A DNA stretch of 64,000 nt from positions 576,001 to 640,000 of the forward strand of contig CAVSQW010000015.1 of assembly GCA_963730185.1 (NCBI GenBank). The letters run 5' to 3'. The translations under genes were made by a program, and so were the position numbers. This DNA comes from an uncultured Gemmatimonadales bacterium (GTDB taxonomy: Bacteria > Gemmatimonadota > Gemmatimonadetes > Gemmatimonadales > GWC2-71-9). The notes under the pieces were generated by a model that saw nothing but the letters and a program-made list of their open reading frames with translations, did no database searches and was not told the DNA's origin. Position 1 is the first letter of the stretch, and each line of letters opens with the position of its first letter. This document shows positions 1 to 64,000 of the stretch, in pieces.

Positions 1-2
1 AC

Positions 3-392
3 ACCGTTCGCCAAGCCTTGGCGCAGGGGCGCGATGTGATGGCCGTGCCGGGGCCGATCACCAGCCCGACCAGCGCGGGCACCAACGGCCTGATCCGAGA
101 TGGCGCGGGCCCCTGGCTCGACCCAGACGACCTGTTGGGACACTACCCCGAGGTCTCGATCGAGACCCGGGCCCGGCTCCGCGACGCGGCCGGCCGTGAC
201 CAGCGGGCCGCCCGGCTCCGCGCCGACCTCCGGCGGGTGTACCAACTCCTCGACGAGGTCCCGCGCTCCACCGACGAAGTAGCCGAGCGGCTGGCGCTCG
301 CGCCGGGCGAGGTGCTGAGCCTCCTCACCGAGCTCGAGATCGACGGCGCCGTGGAGCGCCGTGACCAGGGGTTCGTCCGGGGCCTGTCCTGA
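3..392 (+). CDS. dprA: DNA-processing protein DprA, C-terminal part (runs off window start)
   Basis: ALAQGRDVMAVPGPITSPTSAGTNGLIRDGA matches the end of the DprA Rossmann domain; followed by a winged-helix tail (LSLLTELEIDGAV). Confidence 0.85.
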   Translation, partial: TVRQALAQGRDVMAVPGPITSPTSAGTNGLIRDGAGPWLDPDDLLGHYPEVSIETRARLRDAAGRDQRAARLRADLRRVYQLLDEVPRSTDEVAERLALAPGEVLSLLTELEIDGAVERRDQGFVRGLS

Positions 393-404
393 GGCGCGGG
401 CCCA

Positions 405-1505
405 ATGCACGTCTACGTCCACGTTCCCTTCTGCGCCCGCCGGTGCAGCTACTGCGACTTCGCCATCGCCGTCCGGCGCCGGGTGCCCGAGGCCGAGTTC
501 ACCGGCCTGGTGCTCGGCGAGTGGGCCCGGCGCGAGGCCTGGGGCGGTTGGACCTACGCCGGCCCGATCGAGACCCTCTACCTGGGAGGCGGGACACCGT
601 CCCGGCTGGGGGCCGAGGCGATCGAACGGATCGTAACCCGGATTGGCCGGGAGGGGCCGCTCGCCGCCGACGCCGAGGTGACCCTGGAGGCCAACCCCGA
701 AGACGTGATCCCGGCCGCCGCCCGCGGGTGGCGCCGGGCCGGGGTGACCCGGGTGTCGTTAGGTGTTCAGTCGTTCCACGACCCCACCCTCCGGTGGATG
801 CACCGGGTGCATGACGCCGACCGGCCGGCCGACGCGGTCAAGGCCCTGCGGGCGGCCGGGATCGGGAACGTGTCGGTCGACCTGATTTACGCCGTTCCGG
901 CCGCGCTGGAGCGGTCCTGGGGCGCCGATCTCGACCGGGCCCTGGCGCTCGAGCCCGATCACCTCTCGCTCTACGGGCTCACGGTCGAGGAGCACACCCC
1001 GCTGGGGAAGTGGGTCGCCCGGGGCCAGGCGGCACCTCCCGCCGACGACCGTGCCGCCGACGAGTACCTCACCGCTCACGCCCGGCTGACCGGGGCCGGG
1101 TTTCTGCACTACGAAGTCTCGAACGCGGCCCGGCCCGGTCGGCTGTCGCGCCACAATCTCGGCTACTGGCGGCGGGAGCCCTATCTCGGTCTCGGCCCTT
1201 CGGCCCACTCCGCGACCGGCCTCCGGCGCTGGTGGAACGTCCGCGAATGGGAAGCCTACCGGGCCCGAGCAGGGGCCGGAGCGTCACCGGTGGCGGAGGA
1301 AGAGAGCCTCTCGCCTGAATCGGCCCGGCTGGAGACCCTCTATCTCGGTCTCCGCACCCGGGAAGGAGTGCCCCAGGGGCTGGTCCCCGGCCCGATGGCG
1401 GCTGCTTGGGAGCGGGAGGGATGGGCGGCGCGTGACGCGGGGCGCCTGGTGCTCCGCCCGGAGGGATGGCTCCGGCTCGACGCGCTGGTGGCGGCGGTGG
1501 GGTAG
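405..1505 (+). CDS. hemW: Radical SAM heme chaperone HemW (HemN-like)
   Basis: YVHVPFCARRCSYCDF radical SAM CxxxCxxC, GGGTPS, YEVSN, HNLGYW; lies upstream of hrcA. Confidence 0.9.
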   Translation: MHVYVHVPFCARRCSYCDFAIAVRRRVPEAEFTGLVLGEWARREAWGGWTYAGPIETLYLGGGTPSRLGAEAIERIVTRIGREGPLAADAEVTLEANPEDVIPAAARGWRRAGVTRVSLGVQSFHDPTLRWMHRVHDADRPADAVKALRAAGIGNVSVDLIYAVPAALERSWGADLDRALALEPDHLSLYGLTVEEHTPLGKWVARGQAAPPADDRAADEYLTAHARLTGAGFLHYEVSNAARPGRLSRHNLGYWRREPYLGLGPSAHSATGLRRWWNVREWEAYRARAGAGASPVAEEESLSPESARLETLYLGLRTREGVPQGLVPGPMAAAWEREGWAARDAGRLVLRPEGWLRLDALVAAVG

Positions 1506-1614
1506 TGGCCCCAACCCTGCTCCGTACGCTACCATCAGCCGTTCGATCTGCCTGAATGGCGGACCGAGGTGGCAGGGTGGCACGTTGGCATGGATTTCAC
1601 CGGGGTCGTAGGCC

Positions 1615-1620
1615 TAAATT
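1615..1620 (+). promoter_or_regulatory. Putative -10 element of a leaderless hrcA transcript
   Basis: TAAATT 6 nt before the ATG at 1627, no Shine-Dalgarno (SD) sequence. Confidence 0.45.
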
Positions 1621-1626
1621 GCGGCG

Positions 1627-2661
1627 ATGCAGCGAGTTGACCAACTGACCGATCGCGAGGTCCAGGTTCTGGACGCGATCATCCAGCTCTATATCGAGAC
1701 CGCCGAGCCGGCCGGGAGTCAGGCCGTGGCCCGGCGGTCGAACTTGGGCATCTCGCCGGCGTCGATCCGGGCCACGATGGCCGAGCTGGAGAGTCGGGGG
1801 TATCTGTTTCACCCCCATACCTCGAGTGGTCGGGTGCCGACCGACCTGGCGTACCGGCTGTATGTGAACCGGCTGATCCGTCGGGCGCCGCCGAGCGAGC
1901 GGGAGCGGGAGCGGCTGGAGTCGGAGGTGGCCAGCGGTGGGCCGATCGAGGAGATCCTCCGTCGGGCGGCCGAGGTGTTGGGGGTGCTGGCCCAGGAGCT
2001 GGGCGTGGCGGTGGCGCCGGCGTTCGACGGCGCCATCCTGGAGCGGCTGGATCTGGCTCATCTCTCGACCGACCGCCTTCTGGTGGTCCTGACGCTCCAG
2101 AGCGGGCTGGTGCGAACCATCTTCGTCGAGATGCCGAGCGCGGTGGCCCCTGAGGTGGTGGAGCACGTGGCCCGGATCCTCAACGAGCGGCTGGCCGGGT
2201 TGAGTCTGGCGGAGATCAAGTCGTCGGTGGGCGAGCGGCTCCGCGACGCCGACGGCACCGGGAAAGCGACCGCCCTCCTCAACGTGTTCGTGGCGGAGAG
2301 CGAGGAGGTCTTCGACCTTCGGGTGGAGGGTGGCGAGGTGCTCCTGGGCAGCGCCCAGCCGCTGGCGGAGCAGCCCGAGTTCGCGAGCAAGGACCGGATC
2401 CGGGGGCTGATCGCGCTGACCGAACGGCGCGATCTCCTCAAGCGGGCGTTCGACGCCCACCGGAAGCGGGGTCTGACGATCACGATCGGGACCGAGAACG
2501 AGGACCCGCGGTTGGCGAACTTCACCTTGGTGACGGCGTCGTACCGGCGGGGCGGGCTCACCGGGGTGCTGGGCGTCCTCGGCCCCACCCGGATGCCCTA
2601 CGACAAGATCGTCGGCCTGGTCGATCACACGAGTCGGTTGGTGGAAGGATTACTCCAGTGA
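1627..2661 (+). CDS. hrcA: Heat-inducible transcription repressor HrcA
   Basis: [31 protein letters not shown] and [10 protein letters not shown] motifs. Confidence 0.95.
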
Positions 2662-3791
2662 GCGAGTTCTACGATCTCCTGGGCGTGGCGCGCGACGCCT
2701 CGTCCGACGACGTCAAGAAGGCCTACCGGAAGCTCGCGATGCAGTACCATCCGGATCGGAACCGCGAGCCCGATGCCGAGGCCCGGTTCAAGGAGATCTG
2801 TGAGGCGTACGAGGTGCTCCGCGATCCGGACAAGCGGGCCGCGTACGACCGGTACGGTAAAGCGGGTCTGGGGAACGGGCCGGGCGCCGGCGGGTTCCAT
2901 CACGTGGATCTGGCCGAAGCGCTCAACATCTTCATGCGCGACTTCGGCGGGATGGGCGGGTTCGAGAGCATCTTCGGCGGCGGGCGGGCCTCGCCGACCG
3001 AGGCGCGACGGGGCCAGGATCTCCGGGTTACGGTCCGCCTCTCGGTCGAGGAGGTGGCCACCGGGGCCAAGCGGACCGTCAAGCTCAAGACCTACCTCGG
3101 GTGCGGCACCTGCAGCAGCTCCGGGGGTGCCAAAGGCTCCCGTCCGGCCAGTTGCAGCACCTGCGGCGGCGCCGGTGAGGTCCGGCGGGCCACCCGGAGC
3201 ATGTTCGGCCAGTTCGTGTCGGTCGGGCCGTGCCCCACCTGCGGCGGTGAGGGCGCGGTGATCACCGACCCCTGCGAGGTGTGCCGGGGCGAGGGCCGGG
3301 TCCGCGGTGAGCGGACGGTCCAGGTGGAGATCCCGGCCGGCGTCTCGAGCAACAACTACATCACCCTCCGCGGCCAGGGCAGCGCCGGCCGGCGAGGCGG
3401 CCCGAACGGCGACCTGGTGGTGCTGATCGAGGTCAAGGAGGACGAGCGCTGGGAGCGTCAGGGTGACGACCTGGTCGTCGACCTGCCCCTGTCGTTCACC
3501 CAGGCGGCCCTGGGCACGACCGCCAAGGTTCCGATCCCCGGCAGCGAGGAGCAAATCACGGTGCCGGCCGGGATCCAGGCGGGAACGGTGCTCCGGCTCA
3601 AGGGGAAGGGCCTCCCCCGGCTGGGCCGCTCGGGCCACGGCGACCTCAACGTGCGGGTGTCGATCTGGACGCCGCAGAACCTGACCGACGAGCAGCGCCG
3701 GCTGCTGGAGGAGCTGGCCAAGGTGGAGGGCGGCCCGCCCACGGAGAGCAGCGGGTTCTGGAGCAAGCTCAAGGAAGCCCTGGGCGCATGA
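2658..3791 (+). CDS. dnaJ: Chaperone DnaJ
   Basis: J domain with HPD, G/F-rich region, four CxxCxxxG zinc-finger repeats. Confidence 0.97.
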
Positions 3792-4609
3792 CCTGGTGGG
3801 CCATCGAGGTCGAGGCGGCGTCCGACCGTCGCGATCTCGTGGGCCAGCGGCTCGCCGCCCTGACCGGGCAAGCCGTGGTGGAGCGGCCGGAAGGTGTGTT
3901 GGTCGGCTATCAGGCCGACCGCGATGCCGCGGACCAGGTGGCCGCCGATCTCCAGCGGCGCTTCGAGGGGCTCACCGTGATCGTCCAATCGGTCGAGCCG
4001 GTGGACTGGACCGAGCGCTGGAAAGACGGCCTGGCGGTGCGCGAGGTGGGCCGACTCGCGATCGGACCATCATGGCTGCTCGAGCCGGGACCGGCCCGGG
4101 TGGTCGTCGATCCGGAAATGGCGTTCGGCACTGGGGAGCACGGATCCACCCGGGGTGCGCTCACCCTCCTGGCTCGCCATCTCCCGCCGGGCGCCGCCGT
4201 GCTGGACCTGGGCAGCGGGAGCGGCATCCTCACGATCGCGGCAATCAAGCTGGGCGCCCGACACGCCATCGGGATCGAGATCGATCCCGACGCCGTCCCG
4301 GTCGCGGAAGCGAACGCCGGACACAACGGCGTCGGAGCCCGGGTCCGGTTCCTATTGGGGGACGCCGGCATCCTCGCCCCGGTCGCGGGTCCGGTCGGCC
4401 TGGTGGTCTCGAACATTCTTCGGAACGCCAACTTGGCGCTGCTCGATCCGATCGCTCGGGCGCTCGCGACCGACGGGGTGGCCATTTTCGCGGGGATGGA
4501 AACCGACGAGGCACCGCTCTTCCGGCCCGGCCTCGAGGAGGCCGGCTTCGAGCCGATCGACGAGCTGGTCGACGCCGGCTGGTGGTCGGTCGCGGCCCGG
4601 GTGCGATGA
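3788..4609 (+). CDS. prmA: Ribosomal protein L11 methyltransferase
   Basis: [25 protein letters not shown]; follows dnaJ. Confidence 0.9.
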
Positions 4610-5310
4610 TCCGCCTGTTCTCGGCCGACCCCCTGGCACCGGACCAGGCCCGCTTCGATCCCGAGCCCGACGACCGCCACCACCTGGGGGTGCGCCGGGC
4701 GGCGCCGGACGATCCGGTGGAGGTGCTCGATGGGCGGGGTGGGATCGCGGCCGGCCGGCTGGTCGGCGAGCCGAAGACGGCGTGGGTCGCGATCGACGCC
4801 GTACGCCGGGTTCCCCGGCCACCCCCGCTGGCGCTCCTGGTCGGGGCCGGCGACCGCGATCGCTTCCTCTGGCTGGTGGAGAAGGCGCAGGAGCTGAGCG
4901 CGACCCGGGTGGTGCCGGTGACGACCGAACGGGTGCGCGGGGTGGCCACCCGGGTGCGGGCCGAGCAGCTGACCAAGGCCCGTCGGCGAGCGGTCGAAGC
5001 GCTCAAGCAGTCTGGTGGGGCGTGGCTGCTCGAGCTCGACCAGCCGATCGAGCTCCTCCCCGCGCTGGCGGGAGTCGACGCCCCGGTCCGATGGCTGGCC
5101 GACGGGGCGGGTCGCGCGCCGGGGCCGGTCGGCGGCGCCGCGGTGGCCGTGCTCGTAGGCCCCGAGGGCGGGCTTACCTCCACCGAGCGCGAGGCCGCCC
5201 AGGCCGCGGGCTTCGAGCCGGTCCGCCTGGCGGCCGCCACCCTTCGGTTCGAGACCGCCGCGATCGCCGCGGCGGCCGTGATCACCTCCCAGCGAGGGAG
5301 CCCATCGTGA
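4606..5310 (+). CDS. rsmE: 16S rRNA m3U1498 methyltransferase RsmE
   Basis: LVEKAQEL, EALKQSG, VGPEGGL, LRFETAA; ATG overlaps the prmA stop. Confidence 0.88.
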   Translation: MIRLFSADPLAPDQARFDPEPDDRHHLGVRRAAPDDPVEVLDGRGGIAAGRLVGEPKTAWVAIDAVRRVPRPPPLALLVGAGDRDRFLWLVEKAQELSATRVVPVTTERVRGVATRVRAEQLTKARRRAVEALKQSGGAWLLELDQPIELLPALAGVDAPVRWLADGAGRAPGPVGGAAVAVLVGPEGGLTSTEREAAQAAGFEPVRLAAATLRFETAAIAAAAVITSQRGSPS

Positions 5311-5645
5311 GCTGCATCTTCTGCCGGATCGTGGCCGGCGAGATCCCGGCCACCATCGTCGCCCGGAACGAACACGCCGTGGCCTTCCGGGACCTGAATC
5401 CTCAGGCGCCGACCCATGTGCTCGTCATCCCGACCAGCCACCTCGCCAGCCTCGCCGACACCGCCGGCCCGGAGGGCCAGACGGCCCTGGCTCACACCAT
5501 GGCGCTGGCCGTCGAGGTGGCCGGGCAGCTCGGTCTGGAGAGCTACCGGGTGGTGACCAACGTGGGGCCCGATGCCGGCCAGTCGGTGTTCCACCTGCAC
5601 GTGCATCTGTTGGGGGGCCGGAAGATGGGGTGGCCGCCGGGGTGA
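5307..5645 (+). CDS. HIT family nucleotide-binding protein
   Basis: CIFCRIVAGEIP...FRDLNPQAPTHVLVIP...GQSVFHLHVHLLGGR; GTG start overlapping the rsmE stop. Confidence 0.92.
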   Translation: MSCIFCRIVAGEIPATIVARNEHAVAFRDLNPQAPTHVLVIPTSHLASLADTAGPEGQTALAHTMALAVEVAGQLGLESYRVVTNVGPDAGQSVFHLHVHLLGGRKMGWPPG

Positions 5646-5881
5646 GGGACGGGGGGAGGCGGGGGAGAGAGGGGGAGAGAGAGATGGGGAGAGATAGGGG
5701 AGATGGGGAGAGATGGGGGGGGATGGGGGGGAGATGGGGGGACTGGGAGGGCCTCCGAGGATAGCGGGGTAGGGGGAGAGCGGATCGGCGCCGCGCTCCC
5801 ACCCCGTCCCACCCCATCCCACCCCATCCCTCCCCGTCCCACCCCATCCCACCCCCCCCCCATCCCTCCCCATCCCTCCCC
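5646..5881. repeat. Pentamer-based G-rich arm plus C-rich arm, low-complexity imperfect inverted repeat
   Basis: GGGGA/GAGAT/GGGAT-type units at about 5646-5750 and CCCCA/TCCCA/CCCCG units at about 5797-5881. Confidence 0.75.
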
Positions 5882-5958
5882 TTGTTCTTCTTTTCGCGCT
5901 AACTTTCATCCCTCCAAAGTGTTCGCCCAGTCGGGCACGGAAGGGGTGAGTTCAGCGC

Positions 5959-6156
5959 ATGTCCGAAGTCATCCTTCATGATGACGAGAACTTCGAGCGC
6001 GCTCTGAAGCGCTTCAAGAAGAAGTGCGAAAAGGCTGGGATCCTGGCGGATCTCCGCAAGCATCGGCACTACGAGAAGCCGAGCGAGAAAAAGAAGCGGA
6101 AGACCAACGCGGCCGCTCGAAAGTCGCGGCGCAGCGCCCGGTTTTCCCGTGGTTGA
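5959..6156 (+). CDS. rpsU: 30S ribosomal protein S21
   Basis: [33 protein letters not shown]. Confidence 0.97.
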
Positions 6157-6224
6157 ACGGCATGGCGGCGGCTTGGTGGCCCCGCGTTCGGGGACCGCCC
6201 GATGATCGGAGCACCGTGGGCAGG

Positions 6225-8708
6225 ATGAAGTCGGAGTCGGAGGAAAACGGCGAGGGGGTGCGGGTGCCCGCGGGCACCGGCACCCCTTCCCCGTTCGAGC
6301 CGTCGTTAGGCGGCCGGCGCCCGGTCCAGGAGGCTCCCGCCGCGGGCCCCGCCCTCGACGACGCGGCCGCCCTCGATTTCGACGAGGCCCTCGCCCTGGT
6401 GGCCGAGCACGCGAGCGGTCCGCTCGGGGCCGAGCGGGTTCGGGCCCGGCGCCCCCTGGCGGACCCCGCGGCGGTCGAAACCGAGCTGGCGCCGGTGGCG
6501 GAGCTGTTGGCCCTGGCCGGCCGGGGCGAGACGGTCGACGTGCCGGCGGTGCCGCCGATCGACGGGGCGCTGGGCCGCCTCCGGGTGGAGGGTAGCGTGC
6601 TGAGCGGCCCCGAGCTGGTCCGGATCCGGCAGACCGTCGCGGCCGCCCGGACGGTGCATGCCGAGCTCCGGCGGGTGGCCGCCGAGGCGCCGACCGCGGC
6701 GGGGCTGGCCGTTCCGCCTCCCGACCAGGCGCTCGAGCGCCGGCTGGCCGAGGCGGTGGACGACGAGGGCGAGCTGCTCGACACCGCGAGCCCCAGGCTC
6801 CAGAAGGCCCGGCGCGAGATCCACGCCGCGCGCGAGCGGTTGGTCAAGAAGCTGGAGTCGATCCTGGGCTCGCTCGACAGCGAGGCCCCGGCCGGCGCCC
6901 AGGTCACGATCCGGGGCGATCGCTACGTGATTCCAGTCCGCCGGGACTCGCGCTCCCGGCCCGAGGGCGTCGTCCACGACGAATCCGCGAGCCACGGCAC
7001 CCTCTTCATCGAGCCGACCGCCGCGATCGAGACCGGCAACGCGCTCCGGAGCGCGGTGCTGGCGGCCGAGCGCGAGGCGTTGGCGGTGCTCCGGGAGCTG
7101 ACCGAGCGGTGCCGGCCGGAGCGCGAAGCGCTCCGGAGCGCCCACGCGATGTGCGTCGCGGCCGACGACCTGGTGGCCCGGGTCCGGTACGCCACCGTGG
7201 TCCGGGGGGCGGTGCCCCGGGTTACGACGGGGCGACTCGACCTCCGGGGCGCCCGGCACCCGCTCCTCCTGGCCCGGGAGGTCGCGGTGGTCCCGTTCGA
7301 CCTGGCCCTCGAGCCACAGGAGCGGACCCTGCTGATCAGCGGCCCCAACGCGGGCGGGAAGACCGTGCTGCTCAAGACGGTCGGGCTGACGACCCTGCTC
7401 GTTCAGGCCGGCATCGTGCCGCCCCTCGGGGCCGGCTCGGAGGTCCCCGTCTATGCCCAGGTGTTCGCCGACATCGGCGACCACCAGTCGCTGGCCGCCG
7501 ATCTGAGTACCTTCAGCGCCCACCTGGTCACCCTCCGCAAGGTGCTGGAACGGGCCGGTCCCGGCACCCTGGTGCTGATGGACGAGGTCGGGAGCGGCAC
7601 CGACCCCGCCGAGGGCGCCGCGCTCGCCCGGGCGGCCCTCACCGTCCTGACTCGGCGCGGCGCCACCGCGATCGCCACCACCCACCTGGGCGCACTCAAG
7701 ACCCTGGCCGGTGACGTTCCCGGGGTCGTGAACGGCTCGCTCGAGTTCGATGCCGAGCGTCTGAGCCCGACCTTCCGTTTCCAGAAGGGGGTGCCGGGCC
7801 GGTCCTACGGGCTGGCGATCGCCCGCCGGCTCGGGCTCGATCCCGAGGTGCTGAACGACGCGGAGGCCCAGGTGCCGGACCGGGAACGGGCCCTGGACGA
7901 CCTGTTGAGCCAGGTCGAGACCCGAGCCCGGCGCCTGGAGGGGTGGGAGACCAGCCTCGAGGCCCGCCAGGCGTCGGTGACTCTCCGGGAGGAGTCGACC
8001 GAGGCCCGCGAGACGCTCCAGCGGGCGAGGGAAAAGGAGCTCACCCGGCGAGAGCGCGATGCCGAGAAGGCCGGACGCCGCGAGGCCCGGAAGCTCCTGC
8101 TCGACGCTCGCTCGAAGGTGGAGGACACGCTCCGCCAGGCGCAGGCCCTGACCAGCGCCGAGGAGGCCCGCCGGGTTCGTCGCGAGCTGGAGGACGCGGC
8201 CCGCGGCGAGACCGATCGGCTGGAGGCGATCGAAGCGGCCGAGGTGGCGGAGCTGGACGGCGGGCCGGTGGAGCCCGGGCAGCGGGTCCGGCTCTCGGCG
8301 GGTGGCGTGGGCTCGGTCCTCGAGATCCGCGGCGACGGTAAGGCGCTGGTGGCGCTCGGCGCCGTCAAGGTCATCGTGCCCGTCAGCGAGCTGATCCCGG
8401 TGGCCGGCGAAGCGCCCAAGGCCCCCGCGCCCCGGCCCACGATGCCCGATCCGACGCCGTCGGCCGGCGAGATCGACCTCCGTGGCTTTCGGGGCGACGA
8501 GGCCGAGGCCGCGACGCTCGCGGCGGTCGACGCGGCGGTTCTGGGCGACCAGCCGATCCTTCGCATCATCCACGGCATGGGGACTGGGGTGGTGCGCGAC
8601 CGGGTGCGGCGGGTGCTCCAGCACGACCGCCGGGTGGCCCGGTTCGACTTCGCGCCCCGGCAGCAGGGCGGCACCGGCGTGACCATCGTGGAGTTTTCGG
8701 GCGGATGA
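6225..8708 (+). CDS. mutS2: Endonuclease MutS2 (start uncertain)
   Basis: Walker A SGPNAGGKT, DIGDHQS, DEVGSGTDP, TTH, C-terminal Smr domain (IDLRG...IIHGMGTG). Confidence 0.92.
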   Translation: MKSESEENGEGVRVPAGTGTPSPFEPSLGGRRPVQEAPAAGPALDDAAALDFDEALALVAEHASGPLGAERVRARRPLADPAAVETELAPVAELLALAGRGETVDVPAVPPIDGALGRLRVEGSVLSGPELVRIRQTVAAARTVHAELRRVAAEAPTAAGLAVPPPDQALERRLAEAVDDEGELLDTASPRLQKARREIHAARERLVKKLESILGSLDSEAPAGAQVTIRGDRYVIPVRRDSRSRPEGVVHDESASHGTLFIEPTAAIETGNALRSAVLAAEREALAVLRELTERCRPEREALRSAHAMCVAADDLVARVRYATVVRGAVPRVTTGRLDLRGARHPLLLAREVAVVPFDLALEPQERTLLISGPNAGGKTVLLKTVGLTTLLVQAGIVPPLGAGSEVPVYAQVFADIGDHQSLAADLSTFSAHLVTLRKVLERAGPGTLVLMDEVGSGTDPAEGAALARAALTVLTRRGATAIATTHLGALKTLAGDVPGVVNGSLEFDAERLSPTFRFQKGVPGRSYGLAIARRLGLDPEVLNDAEAQVPDRERALDDLLSQVETRARRLEGWETSLEARQASVTLREESTEARETLQRAREKELTRRERDAEKAGRREARKLLLDARSKVEDTLRQAQALTSAEEARRVRRELEDAARGETDRLEAIEAAEVAELDGGPVEPGQRVRLSAGGVGSVLEIRGDGKALVALGAVKVIVPVSELIPVAGEAPKAPAPRPTMPDPTPSAGEIDLRGFRGDEAEAATLAAVDAAVLGDQPILRIIHGMGTGVVRDRVRRVLQHDRRVARFDFAPRQQGGTGVTIVEFSGG

Positions 8709-10501
8709 TTCCGGACGAGGTGATCGAACAGGTTCGCGACGCGGCCGATCTGATCGGCCTGATCGGCGAGTCGGTGCAGCTCAAGCGCACCGGGGCCGAC
8801 TGGCGCGGCCCCTGTCCGTTCCACGGCGGGACCCACCGGAATTTCGCCGTGATTCCCCGGAAGGGGATGTACTACTGCTACGTCTGTCACGAGGCGGGCG
8901 ACGTCTTCACCTTCCTGATGAAGAAGTTCGGGATGGACTACCCCACCGCGGTTCGGGAGGTGGCCCGGCGGGTGGGGATCGTGATTCCGGAGCGGAACGA
9001 GCGGCAGGGCCCTGATCCCCGGGAGCCGCTCTTCAGCGCGATGGCCGTGGCGCAGGAGTGGTTCGCGACCCGGCTCCGGGAAGGACGGGACGCCGATCAG
9101 GCCCGCCGCTACCTCGAATCGCGCGAGCTGGCCATGCCGGTGGCGGCGGAGCTCGGGCTCGGCTACGCTCCGAGCGACAAGAGCTTCCTCGCGGCGATGA
9201 AGCAGCTCGGAATCGAGGAGCCCGTGCTGCTCGAGGCCGGGCTGATGGTCCAGCGGGCGGACGGGTCGACCGGACTGCGGTTCCGGAGCCGGCTCATCTT
9301 CCCGATTCACGACCTTCGAGGGCGGGTGGTGGCCCTCGGCGGCCGCCTGCTCGGTCCCGGCGAGCCCAAGTATCTCAACTCGCCGGAGACCCCGATCTTC
9401 CACAAAGGTGGCACCCTGTACCATCTTCACCAGGCTCGGAACGCCATCCGGAAGGAAGGGGCGGCGATCCTGGTGGAGGGATACTTCGACGTGCTCCGGC
9501 TCGCGCTCGCTGGGATCGAGCACGTCGTCGCGCCGCTCGGCACGGCGCTCACCGGCGACCAGGCCGAGCTGCTGAAGCGGTACGCGGGCACTGCCGTGCT
9601 GCTCTACGACAGCGACGCCGCCGGCCTCCGGGCCACGTTCCGGGCCGGGGAAGAGTGCCTTCGGCACGGGCTTCGGGTCCGGGTGGCGACGTTGCCGCCC
9701 GAGGAGGATCCGGATACGCTGGTGAGACGGGGAGGCGCCGCCGCGATGGAGCCGATCCTCAAGGACGGGGTGGATCTGCTGGAGCGGAAGATCCAGCTGC
9801 TGGAGCGGAAGGGATGGTTCGAGGATGTGGCCCGGCGCCGCGATGCCCTCGACAAGCTGATCCCGACGATCCGGGCGGCCAGCGATCCGATTGCCCGGGA
9901 CCTGTACCTGGCGCGGGTGGCCGAGCGGGTCGGGATCTCCCGAGCGGTGCTGGAGCGGGAGCTGGCCGAGCGGCCGGCGTCGCCCCCGTCGGCGCCGCCC
10001 CCTCCACGCCGGGCGGATGGGCCGCCGCCGGCGCCTCGGCGGCCGAGGGTTCGCCGGGAGGGCGCCTCGATCGAGGAAGGCCTGCTCCGGCTCCTCATCC
10101 GCGATCGCTCGTGGCTCGACCGGGCCCGGCGCGAGGTTCCGCCGACCCGGTTCGAGGTGCCGGAGTTCCGGGAGGTGTACGACGCCCTGCTGGGCCTCGA
10201 TCCCGGCGAGACGACCGGCGACCTGGCCGATCGGCTGTCGCCCGGGGGACAGGCCGCCTGGCAGCGGCTGGCCGAGCCCGCCGGACCGGCGGGCGAGCTG
10301 GACTGGGACGCCGAGTACGCCGGCGCGGTTCAAGTCCTGGAAGAACGCGAGCTGTTCCGGTCGCTCCCGTCGGGCAGCGATCCGGAAGCCCGCCGTCAAG
10401 GCCTCGAGCAGCTGTCGCCCGAGGCGCGGCAACGATTGTCCTGGCAGCAGCAACTCAAGCGCACCCGGTCCCGACCGACCGACGCCCGTTCCGAAGGATG
10501 A
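8705..10501 (+). CDS. dnaG: DNA primase
   Basis: CPFH...CYVC zinc finger, PKYLNSPET, VEGYFDV, YDSDAAG Toprim motifs. Confidence 0.97.
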   Translation: MIPDEVIEQVRDAADLIGLIGESVQLKRTGADWRGPCPFHGGTHRNFAVIPRKGMYYCYVCHEAGDVFTFLMKKFGMDYPTAVREVARRVGIVIPERNERQGPDPREPLFSAMAVAQEWFATRLREGRDADQARRYLESRELAMPVAAELGLGYAPSDKSFLAAMKQLGIEEPVLLEAGLMVQRADGSTGLRFRSRLIFPIHDLRGRVVALGGRLLGPGEPKYLNSPETPIFHKGGTLYHLHQARNAIRKEGAAILVEGYFDVLRLALAGIEHVVAPLGTALTGDQAELLKRYAGTAVLLYDSDAAGLRATFRAGEECLRHGLRVRVATLPPEEDPDTLVRRGGAAAMEPILKDGVDLLERKIQLLERKGWFEDVARRRDALDKLIPTIRAASDPIARDLYLARVAERVGISRAVLERELAERPASPPSAPPPPRRADGPPPAPRRPRVRREGASIEEGLLRLLIRDRSWLDRARREVPPTRFEVPEFREVYDALLGLDPGETTGDLADRLSPGGQAAWQRLAEPAGPAGELDWDAEYAGAVQVLEERELFRSLPSGSDPEARRQGLEQLSPEARQRLSWQQQLKRTRSRPTDARSEG

Positions 10502-10507
10502 GAGGAA

Positions 10508-11215
10508 ATGCAAGCTGAACTGGAAAAACTGCTCGACCTGCAAACCCGCGACCTCGCCCTGATCGACACCGACCAGCGCCTGAGCGCGATCCTCGAAGAG
10601 ATCGCCGGGCTCGAGGCGGAGCTGGCATCGGCCCGGACCGAGGTCACGGCCGCGCGGACCCGCCACGCCGACGCGGTGAAGCGCCGTGAGGAGCTGGAGA
10701 CGCGGATCGAGAGCTTCCGGACCATCCAGGAGCGGCGCCGCTCGCGGCTGGAGATGGCCCGGGGCGCCCGCGAGGCCCAGGCCATGGTCACCGAGGTGGA
10801 GATGGCCCGCACGGTCCTGGTCCGCGAAGAGAGCGAGTGGGTCAAAGCCGCCGAGGCGGTGAACGACCTGGAGCGGAGCGTCGCGGCCCTCGAGGAACGG
10901 ATCGCCGAGCTCGAGACCGGCCAGGTGGCGGACCGGGAGCGGCTCGACAGCGAGCGGGCCTCGCTCGAGTCACAGCGGGACGAGGCGCAGGCGACCCGGC
11001 AAGCGATCGCCGATTCGATCGAGCGCTCGCTCCGGATGCGCTACGATCGACTGCGGTCGGCCCGGACGGCGGCCGTGGTGGTTCCCCTCCGGGGCGAAGC
11101 GTGCGGGGCGTGCTTCACCGCGGTGCCGCGGAACCGGCGGACCCAGATCCGCGCCGGTCTCCTGCTCGACGCGTGCGAGGCCTGCGGCGTGATCCTCTAC
11201 TCCGACGAGGGGTGA
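10508..11215 (+). CDS. Coiled-coil protein with C-terminal C4 zinc ribbon (DUF164/CT398-like)
   Basis: Long heptad coiled coil followed by CGAC...CEACGVILY. Confidence 0.8.
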   Translation: MQAELEKLLDLQTRDLALIDTDQRLSAILEEIAGLEAELASARTEVTAARTRHADAVKRREELETRIESFRTIQERRRSRLEMARGAREAQAMVTEVEMARTVLVREESEWVKAAEAVNDLERSVAALEERIAELETGQVADRERLDSERASLESQRDEAQATRQAIADSIERSLRMRYDRLRSARTAAVVVPLRGEACGACFTAVPRNRRTQIRAGLLLDACEACGVILYSDEG

Positions 11216-12933
11216 TGCTCGCGCTTCCCACGCGGTGGGTGCTGTCGGCGCCGCCGGACCAGGGCGCGACCAGCGCGCTCGCGGCGGCGATCACCATTCC
11301 CCGAACCCTCGCGGCTCTCCTGGTCCAGCGAGGCTACGCCGACCCCGAGGCCGCCCGGCGCTTTCTCCGGCCCGGTCTGGAGGGGCTCTCCGATCCGATG
11401 ACGCTGGCCGGGATGGCCGAGGCGGTCGACACCATCGCCCGGGCGGTCCGCCAGGACCGGCCGATCCTGGTGCACGGCGACTACGACGTCGACGGCCAGT
11501 GCGCGTCGGCCCTGCTGACCCGGGTGCTCCGCGCCGCGGGCGCCACCGTCGAGGCGTTCGTTCCCCACCGGATGCGCGACGGGTACGACTTCGGCCTGGC
11601 CGGCTTGGCCCGGGCCCGGGAGATCGGGGCCGGACTGATCGTCACCTGCGACTGCGGGATCACCGCGGTCGAGCCGGTGCGCCTGGCGCGCGAGGGGGGG
11701 ATCGAGGTGGTGGTGACGGACCACCACCTGCCCGGTCCGGTGCTCCCGCCGGCCAACGCGGTGGTGGACCCCCAGCGTCCGGACGACGCCTCGGGCCTCG
11801 GCGCCCTCTGCGGCACCGGGCTCGCCTTCAAGCTGGCGCAGGCGCTGGTCGAGCCGCTCGGCCTCCCGGCCAACCTGCCGCTCCACCTGCTCGACTACGT
11901 GGCGTTGGCCACCGTGGCCGACGTGGTGCCGCTGGTGGGAGAGAACCGGATCCTGGTCCGGCACGGGCTCAAGCTGCTGCGGGCCTCGCGCTGGCCTGGG
12001 CTTCGGGCCCTGGTGGCGGTGACCGGGTTAGCCGACAAGGAGATCCGCGCCTCGCATCTGGGCTTCATGCTCGGCCCCCGGCTCAACGCGGTCGGCCGGA
12101 TCGGCGATGCCAACGACGGGCTCCGCTTGCTGCTCTCGGACGACTGGCCCCAGGCCCAGGCCCTGGCCAACCGGCTGGAGCAAATGAACGGCGAGCGGCA
12201 GGAGCTCGATCAGCGGATCCTGGCCGAGGCGCTGGGCCGGATCGAGCGCGAGGTCGACCTGTCGCGGGTGGCCGGGCTGGTGCTGGCCTCGGACGAGTGG
12301 CACCCCGGGGTGGTGGGCATCGTCGCGTCGCGGGTGGTGGAGCGGTTCGGCCGTCCCACCTTTCTGGTGGGGCTGGACGGCGACTTGGGGAAGGGATCGG
12401 GGCGGAGCATCTCGGGATTCGACCTCCATCAGGCGCTCACCCAGTGCGGCGATCTCCTGGAACGGTACGGCGGGCACCGGATGGCGGCGGGAGTCACCGT
12501 CCGCCGGGACCGGCTCGACCAGTTCCGGGACCGGTTTGCCGAGGTGGCGGCCCGAACGCTCGATCCGGGCGATCTCGGCCCCGAGCAACGGGTCGACCTG
12601 GTGATCAACCTCGACGAAGCGAGCGACGACCTGGAGCGGCTCTGCCGTCACCTCGAGCCCTGCGGGATGGGTAACCCGGGACCGGTGTTCCTGGCTCGCG
12701 GGGCGGACCTCCTGAACCGGCAGTACGTGGGCGCGAACAACGATCACCTCCGCGGCTTTCTCCGCGACCTGTCGGGCGGGATCTCGGCGATCGGCTTTCA
12801 ATTCGCGGACCGGGCCGGATGGCTCGACGAGCGGCCGGTCGATGCCGCGTTTCGGCTGGATCGCAACGAGTTTCGGGGGCAGTCGCAGCTTCAGGCCCGA
12901 CTGGTCGCCCTGGCGCCGCATCACGGGCCGTGA
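11215..12933 (+). CDS. recJ: ssDNA exonuclease RecJ
   Basis: GDYDVDG, DCG, TDHH, ATVADVVPL, GPRLNAVGR, GGHRMAAG, LEPCGMGNP. Confidence 0.95.
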   Translation: MLALPTRWVLSAPPDQGATSALAAAITIPRTLAALLVQRGYADPEAARRFLRPGLEGLSDPMTLAGMAEAVDTIARAVRQDRPILVHGDYDVDGQCASALLTRVLRAAGATVEAFVPHRMRDGYDFGLAGLARAREIGAGLIVTCDCGITAVEPVRLAREGGIEVVVTDHHLPGPVLPPANAVVDPQRPDDASGLGALCGTGLAFKLAQALVEPLGLPANLPLHLLDYVALATVADVVPLVGENRILVRHGLKLLRASRWPGLRALVAVTGLADKEIRASHLGFMLGPRLNAVGRIGDANDGLRLLLSDDWPQAQALANRLEQMNGERQELDQRILAEALGRIEREVDLSRVAGLVLASDEWHPGVVGIVASRVVERFGRPTFLVGLDGDLGKGSGRSISGFDLHQALTQCGDLLERYGGHRMAAGVTVRRDRLDQFRDRFAEVAARTLDPGDLGPEQRVDLVINLDEASDDLERLCRHLEPCGMGNPGPVFLARGADLLNRQYVGANNDHLRGFLRDLSGGISAIGFQFADRAGWLDERPVDAAFRLDRNEFRGQSQLQARLVALAPHHGP

Positions 12934-13448
12934 CCCGGATCGTCGCGGGCACGATGCGGGGGCGGCGGCTGGTCCTCCCCGCCGACCCGCGTGTCCGGCC
13001 GACGGCCGACCGGGTTCGGGAGGCCTGGTTCAGCATCCTGGGGGGGACGCTCCCCGGGGTGGCCGTGGTCGACCTCTACGCCGGAAGCGGAGCGCTCGGG
13101 CTGGAGGCGCTGTCGCGGGGCGCGGAACGGGTGACCTTCGTCGACATCGCGCCGGCCTCGCTGGCCGCGATCAAGGCCAATGTCGAGGCGTTGGGGGTGA
13201 TCGACCGGGTCCAGGTCGTGCGGAAAGATGCCCTCCGGTGGGTGGCCGAGGCCGAGGAGGGGGCCTACGACCTGGCCTTGGCCGACCCCCCGTATGGGCA
13301 CGGCGCGGCCGCCAAGCTGGTGGCGGCCTTCCGGGAACGGCCCTTCGCCAGAATCTTGTCGGTGGAGCATGCGGCATCCGAGCAGCCTGGGGGCGACGAC
13401 ATGCGGCGGTACGGTGACACGGCTCTGACCTTCGTGAACGCGCAATGA
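12930..13448 (+). CDS. rsmD: 16S rRNA m2G966 methyltransferase RsmD
   Basis: RIVAG...RPTADRVRE, DLYAGSGALGLEALSRGA, DPPY. Confidence 0.92.
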   Translation: MTRIVAGTMRGRRLVLPADPRVRPTADRVREAWFSILGGTLPGVAVVDLYAGSGALGLEALSRGAERVTFVDIAPASLAAIKANVEALGVIDRVQVVRKDALRWVAEAEEGAYDLALADPPYGHGAAAKLVAAFRERPFARILSVEHAASEQPGGDDMRRYGDTALTFVNAQ

Positions 13449-13927
13449 CCCGAATCGCGCTCTACCCCGGCTCGTTCGACCCGCCCACCCGCGGGCACGA
13501 GGACCTGATCCGGCGGGCGGTGAGCCTGGTCGACAAGCTGGTGGTGGCGATCGCGGTCAACCCCGCGAAGCAGCCGCTCTTTTCGGTGGAGCAACGCTTG
13601 GGGTTACTCCGGGCGACCGTCGGGGACGATCCCCGGATCGGCTTCGATTCGTTCGAGGGGCTCCTGGCGAGCTATGCCCGGTCGATCGGCGCCAGCTTTC
13701 TGGTGCGGGGGCTCCGCGCGGCCGGCGATTTCGAGTACGAGCTCCAGATGGCGCTCATGAACCGACAGCTCAACGACGGCCTGGAGACGCTCTTCATGGT
13801 GCCGGCGTCAGGGCTCACGTACATCAGCGCCAGTCTGGTGCGCGAAGTCGCCCGCTTCGGTGGCGACGTGAGCCAGCTGGTCCACCCCGTGGTGGCCGAC
13901 GCCCTCCGGGCGCGCTTCGCCTCGTGA
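13445..13927 (+). CDS. coaD: Pantetheine-phosphate adenylyltransferase
   Basis: YPGSFDPPTRGH, RGLRAAGDFEYE, ISASLVREVA. Confidence 0.96.
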   Translation: MTRIALYPGSFDPPTRGHEDLIRRAVSLVDKLVVAIAVNPAKQPLFSVEQRLGLLRATVGDDPRIGFDSFEGLLASYARSIGASFLVRGLRAAGDFEYELQMALMNRQLNDGLETLFMVPASGLTYISASLVREVARFGGDVSQLVHPVVADALRARFAS

Positions 13928-14826
13928 GCGGGCTGGAACAGTTGACTGAGCGGGCCCGGGCCCACCATGCCCGGGTGGTGCTCGTGCCGGGGCTCGACGA
14001 GACCGCCGCCGGGACGGCCGACCGGATCGCCGCCGAGGCGGGTGCCACCGTCACCGTGCTGGGCGACGGCGGTCTCGCCCCCGTCAACGACCCCCGGCTC
14101 GGCAAGCTGGCCGGGCTGCTTCGTGACCGCTGGCCGGAGCGGGTTCGGGACGGAATCCACGCCCTGGACCTCGCGGCGGAGCCGCTGCTGTTCGCGGTCG
14201 GGCTCTTGCTGGGTGGGGAGGCCGACGTCTGCGTCGCTGCCGGTAACACGCCGCCCGACGCGGTGGAAGACGCCTACCGCTGGATGTTGGGGCCGGAGCG
14301 GGCGGTGCAGGGGCGGGGTTCCATCCGCTACCTGGTCACCGCCGAGGGCCGGCTCCTCACCACGGCCACGCCGGACACGGCCGGTCCGCTCGACGCCAAA
14401 GGCGTGGCCCGGCTCGCCCTGATGGCGGCGGGGCATCGGGGGCGGGCGGTGGGCGACGAGCCCCGGGTGGCCTTTCTGGTGCCGCCGCCGACGGTCGACG
14501 CCAGCCACGCCGACGCCGAGCTGGCGGTGGCCGAGCTCAAGGCCCTGGCGCCAGGGATGGCGGCCTCGGTCGAGTGGAACTGGCCGGCGGCGGAGGGGGC
14601 CGGGACGGGCCCCCGGTTCCGGAGCCGCCCCAACGTTCTCATATTACCTGATCCGATCTCCGGTCATCTGGCCCATGCCCTGCTGAGGGACGCGGGCAAG
14701 GTCCGGGTCTGGGGTCCGCTCTTCCCGGCCGACCGCTGGGTGGTAGCCGGGGCGCCGGAGGGATCGTCGCCGGAAGACATCGCGGCCGTTGCCACCGTGG
14801 CGGCGGCCGGGCTCGCGGGCGTGTGA
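13924..14826 (+). CDS. Divergent phosphate acyltransferase (Pta/PTB-like) family protein
   Basis: Residual Pta-like motifs (LLLGGEAD, EPRVAFL, PNVLILPD..SG, WGPL); canonical motifs are degenerate. Confidence 0.5.
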   Translation: MSGLEQLTERARAHHARVVLVPGLDETAAGTADRIAAEAGATVTVLGDGGLAPVNDPRLGKLAGLLRDRWPERVRDGIHALDLAAEPLLFAVGLLLGGEADVCVAAGNTPPDAVEDAYRWMLGPERAVQGRGSIRYLVTAEGRLLTTATPDTAGPLDAKGVARLALMAAGHRGRAVGDEPRVAFLVPPPTVDASHADAELAVAELKALAPGMAASVEWNWPAAEGAGTGPRFRSRPNVLILPDPISGHLAHALLRDAGKVRVWGPLFPADRWVVAGAPEGSSPEDIAAVATVAAAGLAGV

Positions 14827-14836
14827 CGGAGGCCGC

Positions 14837-15172
14837 ATGGGATTCAGCATGACCAAGGCAGGCAACGGCGTCACCCTGATCAAGGTCGAAGGGCAGCTCA
14901 TCGTCGGCAATCGGCAGGAGCTCAAGGCCCTGATCCAGCAGGCGCTCGACGGGGGCGACCGCAAGTTCCTGGTCGACTGCTCGGAGACGGGCTACATCGA
15001 CTCCTCGGGGCTCGGGGCCCTGGTCACCATCTCCAAGAAGGTTCGGGAGAGCGGGGGCGAGCTCCGGATCGCCGGGCTCAACGCCGACCTCCGGTCGCTG
15101 TTCGAGCTCACCAAGCTCGACAGTCTGTTCCACCTCGCCGACAGCACCGACGCCGCGCTCGCCGATTTCTGA
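14837..15172 (+). CDS. STAS-domain anti-sigma factor antagonist (RsbV/SpoIIAA-like)
   Basis: YIDSSGLGALV phosphorylation motif; GGAGG SD before the ATG. Confidence 0.9.
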   Translation: MGFSMTKAGNGVTLIKVEGQLIVGNRQELKALIQQALDGGDRKFLVDCSETGYIDSSGLGALVTISKKVRESGGELRIAGLNADLRSLFELTKLDSLFHLADSTDAALADF

Positions 15173-15175
15173 GCC

Positions 15176-15640
15176 ATGACGGCGCCGCTCTGCGTCACGG
15201 TCCGCCGGGCCCTCGCTCCCGAGGGCTCGAGCCCCGCCGTGGCCGTGGAGCTCCGGATGCCAAGCCTGGTGGCTCAGGTCGAGGCAGCGGTCGAGATCAT
15301 GGTCCGCCACTGTTTCGCGGGGCAGTCGCCCTGCGCCACCACCAGCTTCCGGCTCCGGGTGGCCCTCAGTGAGGCCCTCAACAACGCGATCCTCCGGGGC
15401 AACCAGGAAGACCCGGGGAAGCGGGTCTGGGTGCACGCCGTGCTCTACCCGGACACCATCCGGCTCGGCGTCCGCGACGAGGGGTTGGGCTTCGACCCCG
15501 GCGGCGTACCCGAGCCAACCACGCCCGACGCCCTCGAGTGCGATGGCGGTCGCGGGCTCTTCATCATTCGGAACCTGGCCGAACAGGTCGAGTTCAACGA
15601 ACGAGGGAACACCATCTGGATGACCCTGCCGCGCTGCTGA
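15176..15640 (+). CDS. Anti-sigma factor Ser kinase (RsbW-like HATPase)
   Basis: EALNNAILRGN, RDEGLGFDP, GGRGLFII. Confidence 0.88.
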   Translation: MTAPLCVTVRRALAPEGSSPAVAVELRMPSLVAQVEAAVEIMVRHCFAGQSPCATTSFRLRVALSEALNNAILRGNQEDPGKRVWVHAVLYPDTIRLGVRDEGLGFDPGGVPEPTTPDALECDGGRGLFIIRNLAEQVEFNERGNTIWMTLPRC

Positions 15641-17208
15641 AGCGGCTCGCCGCCATCCTGGACGTCGTCGACAGCGTCGCCGGACCCCCTCACCGCCTCT
15701 GGGTGATGGACGGCGGCGTTCCGCGACTCGTCCATGGCACCGACCCCGGCTGGGTGCCGTCCTCCCCCGCCGCCGCCGGACCCGTCGACACGCCCGACGG
15801 GCCCCGCTGGTTCGTGCCCGTCCCCGACGGCGATGGGCTCTGGCTCGAGACGGAAGTCTCCGGCGGCCGGCCGTCCCCCCGGTCGGTCTCGCTGCTCGAC
15901 CTCCTGGAGCACCTGCTCCACTCCGAGCGCGAGGTCGGCCGGCTCTCGCAGGAACTGGCCAGCCGCTACGAGGAGATCGACCTCCTCTACACCATCTCTG
16001 AGATCTTGGGGCAGACCGTTCGCCTGGAGCAGGCCGCCCAGATCATCGTCCGGGCGGTCAGCTCCGTGGTGGGCGCCCGCCGGGCCTCGATCCTGGTCGT
16101 AAACGAAGACGGCACCATGCTTCGCACCGTCGCGGCCCAGGGCATCCCGCCCGGCCGGGCCGGGGTGGTGCCGATCGAGGATCCGGTCTCGATCGCGGCC
16201 CGGGTGTTCCGCGACCGACGGGCACTGATCGGCGACCCGATCGAGGGGATCATCAGCTCGGCCGGCGACGAGGAGCGCGGCTACCAGGGCGTCGCCTTCA
16301 TGAGCGTGCCGATCTGCTATGCCGGCCCGGGCGCCGACCCCAAGTGCATCGGAGTGGTCAACCTGACCGACCGGATCGGTGGCGATCGCTTTGCTCCCAG
16401 CGACCGGAAGCTGGTCATGGCCGTCGCCAACCAGATCGGCGCCGCCCTCGAGAACGCCCGGCTGGTGGAGCGGGAGAAGGAACAGCAGCGCCTCCAGCGC
16501 GAGCTCGAGCTGGCCCACCACCTCCAGCAGAGCCTGCTGCCCGACCCGGCGGTGCTCCAGGACGACGCCCAGGTGGCGGTGCGCTGCCTGTCGCTCGAGT
16601 CCGTGGGCGGCGACTTCTACACCTTCAACCGGCTGGGACTGGGCGTGGTCGGAGTCATGGTGGGTGACGTGAGCTCCCACGGCTTTTCGGCCGCCCTCCT
16701 CATGGCCTCGGCCCTCGCCGCCGCCGGCATCCACGCCTCGGCGTCGGTGATGCCCGACGAGACCCTGATCGCCCTCCGGGCGAGCCTTGGTCCCAAGCTT
16801 CGGCCCAACGAGAGCTACCTCACCGTCTTCTACGGCATCCTCGACCCCACCCATAGGCGGCTCACCTACGCCAACGCCGGACACGGCTACGCCTTCCGGG
16901 TGCCGCCCGAGGGCGATCCGGTCCGCCTCGAGGCCACCTCGCCGCCGCTCGGCCTCGGGCTAGGTCAGCCGATCGAGGCCCGGCGTCTCGACTGGGATCG
17001 GAAGGATCTGCTTTGCATCTGGACCGACGGGCTCGCCGACGCCGAGGGCCCGAGCGGCGAGCGCTTCGGGGAGCGCCGGGTGCTGGACGCCATCCTCAGC
17101 CGGCGCGGGCTCGAGCCCGAGGCCATCGTGCAGGCGGTGATGGCCGAGGCCGACACCTTCGCCCCGCAGCAAGTCGACGATCGGACCCTGCTGGTCCTCC
17201 GGATCTGA
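15616..17208 (+). CDS. GAF plus SpoIIE/PP2C (RsbU-like) phosphatase (start uncertain; ORF open from 15538)
   Basis: GAF domain then VGGDFY, GDVSSHG, ANAGH, TDGL, DDRT PP2C motifs. Confidence 0.88.
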   Translation: MDDPAALLKRLAAILDVVDSVAGPPHRLWVMDGGVPRLVHGTDPGWVPSSPAAAGPVDTPDGPRWFVPVPDGDGLWLETEVSGGRPSPRSVSLLDLLEHLLHSEREVGRLSQELASRYEEIDLLYTISEILGQTVRLEQAAQIIVRAVSSVVGARRASILVVNEDGTMLRTVAAQGIPPGRAGVVPIEDPVSIAARVFRDRRALIGDPIEGIISSAGDEERGYQGVAFMSVPICYAGPGADPKCIGVVNLTDRIGGDRFAPSDRKLVMAVANQIGAALENARLVEREKEQQRLQRELELAHHLQQSLLPDPAVLQDDAQVAVRCLSLESVGGDFYTFNRLGLGVVGVMVGDVSSHGFSAALLMASALAAAGIHASASVMPDETLIALRASLGPKLRPNESYLTVFYGILDPTHRRLTYANAGHGYAFRVPPEGDPVRLEATSPPLGLGLGQPIEARRLDWDRKDLLCIWTDGLADAEGPSGERFGERRVLDAILSRRGLEPEAIVQAVMAEADTFAPQQVDDRTLLVLRI

Positions 17209-17211
17209 GCC

Positions 17212-18003
17212 GTGGCGGCCAAACGCCACCTCGGCCAGCACTTCCTCTCCGACCCCAAGATCCTGGGCCGGATCGCCGATGCCCTCGGGGCGGCACCCGG
17301 TGACCGGGTGCTGGAGATCGGTCCGGGCCGGGGGGCCCTGACCCGGCCGCTCCTGGACCGGGGCGTCCGACTCACCGCGATCGAGCGGGACCGCGACCTG
17401 ATCCCGGCGCTCCGGGCCCTGCCGGGACTGGCCCTGATCGAGGGCGATGCCCTCGAGGTGGATTGGCCGTCGGCGCTCGGGCTGGAGCCCGGGGAACGGT
17501 GGCAGATCATCGGCAACATCCCCTACAACCTCACGAGCCCGCTGATCGACAAGGCGCTGGCCCCGCCCCGGCCGGCCCGGGTCGTGTTCCTGGTCCAGCG
17601 AGAGGTCGCCGACCGGCTGGGCGCCGAGCCCGGGACCGCCGAGTACGGCGCCCTGACCGTGGGGGTGCTGGTGGCGGCTCGCGTCGAACGGCTGTTTGGC
17701 GTCCCGGCCGGTGCCTTCCGCCCCCGCCCCCGGGTGGCCAGTGCGGTGGTCCGGTTGGAGCCGCGTCCGGTTCCCCTGGTTACCGATGCCGAGCTGCCCC
17801 GGTTCCGCCGGCTGGTCAGGGGCCTCTTCGGGGCTCGGCGGAAGCAGCTGGTCCGCGCCATCCGAACCGTCACTGGCCTCGGGCCGGAGCAGGCCGGTTT
17901 GGTCGTGGCGCGGGCGGGGCTCGATCCCATCCAGCGGCCGGAGACGCTGGCCCCGGAGGATTTCGTCCGGCTGCTCGCGGTCGGAGCCGCCGGGCCGTCG
18001 TGA
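17212..18003 (+). CDS. rsmA: 16S rRNA dimethyladenosine transferase RsmA/KsgA
   Basis: LGQHFL, LEIGPGRG, GNIPYN, QREVADRL. Confidence 0.95.
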   Translation: MAAKRHLGQHFLSDPKILGRIADALGAAPGDRVLEIGPGRGALTRPLLDRGVRLTAIERDRDLIPALRALPGLALIEGDALEVDWPSALGLEPGERWQIIGNIPYNLTSPLIDKALAPPRPARVVFLVQREVADRLGAEPGTAEYGALTVGVLVAARVERLFGVPAGAFRPRPRVASAVVRLEPRPVPLVTDAELPRFRRLVRGLFGARRKQLVRAIRTVTGLGPEQAGLVVARAGLDPIQRPETLAPEDFVRLLAVGAAGPS

Positions 18004-18077
18004 CCAGGGATTAGCCCGTCCCCCTACCGCCAACTCACCACTCCCTCCCTGCTCCCCACGCACAACTCACGACTCCC
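18000..18077. repeat. Heptamer-repeat element (partial copy)
   Basis: CTCACCA/CTCCCTG/CTCCCCA/CGCACAA/CTCACGA units, the same family as those at about 22400 and 53870. Confidence 0.55.
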
Positions 18078-18084
18078 GATCCTG

Positions 18085-18114
18085 TTGACGGAGGGAGGGG
18101 GATACGCGTAGCTT
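18085..18114 (+). promoter_or_regulatory. Sigma70-type promoter of rex
   Basis: TTGACG-N18-TAGCTT. Confidence 0.55.
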
Positions 18115-18131
18115 TGTGAAATCTTTCACAT
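18114..18131. promoter_or_regulatory. Rex operator (autoregulation)
   Basis: TTGTGAA-ATCT-TTCACAT, one mismatch to the Rex consensus TTGTGAA-N4-TTCACAA, ending 3 nt before the rex ATG. Confidence 0.88.
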
Positions 18132-18134
18132 TCT

Positions 18135-18755
18135 ATGCGCAATATCGCCGAGAACACCGTCCGCCGCCTCTCCCTCTACTTGCGATTCCTCGAGGAATTC
18201 GAGCATGAGGGGGCGGCGACGGTCAGCTCCGGGGCCCTGGCGGCCCGGGGCGGCACCACCTCGGCGCAGGTTCGGAAGGACCTCTCGTTCTTCGGATCGT
18301 TCGGCAAACGGGGCCTGGGGTATTCGGTTCCGCAGCTGATCACCCGGCTCCGGGAGATTCTGGGTCTCGGGCGCCGGTACCAGGTGATCGTGATCGGGGC
18401 AGGCAAGATCGGGAGCGCGTTGAGCCAGTACCAGGGTTTCGCGGACCGAGGCTTCGACATCGTGGGAATCTTCGATCGCGACCCGGCCAAGATCGGAATG
18501 ACGTGGGGCGGGCTCGAGGTGCGCGACGTGGCCGATCTCGACCTGAACTGCGGCGACCTCCATCCGGACATCGCGGTGATCGTGACCTCGGGCGACGGCG
18601 CCCAACCGGTGGCCGACCGCGCGGTGGCCTGCGGGGTGACCGCCATCCTCAACTTCGCCCCGGTGCAGCTCCACGTGCCGGCGACGGTGACGGTCAAGAA
18701 CGTGAACCTGGTGCTGGAGCTCGAGGCGCTCAGTTTTGCGCTCGCCAACAAGTGA
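18135..18755 (+). CDS. rex: Redox-sensing transcriptional repressor Rex
   Basis: RRLSLYLR, QVRKDLSFFGSFGKRGLGY, GAGKIGSAL, ILNFAP. Confidence 0.96.
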   Translation: MRNIAENTVRRLSLYLRFLEEFEHEGAATVSSGALAARGGTTSAQVRKDLSFFGSFGKRGLGYSVPQLITRLREILGLGRRYQVIVIGAGKIGSALSQYQGFADRGFDIVGIFDRDPAKIGMTWGGLEVRDVADLDLNCGDLHPDIAVIVTSGDGAQPVADRAVACGVTAILNFAPVQLHVPATVTVKNVNLVLELEALSFALANK

Positions 18756-18798
18756 TTGGGGACGACCCAGCCACCTAGTCCCAGCCTTCGTCCCGACA

Positions 18799-18804
18799 TA
18801 TAGT
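18799..18804 (+). promoter_or_regulatory. Putative -10 element for the leaderless RAPP small ORF / metal uptake operon
   Basis: TATAGT 7 nt before the ATG at 18812, no SD. Confidence 0.55.
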
Positions 18805-18811
18805 TGGATCC

Positions 18812-19144
18812 ATGAGTTCACGTCGTCGGCGGCAGCGACGGACCGGATGGCTCGCCCTGGTCATGTATCTGGGCGCGGCGATCGTGCTGCCGTTGCTCCA
18901 TGCCGAAGACGAGGTCCTCTGGAGCCAGCCGAGCTACGAGGCGCACCATACGGATGGTTGTCGCGTCATCCATTCGGAAGCCGGTTGCCCCACCCACCAT
19001 CACTATGCCAATCCCGAGCTGGCCGCGCGCCGGCTCGTGTCGCTTGCCGGACCGGTGGTCCAGGTTCCGGCGCCCGCCACCGACCACCCGGTCGGGGCGC
19101 TCCTCGTCCTTCTCCTTCGTACCCGCGCGCCTCCCATCGCCTGA
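18812..19144 (+). CDS. Putative metal-sensing leader / ribosome arrest peptide (signal peptide, His/Cys cluster, C-terminal RAPP; CruR/CutF/DUF2946-like architecture)
   Basis: Arg-rich N-terminus plus hydrophobic segment, HHTDGC..H....CPTHHH, ends LRTRAPPIA*. Confidence 0.65.
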   Translation: MSSRRRRQRRTGWLALVMYLGAAIVLPLLHAEDEVLWSQPSYEAHHTDGCRVIHSEAGCPTHHHYANPELAARRLVSLAGPVVQVPAPATDHPVGALLVLLLRTRAPPIA

Positions 19145-19247
19145 CGGTCTGAGTCGCGAGCGGTGAGGGTGGACGCCGGCCGTGGCCGGCGGCCGCTCGC
19201 TCTCCGTTCGCTCATCTCGTCATCATCAGCCCTGAGGAGGAGCAGAG

Positions 19248-20513
19248 ATGCGCGGTCTCACCGCGATCTGCTTCGCGCTGGCCGTGGGAGCCGCCGGGAT
19301 GCCGGCGGTAGCCCGGGCCCAGACACCGGAGCAACGCGCCGATTCGTTGGCGCGAGACCTCGCGCGTCTCAAGGCGCGCATCGATTCCCTGGAACGCACC
19401 GTGGCCGGGCTGCGGGGCCCGTCGCGGGATACGGCCCCAGCCGCCGACGAGCTCACGGCGCTCCGGGCGGCCGCGGCCGCGGCCGCCCCCACCGACACCA
19501 CCAAGCGCGAAGAGCGGACCTTCGTGAGCCGGACCCGGAGTCAGCCGCAGCTCAATCCCGAGATCAGCGCCACCGGCGACGTGCGTTTCGTCGCCCGGCA
19601 GCCGGGGCCGCAGCAGGACAACGTCGACGTCCGGGAGTTCGAGTTCGCGTTGCAGTCGCCCCTCGATCCCTTCTCGAGCACCAAGATCTTCCTGTCGTGG
19701 GAGGGCGGGCACGTCGACGTGGAGGAGGGCTACGCCTACTGGACCGGGCTACCGGGGCACCTTCGTCTCGACGTCGGCCGCTTCCGCCAACAGGTCGGCG
19801 AGCTCAACCGGTGGCACCTCCACGCGCTGCCCGAGTCCGAGTACCCGCTGGTGATCACCGAGTACCTGGGGGAGGACGGCCTGGTGGGCGATGGCCTGAG
19901 CCTCTACTGGCTGGCGCCCTCCACCGGGAAGGCGCTCGGCACCCACGAGCTCTACGGCCAGGTGACGCTGGCCAACAGTGACGCTCTCTTCGACGGGGGC
20001 CACCGGCTGGCCGTCAACGGGCACTTCCTGAATTTCTGGCAGCTCTCGCCCAGCACCTTTCTTCAGGTCGGCGCCTCGGGGCTCTACGGTCGGAACCCCG
20101 ATGCCGATCTCTCGACCACGCTCTACGGGGCCGAGTTCCGGCTCTCGTGGCGGCCGCCCAGTCGGGCGCTCTACCGGTCGTTCACCCTCCGGGGCGAAGG
20201 CTTCCGGGTCAGGCAGAAGGTCGCCGGGGTCGGCGACCCGCACCACGGCGGCTACCTCGGCGCCGACTGGCAGGTGAGCCGGCGCCTTCATCTGGGCACC
20301 CGCTTCGACTGGGTCGAGCCCCGGATCGGCGGCGACGCGATCTGGGCGGTGGTGCCGCATCTCACCTGGTGGCAAAGCGAGTGGGTGTATCTCCAGGCCG
20401 AGTGGGAACACCGCGCCACGCCCAGCCCCGACCTCGACGCCCGCCTCACGACCAACCGCCTCCTGCTCCGCGCGGTCTGGTCGATCGGTCCCCATAAACA
20501 CGAGAACTACTGA
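19248..20513 (+). CDS. Outer-membrane beta-barrel (porin-like) protein associated with metal uptake
   Basis: Signal peptide, N-terminal coiled coil, amphipathic beta strands, His motifs LNRWHLH and terminal GPHKHENY; strong SD GAGGAGG. Confidence 0.7.
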   Translation: MRGLTAICFALAVGAAGMPAVARAQTPEQRADSLARDLARLKARIDSLERTVAGLRGPSRDTAPAADELTALRAAAAAAAPTDTTKREERTFVSRTRSQPQLNPEISATGDVRFVARQPGPQQDNVDVREFEFALQSPLDPFSSTKIFLSWEGGHVDVEEGYAYWTGLPGHLRLDVGRFRQQVGELNRWHLHALPESEYPLVITEYLGEDGLVGDGLSLYWLAPSTGKALGTHELYGQVTLANSDALFDGGHRLAVNGHFLNFWQLSPSTFLQVGASGLYGRNPDADLSTTLYGAEFRLSWRPPSRALYRSFTLRGEGFRVRQKVAGVGDPHHGGYLGADWQVSRRLHLGTRFDWVEPRIGGDAIWAVVPHLTWWQSEWVYLQAEWEHRATPSPDLDARLTTNRLLLRAVWSIGPHKHENY

Positions 20514-21568
20514 TGACCACGATCCTGATCCTGCTCCTGGCCTCCGTGCCGTCGCCCGTCGCGGCCGCGCCGCCGGTCCCACCGCCCGCCGCCGAGCTCC
20601 GGGTGGTCACCTCGCTCTCGACCTACGCCGCCATCGCCAGGGAGCTGGTGGGCGACAAGGGCACCGTGGTCTCGATCGGCCAGGGCGACGAGAACCCCCA
20701 CTACGTCCAGCCCCGGCCCAGCTTTGCGCTCGAGCTCCGGCGGGCCGACCTCTTCGTCTCGACCGGGCTCGACCTCGAGCTGTGGGTCCCGGCCCTGCTC
20801 GACAAGGCCAACAACCCGAAGGTGAGCGACGGCGGCCCCGGGCAGGTGACCGCGTACACCGGGGTGCGTCTGCTGGACATCCCGACCTCGACCAGCCGGG
20901 CGGAGGGCGACATCCACGCCTTCGGGAATCCGCACATCTGGGCCGATCCGATCAACGCGATCGTGATCGGCCAGAACATCACCACCGGGCTTGCCCGAGT
21001 GGCCCCGGGCGACGCCCGGTACTTCAAGGACCGGTTCACGGCCTGGCGGAGCCGGGTGCTCCAGGCCCTGGTCGGCGAGCCGATCGTCAAGCTCCTCGGC
21101 GAGGACGCCGTCTTCAGCCTGCTGGACCAGGGCAAGTTCTGGAACTTCGTTCAGAACCAGCAGTACCAGGGGGCGCCGCTGATCGAGCAGCTCGGCGGTT
21201 GGCTCAAGAAGGGCGAGGTCTTCCGAGGGAAGGAAATGGTCTGCTATCACAAGGAGTGGGACTACTTCTCCCGGCGGTTCGACATTCCCTGCATCGATTT
21301 CATCGAGCCCAAGCCGGGGATCCCGCCGTCGCCGGGGCACGTCGCCAAGCTGATCGCGGAGATCCGCGACCGCCATATCCCGGTGATCTTCGCGGCCAAC
21401 TTCTACGATCCCCGGCAGGCCAAGGTGATCGCCCAGCGGACCGGCTCCACGGCCGTGATCGTCCCGGCCAACGCGGCCGGGGCGCCGGGGACGGACACCT
21501 ACATCGGACTCGTCAACTTGTGGGTCGACCAACTCGCCGCCGGCTTCGCCCGGCAGGGCGGGGACTGA
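20513..21568 (+). CDS. Zn/Mn-type (cluster A-I, ZnuA/TroA-like) substrate-binding protein
   Basis: ENPHYVQPRPS, GLDLELW, GDIHAFGNPHIW, YHKEWDYF, EPKPGIPPSPGH. Confidence 0.9.
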   Translation: MTTILILLLASVPSPVAAAPPVPPPAAELRVVTSLSTYAAIARELVGDKGTVVSIGQGDENPHYVQPRPSFALELRRADLFVSTGLDLELWVPALLDKANNPKVSDGGPGQVTAYTGVRLLDIPTSTSRAEGDIHAFGNPHIWADPINAIVIGQNITTGLARVAPGDARYFKDRFTAWRSRVLQALVGEPIVKLLGEDAVFSLLDQGKFWNFVQNQQYQGAPLIEQLGGWLKKGEVFRGKEMVCYHKEWDYFSRRFDIPCIDFIEPKPGIPPSPGHVAKLIAEIRDRHIPVIFAANFYDPRQAKVIAQRTGSTAVIVPANAAGAPGTDTYIGLVNLWVDQLAAGFARQGGD

Positions 21569-21588
21569 GCCAACCGAGGAGCAGATCC

Positions 21589-22410
21589 ATGCTCGAATTG
21601 ATCCTGCCGCCGTTCGTCGCCTGTCTCGTCCTGGTGTCGATCCTGGCCTACCTCGGCGTCCACGTGATCGCGCGCGAAGTGATCTTCGTCGACCTCTCGC
21701 TCGCCCAGATGGCGGCGCTCGGCAGCACCACGGCGCTGCTGTTCGGGATCGAGGGCGGGAGCCCGGGCGCCTACGGCTTCGCCCTGGCCTTCACGGTGGT
21801 GGGCGCCGCGATCTTCGCCGCCACCCGGTCCAACAAGAAGTCCCAGCGGGTGCCCCACGAGGCGATCATCGGCATCGTCTACGTGGTGGCGTCGGCGGCC
21901 ACGCTGCTGGTGGCCGACAAAGCCCCGCAGGGGGCCGAGGCAGTGAAGGAGCTCCTGGTGGGCGCGATCCTCTGGGTCACCTGGCCCCAGATCCTCCGAC
22001 TGGTCGTGGTGTTCTCGATCGTGGGGCTGGTCCACTGGCTCCTCCGCGATCGGTTCCTCGCCATCTCGTTCCACGAGGAGGAGGCCGAGGCGCGCGGTTG
22101 GCGGGTCCGGTGGTGGGACTTCGTCTTCTACCTCACCTTCGGCGTGGCCATCACCCTGGCCGTGCCGGTGGCGGGCGTGCTGCTGGTGTTCTCGTTCCTG
22201 GTCGTGCCGGCGGTGGTGGCGTTCCTGTTCACCACCAACATCCGGAAGCTGGCCCTGGCCAGCTGGGCCGCCGGCGCCCTGGCCTCGGCCGTCGGCCTCG
22301 GTCTCTCGTTCAAGTACGACCTCCCGACCGGGCCGCTGATCGTGTGCGGCTTCGGGGCGCTGCTGGTGCTGGCCGGGGCGGTGAGACGGGTTGTGACTCG
22401 TGAGTTGTGA
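21589..22410 (+). CDS. Metal ABC transporter permease (ZnuB/MntB-like)
   Basis: VIFVDLSLAQMAALG, EAIIGIVY, GVLLVFSFLVVPA, DLPTGPLIV; multiple TM helices. Confidence 0.88.
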   Translation: MLELILPPFVACLVLVSILAYLGVHVIAREVIFVDLSLAQMAALGSTTALLFGIEGGSPGAYGFALAFTVVGAAIFAATRSNKKSQRVPHEAIIGIVYVVASAATLLVADKAPQGAEAVKELLVGAILWVTWPQILRLVVVFSIVGLVHWLLRDRFLAISFHEEEAEARGWRVRWWDFVFYLTFGVAITLAVPVAGVLLVFSFLVVPAVVAFLFTTNIRKLALASWAAGALASAVGLGLSFKYDLPTGPLIVCGFGALLVLAGAVRRVVTREL

Positions 22411-22557
22411 GTGGCGACTAGGGAGGGAGTGGTGAGGAGGGAGTAGGGGTGCGCCGGACGCCACTCACTACTCCCGCCTGGTCGGGGTGCCGGCCGCGCC
22501 CTACTCACGACTCACGACTCCCTCCCTACTCCCTATTCCCAACTCCCTAGTCCCTAC
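22392..22557. repeat. Heptamer-built palindromic repeat element
   Basis: Left arm GTGACTC/GTGAGTT/GTGAGTG/GCGACTA/GGGAGTA; right arm CTCACGA/CTCACGA/CTCCCTA/TTCCCAA/GTCCCTA. Confidence 0.75.
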
Positions 22558-22571
22558 CATTAACTTCCGTC

Positions 22572-23801
22572 ATGCGCGTCCGCGTGACCTCCGAAATCGG
22601 GCCCCTCCAGGCCGTCGTCGTGCATTCGCCGGGCAAGGAGCTCGAGGCAGTCACGCCGGGCACCCGGGAGGACTATCTCTACGACGACTTGATCGGGCTC
22701 GAGGTCTCGGCCCGGGAGCACCGGCGGCTGGTGGCGGTGCTCAAGAAGGTCTCCCGGGTGCATGAGATCGCCGACCTGATGGCCCAGGCGCTGGCGATTC
22801 CCGAGGCCCGGGAGTTCGTGATCGCCCGGACCCTCGACGTGGTGCCCTCCGAGTCGTTGACCCAGGACCTGAGCGAGCTGGCGCCGAAGGCCCTGGTCCG
22901 GACCCTGATCGAAGGGGTCGAGGCCAAGGGGGGGCCGATCTCCCGGACCCTCAACGAGGTCGGCTTCGCGCTTCCCCCGCTGCCCAACCTGTTTTTTCCG
23001 CGCGACGTGGGGATCGTGGTGGGGAGCCATGCGGTGGTGGGGTCGATGCGCTACGGGATCCGCTGGACCGAGGAGCTCCTGCTGGCCACCCTGTTCCGCT
23101 TCCATCCCGAGCTCGAGAACGCGGGCCTGCTCTACGATGGGTTCGAGGAGAAGCGGAGCAACTACACTCTCGAAGGGGGCGATGTCCACGTCCTCCGGGA
23201 GGACCTCCTTCTGGTGGGGTTCTCGGAGCGGTCGTCGCCGGCCGCCCTCGACCGGCTGGCCGACCTGGCGTTCGAGCACACCTCAGTGACCGACGTCGTC
23301 GTGGTGGTGATGCCGCGGCAGCCGATCGCCATCCACCTGGACATGCTCTTCACCCACCTCGATCGCGACCTCTGCGCCGTCTATCCGCCGACCTTCATCG
23401 GGCCGGAGCGCCTGACCATCCTCCACCGGAAGAAGGGCCGGAAGACGGTCCGGGAGCGGAGCGACCTCTTCTCGGCGCTCAAGCAGGTCGGGCTCCCCCT
23501 GCAGGCGGTGCTCACCGGCGGAGCGCGGCGGATCACCCAGGAGCGGGAGCAGTGGGCCAGCGGCTGCAACTTCTTCGCGGTGCGGCCCGGCATGGTGTTG
23601 AGCTATCAGCGTAACGAGGCCACCCTGCGGGCGATGGAGGAGGCGGGGTTCAGCGTGGTGCCGAGCCAGGAGTTCGTCGGGTTCGACGACTGGGCCGAGT
23701 CGCGGAGCCGGGTGGTGATCACCATTCCGGGGAGCGAGCTGGTCCGGGGCGGGGGCGGGCCCCGGTGTATGACCATGCCGATCCGGCGGCTCGATCCTTG
23801 A
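22572..23801 (+). CDS. arcA: Arginine deiminase
   Basis: VTSEIGPL, PLPNLFFPRD, LEGGDV, IHLD, ELVRGGGGPRCMTMPI (catalytic Cys). Confidence 0.9.
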   Translation: MRVRVTSEIGPLQAVVVHSPGKELEAVTPGTREDYLYDDLIGLEVSAREHRRLVAVLKKVSRVHEIADLMAQALAIPEAREFVIARTLDVVPSESLTQDLSELAPKALVRTLIEGVEAKGGPISRTLNEVGFALPPLPNLFFPRDVGIVVGSHAVVGSMRYGIRWTEELLLATLFRFHPELENAGLLYDGFEEKRSNYTLEGGDVHVLREDLLLVGFSERSSPAALDRLADLAFEHTSVTDVVVVVMPRQPIAIHLDMLFTHLDRDLCAVYPPTFIGPERLTILHRKKGRKTVRERSDLFSALKQVGLPLQAVLTGGARRITQEREQWASGCNFFAVRPGMVLSYQRNEATLRAMEEAGFSVVPSQEFVGFDDWAESRSRVVITIPGSELVRGGGGPRCMTMPIRRLDP

Positions 23802-24652
23802 CCGGTTTGGCGCCGGTGCCGGCCGGGACGCTCGCCGATCGCGCGATCGCGATGCTCGGCGAGGGGCCCCGGCCGGCGTCGGCGCTCTCTCAGGAGGTCT
23901 TTGGCCTGGCCCGGGCCCCGGCCGCCGTCGCCGAGCGGCTGGCGGTGGCCCTGCTCGGGGCCGACCCGCGGGTCCGACGTCTGCCGGACGGCCGCTGGAG
24001 TCTGGTGGCGGCCGCCGCCGGCTCCCCCCTGATCGGCGACTGCGCCTTTGCGGTGGTCGACGTGGAGACGACCGGCAGCCGGTTCGGCGGGGCCGACCGG
24101 GTTACCGAGGTGGCGGTGGCGGTGGTCCAGGGCCCCCGCTGCGAGGTGGTGCTCGACACGCTGGTCAATCCCGAGCGTCCGATCCCGTCCTTCGTCAGCG
24201 CGGTCACCCGGATCACCGACGCCATGGTCCGCTCGGCCCCGACCTTCGACGAGGTTGCCGACCAGCTGCTCGAGGCCGTGGCCGGCCGGGTCTTCGTCGC
24301 CCACAACGTTCGATTCGACTGGCGCTTCCTGAGCGGCGAGCTCCGCCGGGCCCGGGGGCTCACCCTCGAGGGCTCCCGCCTCTGCACGGTTCGCTTGGCC
24401 CGCGCCCTGGTGAGCGGGCTCGGCTCCTACGCCCTCGACAACGTGAGCCAGTACTTCGGGGTCGAGAATCCGGCCCGGCACCGGGCCGGCGGCGACGCCT
24501 GGGCCACCGGCCGGGTGCTCCAGTCGCTCCTCACCCTCGCCCGGGACCGGGAGGCTCGGACGCTGCAGGACCTCGAGGGGCTCCAGGTTCGCCGGAAGGG
24601 CAAGAAGCGCCGGGGCCGCCGGGGCCGGAGCGCGCCCGAAGACATGTTCTAG
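23798..24652 (+). CDS. DEDDh 3'-5' exonuclease (DnaQ-like)
   Basis: VVDVETTG, VAHNVRFD, HRAGGDA; TTG start overlapping the arcA stop. Confidence 0.88.
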   Translation: MTGLAPVPAGTLADRAIAMLGEGPRPASALSQEVFGLARAPAAVAERLAVALLGADPRVRRLPDGRWSLVAAAAGSPLIGDCAFAVVDVETTGSRFGGADRVTEVAVAVVQGPRCEVVLDTLVNPERPIPSFVSAVTRITDAMVRSAPTFDEVADQLLEAVAGRVFVAHNVRFDWRFLSGELRRARGLTLEGSRLCTVRLARALVSGLGSYALDNVSQYFGVENPARHRAGGDAWATGRVLQSLLTLARDREARTLQDLEGLQVRRKGKKRRGRRGRSAPEDMF

Positions 24653-24659
24653 CCGGCGT

Positions 24660-24665
24660 TATACT
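24660..24665 (+). promoter_or_regulatory. -10 element of a leaderless transcript
   Basis: TATACT 6 nt before the ATG at 24672, no SD. Confidence 0.55.
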
Positions 24666-24671
24666 TGAATC

Positions 24672-25568
24672 ATGGCTCTCGTTCATAGCTTCGAGCTGGG
24701 CCGGCTCCGCTGCCACGCGCTGGAGGCGGGCCTCCAGCGGCTCGACGGCGGCGCGATGTTCGGCGTCGTCCCGAAGCCGCTGTGGCAACGGCGGATCGCG
24801 CCCGACGACCGGAACCGGATTCCCCTGGCGATGCGCTGCCTCCTGGTGGAGCACCCGGACGGGCTGGTCCTGATCGACACCGGACTGGGCAACAAAGAGG
24901 ACGCCAAGTTCAAGGACATCTACGGGATCGAGAACGAGGGCCCGGACGGGCGGACCTGGTTGGAGCAGGCCCTGGCCGAGTTGGGGCACCCGCCGGCCGA
25001 CGTGCGGTGGGTGATCAACACCCACCTTCACTTCGACCACGCGGGCGGCAACACCTGGGAGGAGCACGACGACGGCGTCGCGATCGGGGGGCCCCGGCTC
25101 ACCTTCCCGAAGGCCACCTACGTCGTCCAGTGGGGTGAGCTCGAGTTCGCCCAGGAGACCAACGAGCGAACCCGGGCCTCGTACCTGCCGGCCAACTTCG
25201 AGCCGGTGGCGGAGGCGGGGAAGTGGAAGCTCCTCCGGGGCGACGTCGAGATCCTGCCCGGCATCCAGTCCCGGGTTACCCCAGGGCACGTGCCCAATCA
25301 CCAGAGCATCGTGCTCCGGAGCGAGGGTGACACCTTGATCTACCTGGCCGACGTCATGCCGACCAGCCACCACCTCCCGCTCCCCTGGATCATGGGCTAC
25401 GACCTGGAGCCGCTCCGGACCCTCGAGTCCAAGCGGAAGATCGTCCGGCAGGCCATGGAGGACGGCTGGTGGCTCTTCTTCGAGCACGATCCCGACCTGA
25501 TCATGGGTCGGCTGGGCGAGGGCGATCGCGGCCCGGCCCTCGGCGATGTGGTCCGGGTGCGGCGGTGA
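24672..25568 (+). CDS. MBL-fold metallo-hydrolase (YtnP-like)
   Basis: LDGGAMFGVVPK, THLHFDHAGG, TPGH, FEHD. Confidence 0.9.
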   Translation: MALVHSFELGRLRCHALEAGLQRLDGGAMFGVVPKPLWQRRIAPDDRNRIPLAMRCLLVEHPDGLVLIDTGLGNKEDAKFKDIYGIENEGPDGRTWLEQALAELGHPPADVRWVINTHLHFDHAGGNTWEEHDDGVAIGGPRLTFPKATYVVQWGELEFAQETNERTRASYLPANFEPVAEAGKWKLLRGDVEILPGIQSRVTPGHVPNHQSIVLRSEGDTLIYLADVMPTSHHLPLPWIMGYDLEPLRTLESKRKIVRQAMEDGWWLFFEHDPDLIMGRLGEGDRGPALGDVVRVRR

Positions 25569-25575
25569 GGGCCGG

Positions 25576-27177
25576 GTGACCGGACCGGTGCCCGAAGCCA
25601 GCGACCCGGGCGGCCGGACCTCGGCCCCGGCCGCGCTTCGCGAGGCGCTGGCCGAGCGCTACGACCTGCAGCGGTCGATCGGCCAGGGCGGCATGGCCAC
25701 GGTCTACCTGGCGAACGACCGGAAGCATCACCGCCCGGTCGCGGTCAAGGTCCTCCGGGGTGATCTCTCGGCCACCCTCGGCGCGGCGCGCTTTCTCCGC
25801 GAGGTGGAGATCGCGGCCCGGCTGCAACATCCCAACATCGTGATGCTGATCGATTCCGGCGAGGCGGCCGGGCTCCTCTACTACGTGATGCCGTTCGTGG
25901 AGGGCGAGTCGCTTCGCCAACGGCTGGACCGGGACGGTGCCTTGGCGCCCGCCGACGTGGTCCGAATCGCGGGGCAGGTCGGCGACGCCCTGGCGTACGC
26001 CCACGGACAGGGCGTGGTGCACCGCGACATCAAGCCGGAGAACATTCTCTTTTCGGCCGGGCATGCGGTGGTCGCCGACTTCGGAGTGGCCAAGGCGGTC
26101 ACCACGGCGGCCGAGCGGTCGGTCACCCGGACCGGCTACCCGGTCGGGACGGTGGGCTACATGAGCCCGGAGCAGGCCGCCGGCTTCACCGACCTCACCG
26201 CCCGCACCGACGTGTTCTCGTTGGGCACCGTCGTCTACGAGATGCTGATCGGTGAGGTCCCGGGCCACTGGCCCAGCGAGGAGGCGGGACGGCTCCGCCG
26301 GCTGCTCGAAGCCAAGCCAGAGCACCGGAAGCGCCTGGACCGGCTGCCGGGGAGCGTCGAGGCCGTGCTGGCGCAGGCGCTCCGGATGCGTCCCGAGGAC
26401 CGCTTCTCCGGTCCGGGCGAGCTCACCGCCGCCCTGGCGGCCGCGTTCGAGGCCAAACCCCGCTACAGCGAATCGCGAGCCCGCGAGATCATCGCCAGGG
26501 CGGCGGACCTCGAGGCCACCGCCCCGACCCTGACCGGTTCCCTCTCGCTCGGCGGATTGCAGCAGGTGGCCGCGGAAGCCGGGATTCCTCCCGAGCACGT
26601 CGCGGCGGCCGCCCGATCGAGCGGCGTCATGCCGGCGGAGCCCGAGCGCCCCAATCCCTTCCTGGGGTCCAGCACCAGGATCGTGGTGGAGCGGATCGTC
26701 ACCGGCGAGGTCGACGTCGACGAGTATCCCACGCTGGTCGACGAGGCCCGGATCACCGTCGGCAACGTGGGGCAGACCTCCACCCTGGGCCGGTCGCTCG
26801 CCTGGCGGTCGGTGGTGCCTTCCAATCAGGTGGGGCGGGTCGTGGCCCTGACGGTGACCCCGTCGGGGGGGCGGACCCGGATCCGGCTGGAGGAGTCGCT
26901 GGCCCCGCTGGCCGGCGGCTTTTTCGGCGGGATCATGGGTGGAGGCGGCTCCGCTGGGGTGGCCTTCTCCCTCGCGATCGGCGTCGGGGCGCTGCACGCC
27001 CCGTTGATCGGGGTCACCTTGGCCGGGTTGACGCTGACCGGAAGCTGGGGCTTGGCACGAACCCTCCTGGCGCACTATCGGCGCAAACGGGAGCGCGAGA
27101 TCGAGGGGCTCGGCGACCGGCTGGCGTCCTACGTCGCCGAGTGCGCCGGCAGGCAGAGGCGACGGCTGGGTCCCTGA
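25576..27177 (+). CDS. Hanks-type Ser/Thr protein kinase with C-terminal membrane domain
   Basis: IGQGGMATVY, VAVK, HRDIKPEN, DFG, GTVGYMSPEQ; two Gly-rich hydrophobic segments near the C-terminus. Confidence 0.92.
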   Translation: MTGPVPEASDPGGRTSAPAALREALAERYDLQRSIGQGGMATVYLANDRKHHRPVAVKVLRGDLSATLGAARFLREVEIAARLQHPNIVMLIDSGEAAGLLYYVMPFVEGESLRQRLDRDGALAPADVVRIAGQVGDALAYAHGQGVVHRDIKPENILFSAGHAVVADFGVAKAVTTAAERSVTRTGYPVGTVGYMSPEQAAGFTDLTARTDVFSLGTVVYEMLIGEVPGHWPSEEAGRLRRLLEAKPEHRKRLDRLPGSVEAVLAQALRMRPEDRFSGPGELTAALAAAFEAKPRYSESRAREIIARAADLEATAPTLTGSLSLGGLQQVAAEAGIPPEHVAAAARSSGVMPAEPERPNPFLGSSTRIVVERIVTGEVDVDEYPTLVDEARITVGNVGQTSTLGRSLAWRSVVPSNQVGRVVALTVTPSGGRTRIRLEESLAPLAGGFFGGIMGGGGSAGVAFSLAIGVGALHAPLIGVTLAGLTLTGSWGLARTLLAHYRRKREREIEGLGDRLASYVAECAGRQRRRLGP

Positions 27178-27235
27178 TCGGGGTCGGGAACGGCCGGCCC
27201 TCAAGCGGCGCCCCGGCCGGCCCGATACTTCAGCC

Positions 27236-30200
27236 ATGTCGATTCATCGCGCGCCCCTCGAGTCTGGGGAGGTCGAGCGAGTGAGTCGGGCCGGTTCGCC
27301 GCCCGACGAGGCCGGGCGGATCGGGTTGCTCGAATCGCTCGAGATCCTCGACACCGAGGCGGAGCCTGCCTTCGACGAGCTCGCCACCCTCGCCGCGGAC
27401 CTCTGCGACGCTCCGATCGCGCTCGTGAGTCTGGTCGACCGCGAGCGCCAGTGGTCCAAGGCGCGGATCGGGACGGACTCCTGCGGTACCTCGCGCGATG
27501 ATGCCTTCTGCGCCCACGCCATCCTCCACCACGGGCTGATCTTCGAGATCGAGGACGCCACCCAGGACCCCCGCTTCGCCGACAACCCGCTGGTGACCGG
27601 CCCGATGGGCGGTCCGGTTCTATGCCGGCCTGCCGCTGGTCGTCCAAGGGCACGCGATCGGCACCCTTTGCGTCATCGACCGTCGACCCCGGCGGCTCGA
27701 TCCCGACCAGCGGCGGCGGCTGACCCTGCTGGCCCGGCAGGTGGTTCGGGAGATCGAGTACCGGGCGGCGGAGTCCCGAAGCAGGGAGCTCACCGATACG
27801 ATCCAGGACGTGTTCTGGGTCACCGCGTCGGACCAGAAGCGGCTGATCTACGTCAGCCCGGCGTACCAGGCCGTCTTCGGCCGACCCACCGCCGAGCTGG
27901 TGGCGACGCCCGAGGTTTGGCTCGAGGCCGTCCACCCGGACGATCGACCGCGAGTGACCGCGTCGATCCCCGAACAGGCGAACGGGCCGTTCGAGCAGGA
28001 ATTCCGGATCGTGCGACCGGGCGGCGAGGTCCGCTGGGTCCAGACCCGGTCGTTTCCGGTCCGGGACGCGGGCGGCCGGACTATCCGGATCATCGGCATC
28101 ACCCGCGACGTCACGGCGCGCTGCGAGTCCGACCAGCAGCTGGTGCAGCGGAAGGCCGAGCTGCAGCTGGCGCTCGAGGCCGCCCGGCTCGCCGCCTGGA
28201 CCTGCGACGTGACCACCGGCGCGCTCCGGTGGAGCGCCGACGCCCCGACGGTGCTCGGGGTCCCGGCCGACGACCTGGGGGAGCACGCCGACGACTTCTT
28301 CGCCCTGCTGGCCCCCGGGGACGTCGACCGGGTCAGGCGGGTTACGATCGACGGCTCGGGAGGGACCCCGACCTACGAGGTGGAGTTCCGGGTGCCGGGT
28401 GCCGCCGGCGGTCCCCGGCGGATCGCGGCCACCGGACGCTTGATCCGCGACGGCCGCGGCACCCTGATGTCGCTCGGGGTGATCCAGGACGTGACCGCCC
28501 GCCGGGCCGCGGAGGACCAGCTCCAGCGAAAGACGGCGCTGCTGGCGGCGATTCGTCGGGCCCACGCCCGGTACCTGGAGCGGCACGGGGAGCGGCAGGC
28601 CTTCGACGAGATCCTCGAGGCCTTGCTCCGACTCACGGGCAGCCGCTACGGGGTCGTGGCCGAGGTGGAACCGGGGCCGGACGGGAGGGACCGGATGGTC
28701 CCGGGCCTGGCGACGATCGGCTCCTGGGACACGGAGGCCCAGGCCTACGATCATCGAGAGGTGCTCGGTCCCGGTCTGGCGGTGATGGAATCGCTCCTGG
28801 AACGGGTGCTGACGACCGGGGAGCGAACCCTCATGGCCTCGCTACCGCCGCCGGCCGGCCTGCTCGGCAACTTCGCCGGCTTTCCCATCCGCCTGGCCGG
28901 GGTGCTCGTTGGCGTGGTCGGCCTCGCGAACCGGGAAGGTGGCTACCAGGCCGACCTGAGCGACGAGCTCGCCCCGCTCCTGGTCACCGCGGCCCAGCTG
29001 ATCGACGCCCGACGGACCGAGGCGGAGCGATCTCGGGCGGCGGCCGATCGGGCCATGTTCTTCTCGCTGGTCGAGAACAGCGCCGACTTCGTGGGGATGA
29101 CGGGACTCGACGGCCGGGTGCTCTACGTCAATCCGGCGGGCCGCCGGCTGATCGGTCTGCCGCCGGATGCTCCGTTGGAGCAGGTCGACGTCGCCCAGTT
29201 CTTCACGCCGGAGAGCGCCCGGCAGCTCGAGGCCGAGGTGCTGCCCGCGGTGCAGGCGACCGGCCGGTGGCACGGTGAGGTCACCGTTCGCCAAGCCGGC
29301 ACCGGCGAACTCGTCCCGGTGCACGCCAGCCGGTTTCTGGTCCAGAATCCGGGGCCGGACGAGTCCTTCTGCATCGCGACCACGATGCGCGACGTCCGGG
29401 CCCAGAAGGAGCACGAGCGCGAGCTGGTGGAGGCGAAGGAGGCCGCCGAAGCCGGGACCCGGGCCAAGAGCGAGTTCCTGGCCACGATGAGCCACGAGAT
29501 CCGGACCCCGATGAACGGGGTGCTCGGATTCGCCCGGCTGCTGGCGGAGACCGCCCTCGACGGCGAACAGGCCGACTACGTCGAACGGCTCCAGCGTTCG
29601 GGCGCCGGGTTGCTCCAGATCATCAATGAAGTGCTCGACTTCTCGAAGATCGAGGCCGGACGGCTCGAAGTGTCGGCGGAGCCGTTCGCCGTGATGCCCT
29701 TGGTGGAGGAGACGGTGGGACTCCTGGCCCGGGAAGGGGAGGCGCAGGGCCTCCGCCTCGGCGTTCGCGGCGGCGCCGGGTGTCGAGGCCTGGTCGTGGC
29801 CGACCCGGGCCGGGTTCGCCAGGTCCTCCTCAACCTGGTCGGGAACGCGCTCAAGTTCACCGAGCGGGGCAGCGTGGTGGTCGGAGTCGACGACGCCGGC
29901 GACCGCGAGGTCATGATCCGGGTCACCGATACCGGGATCGGCATTCCGGTGGAGAAGCAGTCGCTCCTGTTTGCCGAGTTCTCCCAGGTCGACGCCTCCA
30001 CCTCCCGGCGGCACGGTGGCACCGGCCTCGGCCTCGCGATCTCCCGGCGCCTGGTCGAGGCCATGAACGGCCGGATCGGGATGACCAGCGAGCCCGGACT
30101 CGGTTCCTGTTTCTGGTTCACCCTTCCCCGGGATCTCGAGCCGGTGGAGGCGATACCGAAGCGCCGGCCTGGTGCGGCGCTCCGCGCCGAGCTGCTCCTG

Positions 30201-31031
30201 GTCACCGACGACGAGTTCGCCCGGACGGAACTCTCCGGACAGATCCAGGCGTGGCGCCTCCCGTATCGACACGTGCCGAGCTTGGCGGCGGCCGCCGAGG
30301 TCCTCCGCGGCCCCCCGCCGGCCGAGGGGCGCGTGGTCTTGGTGGACAGCAACCTCCCGGACGCCCTCCGGCTTGGCCGGGGGATCGCCGACGAGGTCGG
30401 ACCGCACCAGCCCCTGATCCTGATCGGCCGGCGGAGTGGGGCCCCGTCGGACCAGGAGCTGCGCGATGCCGGATTCTCGGGCCGGGTGCCGGACGCGTTG
30501 ATCCGTCCCTCGGACCTCCTCGATACCATCATGTTGGTTCGGCGGGCCGCCAGCGGCGGGGGGGCCGAGGCCGCCGCCGGGGCCGTCGCGGTGCGGCGGC
30601 CCGCCGACCGCCCTCAGCTCCAAGTGCTGGTGGTCGAGGACAACGCGGTGAACCAGCTGCTGGCCCGCCGGATGCTGGAGCGGTTGGGCTGCGCCGTGGC
30701 GGTGGCGAACGACGGCGAGCAGGCCGTGGCGGTCGTCCAGGAGGGCGAGTTCGACCTGGTCTTCATGGATTGCCAGATGCCGGTGGTCGACGGCTACCAG
30801 GCGACGGGGATGATCCGGGCCTGGGAAGAAGGTCGCCTGTCCCCGGGCGACCGGCCCTTGCCCATCATCGCGCTCACCGCCAACGCCCTCCGGGGTGATC
30901 GGGAGCGCTGTCTCGCCGCCGGCATGAGCGATTATCTGGCCAAGCCGGTCGTGCCGGAGGAGCTGGCAGACATGGTGGAGCGCTGGGCCCCCGGGGCGGT
31001 CTCCACCGACGCCCCAGATCACCTGAATTGA
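27236..31031 (+). CDS. Hybrid sensor histidine kinase (GAF-PAS-PAS-GAF-PAS-HisKA-HATPase-REC) with a +1 frameshift near 27607
   Basis: The GAF start (FDELATLAA...FCAHAI) continues in another frame as VRFYAGLPL...IGTLCVID; SHEIRTPMNG, NLVGNALKFT, GGTGLGL, MDCQMP. Confidence 0.88.
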
Positions 31032-31056
31032 CGGAAGCCTCGGCCCCGTCTACATT
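31028..31056 (+). promoter_or_regulatory. Sigma70 promoter of infC-rpmI-rplT
   Basis: TTGACG-N17-TACATT. Confidence 0.8.
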
Positions 31057-31062
31057 TATCCA

Positions 31063-31200
31063 ACTGCAAGTGAGGGCGGGAACGCCGTCCTCCACCCCGA
31101 GCCGACGGCAGGCGACAGGGTCCCGAGCTCGCTCCGTAGTCCCGTGTGGGGGGCGGAGTCGTTCTGGACACCCCGGTTGCCCGGGGTGTTTGTGTTTCAC
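31063..31200 (+). promoter_or_regulatory. Structured 5' leader, L20-leader-like attenuator
   Basis: About 160 nt 5' UTR with hairpin AAGTGAGGGCGG...CCGTCCTCCACC and a terminator-like hairpin, upstream of infC-rpmI-rplT. Confidence 0.55.
31167..31197 (+). terminator. Intrinsic terminator within the infC leader
   Basis: ACACCCCGG-TTGC-CCGGGGTGT stem followed by TTGTGTTT. Confidence 0.7.
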
Positions 31201-31221
31201 CGTCTGGTGGGGAGGTCGTCG

Positions 31222-31743
31222 CTGAGCACCAACGAGCGCGAGCGAAGGGTTCGGATCAACCGCATGATCCGGATCAGCCCCGTCCGAGTCATCTCGGATT
31301 CGGGTGAGCAGTTGGGAGTGTTGCCGGTGGACGAGGCCCTGGCGATGGCGGAGGACAAGGGGCTCGACCTGGTGGAAGTGGCGCCGATGGCGCGGCCGCC
31401 CGTGGTCAAGATCATGGACTACGGGAAGTACAAGTTCGAGGAGGCCAAGGCGGCGCGCGCGGCGAAGAAGAAGCAGCACGTGATCGAGATCAAGGAGATC
31501 AAGTTCAGACCCGGGATCGACGATCACGACTTCGACTTCAAGACCCGGCACATGCGGGAGTTTCTCGAAGCGGGGAACAAGGTGAAGGTGACGATGATGT
31601 TCCGGGGCCGGCAGATGACCCGAATCGATCTGGGGAAGGCGGTCCTGGATCGGGTGGCCGAGACGCTCGCGGACATCGGCAAGATCGAATTCGACGCCCG
31701 GCTCGAAGGCCGGAACATGACGATGGTGATGGCGCCCAAGTAA
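31222..31743 (+). CDS. infC: Translation initiation factor IF-3, probable non-canonical CTG start
   Basis: RINRMIRISPVRVI, LDLVEVAP, MDYGKYKFE, KEIKFRPGIDDHD; GGAGG SD 6 nt before CTG at 31222. Confidence 0.95.
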   Translation: MSTNERERRVRINRMIRISPVRVISDSGEQLGVLPVDEALAMAEDKGLDLVEVAPMARPPVVKIMDYGKYKFEEAKAARAAKKKQHVIEIKEIKFRPGIDDHDFDFKTRHMREFLEAGNKVKVTMMFRGRQMTRIDLGKAVLDRVAETLADIGKIEFDARLEGRNMTMVMAPK

Positions 31744-31799
31744 GGGACGGGAAGGGAGCGGAGTTCCCTATCCCTCCCAACGAATCACGGAGTGATGAC

Positions 31800-31994
31800 G
31801 TGCCGAAGATGAAGACCAAGCGCGCGGCCATGAAGCGGTTCCGCTTCACCGGCAGCGGCAAGATCAAGCGAAACAAGGCGAACCATCGCCACATCCTGAC
31901 CAAGAAGACGCGGAAGCGGAAGAATGGGCTCCAGAAGCCCGCTCTCGTCAGCTCGGCCGACTATCCGCGCGTGAAGCGCCTGCTCGAGGCGTAG
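31800..31994 (+). CDS. rpmI: 50S ribosomal protein L35
   Basis: [24 protein letters not shown]. Confidence 0.97.
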
Positions 31995-32004
31995 GAGGAG
32001 AATC

Positions 32005-32367
32005 ATGCCGCGGGTCAAGAGCAACGTCGCGCATCACGCGCGCAAGAAGAAGATCATGGTCGCCGCCAAGGGGGCGCGCGGCGGCCGAAGCAAGCTCTAC
32101 AAGGCGGCGAAAGAGACCGCCGAGCGGGCGATGCGGTATGCCTACCGCGACCGTCGCAAGCGAAAGAGCGAGTTCCGGGCCCTCTGGATCACCCGGATCA
32201 ACGCGGCCGCCCGGCTCCACGACCTGAGCTACAGCCGGTTCATGGCCGGGCTCAAGAAAGCCGGCGTCGAGATCGACCGGAAGCTTCTGGCCGAGCTCGC
32301 CGTGTCCGACGCCGATGCGTTTGGACGCCTCGCTGAAATGGCCCGGGGCGCCGCGGGGGCGCAGTAG
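32005..32367 (+). CDS. rplT: 50S ribosomal protein L20
   Basis: MPRVKS...[24 protein letters not shown]. Confidence 0.97.
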
Positions 32368-32394
32368 CACTCAGTCACCAGACTCGAATACCCT

Positions 32395-32439
32395 TCCCCC
32401 GCGGTCGCCGGCCCAAGGCGGCCGCGGGGGATTTGCTTT
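32395..32439 (+). terminator. Intrinsic terminator after rplT
   Basis: TCCCCCGCGGTCGCC-GGCCCAA-GGCGGCCGCGGGGGA followed by TTTGCTTT. Confidence 0.75.
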
Positions 32440-32481
32440 GGGACGGGTAGACGGTCGGCCCGTCCCCGACGAGGCCCACGC

Positions 32482-33542
32482 ATGTCCGAACCTACTGGCT
32501 ATCCCGAGCTCGACGCGCTCCTCCCGCGGCTCGACGCCATCGCGACGCTCGATCGCGCCGCCCTCGAGCAGGAGCGGGTCGCGCTCCTCGGCCGGAAGCA
32601 GGGCGCCCTGACCGCCCTGGCGCGGAAGCTCCCCGAGCTCGACCCCGAGGCCCGCCGCCCCTTCGGCGCGGCCGTGAACCGGATCAAGGGGCTGCTCGAG
32701 GAGGCGTTCGACGCCCGGGCGGTCGCGCTGGCGGGCGACAGCGCCGCCGCCGGTGAGCGGATCGACCTCACCATGCCGGGCCGCCGGCGCTGGGTCGGCG
32801 CGGCCCATCCGGTCAACCAGGTCATCGACGAGATCGTCTCGATCTTCCGGAGCATCGGCTTCACCGTGGCGGTGGGGCCGGAGGCCGAGACGGAGTGGAT
32901 GAACTTCTTCGCGCTCAATTTCCCGGAGAATCATCCGGCGCTCGACACCCACGACACGCTGTACCTCACGGATGAGCGGGTGGACGGGGACCGGACCGGG
33001 CGCGGCTTGCTGCGCACCCACACCTCGCCGGTCCAGATCCGGGTCATGCAAGCCGGGCCGCCGCCCTATCGCGTGGTGTGCCCCGGCATGGTGTACCGGA
33101 ACGACCCGTTCGACCCCTCGCACGCCCCGGCCTTCGCGCAGATCGAGGGGCTGGCGGTGGACGAAGGGATCGGGCTGGTGGACCTCAAGGCCACCCTCAC
33201 CCACTTCGTGCGCCGGTTCTTCTCCCCGACCACGAAGGTGCGGTTTCGGCCCTCGTACTTCCCGTTCACGGAACCGTCGGGCGAGCTGGACATCGAGTGC
33301 CAGCTCTGTCACGGAGGCGGCTGCCCGGCCTGCAAGCAGACCGGTTGGATGGAGATCCTGGGCTGCGGCATGGTCCATCCGAACGTGCTCGAGAACGTCG
33401 GCGTCGACCCGGAGCGCTATTCGGGCTGGGCCTTCGGGATGGGTCCGGGACGGGTGGCGATGAACCGGTACGACCTGCCCGACATCCGGCTCCTCTACGG
33501 CGGCGACATGCGCTTCCTCCGGCAGCTCGGAGGGGCCGACCG

Positions 33543-33546
<4 letters not shown>
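32482..33546 (+). CDS. pheS: Phenylalanine-tRNA ligase alpha subunit
   Basis: LLRTHTSPVQ, FRPSYFPFTEPS, GWAFGMG. Confidence 0.97.
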
Positions 33547-35904
<2,358 letters not shown>

Positions 35905-35930
<26 letters not shown>

Positions 35931-36216
35931 GGCCGGCCCGCTCGCCGATCTCGAGCACCTCGCCCTCGCGCTCGAGGAGGAGCTGGCGCAATGGCGCCGG
36001 CGGTGCCTCGCGGCGGAGCATGAGGTCGAGGGGCTGCGGGCCCGGACGGCGAGCTTCGTGTCCGGCGACCTGGCCGAGTCGCGGGAGCGGATCGCGGAGT
36101 TGGAGGATGCCAACGTGGCCCTCGAGGCCCGGATCCGGGCCGCGCGGGAGCAGGTGGAGCAGCTCCGGACCCGGCTGCGGTTCGTGGAGGAGCATGCCGG
36201 CGGGGGGCTCCGATGA
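35905..36216 (+). CDS. Coiled-coil protein, ZapB-like (start uncertain)
   Basis: Short heptad-rich ORF between pheT and zapA. Confidence 0.55.
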
Positions 36217-36533
36217 GTGACGGGCAGGCGGTCCGGGTTACGATCGGCGGTCAGGAGTTGGTGGTCAGCTCCGAACACCCGGCCGAGTACACCCGGGAGG
36301 TGGCGGCCCATTTCGACGAGGCTCTGCGACGGATTCGCGCGGCGCTGCCGACGGTCGATGCCCAACGGGCCGCGATTCTGGCGGGTCTCGCAGTAACGGA
36401 CGAGCTCTTTCAGGCCCGCGAAGCCGCGACCGGTGCGGCCGAGCAGCTGGCCACGGTCAACGAGCGGCTGGCTCGGCTGCTCCCCCCGGCCAAGCGGACC
36501 CGAGCGACGGACTCGGCCGGCCGGGGAACCTGA
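36213..36533 (+). CDS. zapA: Cell division protein ZapA
   Basis: VRVTIGGQEL...EYTREVAAHFD...AILAGLAVTDELF; pheT-zapA-rny context. Confidence 0.85.
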   Translation: MSDGQAVRVTIGGQELVVSSEHPAEYTREVAAHFDEALRRIRAALPTVDAQRAAILAGLAVTDELFQAREAATGAAEQLATVNERLARLLPPAKRTRATDSAGRGT

Positions 36534-36570
36534 ACGCCGTGTGGCGCCCGCGCCACCTTCGGAGATACGA

Positions 36571-38151
36571 ATGTCGACGACGGACCTGCTCTTCACGGGC
36601 GGAGGAGCGCTCGCCGGGATCCTGATCGCCACCGTGGCCGCGCTGATGATCGCCCGGTCGCGCCGACAGCAGGCAGGCGGGATGCTGGACGCCGCCCGTC
36701 AGGAAGCCGACCGGCTCCGGGAGCGCGGCCGGGACGAGGCCGAGAAGGCCAAGGCGGCGGCGCTGGTCGAGGGCAAGATGGAGACGCTCAAGCTCCGGGA
36801 AGGCCTGGAGCAGGAGCTGACCGCCCGGCGCCAGGAAGCCGAGCGGGCCGAGCGGCGGGTGACCGAGCGGGAACAGGACTTCGGCCGCCGGAACGAGGAG
36901 CTGGACCGGCAGGCCAAGACCCTGGCCCGGCAGCAGCAGTCGTTCACCGACAAGGAGCGCGGGCTCGACGCCAAGGCCAGCGAGCTCGAGGCGCTGGTCC
37001 ACGAGCAGCGGACCCGTCTGGAACGGGTGGCCGGGCTCACGACCGAGGATGCCCGGCGCGAGCTGCTCCAGAAGGTGGAGGACGAGGCCCGGGCCCAGGC
37101 CGCGGCGCTGGCCCGCGACATCAAGGAGCAGGCCAAGAAGAGCGCCGAGCGCGACGCCAAGCGGATCATCTCGATGTCGATCCAACGGCTGGCCGCCGAG
37201 CACACCGCGGAGACGACGGTGGCCGCCGTGGCGCTGCCCAGCGACGAGATGAAGGGTCGGATCATCGGCCGCGAAGGCCGGAACATCCGGGCTTTCGAGA
37301 TGGCGACCGGCGTCGACCTGATCATCGACGACACCCCCGACACCGTGATCGTCTCGTGCTTCGACCCGATCCGGCGTGAAGTGGGCCGCCGGGCGCTCGA
37401 CGCCCTGATCACCGACGGCCGGATTCACCCCGGCCGGATCGAGGAAGTGGTCAAGAAGATCCAGAAGGAGCTGGACGAGCAGCTGGTCGAGCTGGGCGAG
37501 CAGGCGGCCTATGAGACCGGCATCCACGGCCTCCATCCGGAGATGATCAAGCTGATCGGCCGGATGCGCTATCGGACCTCGTACGGCCAGAACATCTACG
37601 AGCACTCGAAGGAAGTGGCCTGGATCGCCGGGATGATGGCGGCCGAGCTCCACCTCGACGTGCAGCTCGCCAAGCGGGGCGGCCTCCTCCACGACGTGGG
37701 CAAGGTGCTCACCCACGACAACGAGGGCACTCACGTGCAGCTCGGCGTCGAGATGGCGACCCGCTACGGAGAGAACCCGCTGGTGATCAACGCGATCGGG
37801 GCGCACCACGACGACGTGCCCCACGAGACCCCCGAGAGCGTGTTGGTCCAGGCCGCCGACGCCATCAGCGGCTCGCGGCCCGGCGCCCGGCGCGAGGCGT
37901 TCGAGACCTACGTCAAGCGACTCACCAAGCTGGAGGAGATCGCCAACGACTTCCCGGGCGTCGACAAGGTCAACGCGATCCAGGCCGGCCGGGAGGTGCG
38001 GGTGATCGTGGTGCCCGACAAGGTGAGCGACGACGGCGCCGCCGAGCTGGCCGAGACCATCGCCAAGCGGATCGAAGGCGAGCTCCAATATCCGGGACAG
38101 ATCAGAGTGACCGTGATTCGAGAGACGAGAGCGACGGGGTTGGCCAAGTGA
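36571..38151 (+). CDS. rny: Ribonuclease Y
   Basis: N-terminal TM helix, coiled coil, KH domain ([13 protein letters not shown]), HD domain (LLHDVGK), [14 protein letters not shown]. Confidence 0.97.
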
Positions 38152-39050
38152 CCGCGCGGGTGCTGGACGGCGCCGCGCTGGCCAACCAGATCCGGGCCGA
38201 CCTGGCGAAAGACGTGGCGAAGCTGGTGGCTCGGGGCGTGACGCCGGGCCTGGCGGTGGTGATCGTGGGCGAAGACCCCGCCAGCATGGTGTACGTGGCG
38301 AGCAAGGGGAAGGCCTGCGAAGAGGCGGGGATGTACTCCGAGACCATCCGGCTCCCGGCCAACACGACCGAGGCCGAGCTCCTGGCGGTCGTGGACCGGC
38401 TCAACGCGGACCCCAAGATCCACGGCTTCCTGGTCCAGCTGCCGCTCCCCAAGCACATCGACGCCGAGCGGGTGCTGCTCCGGATCGACCCCGACAAGGA
38501 CGTCGACGGGTTCCACCCGATGAACGTCGGCCGGGTGCTGATCGGCGACCGGCGGGCCTTTCGCCCGGCCACTCCCTACGGCGTGCAGCAGATGCTGATC
38601 CGCTCGGGGATCGAGACCAGCGGCGCCCATGCGGTGATCATCGGCCGGTCCAACATCGTCGGGAAGCCGATGGCGAGCTTGCTGGTGCAACCGGGCCCCG
38701 GCGGGAACGCCACCGTCACCATCTGTCACTCCCGCTCGCGGGACCTGCCGGGGATCGCCCGGTCGGCCGACGTGCTGGTCGTCGCGATCGGGAAGCCGGC
38801 GTTCGTCACCGCCGACATGGTGAAACCCGGCGCCGTGGTGGTCGACGTGGGGATCAATCGGGTCCCCGACGCGAGCCGTCCCAAGGGCTACCGGATCGTG
38901 GGCGACGTGGCCTACGACGAGGTCGCGACGGTGGCGAGCGCGATCACGCCGGTGCCGGGCGGGGTCGGGCGGATGACGATCGCGATGTTGCTGATGAACA
39001 CGGTGCAGGCGGCGGGAGGGGGCGGGGAGGGAGGGGGGGAGACGGGGTGA
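38148..39050 (+). CDS. folD: Methylene-THF dehydrogenase/cyclohydrolase
   Basis: [33 protein letters not shown]. Confidence 0.97.
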
Positions 39051-39165
39051 GACGGGGAGGGTTGCACCGGCGCCCGGGCCACCCCGTCCCACCCCGTCCC
39101 ACCCCCCTCACCCCAACCCTTAACCCTTCACCCCGCCCCCCTCCGCCTCTCCCGCCTCTTCTCCA
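39013..39165. repeat. Pentamer-based G-rich/C-rich imperfect inverted repeat between convergent genes
   Basis: GGGGA/GACGG units followed by CCCCG-TCCCA units; overlaps the last codons of both flanking genes. Confidence 0.65.
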
Positions 39166-40123
39166 TCTTCTCCGCCAGCTTCGGCGCCGTCCCCGGCATC
39201 GACCAGGGGCACGCCGCGATGCATATCGCGCAGCCGTAGGTCTCGTTGAAGTAGGGAAGACAGCGGTCGAAGTTCACGTACCACTTCGTCACCCCCCGGA
39301 CCTGCTGCTTTTCGTGGGTGATCGCGTCCACCGGACAGGCGTTGGCGCACACCTGGCATTGGGTGCAGAAGTCGTCGGCGCCGAAGTCGGTGGGATCGTC
39401 GGCGGCGAGGGGCAGGTCGGTGAACACGGCGGCCAATCGGAAGTTCGAGCCCAGCTCCCGGTTGATGATCGAGCCGTGTTTGCCCAGCTCGCCGAAGCCC
39501 GCGGCGAGGGCGGCCGGAATGAGCGTGATCGGGCCGGCCGGCGGCCCGCCGCGGGGTTCGGCCCGCCAGCCCTGGCCGCGAATCCAGTCGGCCAGCGGCT
39601 GAGCGACCCGCCAGCCCTGGGTGTACCCCTCGACCACGGCCAGCGCGGCCGTGACCTCGGGCGCCGTCTCCAGCTGCTCGTAGTCCATGGCCACCCCGAG
39701 CACCACGACCCAGGGATAGTCGAAGTCGTAGCCTTGGTAAACCCAGAGCGGGTCGGCCCGGACCAGGCCCACCAGGTCCGCGCCGAACGCCCGGGCCTGC
39801 TCCTTGACCAGCCGGGCGGTCTCGGCCGGGTCGCGGATTACTCGCTCCCCGGCGATCGGGGCCGGCTCCCGGGCGATGATCTCCGCCCGGGCTCCGCGCA
39901 GGGCGTGGAGGGCCGGCTCTTTCCGGCCCTGATCCATCATCCAGGTCTGGAGCGGCCCGTGCGGCGTCATCTCGGGCGGATGCCAGTAGATCGGCGACGG
40001 CCGCCGGACCTCGGTCTCGCCCAGTCCGTTGATCGTGTTGCCGGAGAGGTCGGGCCAGAGCGCCTGCTGCTCGGCGCTGGGGACGAACGGTGGCTTGGCG
40101 TGTCGGCCGCGCTGGAACGCCAT
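39128..40123 (-). CDS. Reductive dehalogenase/QueG-superfamily 2x[4Fe-4S] protein
   Basis: VKEQARAFGADLVG, AGFGELGKHG..I..ELGSNFRLAAVFTDLPL, FCTQCQVCANACP, C...CAICIAACPW. Confidence 0.75.
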   Translation of the reverse strand: MAFQRGRHAKPPFVPSAEQQALWPDLSGNTINGLGETEVRRPSPIYWHPPEMTPHGPLQTWMMDQGRKEPALHALRGARAEIIAREPAPIAGERVIRDPAETARLVKEQARAFGADLVGLVRADPLWVYQGYDFDYPWVVVLGVAMDYEQLETAPEVTAALAVVEGYTQGWRVAQPLADWIRGQGWRAEPRGGPPAGPITLIPAALAAGFGELGKHGSIINRELGSNFRLAAVFTDLPLAADDPTDFGADDFCTQCQVCANACPVDAITHEKQQVRGVTKWYVNFDRCLPYFNETYGCAICIAACPWSMPGTAPKLAEKMEKRRERRRGAG

Positions 40124-40127
40124 TCGG

Positions 40128-40946
40128 CTACCTCCCTTGGGTCGGAGCCGGTTCGGGCCCGGTCGGGGCCACTCGTCGGACCGATTCCGCGATGCGTCGA
40201 TCGAACATCAGAACCGCTCCCACCGCCAGCCAATAGACCGCCGAGAGGATCAACCCCAGCCGGACTTGATCGGCGCCCTCCACCATCCGATAGAGAAACG
40301 AACCACTCACCGTATTGTGGGTCGTGTGCCAGATTGCCGCCAGCCACCAGACCCCGCCGGACCGGACGAAGGCCCAGAGCACCATGAACTGAAAGCCGGC
40401 GTTGGCCACGACGCCGACCATCCAGGGCAGGTCGCCGCCGATCATCAGCGGGAGGTGCCAGGTGACCCGGATCACCGCCATGAGCAAGGCGGCCGTCACG
40501 AACCGGTGCCGCCCGAGGAGCCGGGGCGAGGCGAACGCCGTCCAGCCGGCCTCCTCTCCGATCCCGATCGCGATAAACACGCTGAGGAAGGTCGGCCCCA
40601 ACGCGGGCCAGCCGGCCAGCTGCTCCCGGGTGGGGAGCGGGGCGCCCAAGGCGGTGTTGACCAGCACCGCGATGATCATCAGGACGATTGGTCCCAGAAA
40701 GGCCACCAGCCACCACTGGATTCCGGTTCGAGCCGTAATCAGCCGGTGGCCCCACTCGCGGAGGCCGTTCCGGCCGAGACAGGCGGCGACGACCGCCGCC
40801 GCCATGAGCGGCCCGAGCGGAAACTGCCCTCCGTCGTGGGTGCCTCTGACGGCCGCGGCGATGGTGAACATCCAGCCGAAGGCGCAGGCCAGAATCCAGT
40901 AGGTGGTGACCGGGAAGGCCCGGATCGGTCGGAGCAAGGCGGACAT
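40128..40946 (-). CDS. CPBP (CAAX/Abi) family intramembrane metalloprotease
   Basis: GEEAGW, WHLP and AIWHTTHN motifs, multiple TM helices. Confidence 0.85.
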   Translation of the reverse strand: MSALLRPIRAFPVTTYWILACAFGWMFTIAAAVRGTHDGGQFPLGPLMAAAVVAACLGRNGLREWGHRLITARTGIQWWLVAFLGPIVLMIIAVLVNTALGAPLPTREQLAGWPALGPTFLSVFIAIGIGEEAGWTAFASPRLLGRHRFVTAALLMAVIRVTWHLPLMIGGDLPWMVGVVANAGFQFMVLWAFVRSGGVWWLAAIWHTTHNTVSGSFLYRMVEGADQVRLGLILSAVYWLAVGAVLMFDRRIAESVRRVAPTGPEPAPTQGR

Positions 40947-40985
40947 CGGCAATCCTCTCGGCGGGGTGGCGTGGAGTCGGGCCCC

Positions 40986-41837
40986 TCAGCGGACGGGAGC
41001 GGGCGTGGCTTCCGGCGGCGTTGCGGCAGGTGCCGGGGGACACGGGGCTCGACCGACGTCGCAGATCGAGGCCGCCGTGGCCCGCAGGTCGCCCGCCCAG
41101 GCGATCCGGCCGGCGAGATCGACCGTGACCCACGGCGCGAGCAGCCGGTAGCTCCGCACGGCCGTGGTCTGGCCGGCGCTGAGCTGTTGCCGGGCTCCGA
41201 AGCGCGAGACGATGGCCGCGCCGCTCGCCAGGGTGACGGTCAGCTCGCCGCCTCGGGCTTCGAGGTCGAACCGGGCCCCGCGGGCAGCCACCGTGCCGGC
41301 CCGGGTCAGGACGTCGAGCTCGTGCCCCGACCCGCCGGGCACGTCGACGAAGGCATGGCCTTCGAGGGCCACCTCGCGCTCGCGCCGCCCGGTTCCGATC
41401 CGGAGCTGGCTCTCCGGGCCGAGCCGGATCAGCGTCCCGTCGTTCAAGGCCACGGTCGCCGTCTGGCCGGGGCCGGTCAGGACGTCGCGGGCGGTGAAGC
41501 CGAACGCCGGGAGGGCGCGGTAGCCCATGACCGCCGCGATGACGATCACCGCGACGGCCGAAAGCCCGAGGGTCGCGTACCCCAGCCACCGGGTCAGCTC
41601 GGCGAGCGGTCGGCCTCGGGTGGCCCGCCGCTCGGCCCGCCGGATCAGGGTCACGGCGGCCGGGGGCAGGGTGGTCGGGAGCCCGGCCTCGGTCCGATCG
41701 GCCAGGTCGAGCAGGGCCACCAGCTCTGCCAGGCGGGCCTGGTTCCCGGGCGAGCTCGCCAGCCACGCCTCAACCCGCCGGCGCTCGGGGTCGGTGACTT
41801 CCGCTCGGAGATAGCGGTACAGCAGCTCGTCGGACAT
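40986..41837 (-). CDS. FecR-like anti-sigma factor, C-terminally short
   Basis: ELLYRYL...VEAWL N-domain, TM helix, TGPGQTATVALNDGTLIRLGPESQL...REVALEGHAF FecR core. Confidence 0.8.
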   Translation of the reverse strand: MSDELLYRYLRAEVTDPERRRVEAWLASSPGNQARLAELVALLDLADRTEAGLPTTLPPAAVTLIRRAERRATRGRPLAELTRWLGYATLGLSAVAVIVIAAVMGYRALPAFGFTARDVLTGPGQTATVALNDGTLIRLGPESQLRIGTGRREREVALEGHAFVDVPGGSGHELDVLTRAGTVAARGARFDLEARGGELTVTLASGAAIVSRFGARQQLSAGQTTAVRSYRLLAPWVTVDLAGRIAWAGDLRATAASICDVGRAPCPPAPAATPPEATPAPVR

Positions 41838-41890
41838 GGACCGTCGGCGATCGGGTTCACTCGCTGGAACGCGCGAGCGGCGGATCCGGC

Positions 41891-42481
41891 CTATCGGTGC
41901 TGGGTCCGGTCGGGGCGGAGGGGCCCGAGGGTCGCGCGGAGGGCGGCCAGGGCGGCGGCAACCTGGTTCTTGACCGTCGCGGGCGAGACGCCCATGACCT
42001 GGGCCGCCTCGCGATAGGACATCCGGTGCAGATAGGCCAGCACGAACGCCTGACGGCGGCGCGGTGGCAGGGCATCGATGGCGTAGGCCATGGCCTCGTC
42101 CGCCGAGGGGACCGCACCGCCCGTGACCGGGGTGCGGGGCGGCGGGGCCGGGTCCCGAGGAGCCACCAGGGCCCAGGCCTGGTGACGCCGCCGCCGGCGG
42201 AGCTCATCGAGCGCCAGGTTGTGGACGATCCGGTAGAGGTAGGCCCGGAGCGCGGTCGGGTCCAGCTTCCGGCGACGCTCCCACAGACGCAGGAAGGTCT
42301 CCTGCACGAGATCCTCGGCCAGGTCGGTGTCCTCGACCATCCGGCGGGCGTAGCGGAAGAGCGGCCCCCAATGACGGCCCAGCGCCTGGTCGAGCGCGAG
42401 CTCGTCGCCGGCGCGAATCCGAATCGCGAGCACCTGATCGGGCGCGGGCGCGGGAGGCGGAGTGTGGGGATCGTCGGTCAT
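41891..42481 (-). CDS. ECF sigma-70 factor (FecI-like)
   Basis: AEDLVQETFLRLW, AYLYRIVHNLALD, LPPRRRQAF, SYREAAQVMGVSPATVKNQ. Confidence 0.9.
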   Translation of the reverse strand: MTDDPHTPPPAPAPDQVLAIRIRAGDELALDQALGRHWGPLFRYARRMVEDTDLAEDLVQETFLRLWERRRKLDPTALRAYLYRIVHNLALDELRRRRRHQAWALVAPRDPAPPPRTPVTGGAVPSADEAMAYAIDALPPRRRQAFVLAYLHRMSYREAAQVMGVSPATVKNQVAAALAALRATLGPLRPDRTQHR

Positions 42482-42495
42482 CGCGGCCCCATACG

Positions 42496-42597
42496 GCCCA
42501 CCTCCCCGATCGGTTTCCCCCGGCGCCCCCCGATCCCCCATCCCCTCCCATCCCACCCCATCCCGCCCCATCCCATCCCATCCCATCCCATCCCTCC
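42496..42597. repeat. Pentamer tandem repeat (CCCAT)n, single arm
   Basis: CCCATCCCATCCCATCCCATCCC and variants in the divergent ECF/xseA intergenic region. Confidence 0.7.
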
Positions 42598-42695
42598 AGA
42601 CCGGGTGCCATCGTCCGAGGGCCGCTGCCATATTCCGGGGCGTGAGCGTTCCCCCTTGGAGGGGCTCCCCGTCTTCCCGTTTACCGGATCGTGTA

Positions 42696-43892
42696 ATGCC
42701 CGCTGGTGGCTCCGGCGCCCGCCGGCCCGCTCGTTCAGCCTCGTCGTCCTCGTCGTCGAGTGGTCGAACCGGCGATGAGCGGGCGGCGTACACCGTGTCG
42801 GAGCTGGCGGCCGCCCTCAAGACGGCCGCTGAGCGGTCCACCGGCCAGGTCTGGGTCAAGGGCGAAGTGATGGGGCTCAAGATCTACGAGGCGGGCCACT
42901 GGTACTTCACCCTCCGCGACGAGTCGTCGCAGCTCCGCTGCGTCATCTGGAACAGCAACGCCCGGCGGATCAAGGTGGCGCCGCCCGAGGGTACGGAGGT
43001 ATACGCGCTGGCCACGCCGACGGTCTGGCCGGCCCGGGGCGAGCTCCGGCTCACCGCGGTCACCCTGTTGCCGACCTCGGGCGTGGGGCTCCAGCAGCTC
43101 TCGTTCGAGCGGACCCGCGAGCTCCTCGAAAAGGACGGACTGCTCGACCCGGCCCGGAAGCGCCGGCCGCCTCGGTTCCCTCGGGTGGTGGCCGTGGTGA
43201 CCAGTCCTGACGGGGCGGTGCTCCACGACATCCGGATCGTCGCCTCGCGGCGGTGGCCGGCCGCCCGGCTGGTGCTGGTGCCGGCACGGGTCCAGGGCGA
43301 GGACGCCGCCGACGAGCTCTGCCGGGCGCTCGCGATCGTGAACCGGCTGCCCGAGGTCGACGTCTGCATCGTGGCCCGGGGCGGGGGCGCCCGGGACGAT
43401 CTCCTGGCCTTCAACGCCGAGCCGGTCTGCCGGGCGGTGGCCGCGACCCGGGTGCCGACCATCGCGGCGGTAGGGCACGAGACCGACGTGACCTTGACCG
43501 ACCTGGTAGCCGACCTCCGGGCGCCCACCCCGTCGGCCGCGGCGGAGCTGGCCCTGCCGGACCGGCGCGAGTTGGCGCGCCACGTGGCCGGACTCGGCCA
43601 CCGGCTGGCCCACGGCCTGACCCGGCGGACCCGGGTGCTGAGCGAGCGGCTGGCCCGGGCGTCGGATCGGATCGAACGGACGCTGGTCGACCGGCTGGCC
43701 GAGCGGCGCCGGCGGATGGAGCGGCTGGCGGCCTCGCTCGACGCCCTGAGCCCGTTGGCGGTGCTGGGCCGAGGGTACGCGGTGGCTCGCCTGGCCGACG
43801 GCCGGGTGGCCCGGCGCCGAGCCGACCTGCCGCCCGGAACCCCCTTCACCCTGCGGGTCGCCGATGGCGACGTGGACGCACAAGCCCGATGA
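42696..43892 (+). CDS. xseA: Exodeoxyribonuclease VII large subunit (start uncertain)
   Basis: VWVKGEV, GHWYFTLRD, VVTSPDGAVLHDI, ARGGG, VGHETD, PTPSAAAE. Confidence 0.93.
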   Translation: MPAGGSGARRPARSASSSSSSSGRTGDERAAYTVSELAAALKTAAERSTGQVWVKGEVMGLKIYEAGHWYFTLRDESSQLRCVIWNSNARRIKVAPPEGTEVYALATPTVWPARGELRLTAVTLLPTSGVGLQQLSFERTRELLEKDGLLDPARKRRPPRFPRVVAVVTSPDGAVLHDIRIVASRRWPAARLVLVPARVQGEDAADELCRALAIVNRLPEVDVCIVARGGGARDDLLAFNAEPVCRAVAATRVPTIAAVGHETDVTLTDLVADLRAPTPSAAAELALPDRRELARHVAGLGHRLAHGLTRRTRVLSERLARASDRIERTLVDRLAERRRRMERLAASLDALSPLAVLGRGYAVARLADGRVARRRADLPPGTPFTLRVADGDVDAQAR

Positions 43893-44131
43893 GCGAGCCC
43901 GAACGGCAGCCGGGACGGGATACTCTGGCGATCGACCTCAAACGATTGGAAGACATCGTCGCCGCCTTGGAGGCCGACGATCTCGACCTGGACCGGGCCT
44001 TGGCGCTGTTCGAGGAAGGCGTCCAGGTGCTGCAGAGCGCCCGTGGCCGGCTCGGGGAAGCGGAGGCGCGGGTCCAACGGGTGCTCGAGGACGCCGCCGG
44101 GACGCTTCGGCTCGCCGACCTCGATGGCTGA
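43889..44131 (+). CDS. xseB: Exodeoxyribonuclease VII small subunit
   Basis: RLEDIVAALE...LDRALALFEEGV...L..AEARV. Confidence 0.9.
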   Translation: MSEPERQPGRDTLAIDLKRLEDIVAALEADDLDLDRALALFEEGVQVLQSARGRLGEAEARVQRVLEDAAGTLRLADLDG

Positions 44132-45029
44132 GGCCGGGCTGGCGGCGTCGCTGCTGAGCGAAGCGCGGACGACCACCGATCGTCACCTCACCGATCTGGC
44201 CCGGCAGCTGGAGGACGAGGTGCCCGGCCGTCTCGGCCAGGCGCTGGGCTATGCGCTGGGGACCAGCGGCAAGCGGGTCCGGCCGGCCCTGGTGTTCGCC
44301 AGCTACCGGGCCTTGGGCGGCAGCCATCCCGGGATTCATCGCCTGGCCACCGCCGTCGAGGTGATCCACACCTACTCGCTGATCCACGACGATCTTCCCT
44401 GCATGGACGACGACGACCAGCGCCGGGGCCGTCCCACGACCCACGTCGTGTACGATCCGGTCACCGCCGCCCGGGTCGGCTACCTCCTGGTGCCGGTGGC
44501 GGTCGAGGTATTGAGCACCGCGACTCGGGAGCTGGAGCTCGGGCCGGCGGTGCGGCAAGCGGTGGCCCGGGTACTGCTGGATGCCAGCGGCATCCGGGGC
44601 ATGGTAGGCGGTCAGTGGCTCGACCTCGCCGCCGAAGGACGCTCGCTCGGTCCCGACGACCTCCGGGAGATTCACCTCCGGAAGACGGCCGCGCTGATCC
44701 AGGGAGCCTGCCTGGTCGGGGGCCTCGCAGCCGGAGCGCGCGACCGGGTGCTCGACGCCCTGGGGCGGTTCGGCCTGGAGATCGGCTTGGCCTTTCAGGT
44801 GGCCGACGACGTCCTCGATGCCACCGCGACGTCGGCCCAGCTGGGTAAGACGGCCGGCCGGGACCTCTCGCTCCACAAGTCCACCTACGTCAGCGTGTAT
44901 GGCGTGGAGCGGGCCCGGGAAGAGGCACGGCAGTGCGTGGAGCGGGCCGCCGGGCATCTTGCGTCGGCCGGGATCGAATCGGCGCCGCTCCTGAGCCTGG
45001 CGCATTATATTGTGCATCGACAGTCATAA
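44124..45029 (+). CDS. ispA: Farnesyl/geranyl diphosphate synthase
   Basis: GKRVRP, SLIHDDLPCMDDDDQRRG, GGQWLD, FQVADD. Confidence 0.93.
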   Translation: MAEAGLAASLLSEARTTTDRHLTDLARQLEDEVPGRLGQALGYALGTSGKRVRPALVFASYRALGGSHPGIHRLATAVEVIHTYSLIHDDLPCMDDDDQRRGRPTTHVVYDPVTAARVGYLLVPVAVEVLSTATRELELGPAVRQAVARVLLDASGIRGMVGGQWLDLAAEGRSLGPDDLREIHLRKTAALIQGACLVGGLAAGARDRVLDALGRFGLEIGLAFQVADDVLDATATSAQLGKTAGRDLSLHKSTYVSVYGVERAREEARQCVERAAGHLASAGIESAPLLSLAHYIVHRQS

Positions 45030-45038
45030 GGGCGTGCC

Positions 45039-46936
45039 ATGTCGCTACTTGCGAAGATCCAAGGCCCCGACGACCTCAAAGGTCTGTCGCGGGAACAGCT
45101 GCCCGAGCTGGCCCAGGAGATGCGCGATCGGCTCATCCAGGCCTGCTCCGTCACCGGTGGTCACATCGGGGCGAGCTTGGGCTGCGTGGAACTCGCCATC
45201 GCTCTCCTCTACGAGTTCGACTCTCCCCGGGACAAGGTGCTGTGGGACGTGGGACACCAGGCCTATGCCTGGAAGCTCCTGACCGGCCGGAACCCGGGCT
45301 TCGACACCCTCCGGCAGCAGGACGGCATGTCCGGCTTCCTCAAGCGGACCGAGAGCCCTCACGACCAGTTCGGCGCCGGCCACGCCGGGACCGCGATGTC
45401 GGCCGCCTTCGGGATGGCGACCGCCCGAGACCTCCTGGGCGAGGACTACAAGGTGGCGGCGGTCGTGGGCGACGGCGCGCTCACCTGCGGCCTCTCCTAC
45501 GAGGGGATGAACAACGCCGGGCACTCGGACCGCGACGTCATCCTGATCGTCAACGACAACGGGATGTCGATCTCGCCCAACGTCGGCGCGATCAGCAAGA
45601 CCCTGGGCCGGATCGTCGCCAACCCGCTCACCAACCGGGTCCGGGAGCACGTCAAGAACGTGACCTTCAAGTTGGGCGGGGTCTTCGGCGAGCGGGTGGT
45701 CGACTTCGCCCGGAACCTCGAGGAGAGCGTCAAGAACATGTTCTCGCAGGGCATGTTCTTCGAGGAGCTGGGCTTCCGCTACTTCGGCCCGATCGACGGC
45801 CACGATCTCGGCAAGCTCTGCGACACGCTCCGCTTCGTCCGCGGGCTGAGCGGCCCGCGGGTGATCCACGTGCTGACCAAGAAGGGGAAGGGCTTTTCGT
45901 TCGCCGAGGCCAACAAGGAGAAGTGGCACGGGCTCGCGGCCTACGACCCCGAGACCGGCGATCTCCGGAAGAAGGCGAGCGGTCCGCCCACCTGGACCCA
46001 GGTGTTCGGTAACGCGGTGGCCGATCTGGCCGAGGAGCATCGCGACTTCGTGGTGATCACGGCGGCCATGCCCTCGGGCACCGGCACCGCGATCTTCCAG
46101 AAGCGCTGGCCCGAGCGGTTCTTCGACGTCGGGATCGCCGAAGGCCACGCGGTCACCTTCGCGGGCGGGCTGGCCACCCAGGGGGTGCGGCCGGTCTGCG
46201 CCATCTACAGCACCTTCCTCCAGCGGGCCTACGACAACATCATCCACGACGTGGCGGTCCAGCACCTTCCGGTGGTGTTCTGCATGGACCGGGCTGGGCT
46301 GGTGGGTGAGGATGGTCAGACCCACATGGGCCTCTACGACATCGCCTACATGCTGGCGGTGCCCGAGATGGTGGTGACGGCGCCCAAGGACGGCGACGAG
46401 CTGATCGGCTTGCTCAAGACGGCCTTCCGCCATCACACGGTCCATTCTGCACCCGCTACCCGCGCGACAAGGCCCCCGCCGATCCGCGCCCCGTGGCCGA
46501 GGTGCCGCCGATCGAGCTCGGCACCTGGGAGCACCTCCGTCACGGCAAGGACCTGACCCTCCTGGCGGTCGGCACGATGGTGCTGCCCGCCCTGGCGGCG
46601 GCCGAGCGGCTCGCGAAGGACGGGCTCGAGGCCGGGGTGGTGAACTGCCGGTTCCTCAAGCCGTACGATCGGGCGATGCTCGATCGGATCGTGTCGGAGT
46701 GTCGGGTGCTGGTGACGGTCGAGGAAGGCACCATCGTCAACGGCTTCGGCGCCTACCTGAGCCGGGAGCTGGCGGAGTCGAACCCGGAGGCGCGGGTCCA
46801 TACCATCGGTGTGCCCGATCGCTTCATGGAGCAGGCGCCCCGGGCGGTGCAGCTGGCCCGGATGGGGCTCGACGCGGAAGGCATCGCCGGCACGGTCCTG
46901 GCCTACCACCACGAGGGAACACTCGAGGCGCGATGA
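45039..46936 (+). CDS. dxs: 1-deoxy-D-xylulose-5-phosphate synthase, one-base-deletion frameshift near 46437
   Basis: GGHIGASLG, WDVGHQAY, GDGAL, DVGIAEGHA, YSTFLQRAYD; continues in another frame as GPFCTRYPR...VTVEEG. Confidence 0.92.
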
Positions 46937-47804
46937 ACATAGGGGTCGTCGGGAATCCGCGTCACGGCGGACTCGCGGCCATCCTCAAGGGGGTGGCCGC
47001 TCGCGCGAAAGGCCTCGGGCTCGAGCTGTTCACCGAGCCCGAGCTGGCCCCCCTCTGGCCGAGGACCGTCCCGCCGATCGGAATCGCCTCGCTCGACGCC
47101 CTGGTGACGCTGGGCGGCGACGGCACCCTGCTCCGTGGGGCCCGCCTCCTCGCCAACCAGGAAGTCCCCATCCTCGGCATCAACTTCGGCAAGGTCGGCT
47201 TCCTCACCACCACGACCGGACCCGCAGCTCGACCACGCCCTGGACCGGCTCGCCAAGCGCGACTTCGTGGTCGAGCCGCGGCGGACCCTGGAGAGCCACA
47301 TCGTCGGCGCCGATCGAGCGCCCTTCGTGCTGCCCGGGCCCTCAACGACGTGACCATCCACAAGGGCGGCGTGGCCCGGCTGATCCGGCTGGACGTGCAG
47401 GTGGACGGCCAGAACGCCGGCCCCTACAGCGCCGACGGCCTGATCATCGCGACCCCGACCGGCTCGACCGCGTATTCCCTGAGTGCCGGCGGGCCGATCA
47501 TCGTGCCGGGCGTCGAGGCGCTGGTCATCACCCCGATCTGCGCCCACACCCTCGCGGTCCGGCCGCTGGTCCTCCCGTCGGGCTCCAAGATCGCGGTGGC
47601 GCCGGTCCGGGGCTGGTCGGAGGACCTGCTGGTCTCGGTCGACGGCCAGCAGGCGATGACCCTCGGCCCCGACGACCGGCTCGAGCTCCGGAAGGGCCGC
47701 CACAAGGTTCTCCTGGTCCGGCTCGAGGCCAAGAGCTACTTCGCCCGGATCCGGGAAAGCCTTCGGTGGGGCGACCTCTCCGAACGGGAGCGCGAATCGC
47801 AGCC

Positions 47805-47808
<4 letters not shown>
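46933..47808 (+). CDS. nadK: NAD kinase, with compensating frameshifts near 47218 and 47337
   Basis: LGGDGTLL, GINFGKVGFL, LND, DGLIIATPTGSTAYSLSAGGP; the middle reads sensibly only in another frame (LDHALDRLAKRDFVVEPR). Confidence 0.88.
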
Positions 47809-49480
<1,672 letters not shown>

Positions 49481-49499
49481 GGTCGGGGCCCGAGTTCCC

Positions 49500-50048
49500 C
49501 TAGTTCGCCCCGCCCAACGCGAAGGTCACGCCCAGGTTGACGGTCGCGGCGCCCGCCCCGACGTCACCGTAGAGCGCCAGCCCCGACTTCAGGAAGTAGC
49601 GGAGCCCGGCCCGCCCGATGAAGTAGAGCGAGCTGCCCGAGGCCCCGATCCCGCCGTACGAGCTGTGGGCGATCGAGTACCCGAGCCCGGCGCCGATGAA
49701 CGGATCGAAGCGCTTGTCGTTGGTCTTGACGTGGTAGTTCGCCGTGGCCCCGATCGGGACGTACGTGAAGCCGTAGCCCGTGCCGGCGAAGCTGGCCGAG
49801 TAGTGGTAGTAGTTGATGCCAATCTCGATCCCGATCACGCCGTCCGCCAGGCTGGGCACCCGTTTGATCGCTCGCTCGAACCGCGCCCCGAACGACAGGC
49901 CGGCGTCGCCGACGTTGCCAAGGCCGACCACTGGGCCGAGGTCCGTATATCCTTCGCCAAAGCCGCGCACGCTCTGCGCGGCGCCGGGCTGGGCCGAGAG
50001 TGCGGCCAGCGCGGCCAGGGTAAGCAGCACGAATGCGGGGTGACGCAT
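49500..50048 (-). CDS. Small outer-membrane beta-barrel protein
   Basis: GGAGG SD, signal peptide (MRHPAFVLL...AAQ), alternating aromatic strands, DPFIGAGLGY. Confidence 0.75.
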   Translation of the reverse strand: MRHPAFVLLTLAALAALSAQPGAAQSVRGFGEGYTDLGPVVGLGNVGDAGLSFGARFERAIKRVPSLADGVIGIEIGINYYHYSASFAGTGYGFTYVPIGATANYHVKTNDKRFDPFIGAGLGYSIAHSSYGGIGASGSSLYFIGRAGLRYFLKSGLALYGDVGAGAATVNLGVTFALGGAN

Positions 50049-50144
50049 GAAGTTGCCTCCGTCCAGTGCGGATAGTGGGGTGAGGTCCGTCACTCCCCTA
50101 TTACGGAAACGGGAGCAAAAAACCGTCACTGGACGGCCGGTGGC

Positions 50145-51689
50145 CTATTGCCAGATCCGGGTGTAGAAGTGCAGGCTCAGCTGGACCTGATTGGCGTCGG
50201 GCATGAGCCCGGTGCTGGAGCGGACGATCCGCTGATAACGGATGCTCGCCTCCATCGGCCGCTTCTGGCGGCCTCGCTTGTCGACGCCGCTGTGGGCGTA
50301 CGAGACGGCCCCGCCGAGGAGGAAGGCCTGCTGGCGCGAGCCCTCAGCTAGAACCCCGACGTCCACTCCGGGAATCGGCGCCTGTCCGGCGGCGTAGCTG
50401 TAGGTGTCGAGCCCTTTGCGGTAGTACTGCACCGCGCCCCCCAGCGAGAGATAGGGCGCCAGCCGGAAGAAGGGCTGGGCCGCGATCCACCACTCGTCGC
50501 CCGGATCGCGCCGGAGCCCGGCGAAGGTCGCCGCCGCCGGGAATGGCACCGTCGGCGAGGCCACCCGCCGGTTCTGGTTGCCGGGTAGCTGGAGGTTGTA
50601 GCCGGCCTCGATCCGAGTGCCGAATCGTCCCCGGGCCACGTCCGTGATCACGTCCACCTGCAGGTCGGGCTGCCCATCGCCGGTGCCGACGTCGAGCAGG
50701 CGGTTCGGGTTCGGAAGCTTGCCGGTCCGGAGCCGGGCCGTGCCCCGGATCACGGTCCGCATGCCGGAGCCGTAGTCGCTGGCGGGAAAGCGATCCACCA
50801 CCGCCCAGGCGGCGCCCAGCTCGATGTCGCCGATGTAGGTCAGGATGGGGAGCTCGTCCAGCGGCCGGATCGCCACCGGGCCGGTCGGGTCGGTCAGGAA
50901 AGCGTTGAACTCGTCGGCCGAGAGCCCGGCGGTCGGGAGCGCCACGCCGGCGGTGACGCTGGTGATCCCGAAGGCCGACAGCGATTGGCTGAAGTTGGAG
51001 ACCGCCGCCGCCGTTGCCTGGCCCGCGGTGGAGGAGGCGAGCGGCGCGAACGGGGTGTTCGGGTCGCCGCCCAGCAGGGTGCCCAGGTTGGACTGGAGCG
51101 AGATACCCTGGGCCAGGAGCTGTTGTGCCTGGGCCTTCCGGGCCGGGTCGCCATCCAGGGCGCCGCTGGTGATCTGCTGGTCGAGGTCGCCGAGGGCGCT
51201 CCCCAGCTGGCCGATCAGGAGGCCGTTTGCGCCGGCCACCGCCAGGCCGACGGTGGCGGTGGTGCCGTCGTACCCGAAGCTGGGCCGGACCTGCGCCTGC
51301 ACGAACGGCACTCGGCCGAACAGCGTGAGCCGGCGGGTGAGTCCCAGCGAGCCGCCGAACCCGATCGTTCCCAGGTTCACGAGCGCGCTGCCATGGGTGC
51401 TCCCAGCCGAGAGATCGACATTCGGCGTGCCGATGATCCGAGCCACCAGCGAATCGGCCGACTCGACCCCGGGCAGGAGACCCGCGCCCAGCCTGGGCTG
51501 GTCGAAGCGTCTGGCCCAGTCTTCCCGCGACCCGTCGTGCCAGCGCCAGTCCCAGCTCTTGAACTCGCCGTCGAAGTCGAAGCGGAGCATCCCTTTGGGG
51601 ACCGTGACCGGGACGACCTGCGCGGCGGCCGGGCCGGCGGCGAGGGCCAGGGCCAGGACGGCCGGAGCGAGGAGGCGGCGGGGGATCAT
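50145..51689 (-). CDS. Exported hypothetical protein, probable beta-barrel with a helical insertion
   Basis: Signal peptide (AAA-Q), beta-strand-like segments, C-terminal QVQLSLHFY. Confidence 0.55.
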   Translation of the reverse strand: MIPRRLLAPAVLALALAAGPAAAQVVPVTVPKGMLRFDFDGEFKSWDWRWHDGSREDWARRFDQPRLGAGLLPGVESADSLVARIIGTPNVDLSAGSTHGSALVNLGTIGFGGSLGLTRRLTLFGRVPFVQAQVRPSFGYDGTTATVGLAVAGANGLLIGQLGSALGDLDQQITSGALDGDPARKAQAQQLLAQGISLQSNLGTLLGGDPNTPFAPLASSTAGQATAAAVSNFSQSLSAFGITSVTAGVALPTAGLSADEFNAFLTDPTGPVAIRPLDELPILTYIGDIELGAAWAVVDRFPASDYGSGMRTVIRGTARLRTGKLPNPNRLLDVGTGDGQPDLQVDVITDVARGRFGTRIEAGYNLQLPGNQNRRVASPTVPFPAAATFAGLRRDPGDEWWIAAQPFFRLAPYLSLGGAVQYYRKGLDTYSYAAGQAPIPGVDVGVLAEGSRQQAFLLGGAVSYAHSGVDKRGRQKRPMEASIRYQRIVRSSTGLMPDANQVQLSLHFYTRIWQ

Positions 51690-51751
51690 TGGGGTAGGAA
51701 AGTGTCCGGGCGGCGGTCGGGATTCCAGCCCCGGCGCTATGATTCGAGATC

Positions 51752-52750
51752 ATGTCGAGTGTCGTTGGACGGGGTCGACGGATCAGGACCCTGGCTCTTG
51801 CCTTGGCGGTGCCGCTCCTGGTCGGTGCCTGCGCCCGCGGTGCGGCCCGACTTCGGCCCGCCCCGCTCGGCGCCCAAGCCGTCTCGTTCCTCGGCGACAC
51901 CCTCTGGTCGGTCCCGATGTCCATCGACGAGGCCCAGACCCACCTCGACGCGCTGACCGACGCCCGTCGGCGGGCGGGGCGGGGCGGGAGCGTGGCCGAC
52001 CGGCTGCTGGTGGCCCGGCGGACGGCCGAGATGGGCCGGCTCCGCGAGGCCTTCGACCTCTATACCGCCGTGCTCCAGAGCGACCCGGAGTCCTATCGGG
52101 CCCGCCGCCGACAGGGTGAGATCCACCTGTTGCTTCGGGAGCCGGGGCGGGCCGCGGCCGACTTCCGTGAGGTCATGGCCAGCACCGAGAGGCACCCCGA
52201 GTTCAAGGAGTTCACCGAGGCACCCGGGGGTGCCGGCCTGGTCGGCACCGGGATCTACTTCTCGAGCACGCTCATGCTCGGGATCGCCACCTACGTCCAG
52301 GGCCACTTCGACCAGGCCGCGGGCATCCTCCGTGACGCCGTCACCCGGGCCGGCGACGCCGACGAAGTCAGCTCCGCCGCGCTCTGGCTCTACCTGGCCC
52401 TGCGGCGGGCCGGCCGGACCCGGGAGGCCCGGGAGGTGATCCACGCGCTGTCGCCGGGCCTCCCGGTGCTCCGCCGCGGGCCCGAGCTTCGGCTCCTCCT
52501 CTTCTTCAAGGGGGCGATCGGCCTCGATTCCCTGCGCCGGGTCTCCACCCTGAACCCTGGCCAGGAAGAGGAACAGCTCGATCTCTATGGGCTTGGGGTG
52601 CTGCTGTTGGCGGAGGGGCGGACGGCGGAGGCGAGGGACGTCCTGGGCCAGGTGCGGTCGGTGGGGAACTGGGCGACGCTCCCGTATCTGGCGGCCGAGG
52701 CCGACCTGGCTCGGCTGAATCGGAAGGGAGGGAAGCGGGCCGGCCGCTGA
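51752..52750 (+). CDS. TPR-repeat lipoprotein
   Basis: Lipobox-like LVGAC, helical TPR-like repeats; TATGAT -10 at 51738-51743. Confidence 0.65.
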   Translation: MSSVVGRGRRIRTLALALAVPLLVGACARGAARLRPAPLGAQAVSFLGDTLWSVPMSIDEAQTHLDALTDARRRAGRGGSVADRLLVARRTAEMGRLREAFDLYTAVLQSDPESYRARRRQGEIHLLLREPGRAAADFREVMASTERHPEFKEFTEAPGGAGLVGTGIYFSSTLMLGIATYVQGHFDQAAGILRDAVTRAGDADEVSSAALWLYLALRRAGRTREAREVIHALSPGLPVLRRGPELRLLLFFKGAIGLDSLRRVSTLNPGQEEEQLDLYGLGVLLLAEGRTAEARDVLGQVRSVGNWATLPYLAAEADLARLNRKGGKRAGR

Positions 52751-52887
52751 ACGTCACTTTTCCATGCGGCCGCCCCCGAAGTCGCGCCATGCGATCCAGG
52801 CGCACCTCTACGCTCTGGCATGACCGGGTGGGGGCCAGGGGGCCGGGCATCGGGCCGGGGCGGGGGGTATCTTGGGGGAGTCGTGCC

Positions 52888-52971
52888 GCTCGGGTGGCGA
52901 AACTGGTAGACGCAAGGGACTTAAAATCCCTTGGGGGCAACCCCGTCCGGGTTCGAGTCCCGGCCCGAGCA
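52888..52971 (+). tRNA. tRNA-Leu (anticodon TAA), CCA not encoded
   Basis: Acceptor stem GCTCGGG/CCCGAGC, D-loop AACTGGTAGA, anticodon arm AGGGA-CTTAAAA-TCCCT, long variable arm, T-loop GTTCGAGTC. Confidence 0.96.
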
Positions 52972-53054
52972 TCTCCAACGTTCAAGACGAGTTAGACCGT
53001 GCCTCCCGGCGCTCTTCGAGACGGCGGCTTGCCGGTCGTCGACTGGGGTGGAAC

Positions 53055-53321
53055 CTAGGCGGGAATCCGGCGCCGGCTTGCCTGGAGCTCCAAGTAGCGA
53101 TGGAGCGCAAGGCGGAGGCGGGCTTCGGTCAGGCCTTCGACCTCGTCCCGCCAGACGGGGCCCCTCACCCGGTCTCCTGTCTCGCAACACTCCAACACCC
53201 AACTGGGGGCGGGCGTCAGGTCGGGGACGTACTGGCCCGGGAGCGTAATCGGATGCGGCTCGAACGTCGCCCGCCAGCGATGACCTGCCTCATGGAACTC
53301 CAACCGCCGTGGGAACCGCAT
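53055..53321 (-). CDS. Small hypothetical protein (88 aa)
   Basis: GGAGGAG SD before the ATG; MRFPRRLEFHEAGHRW... Confidence 0.5.
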   Translation of the reverse strand: MRFPRRLEFHEAGHRWRATFEPHPITLPGQYVPDLTPAPSWVLECCETGDRVRGPVWRDEVEGLTEARLRLALHRYLELQASRRRIPA

Positions 53322-53552
53322 CGTCTCCTCCCGCTGGCATGGGGCCACGTCATGGGCCTCGATCGCCCAGCCATGCCCTGTGCCGGTTCCGGACCGACCG
53401 AACCTGTCTGTAGAAGGGAGCATCGGCCGGGCCCATAAGAATTGCGTGAAGCTGGGGCGAAGGGGCCTTCCGGGGGAAGCGAACCCGGGAGGTCGGCCTC
53501 GGGCAGGCCGTCCCAGGTGAGGGTGCCGAGATGGAGGAAGACCGTCACCGGC

Positions 53553-53837
53553 TCACACCGGCTTTACCCCACCGCCCGTCGCTGGCTCGTCGCCCCGCCG
53601 CTCGACCACCAGGGTGTAGTGCGACGCCAACGCCGCGATCGAGCCGAGCGCCACCCAGAGCGGCAGCAGGACCGCGCCCATCACGCCCACGGTGAGCGGG
53701 ATCTCGACGATGGTGTGCCCCTCGTCGTTCTTGATGATGATCCGCCGGATGTTGCCCTCGCGGACCAGCTCCTTGACCCGCGCGACCAGCCCTTCGCCCG
53801 CGACCCGGTGCTCCTCGGTCCTCGTCTGCTCCGCCAT
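53553..53837 (-). CDS. DUF4342-like small membrane protein
   Basis: LVARVKELVREGNIRRIIIK...EIPLTVG, hydrophobic segment, TLVVER. Confidence 0.8.
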   Translation of the reverse strand: MAEQTRTEEHRVAGEGLVARVKELVREGNIRRIIIKNDEGHTIVEIPLTVGVMGAVLLPLWVALGSIAALASHYTLVVERRGDEPATGGGVKPV

Positions 53838-53865
53838 GATGCCCGCCTGTTGGATGACGAGGAAA

Positions 53866-54006
53866 GATAGTGACTGGTGACTAGGGAGTGGTGAATAGGG
53901 AGGGACTGGTGAGTGGGCGGTAGGGGCTCCGTGGGAGGTCGGGGGCCCCTAATCACCACTCCCTACTCCCTCCCTATTCACCAATCCCTAGTCACCAGTC
54001 ACTATC
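53866..54006. repeat. Heptamer-built near-perfect inverted repeat (40-bp arms, 1 mismatch)
   Basis: 53866-53905 GATAGTGACTGGTGACTAGGGAGTGGTGAATAGGGAGGGA matches the reverse complement of 53967-54006. Confidence 0.85.
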
Positions 54007-55577
54007 GCCGTTCTCGGCGGCGGCTTCTTCACCAAGCCGAGCAGCGGCATCGAGCCGACCAGCACGATGCCGCTCAGAAGGAAGATCTTGTCGAAGGCGA
54101 TCATGCTGGCCTGGGCGGTGATCTCGCCGGAAAGGATGGCCAGGCCCTGCTGGTGGGCCGCGACGGGATCGACTCCCCGGGCGATCAAACCGTGGGCGAT
54201 CCGGGTCAGGCGTTCGGCCCCGACCGAGCCGTAGGCCGCCATGTGCCCGCGGAGGACCTGGGTGGCCTGGTCGGTATAGCGGGTCAGGAGGGTCGCGATC
54301 GCCGCGATGCCGAACGAGCCGCCGATCTGCCGGAAGAAGTTGAAGAGCCCGGTGCCCTGCGCCAGCTCCGAGCGGTCCAGGTCGGCCAGGGCGAGGTTGG
54401 TGAGCGGCACGAACACCAGCCCCAGGCCCAGGCCGCGGTAGATCAGCGGGAGGTAGAGATCCTCGTTGCCGCTCTGGGTGGTCAGGTGGCCGAGCTGCCA
54501 CATCGAGATCCCGAACAGCACCGAGCCGATCACGATCAGCCACCGCGGGTCGGTGGTGTTGCTCACCCGGCCCACGAAGAACATCGAGACCGCCGTCGCG
54601 ATCGCCCCCGGAAGGATGATCATCCCGGTCTGAAACGCGGTCTTGTGGAGGAGCCCCTGGAGGAAGAGCGGCAGCACGAACACCGAGCCGTAGAGGGCCA
54701 CCCCGATCAGGATCCCGATCACCGTCCCCACCCACATCGGTCGGTGCCGGAGCACCCGGAAGTCGATCGCCGGGTTCCGGGTGGCGAACTCCCGCCAGAC
54801 CAGCAGCAGCCCGGTCGCCACCCCGACCACCGTGAGGGTGGTGATCAGCCGCGAGTTGAACCAGTCCTCCCGCTGGCCGTGCTCGATCATGTACTGGAGA
54901 CAGCCCACGCTCACGATCAGGAGCAGGATGCCGAGCGCGTCCACCGAGCGGTCGCGGAGCCGGGGCGCCCGGTCATGCACGTAGGCCAGCACCAGGAAGG
55001 CGCTCAACAGCCCGATCGGCAGGTTGATGTAGAAGATCCAGGGCCAGGAGTAGTTGTCGGTGATCCAGCCGCCTAACGTCGGGCCGATGGTCGGGCCCAC
55101 CATGACGCCCACGCCCCACAGGGCGATCGCCTTGCCGGCCTCGTCGCGCGGGAAGGCCTCGTAGATGATGGCCTGCGAGGTGGAGAGCAGGGCTCCGCCT
55201 CCGATCCCCTGGATGACCCGCCAGAAGACCAGGCTGTCGAGCGAGCGCGAGGCCCCGCAGAAGAACGACGAGGCCGTGAAGATCAGAATCGAGCTGGCGA
55301 AGTAGCGCCGCCGGCCGAAGAAGGCCGCCAGCCAGCCGGTGAGCGGAATGACGATGACGCTGGCCAGGATGTAGCCGGTGGAGACCCAGGCGATCTCGTC
55401 GATCGTCGCGCCCAGGGACCCCATCATGTGGGGGATCGCGACGTTGACGATCGAGGTGTCGATGACCTGGAGGACCGACGCCAGGACCACGGCGAGCGCG
55501 ATCATGTACCGATGCGGCTCGCCCCGGTCCTGGAGCCGAGCGGCGTCGGCGGTGGGGGCGTCGGCGGTGGCCGTCAC
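53988..55577 (-). CDS. DHA2 (EmrB/QacA) family MFS efflux transporter
   Basis: IDTSIVNVAIP, WVSTGYILA, GWLAAFFGRRR, RVIQGIGGG, GPTIGPTLGGWIT, WIFYINLPIG. Confidence 0.93.
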   Translation of the reverse strand: MTATADAPTADAARLQDRGEPHRYMIALAVVLASVLQVIDTSIVNVAIPHMMGSLGATIDEIAWVSTGYILASVIVIPLTGWLAAFFGRRRYFASSILIFTASSFFCGASRSLDSLVFWRVIQGIGGGALLSTSQAIIYEAFPRDEAGKAIALWGVGVMVGPTIGPTLGGWITDNYSWPWIFYINLPIGLLSAFLVLAYVHDRAPRLRDRSVDALGILLLIVSVGCLQYMIEHGQREDWFNSRLITTLTVVGVATGLLLVWREFATRNPAIDFRVLRHRPMWVGTVIGILIGVALYGSVFVLPLFLQGLLHKTAFQTGMIILPGAIATAVSMFFVGRVSNTTDPRWLIVIGSVLFGISMWQLGHLTTQSGNEDLYLPLIYRGLGLGLVFVPLTNLALADLDRSELAQGTGLFNFFRQIGGSFGIAAIATLLTRYTDQATQVLRGHMAAYGSVGAERLTRIAHGLIARGVDPVAAHQQGLAILSGEITAQASMIAFDKIFLLSGIVLVGSMPLLGLVKKPPPRTAIVTGD

Positions 55578-55583
55578 CCGCGA

Positions 55584-55609
55584 ATCCTACGTTCAGTCTG
55601 GACTGAACG
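55584..55609 (-). promoter_or_regulatory. Leaderless -10 (TAGGAT) with an adjacent palindromic operator
   Basis: CGTTCAGTC-TG-GACTGAACG (55590-55609) abuts TAGGAT, which lies 6 nt before the GTG start. Confidence 0.7.
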
Positions 55610-55622
55610 AAACCCCCGCTCC

Positions 55623-56000
55623 TTAGCCCAGCGCCGTCCCGTTCCGGACCGCCGGCGGCAGGAGATCGTCGGGCGCGGACGCCAGGACCCGGCGCTCGAA
55701 TCGGCGGGTCGGGTCGGGGCGGGTCTCGGCCACGGCCGGGCTCCGACAGGTGACCGCCCCAGCGGTGGCGATCCAGCTGGCGGCGGCGAAGTCCTCGATC
55801 ACCACCCCGCGGTAGCCAAGCTCGGCGGGTGGGGTTGCCGACCGGGTGCCGCCGGCGGGCAGGGAGGCCCAGATCTGGAGCAGCTCCCGGCAGGTGTCGG
55901 CGTCGAGCTCCCAGGCCGGGTCGGGCCGCCCGGAGTAGAGCAGGGCCCGGGCGGTCCGGGGCCCGGCGGACCGGGCGTCAGCGAATCTTGATGTGGCCAT
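55623..56000 (-). CDS. Hypothetical protein, stand-alone SGRPxP/LGYRG domain
   Basis: LYSGRPDP...ELL...LGYRGVVIE...DPT, paralogous to the N-terminus of the upstream gene. Confidence 0.7.
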   Translation of the reverse strand: MATSRFADARSAGPRTARALLYSGRPDPAWELDADTCRELLQIWASLPAGGTRSATPPAELGYRGVVIEDFAAASWIATAGAVTCRSPAVAETRPDPTRRFERRVLASAPDDLLPPAVRNGTALG

Positions 56001-56856
56001 GCATCACGATCATGAAGGTGCAGAAGTTGGTGTAGGGTCCCCGGTCGGCGGTTCGCGGATCGGGAATCAGGTGTCCGCTGTTGTCGCGGTCGGTCGCCTG
56101 GGTGCTGCCGGGTTTGTGGGTCCAGTAGCCGCTCCGACCCTTCCGGTACCAGTGGAAGTCCCAGCCCGGCGCTACTACCAACGCGACGAGATGCCCTTCC
56201 TTCGGACAGCGGTTCCGGGCTTTGGGGGAGGGAATCAGGCGATCGGCGACGGCCCCGGCCCGGACGTCGGTGCAGGCCAGCGCTCCGTACATGGCGCCGG
56301 CGGCCAGACCCGGTTGGGCGAAGGTGTCCGAGCGATAGTCGGAGGCGTAGTTGTAACAGTTGTTGTTCCACTGGATCTGGCCGGCGTCGTTCCACCAGGC
56401 CGGCTCCCAGAGGGGGGCGCAGTGGCAGTGTCCCCGCGGCGGGCGATGCGGCCGGGCCCACCGATAGCGGCGGACCAGGTCGCGAAACCGGTCCACCTCG
56501 GTACCGAGCACCTCGTGGAGGACCGCGGCCGAGGGATGGAGGCGGAGCGGGCCGGTGGGCCCGGCGATCAGATCCTCGACCGTCGGATCGGCCACCGCTC
56601 GCGCCAGTCCCTCGGCGTACACATGACCTGCCGCCAGCTTGGCGGTGCGGGGCAGCCGCCGATCGCGCCGGCCGATCTGCTCGATGGTGACGCCCCGGTA
56701 TCCCAGGACCGACTCGGGCACCCGGGGCGCGGCCCGCGCCGCCCGACCGCGGGGGGCGGCCAGGCGGGCGAGGAGCTCCTGGGCTTCGGGACCGTCGACG
56801 ACGACGGACGGATTGGGGCGGCCGCTGAACAGGTCGATCGTGAGACGAAGCGCCAT
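55978..56856 (-). CDS. Hypothetical protein: SGRPxP/LGYRG domain plus a putative Cys-His catalytic domain
   Basis: GGAGG SD; LFSGRPNP...LGYRGVTIE N-domain; C-domain NNCYNYA...DFHWYR...WTHKPG. Confidence 0.75.
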   Translation of the reverse strand: MALRLTIDLFSGRPNPSVVVDGPEAQELLARLAAPRGRAARAAPRVPESVLGYRGVTIEQIGRRDRRLPRTAKLAAGHVYAEGLARAVADPTVEDLIAGPTGPLRLHPSAAVLHEVLGTEVDRFRDLVRRYRWARPHRPPRGHCHCAPLWEPAWWNDAGQIQWNNNCYNYASDYRSDTFAQPGLAAGAMYGALACTDVRAGAVADRLIPSPKARNRCPKEGHLVALVVAPGWDFHWYRKGRSGYWTHKPGSTQATDRDNSGHLIPDPRTADRGPYTNFCTFMIVMHGHIKIR

Positions 56857-56901
56857 GGGGACCTCCGGGCTGGACCGTGGGACGACGAGCGCCGACGTTT
56901 C

Positions 56902-56930
56902 ACGTTAGGTCCCGGCCGGGCGGGGTTCAA
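56902..56930 (-). promoter_or_regulatory. Sigma70-type promoter for the 56856 operon
   Basis: TTGAAC-N17-TAACGT on the minus strand. Confidence 0.55.
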
Positions 56931-56999
56931 CTTGGGAGAAACCCTGGCTCGAGGTCCCGGGGCTTCCCCCCAACCCCGGCGCCCCGCCATCCTTGGGGC

Positions 57000-57767
57000 A
57001 TGACCGAGACCATTCTCCCCGCCGATGCCGGTGAGTGGGATCCAGGGCTGGGCTCGCGCGAGCACGAATGGCTGTTGGGCGCGCCCCGGTCCCGGACCTC
57101 CGAGCTGCTCCGCGTCGTTCGGATCGCGGCCGAGTTCATCAAGGGCTTTCGGAGCCTGCACTTCGTCGGCCCCTGCGTCACCGTCTTCGGCTCGGCCCGC
57201 TTCTCGGTCGGACACCGCTACTACGACCTGGCCCGAGGGGTGGGCGGTGAGGTAGCGCGGTTGGGTCTGACCACGATGACCGGCGGCGGGCCGGGGGTGA
57301 TGGAGGCCGCCAACCGGGGCGCCCGCGAGGCCGGCGGCCGCTCGATCGGGTGCAACATCGCGCTGCCGCACGAGCAGGAGCCCAATCCGTATCTCGATCG
57401 CTGGATCACCTTCCGGTACTTCTTCGTCCGGAAGGTGATGTTGGTGAAGTACAGCTACGCCTTCGTCGTGCTCCCCGGCGGGTTCGGCACGCTGGACGAG
57501 CTCTTCGAATCGCTCACGCTGGTCCAGACCAGGAAGATCAGCGCCTTCCCGATCGTGTTGATGGGGACGGAGTACTGGGGCCCTCTGCTGGACTTCGTCC
57601 GCACCACCCTTCTGGCTCAGCGGACCATCGGCCCCGGCGACCTCGATCTGCTCCGGGTGACGGATTCGCTCGACGACCTCCGGGCCGACCTGAGCCAGTG
57701 CATCGAGGCCAATCGGGCCGAGTGGTCGCGGGTCCCGCGCCGGCGCCGGCTGCTGGGCGAGAAGTAA
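57000..57767 (+). CDS. LOG family (TIGR00730) nucleotide monophosphate nucleosidase
   Basis: VTVFGSAR, TGGGPGVMEAANRGA, FFVRKVM, PGGFGTLDE. Confidence 0.92.
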   Translation: MTETILPADAGEWDPGLGSREHEWLLGAPRSRTSELLRVVRIAAEFIKGFRSLHFVGPCVTVFGSARFSVGHRYYDLARGVGGEVARLGLTTMTGGGPGVMEAANRGAREAGGRSIGCNIALPHEQEPNPYLDRWITFRYFFVRKVMLVKYSYAFVVLPGGFGTLDELFESLTLVQTRKISAFPIVLMGTEYWGPLLDFVRTTLLAQRTIGPGDLDLLRVTDSLDDLRADLSQCIEANRAEWSRVPRRRRLLGEK

Positions 57768-57802
57768 CGCCCGCCACCTCACCTTCACTGCTGGAGAACG
57801 CC

Positions 57803-58618
57803 ATGGCTCCCGCGCGGCTTCGCCCGCTGATCCGTCCCGGCCCGGTCGCCCTGCCGGACGCCGACGCCCGTTCCTCCTACGACTTCCCCAAGAATCACGA
57901 GCTCAACGAGCAACTCGAGGCGCTCCGCGACCGGATCGAGGCGCGGGGGTCCGCCCTGGCCGCCGAGGGCACCCGAGCGGTGCTGGTCGTGCTCCAGGGG
58001 CGGGACACGGCGGGGAAGGACGGGACCATCCGGAAGGTGTTCGGCGACGTCAACCCGGCCTATTGCGTGGTCCACTCGTTCAAGCAGCCCACGCCGCTCG
58101 AGCTCCGTCACGACTTTCTCTGGCGGGTCCACCAGGCGGTCCCGCCGGCCGGGGTGATCGGGGTGTTCAACCGGTCCCACTACGAGGACGTGCTGGTGGT
58201 CAGGGTGCACGAGCTGGTGCCGGAGCCGCTCTGGCGGAAGCGGTACGACCACATCAACGCGTTCGAGCGGCTCCTGGCCGACCACGGCGTGACGGTGCTC
58301 AAGTTCATGCTCCATGTCTCCAAGGAGGAGCAGCGGTCCCGCTTGGAGGCCCGGCTGGACGATCCCTCGAAGAACTGGAAGTTCTCGGTCGGCGACCTGG
58401 AGGAGCGGAAGCACTGGAAGGCCTATACCGCGGCCTACGAGGAGATGCTGGAGCGGACCAGCACCGAGTGGGCGCCCTGGTACGTGGTCCCGGCCGACAA
58501 GAAGAGCGCCCGCGATCTGCTGGTGGCGGAGGTGGTGGCCGAGGCGTTGGACCGGTTGGATCCGCGGTTTCCGGCCGCCGACCCGAAGGTGCTGGACTAC
58601 CGCGGGAAGATCGACTGA
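57803..58618 (+). CDS. Polyphosphate kinase 2 family (class III-like)
   Basis: LQGRDTAGKDG, FKQPT, HDFLWR, FNRSHYEDVL, WKFSVGDL, APWYVVPAD. Confidence 0.93.
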   Translation: MAPARLRPLIRPGPVALPDADARSSYDFPKNHELNEQLEALRDRIEARGSALAAEGTRAVLVVLQGRDTAGKDGTIRKVFGDVNPAYCVVHSFKQPTPLELRHDFLWRVHQAVPPAGVIGVFNRSHYEDVLVVRVHELVPEPLWRKRYDHINAFERLLADHGVTVLKFMLHVSKEEQRSRLEARLDDPSKNWKFSVGDLEERKHWKAYTAAYEEMLERTSTEWAPWYVVPADKKSARDLLVAEVVAEALDRLDPRFPAADPKVLDYRGKID

Positions 58619-58625
58619 GCCGGCC

Positions 58626-59084
58626 CTAGAACATCCCGCCGGGGCCGGAGATGAAGTAGGTGAGCCGGCCGCCGACCATGATGAAGGGCGACTTGCCCGC
58701 GAAGGTCGAGACGAACTTGGCCAGGAGCTTCGCGTCGGCGCTCTCCACTGCCACCCCGATCAGGGGCACGTCGTCCTCGAGCTCGACGTTTTCGTAGTCG
58801 AGGACGTAGTAGGTCCGGTCCAACGACGCGGCGAGTCCCCCCGACAGGTACTTCTCGAGTCCCAGCGGGACCTGGCCGACCCCGGATTCCGGAGGCCAGG
58901 CCTCGTGGTCGGCGTAGTAGTTGATGGCCCCGATCTGGATGGCCCGGACGTCGGCGACCAGCGCGGCGGTCCGGGCGGTGTTCCGGAGGTCGATGTACTT
59001 GAGCAGGCCGAGCCCGGTCAGAATCCCGAGCACGATCAGCACCATCAGCATCTCGACCAGGGTGAAGCCCCGGACCGACCGCAT
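58626..59084 (-). CDS. Type IV pilin / type II secretion pseudopilin
   Basis: Prepilin cleavage motif RG|FTLVEMLMVLIVLGIL. Confidence 0.88.
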   Translation of the reverse strand: MRSVRGFTLVEMLMVLIVLGILTGLGLLKYIDLRNTARTAALVADVRAIQIGAINYYADHEAWPPESGVGQVPLGLEKYLSGGLAASLDRTYYVLDYENVELEDDVPLIGVAVESADAKLLAKFVSTFAGKSPFIMVGGRLTYFISGPGGMF

Positions 59085-59086
59085 GC

Positions 59087-59599
59087 TCACGTCCGCCGCT
59101 GCAAGGTCAGGATGGCCTTCACGACGAGGGGTTTGAGGGAGTCGGTCGAGCGGACCACGATCAGGGAGTCGCCGGCCTGGAGCCGGACCTGGAACCGATC
59201 TTGTCCTTGGGGCTCGTAGTGAATGTCGCTGGTGCGGATCCCGGCCTCCGCCAGAGCGCGGGGCAGGCGGCCGCGGACGTCGCGGAACGCCCGGATGTGG
59301 CTGACCGCCTCGACCAGCGCCAGAGTGGCCGACGCGGCCTTCACGGCCGACGACTCCACGGGGAGCTTCGGGCCGGCGAGCCACGGCGGTTGGGTCAGGA
59401 GCAGGAATCCACCCACCATCGCCACCATCGCGAGCAGACCGCGGAACACGTGGCGTCCAGCCCCGGCGGGGGGGACGTATCCGGGCGGATAATGCCGCTT
59501 GGCGCGCTGCTCCGCGACGGCGGCCTGGGCCGCCTCGAGCAGGGCGCTCTTGCTCTCGCGGAGCGTGGGCTCCGGTGTCGGCTGTTTGGGTCGTTCCAT
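59087..59599 (-). CDS. Hypothetical single-pass membrane protein
   Basis: One TM helix (GLLAMVAMVGGFLLL) followed by a pilin-like FRDVRGRLPRAL helix. Confidence 0.6.
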   Translation of the reverse strand: MERPKQPTPEPTLRESKSALLEAAQAAVAEQRAKRHYPPGYVPPAGAGRHVFRGLLAMVAMVGGFLLLTQPPWLAGPKLPVESSAVKAASATLALVEAVSHIRAFRDVRGRLPRALAEAGIRTSDIHYEPQGQDRFQVRLQAGDSLIVVRSTDSLKPLVVKAILTLQRRT

Positions 59600-59661
59600 T
59601 GGCCGTGGTCCGCGGCGGATCGGGTCGAGGTTGATAATGTAGCCGCCCCGGGTCGGCCGCG

Positions 59662-60039
59662 TCAGTCGGGGCCGGCCTCGCCGCGAATCGCGGCCGCGAT
59701 CTGGTCCCCGAAGCGCCGGACGTCGATCGGTTTGGTGATGAACGCGTCGAACCCGGCCTCCAGGGCGCGGTCGCGATCGCTGCCATGGGCATGGGCGGTG
59801 AGCGCGACCACCCGGATGGTGTCGCCGAACTCCGCCCGGAGCTCGGTCACCAGGGCGTAGCCGTCGCGCCCCGGCAGCTGGATGTCGAGCAGGATCAGAT
59901 CGGGCCGATGTTCGGTTACCGCCGCGCGCAGGCCCTCACCCGAGGCGAGCTCCACCAACTGATGCCCCTGCCTCGTGAGCAGGGCACGAAAGAGCTTCAT
60001 GTTGTCGGGATTGTCTTCCACGACCAGCAGGCGGGCCAT
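59662..60039 (-). CDS. Single-domain response regulator (DivK/CheY-like)
   Basis: LVVEDN, DLILLDIQLP, ALTA, ITKPID. Confidence 0.92.
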   Translation of the reverse strand: MARLLVVEDNPDNMKLFRALLTRQGHQLVELASGEGLRAAVTEHRPDLILLDIQLPGRDGYALVTELRAEFGDTIRVVALTAHAHGSDRDRALEAGFDAFITKPIDVRRFGDQIAAAIRGEAGPD

Positions 60040-60042
60040 CGG

Positions 60043-62187
60043 TCAGGCCATCCTAGTCCGGCGCAGCACCGCCCGGACCCGGGCCCGGAGCGACGGTGGC
60101 TGAACCGGTTTGGCCAAAAAATCTTGCGCTCCGAGATCGAGCACTCGAACCTCCGATTCGCCGGTGTGGGCGGTGAGCACGATGACCGGGACGCTCGAGG
60201 TCAGGACCCGGGCCCGGAGCTCCTCGAGGACGCCGAAGCCGTCGAGCCGGGGCATCTCGAGGTCGAGGATCATTAGGTCGAACGGCCGCGACTCGATCAG
60301 CTCCAGGGCGCCGAGGCCGTCGCCCGCCTCGGTTACCTGGTGGCCGTCCCGTTCCAGGATCGTCCGGATCAGCCGGCGCATCTGCTCGTCGTCGTCCGCG
60401 ACGAGCACCCGCGTGGCCGGGGCGCCGGCGGGCACGACCGACGGGGCCGGCCCCGGCGTGGGGCGCGGCGCGGCCGGGCGTTCGGCCGCGAGCTCTTCGG
60501 GGGGATGCTCGCCCATGACCCGGACCAGCTCCTCCAGCGACGTCTGGCCCCGCCAGAGCCGTTCCAGGCTACCGTCCCAGAGAGTCCGCATGCCCAAGGA
60601 GCGGGCGGCGGCCACCAGCCGGTCCCGGCCGGCGCCGCTCCCGATCAGCTGGGCAACCCGCTCGTCGACCGGCATGATCTCGAGGACCGCGAGCCGTCCC
60701 CGGAACCCGGTGCCGCCGCACGCCTTGCAGCCGACCGACTTCCGGATCGCGGGCGGGCCGTCGAAGGCGGCCGGGGCCCGGACCGCGCGAGGGATGTCCG
60801 CGTCCGGGACCGCCGTGGCGCACTGGGCACAGAGCCGGCGGACCAGTCGCTGCGCCACCACGCCCTTGACCGCGGTGGCGATCTCGGCGCTGTCGACGCC
60901 GAGCTCGCGGAGCCGGACCAGGGCCGAGGCCGCGTCGTTGGTGGGCAGCGTCGCCAGAACGAAATGGCCGGACCGGCCGGCTTGGACCGCGAGGGCCGCC
61001 GTCTCCCGGTCGCGGATCTCGCCGACCAGCACGACATCGGGACTCTGCCCCAGGGCGGAGCGGAGCGCGGTGGCGAAGGTGAGGCCCTGGCCCTCGTTGA
61101 CCTGGACCTGCGAAATCCCGGGGAGGTCATACTCGACCGGGTCCTCCACCGTCACGATGTTCGTGGCGCCCGTGGTCAGGTGGCTGAGCGCCGCGTAGAG
61201 CGTCGTGGTCTTCCCGCTCCCGGCCGGACCCGTCACCAGCACGATCCCTTCGCGATGGTCGAGCATCCGGAGCAGGAGGGTCTGCTGGTCGGGCGGCAGG
61301 CCCAGGTCCGGGACGTTGGCCCGGCGGTTGGCATCGTCGAGGACCCGGATCACGATCTGCTCGCCCCGGCGGGCCACCGGCACGGTCGAGACTCGGAGGC
61401 CCACCGGCACCCCGTCGACCCGCACCGCGGTCCGCCCGTCGTGTGGGTGGAGCGGGTCGGTCAGGTCGAGCTTGGCCAGGGTCTTGACCCGCCGGACCAG
61501 GGCCGGGCCGGCGGACGGGGGGAGGCGGATCACCTCCTTGAGGACGCCGTCGATCCGATAGCGGATCGAGGTGCACTCCACCAACGGCTCGCAGTGGATG
61601 TCGCTGGCTTGCTCGCGCACCGCGTCGCCGATCATCGCGTCGACCAGCCGGGCCATCGGTGCCTCGAGGCCCGGATCCCGGTCCCCGGCCGGCGCCGGCG
61701 CCTCGTCGTCCACCGTCTCGACCGGTGCCGATTGAAGCCCGCCCACCAGACGGTTCACCGCGACGTTCGGGGCGTAGACCTGCTCGATGCCGGCCGCGAT
61801 CTCGCTCGGGGTCGCCAGGAGCATGACCACCGCCCGGCCGGTCACGAACGTCAACGTCTGCTCGAGTCCCAAGTCCCGCGGGTCGCCGGTCGCGATCCGG
61901 ATCCGGCGATCGTCGGCACCGAGCGCCACGATCTGATATTTTCGGGCGATCGATTCCGGCACCAGGGCGGCGACCCGGGAATCCAGCGCCGAGAGATCGG
62001 CGATTCCGACTTTGAAGCGGGTCGAGAGGTGCGCCAGGATCAGCGGATCGGTCAGGTACCCTCGGCCGACCGCCGCCTGCCACGCGCTGCCGTCCGCGAC
62101 CGCGCGGAGATCCGCCGCCTGGGCACTGGTCAACGCCCCCGCGTCGAGCAACGTCTGGATCAGCCAGAGATCGGATGGTCCGCTCAC
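60043..62187 (-). CDS. GspE/PilB-family secretion ATPase fused to a C-terminal receiver domain
   Basis: ASDIH, RYRIDGVL, GPAGSGKTT, VEDPVEY, VGEIRD, CAQC/CKAC; REC domain VADDD..DLEMP..KP. Confidence 0.9.
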   Translation of the reverse strand: MSGPSDLWLIQTLLDAGALTSAQAADLRAVADGSAWQAAVGRGYLTDPLILAHLSTRFKVGIADLSALDSRVAALVPESIARKYQIVALGADDRRIRIATGDPRDLGLEQTLTFVTGRAVVMLLATPSEIAAGIEQVYAPNVAVNRLVGGLQSAPVETVDDEAPAPAGDRDPGLEAPMARLVDAMIGDAVREQASDIHCEPLVECTSIRYRIDGVLKEVIRLPPSAGPALVRRVKTLAKLDLTDPLHPHDGRTAVRVDGVPVGLRVSTVPVARRGEQIVIRVLDDANRRANVPDLGLPPDQQTLLLRMLDHREGIVLVTGPAGSGKTTTLYAALSHLTTGATNIVTVEDPVEYDLPGISQVQVNEGQGLTFATALRSALGQSPDVVLVGEIRDRETAALAVQAGRSGHFVLATLPTNDAASALVRLRELGVDSAEIATAVKGVVAQRLVRRLCAQCATAVPDADIPRAVRAPAAFDGPPAIRKSVGCKACGGTGFRGRLAVLEIMPVDERVAQLIGSGAGRDRLVAAARSLGMRTLWDGSLERLWRGQTSLEELVRVMGEHPPEELAAERPAAPRPTPGPAPSVVPAGAPATRVLVADDDEQMRRLIRTILERDGHQVTEAGDGLGALELIESRPFDLMILDLEMPRLDGFGVLEELRARVLTSSVPVIVLTAHTGESEVRVLDLGAQDFLAKPVQPPSLRARVRAVLRRTRMA

Positions 62188-62279
62188 GGGCGAATCAACT
62201 CCTGGCTGGGGTTAAGACGGGGCCGCGGTGCCGACGACCGGCAACGGACGGGTCTGGTCGATTCGGGTATACTAAGTAG

Positions 62280-62307
62280 TTGACCTGTAACAATCTAGGA
62301 CTAGTCT
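62280..62307 (+). promoter_or_regulatory. Putative aroA promoter in an AT-rich divergent intergenic region
   Basis: TTGACC-N16-TAGTCT. Confidence 0.4.
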
Positions 62308-62342
62308 GCCGCCCGTCGGCGGATCGGCGCGAAGGAGGCGGC

Positions 62343-63605
62343 TTGCGGGTCTCTGGAGAGGGTATCGTCCCGGGAGACAAGAGCATTACCCACCGGGTCC
62401 TCTACCTGGCCGGGCTGGCCCGGTCGCCTTCCCGGATCGAGGGAGCGCTGATCTCGTTCGACACCCGGGCCACCGCCGGAGTGCTTCGAGCCCTCGGCGT
62501 CGGGGTGTCGCCGCTCCGCCCCGGGGCGGTCGTCTCGGTGACGCCCTCAGGCCCCTGGCGGGCTCCCCAGCGGACCCTCGACTGCGCCAACTCGGGGACC
62601 AGCGCGCGCCTCGGCCTGGGTCTCCTCGCCTCCCACCCTTTCGAGGCCCGGCTGAGCGGCGACCAGTCCCTCCGCCGCCGGCCGATGCGCCGGGTGACCG
62701 AGCCACTCACCCTGATGGGCGCGGCCTTCGCTCCGGCGGAGCCCGACCGGCTTCCATTCAAGATCCGGGGTGGGGACCTCCGGCCGCTTCGATGGGAGCT
62801 CCCGGTGTCCAGCGCGCAGCTCAAGAGCGCCCTGCTCCTCGCCGGTTGGGCGGCCGACGTGCCGGTGGCCGTCCGGGAGCCCTCCGGTCGTTCCCGCGAC
62901 CACACCGAGCGGCTCCTCCGGGGACTCGGGTTCGAGGTGGCGGACCGGGACGACGGCTGGATCGAGCTGCCGGGCGGCGGCCGCCCCGACGGCTTCGAGT
63001 TCTCCGTCCCCGGCGATCCGAGCTCGGCGGCGTTCCTGGTGGGCGCGGCTCTGATGGCGGAGTCCGGCGAGCTGGCGCTCCGGCGGGTGGGACTCAATCC
63101 GACCCGGACCGGCTTTCTCGACGTCTGTCGCCGGATGGGGGCCGAGCTCCGGATCGAGGATCGGACCGAGCAGTGCGGGGAGCCGAGGGGGACGATCGTG
63201 GCCCGGGCCTCGTCGCTTCGGGCGACGGTGGTCACCGCCGGGGAGATCCCCGGGCTGATCGACGAGATCCCGATGCTCGCGGTGCTCGCCTCGCGGGCGG
63301 CCGGCACCACCCGCTTCGAGGAGGTCGGCGAGCTCCGGGTCAAGGAGAGCGACCGGCTCGGCCTGCTGGCCTCCAACCTCGCCGCGCTGGGGGTCGAGGC
63401 TCACGCCGAGCGGAACACCCTGACCGTGGTCGGCGGCGATACCCCACCCCGGGGCCGGGTCGCCACCGACGGCGACCACCGGATCGCCATGGCCTTCGCA
63501 GTGATGGGGACCGTGCCCGGCGCCCAGGTCTCGCTCGACGACACCGGCTGTGTCGGGGTGAGCTTCCCCGGCTTCTTCGACACCCTGCACCGGATCGGCC
63601 GATGA
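62343..63605 (+). CDS. aroA: 3-phosphoshikimate 1-carboxyvinyltransferase (EPSP synthase)
   Basis: PGDKSITHR, NSGTSAR, SAQLKS, RDHTER, LRVKESDR, DHRIAM; AGGAGG SD before the TTG. Confidence 0.96.
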   Translation: MRVSGEGIVPGDKSITHRVLYLAGLARSPSRIEGALISFDTRATAGVLRALGVGVSPLRPGAVVSVTPSGPWRAPQRTLDCANSGTSARLGLGLLASHPFEARLSGDQSLRRRPMRRVTEPLTLMGAAFAPAEPDRLPFKIRGGDLRPLRWELPVSSAQLKSALLLAGWAADVPVAVREPSGRSRDHTERLLRGLGFEVADRDDGWIELPGGGRPDGFEFSVPGDPSSAAFLVGAALMAESGELALRRVGLNPTRTGFLDVCRRMGAELRIEDRTEQCGEPRGTIVARASSLRATVVTAGEIPGLIDEIPMLAVLASRAAGTTRFEEVGELRVKESDRLGLLASNLAALGVEAHAERNTLTVVGGDTPPRGRVATDGDHRIAMAFAVMGTVPGAQVSLDDTGCVGVSFPGFFDTLHRIGR

Positions 63606-64000
63606 CCGACGGCGCCCGCGTCATCGCGATCGACGGCCCGGCGGCCTCGGGCAAGAGCTCAACGGCTGCGGCGGTGGCCCGAGCCCTCGGGGCGTTCCAC
63701 CTCGACTCGGGGGCCCTCTACCGGGGGCTCACCCGGGTGGCGCTGGACGCCGGGACCCGCGAGGTGGCGACCATCCTGGCGGAGGCCGAGCGGCGGGGGC
63801 TCCGGCTGGCGCTGGACGGGAAGGAGATCGTGCCCTGGCTCGACGGCCGCCCCGCCGAAGCGGTGATCCGGTCGGCCGAGGTGACCGGCGCGGTCTCCGA
63901 GGTCGCCGCGTTAGGGCCGATCCGGACCTGGGTCAACCGCCGGCTCCGCGACGCCGCCACGGCCGACCGGCTCGTGGTGCTCGACGGCCGCGACATCGGC
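63602..64000 (+). CDS. cmk: Cytidylate kinase (runs off window end)
   Basis: VIAIDGPAASGKSS, LDSGALYR, VLDGRDIG; follows aroA. Confidence 0.93.
   Translation, partial: MTDGARVIAIDGPAASGKSSTAAAVARALGAFHLDSGALYRGLTRVALDAGTREVATILAEAERRGLRLALDGKEIVPWLDGRPAEAVIRSAEVTGAVSEVAALGPIRTWVNRRLRDAATADRLVVLDGRDIG

Follow-up and report, generated by a model that had tools for sequence, protein, structure and literature searches.

To our knowledge, metal-gated ribosome arrest has been demonstrated only for copper, in the nascent peptides CruR and CutF. CruR (Bp2923 of Bordetella pertussis) is described as the first gene of a metal-import-type operon, with an export signal, a long intergenic region behind it and a Cys motif (C90/C93) 46–49 residues ahead of a C-terminal RAPP (R139). 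The spacing between Cys and RAPP matters for its action, its cargo is a copper TonB receptor with a PepSY protein, and its output is Rho-dependent termination (PMC9426467). CutF of Rhodobacter capsulatus senses copper and induces a detoxifying oxidase; when it stalls, a stem masking the Shine–Dalgarno sequence that follows is opened (PMC9973294). According to the same account, CutF-like proteins are shorter than 150 aa, with an N-terminal Sec signal, PP within the last 15 residues and a His/Cys motif. Their genes precede TolC-type and TonB genes, and some clusters are His-only beside Ni/Co genes (PMC9973294; bioRxiv 10.1101/2025.02.05.636593). ApdA/ApdP and SecM likewise end an exported leader with a stalling motif, RAP|P, and precede protein-localization genes (PMC10951233). 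RAPP by itself is reported to be insufficient for arrest (Fujiwara et al., PMC12992588); the main text of that study of RAPP/RGPP uORFs contains neither the word 'zinc' nor 'Gemmatimonad' and describes no test of a zinc-type case.

The locus described here lies in a window of 64,000 nucleotides from an uncultured Gemmatimonadales bacterium, and all its features are on the + strand. Sequence and family alignment identify an ORF of 110 aa (18812..19144) as a candidate arrest peptide of the CruR/CutF kind. It starts after a gap of 56 nt behind the rex stop at 18755 and ends 103 nt ahead of the next ATG (19248). A sequence-only reading had given this ORF, its ligand residues and its RAPP codons, and their positions were verified on the sequence. 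A TATAGT hexamer (18799..18804) of the −10-like form TAnnnT is found 7 nt 5' of the leader ATG and is a putative leaderless promoter. TAnnnT is enriched 5–9 nt ahead of first ATGs genome-wide; at 6 nt it precedes 79 of 3670 (2.15%) against 0.15% of internal ATGs. The same hexamer–ATG spacing is seen in 22 of 30 'solo' and in 14 of 16 further porin loci. A leaderless transcription start is thus plausible on promoter spacing. A strict sigma-70 scan of the region returned zero promoters, and the single terminator-like site lies inside rex, with none after the leader. The earlier reading had seen no Zur/Fur-like palindrome behind rex; none of the 25 longest of 71 inverted-repeat pairs falls inside the 56-nt gap. 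Rex control as a family trait was rejected, rex adjoining 0 of the 92 loci searched. A GGAAC motif is present 25–36 nt 5' of the leaders in 14 of the 46 porin loci not scored as nfo-linked. It is missing at this locus and in 178 leaderless-like promoters of this genome, and is partly a TTGGAA −35 variant.

The leader closes with R105-A106-P107-P108 (codons 19124..19135), followed by I-A-stop. All four Ala, all four Pro and five Arg codons are in use for RAPP across its relatives; the amino acids are therefore kept although the codons vary. An upstream frame ending in R[AGS]PP, with its stop at most 320 nt from the porin match, is found at 69 of 72 porin loci and in 131 of 3000 windows drawn at random from this genome (4.4%); 8 of the total of 80 loci had been left out for having less than the required 300 nt of upstream DNA. 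Leaders of this branch, R[AGS]PP-ending and CruR-like, occur in 115 of the 201 Gemmatimonadota genomes searched and are invariably the first gene of their operon. A broad profile search finds exactly two in this genome. An earlier rule-based paralogue scan had matched only the present one, its hydrophobicity threshold excluding the second. The leader is almost certainly a real and conserved gene, and it very probably stalls the ribosome.

Residues 1–31 (18812..18904) form a basic N-terminus and a hydrophobic helix ending in L-H-A; AlphaFold predicts a helix at 2–33. The family form of this end, A-H-A, is present in 41 of 69 leaders and is probably the signal peptidase site. A putative metal site follows at residues 43–62 (18938..18997), defined by the family alignment as E43-x2-H46-x3-C50-x3-H54-x4-C59-x2-H62. 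Among the 69 aligned leaders E43 is kept in 67, H46 in 62, C50 in 66, H54 in 68 and C59 in all. The family motif reads signal-ExxHxxxCxxxHxxxxCxxC, with the invariant Cys 45–49 residues ahead of RAPP. This distance, counted from Cys to Arg, holds in every leader bearing HxxxxC (67 of 69); here C59 lies 46 residues N-terminal of R105. The AlphaFold model contains the N-terminal helix only, with no folded metal site and a spacer without predicted fold. It had been anticipated that ligand residues and RAPP would be kept while the spacer diverges, and this holds, with a mean column identity of 36% among the aligned leaders. The candidate ligand residues of this copy are H45, H46, C50, H54, C59 and H62–64. 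Taken as a family trait, the idea of a His-rich, non-CxxC variant is not supported: 53 of 69 leaders have Cys at position 62, and there is no conservation of H45, H63 or H64. The CxxH (C59-P-T-H62) in place of CxxC, together with the His triplet, is peculiar to this copy only.

The leader protein has no Pfam or NCBIfam match at E ≤ 1, and a DUF2946 search of its own genome at E ≤ 0.001 gave none. A check against the DUF2946 profile (PF11162, cut-off 23.7 bits) had been proposed, and it too leaves the leader itself unmatched. Weak DUF2946 matches are found in 17 of 57 aligned relatives (best E 0.0049), the second leader of this genome reaches 19.2 bits, and one further ORF (G106:C1) exceeds the cut-off with 28.3 bits and matches the leader profile too. 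Judged by these profile matches, the leader family is a divergent CruR/CutF-like branch whose relatives grade into DUF2946. The overall reading of the locus stands in so far as it described a conserved RAPP leader of this kind with an export signal, a His/Cys cluster and zinc-type cargo.

A comparison with CruR shows the same first position in a metal-import-type operon, export signal, long intergenic region and Cys–RAPP arrangement. The leader differs from CruR in lacking a DUF2946 match, in CxxH, in its extra Glu/His/Cys ligands and in its probably leaderless mRNA. In addition, its cargo is a porin with ZnuA/ZnuB types, and the predicted output is Shine–Dalgarno pairing. Heading a copper-homeostasis operon, a trait of DUF2946 proteins, does not apply; the leader is first, with ZnuA/ABC-3-type cargo. 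The CutF-like length, Pro-Pro position and His/Cys motif are all present, and the basic N-terminus, helix and A-H-A-like site may serve as the N-terminal Sec signal that such proteins have. Opening of the next Shine–Dalgarno sequence by stalling is predicted as for CutF; unlike in the account of CutF, the anti-Shine–Dalgarno here overlaps the last codons of the leader, and the cargo is of ZnuA/ZnuB type. Compared with ApdA/ApdP and SecM, the leader shares the RAP|P end, but carries a metal motif and heads metal-transport genes. Arrest-peptide leaders of this general kind are already published. The CutF-like reports, in the portions available, mention neither ZnuA/ZnuB neighbours nor Gemmatimonadota, and their gene list may include the branch. 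Our literature search, with limited coverage of subscription papers, turned up neither a report of a zinc-sensing RAPP peptide nor one of a Gemmatimonadota leader branch.

The three genes behind the leader agree with the barrel, ZnuA-like protein and ZnuB-like permease named by the sequence-only reading. The first encodes a porin-type outer-membrane protein of 421 aa (19248..20513; model pLDDT 83.8, Atlas neighbours 0.97–0.98). Its model is a plug-less barrel of 16 strands with the highest TM-score, 0.58, to OprP. The protein has zero Pfam matches over cut-off, and a solved-structure search with the porin alignment gave no real match. Its automatic name, TonB-dependent receptor, implies a 22-stranded barrel with a plug and was rejected on strand number, missing plug and best folds, which are porins. 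The second gene encodes a ZnuA/AztC-type binding protein (20513..21568; PF01297, E 1.3e-44) with H64, H141 and H246 at the ligand positions. The three His motifs are kept in 76, 69 and 74 of 78 relatives, and the best NCBIfam match, AztC, is below cut-off. The third is an ABC-3 permease of ZnuB/AztB type (21589..22410; PF00950, E 1.2e-34). No ABC ATPase gene is found in this operon or in any of the 57 operons with room for one; 4 of the 57 have an unrelated ABC ATPase upstream. No clear ZnuC-type gene was found elsewhere in this genome, which is 82% complete, or in three of four others checked. The cargo is a binding protein and a permease, not a full ZnuABC/AztABC-type importer. That the ZnuA/ZnuB module has no ATPase is a puzzle of its own.

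Across the family, 88 of 91 leaders precede a gene for an outer-membrane protein (porin, TonB receptor or TolC-type), the other 3 being unclassified. Every classified operon is of metal-transport type. ZnuD is the best match for two of three receptors tested and the second for the third, all below cut-off; no RAPP leader precedes the TonB receptor on contig C8 of this genome. The cargo (a three-His ZnuA-type protein, ZnuD-like receptors and ZneA-like pumps) points to zinc by sequence similarity, and we would give zinc an even chance of being the main metal.

The leader tail can pair with the next ribosome-binding site. A predicted anti-Shine–Dalgarno within the Pro-Pro codons (19130..19136) pairs with 19233–19240 at probabilities of 0.55–0.77 in free mRNA, covering the Shine–Dalgarno-like GAGGAGG of the porin gene (19234..19240). 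A GC-rich intergenic hairpin without U-tract (19156..19211) places the leader end beside this site. Since the last leader codons can pair in this way, stalling should turn translation on. The whole 171-nt fold is not significant by itself (z −1.51). Over 69 loci, tails pair with their own ribosome-binding regions at −17.3 and with those of others at −13.5 kcal/mol, a difference reached in 0 of 10000 permutations; by cluster it is reached in 69 of 10000 at 15 clusters and in 4780 of 10000 at 5 clusters, where power is low. The first RAPP Pro codon is CCT in 32 of 70 leaders versus 85 of 1337 Pro codons of porin genes. With a ribosome modelled at RAP|P, opening the site becomes cheaper by 2 kcal/mol or more at 56 of 69 loci; with the ribosome 15 codons earlier, this is so at 9 of 69. 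For this window the computation gives a small switch, from 16.3 to 14.5 kcal/mol (1.8 kcal/mol), because a hairpin with porin codons still sequesters 19239–19246. The evidence for an RNA switch is good for the family as a whole and modest for this window. Control of the operon by the leader in cis is likely.

In the mechanism that we propose, the leader is a nascent peptide with a regulatory role like that of CruR and CutF. The leaderless mRNA would be translated and the N-terminus, by its sequence, would direct the leader to Sec. A stalled ribosome would cover the last codons and, as computed, free the porin Shine–Dalgarno, so that the porin and the coupled genes are on. Counted from the peptidyl-transferase centre, the Glu/His/Cys site would then be about 48–64 residues away, close to where tunnel plus translocon end. 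Binding of a divalent metal, with Zn(II) as the likeliest, would fold the site and release the stall; the ribosome-binding site would close again and uptake would be off. This last step is the weakest. Metal is probably the signal; that leaderless Sec-targeted leader, stall, Shine–Dalgarno release and metal signal all hold together is somewhat favoured, and that metal turns this operon off only slightly so.

The sign could be opposite, as described for CutF (PMC9973294), metal excess prolonging the stall and inducing the operon, with the ATPase-less module buffering or shedding periplasmic metal. The missing ATPase in all 57 operons would fit, and so would the cargo swaps, since on two or more occasions the porin module and czcCBA have replaced one another behind orthologous leaders. 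At the nfo locus, czcCBA-like exporters are headed by four orthologous leaders, which nest among porin-type leaders, and the predicted RNA sign in three of these four is the same as in porin-type leaders. With orthologous leaders on both cargoes and one RNA sign, a simple rule of 'metal = off' cannot fit both. Furthermore, Hx4Cxx[CH] is present in 12 of 12 exporter and 21 of 39 porin leaders versus 8 of 23 receptor leaders. Against this stand a same-genus paralogue, whose leader–porin–ZnuA–ATPase–ZnuB order is a complete importer (its ATPase best matches AztA), the 37 of 91 leaders that head TonB receptors, and an automatic porin-family name that implies expression under zinc limitation, though it is a name only. 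We consider the opposite sign fairly unlikely. An ordinary CruR-like switch with copper as ligand, or Ni, Co or Mn, seems comparably improbable. The CxxC consensus is the copper motif of CruR and the family overlaps with DUF2946, and Fe/Mn binders (YfeA, E 6.6e-20) are among the closest relatives of the binding protein with a solved structure. However, a scan of 31 neighbour and cargo proteins revealed no copper chaperone, oxidase or PepSY gene, one pump is nearer to ZneA (E 1.7e-132) than to CusA (E 6e-93), and the extra conserved Glu/His ligands, with CxxC missing in this copy, do not suit copper.

In place of an occluded ribosome-binding site, the output may be Rho-dependent termination as described for CruR. 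C is abundant and G scarce in the last 60 nt of the leaders (skew +0.35 versus +0.04 in the porin gene), the genome has rho and a second partial match, and the switch computed in this window is weak. The skew is partly due to Pro codons, however, the intergenic median is 80 nt against 162 for cruR, and tail and Shine–Dalgarno region covary across loci, which makes a Rho output unlikely, a little more so than a change of sign or metal. Rho termination and occlusion can coexist. A SecM/ApdP-like monitor of Sec export or periplasmic disulfide formation, with a signal other than metal, would agree with the outer-membrane genes behind nearly all leaders and with two near-invariant Cys that could form a disulfide. 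It is very unlikely, given that Glu and His are conserved besides Cys and that no classified leader is followed by a sec, yidC or dsb gene. A small secreted metal-binding protein with an incidental RAPP would explain the probable cleavable signal and the metal motif, but hardly the constant first position in the operon, the fixed Cys-to-RAPP distance, the divergent unfolded spacer or the RNA pairing of the leader tail; we regard it as extremely improbable.

A broader reading can be put forward, tentatively and with more doubt than belief. In Gemmatimonadota, co-translational zinc sensors of one family, rather than Zur, would carry most of zinc homeostasis. A single leader type would gate porin/ZnuA/ZnuB modules, ZnuD-like receptors and ZneA-like pumps, an orthologous leader would, at one locus, have exchanged import-type for export cargo or the reverse, and this genome would hold one import-side and one export-side leader. 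Two genomes that are 99% complete (G004 and G007) each hold two leaders, and neither has a Fur-family match above cut-off. The present genome has two Fur-family genes, with Fur and PerR as best matches below cut-off; a Zur gene may be missing from its incomplete assembly.

PMC9426467 states that no zinc riboswitch is known; a zinc-responsive arrest peptide, if real, would fill this gap and would be the first found in the literature searched. Metal releases the CruR stall but prolongs the CutF stall, and how it does so is an unsolved problem. If the broader reading is true, the sign of a leader would be inverted or re-tuned by a handful of residues or by RNA context, and related leaders on importer-type versus exporter cargo (e.g. 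L041 and L106) are natural pairs for finding its determinant. The leaders carry no annotation, yet they are present in over half of the genomes searched of this abundant soil phylum.

The leader ORF of the window (18812-19144, 110 aa) begins with an ATG 7 nt past TATAGT and ends in R-A-P-P-I-A-stop; all features that the sequence-only reading had described at this locus are indeed present. A gap of 103 nt separates it from a three-gene unit. The first gene encodes a 421-aa protein with the predicted fold of a plug-less 16-stranded porin (model pLDDT 83.8; top TM-score 0.58, to OprP), and the following ZnuA-family binding protein and ABC-3 permease are assigned by Pfam profile match. Genomes with porin relatives carry the name of Gemmatimonadota or of one of its taxa in their titles, with the single exception of 'Bacterium HR33'. 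Among 80 porin loci, eight with less than 300 nt upstream were excluded. A frame ending in R[AGS]PP, with its stop at most 320 nt from the porin match, is found at 69 of the 72 scored loci (not at L056, L075 and L077) and in 131 of 3000 random windows of the same genome. The window leader is real and conserved, and it is very probably a regulatory arrest peptide.

The window leader was aligned with 68 relatives (L013, cut by a contig end, was omitted), an alignment in which RAPP is invariant by construction. The proposal that His and Cys ligands would be kept in relatives is borne out for C59 (69/69), H54 (68/69), C50 (66/69) and H46 (62/69), and E43 is kept in 67/69. The description as a His-rich, non-CxxC variant is right for the CxxH of the window copy and does not extend to the relatives, where position 62 is Cys in 53 of 69, the H45 and H63 columns have no consensus and the H64 column is mostly Tyr. 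From these column counts the aligned family motif is ExxHxxxCxxxHxxxxCxxC, and the window leader is a CxxH variant of it. AHA occurs at the H30-A31 region in 41/69 leaders, and the conserved H30-A31 would probably mark the end of the signal peptide and not a metal ligand. In every one of the 67 leaders with HxxxxC, the Arg follows the invariant Cys at a distance of 45-49 residues (46 in the window leader). The RAPP codons of the relatives include all four Ala, all four Pro and five Arg codons; therefore selection acts on the peptide.

A DUF2946 (PF11162) assignment, suggested earlier for checking, is not obtained: the window leader has no match at E≤1 among Pfam and NCBIfam profiles. A1, the profile built from 57 aligned leaders, matches 115 of 201 genomes sampled over Gemmatimonadota (counting the window genome and G157) and, at E≤0.001, 1568 representatives. 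In the Atlas, similar small proteins fall in clusters with Nitrospirota as the commonest phylum (0.97), which is a lead only. DUF2946 itself is over cut-off in 5 of the same 201 genomes. By profile, the window leader is thus no DUF2946 member and sits in a branch grading into that family, because 17 of the 57 profile members match DUF2946 weakly and one ORF (G106, contig C1) is caught by both profiles (28.3 bits with DUF2946, 9.6e-10 with A1).

The last codons of the leader are complementary to the ribosome-binding region of the next gene, with sequences that differ between loci. For the window and 68 relatives (L063 was dropped, as no start was found), whose start codons were picked by Shine-Dalgarno score and may in some cases be wrong, the mean cognate duplex is -17.3 vs -13.5 kcal/mol (0/10000 permutations); after collapsing kin, 69/10000 permutations with 15 clusters and 4780/10000 with 5 clusters reach it. 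Without correction for kinship, the excess recurs in 13 TolC leaders, 36 receptor leaders and 14 further porin leaders. With a ribosome placed at RAP|P, the computed opening cost of the site falls from 13.6 to 8.5 kcal/mol, and a drop of at least 2 kcal/mol is found in 56/69 cases vs 9/69 when the ribosome is placed 15 codons earlier. For the window leader, pairing of the Pro codons with 19233-19240 has a probability of 0.55-0.77, but stalling gains just 1.8 kcal/mol in the computation, as a second hairpin stays in place.

Cargo was surveyed in a non-random sample, the best loci of the A1 genome search plus 60 hand-picked stretches from weaker or second matches. The gene after 91 leaders is a TonB receptor (37), a porin of the window family (36), a TolC-type gene (15) or unclassified (3). 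The TolC-type genes checked are followed by CzcB-like and CusA/CzcA-like genes, and one pump resembles ZneA, a zinc exporter, more closely than CusA. Two of three TonB receptors tested have ZnuD as their best NCBIfam match, below cut-off. A His stands at all three ligand motifs of the binding protein (kept in 76, 69 and 74 of 78 relatives), which is a zinc-type pattern. The best-matching relatives of solved structure are a mixture of Fe, Mn and Zn binders, and compared with these the binding protein carries a long insertion. A broader profile finds exactly two leaders in the window genome, the second on the minus strand of contig C15 (ending near 89751, in the stretch 83000-90400; L084 and L218), with HDPATCPVC and RAPP before a czcCBA-like unit of TolC, CzcB and CzcA-like genes. 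The adaptor and pump genes of this unit are split between frames in the assembly; either sequencing errors or genuine breakage would account for this. Leaders before TolC-type genes at L160, L161 and L168 have a His/Asp-rich motif region without Cys. Tandem arrangements also occur: L142 has two leader-receptor units, and L220 (7044-9954, G074) has the order leader-czcCBA-leader-gene, in which the second RAPP leader is over the DUF2946 cut-off and overlaps the czcA-like gene end, and the last gene is an unclassified 834-residue frame. Frequent neighbours in L001-L080, uncontrolled for kinship, are endonuclease IV (40 loci), M23 peptidase (11), alkaline phosphatase (6) and QueD (5), all zinc-dependent enzymes, and at many loci the leader frame overlaps the 3' end of nfo, the endonuclease IV gene.

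The analysis shows the conservation, spacing, context and computed pairing; that the ribosome arrests, that the peptide binds a metal, that this is zinc, and which way the response goes are inferred. In the most likely mechanism the leader peptide would be exported co-translationally, the ribosome would arrest at RAP|P, and the arrest would free the porin Shine-Dalgarno sequence and turn the operon on; a divalent metal on the E/H/C site would relieve the arrest and turn it off. A simple uptake model is opposed by two results, the missing ATPase and the exporter cargo of four loci. No ATPase gene is found in any of the 57 operons with more than 900 nt past the permease, and an ABC ATPase upstream in four of these loci is unrelated. 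The best ZnuC-like matches of the window genome, G046, G039 and G142 lie, apparently (by eye), in cobalamin or iron-chelate operons, while G127 has a complete, separate metal ABC operon; L162, a same-genus paralogue with a 32% identical porin, has an AztA-like ATPase. For the ZnuA-type binding protein and ABC-3 permease genes, at 20513-22410 in the window and at 57 related loci, no ATPase gene is evident elsewhere in several genomes.

The four exporter loci (L214-L217 in G178, G001, G056 and G048) have a leader directly 3' of nfo, as in many porin loci, with the full motif kept, but czcCBA-like genes follow. A quick tree of 74 leaders, built on few columns, places them inside the porin-type leaders at two positions with support of 95-98, while other exporter leaders branch separately, including the second leader of the window genome on a long branch. 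Because these leaders head czcCBA-like genes and yet nest among porin-type leaders, cargo has, on this tree, been swapped beneath orthologous leaders in at least two separate exchanges. Such swapping and the missing ATPase give a real, if small, chance that the window operon is instead induced by metal, an unlikely reading set beside the metal-off mechanism. Zinc sensing with swappable sign is possible but less likely than not.

Metal-gated arrest peptides are described for copper in CruR (PMC9426467) and, in the opposite direction, in CutF (PMC9973294; 10.1101/2025.02.05.636593), together with His-only clusters next to Ni/Co genes and CutF-like genes upstream of TolC and TonB genes (PMC9973294). 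RAPP uORFs upstream of metal genes are reported in PMC12992588, the main text of which has no mention of zinc; its source data list nine before genes bearing the name of the window porin family, a likeness by name only. In the literature searched we found no paper on zinc sensing by a RAPP-type peptide. The leader is of the known CruR/CutF kind, in a variant with zinc-type cargo.

TAnnnT is enriched 5-9 nt upstream of first ATGs in the window genome (178 of 3670 crudely called ones, about 5%), which suggests that leaderless genes are common there and makes a leaderless start of the window leader plausible. This spacing is found at 22/30 loci scored as not nfo-linked, several of which actually are, vs 8/39 nfo-linked loci. 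The two Fur-family genes of the window genome have Fur and PerR as best models, below cut-off. Fur-family matches over cut-off are absent from G004 and G007, although each has two leaders. The data thus agree with a leader acting without Zur, with the caveat that the assembly of the window genome is 82% complete. The window genome has two rho-like genes, at C17:92427-93665 and C8:247334-248581, the latter a gapped match below cut-off. Short low-complexity intergenic repeats flank the operon on both sides (18015-18077, 18770-18790 and 22420-22560), and four of their 9-11-base motifs recur genome-wide, with 26-62 copies each. Directly before rex, a palindrome TGTGAA-N4-TTCACA (18115-18130), which in our view resembles the Rex operator consensus, is preceded by a promoter-like TTGACG-N18-TAGCTT pair and suggests autoregulation of rex.
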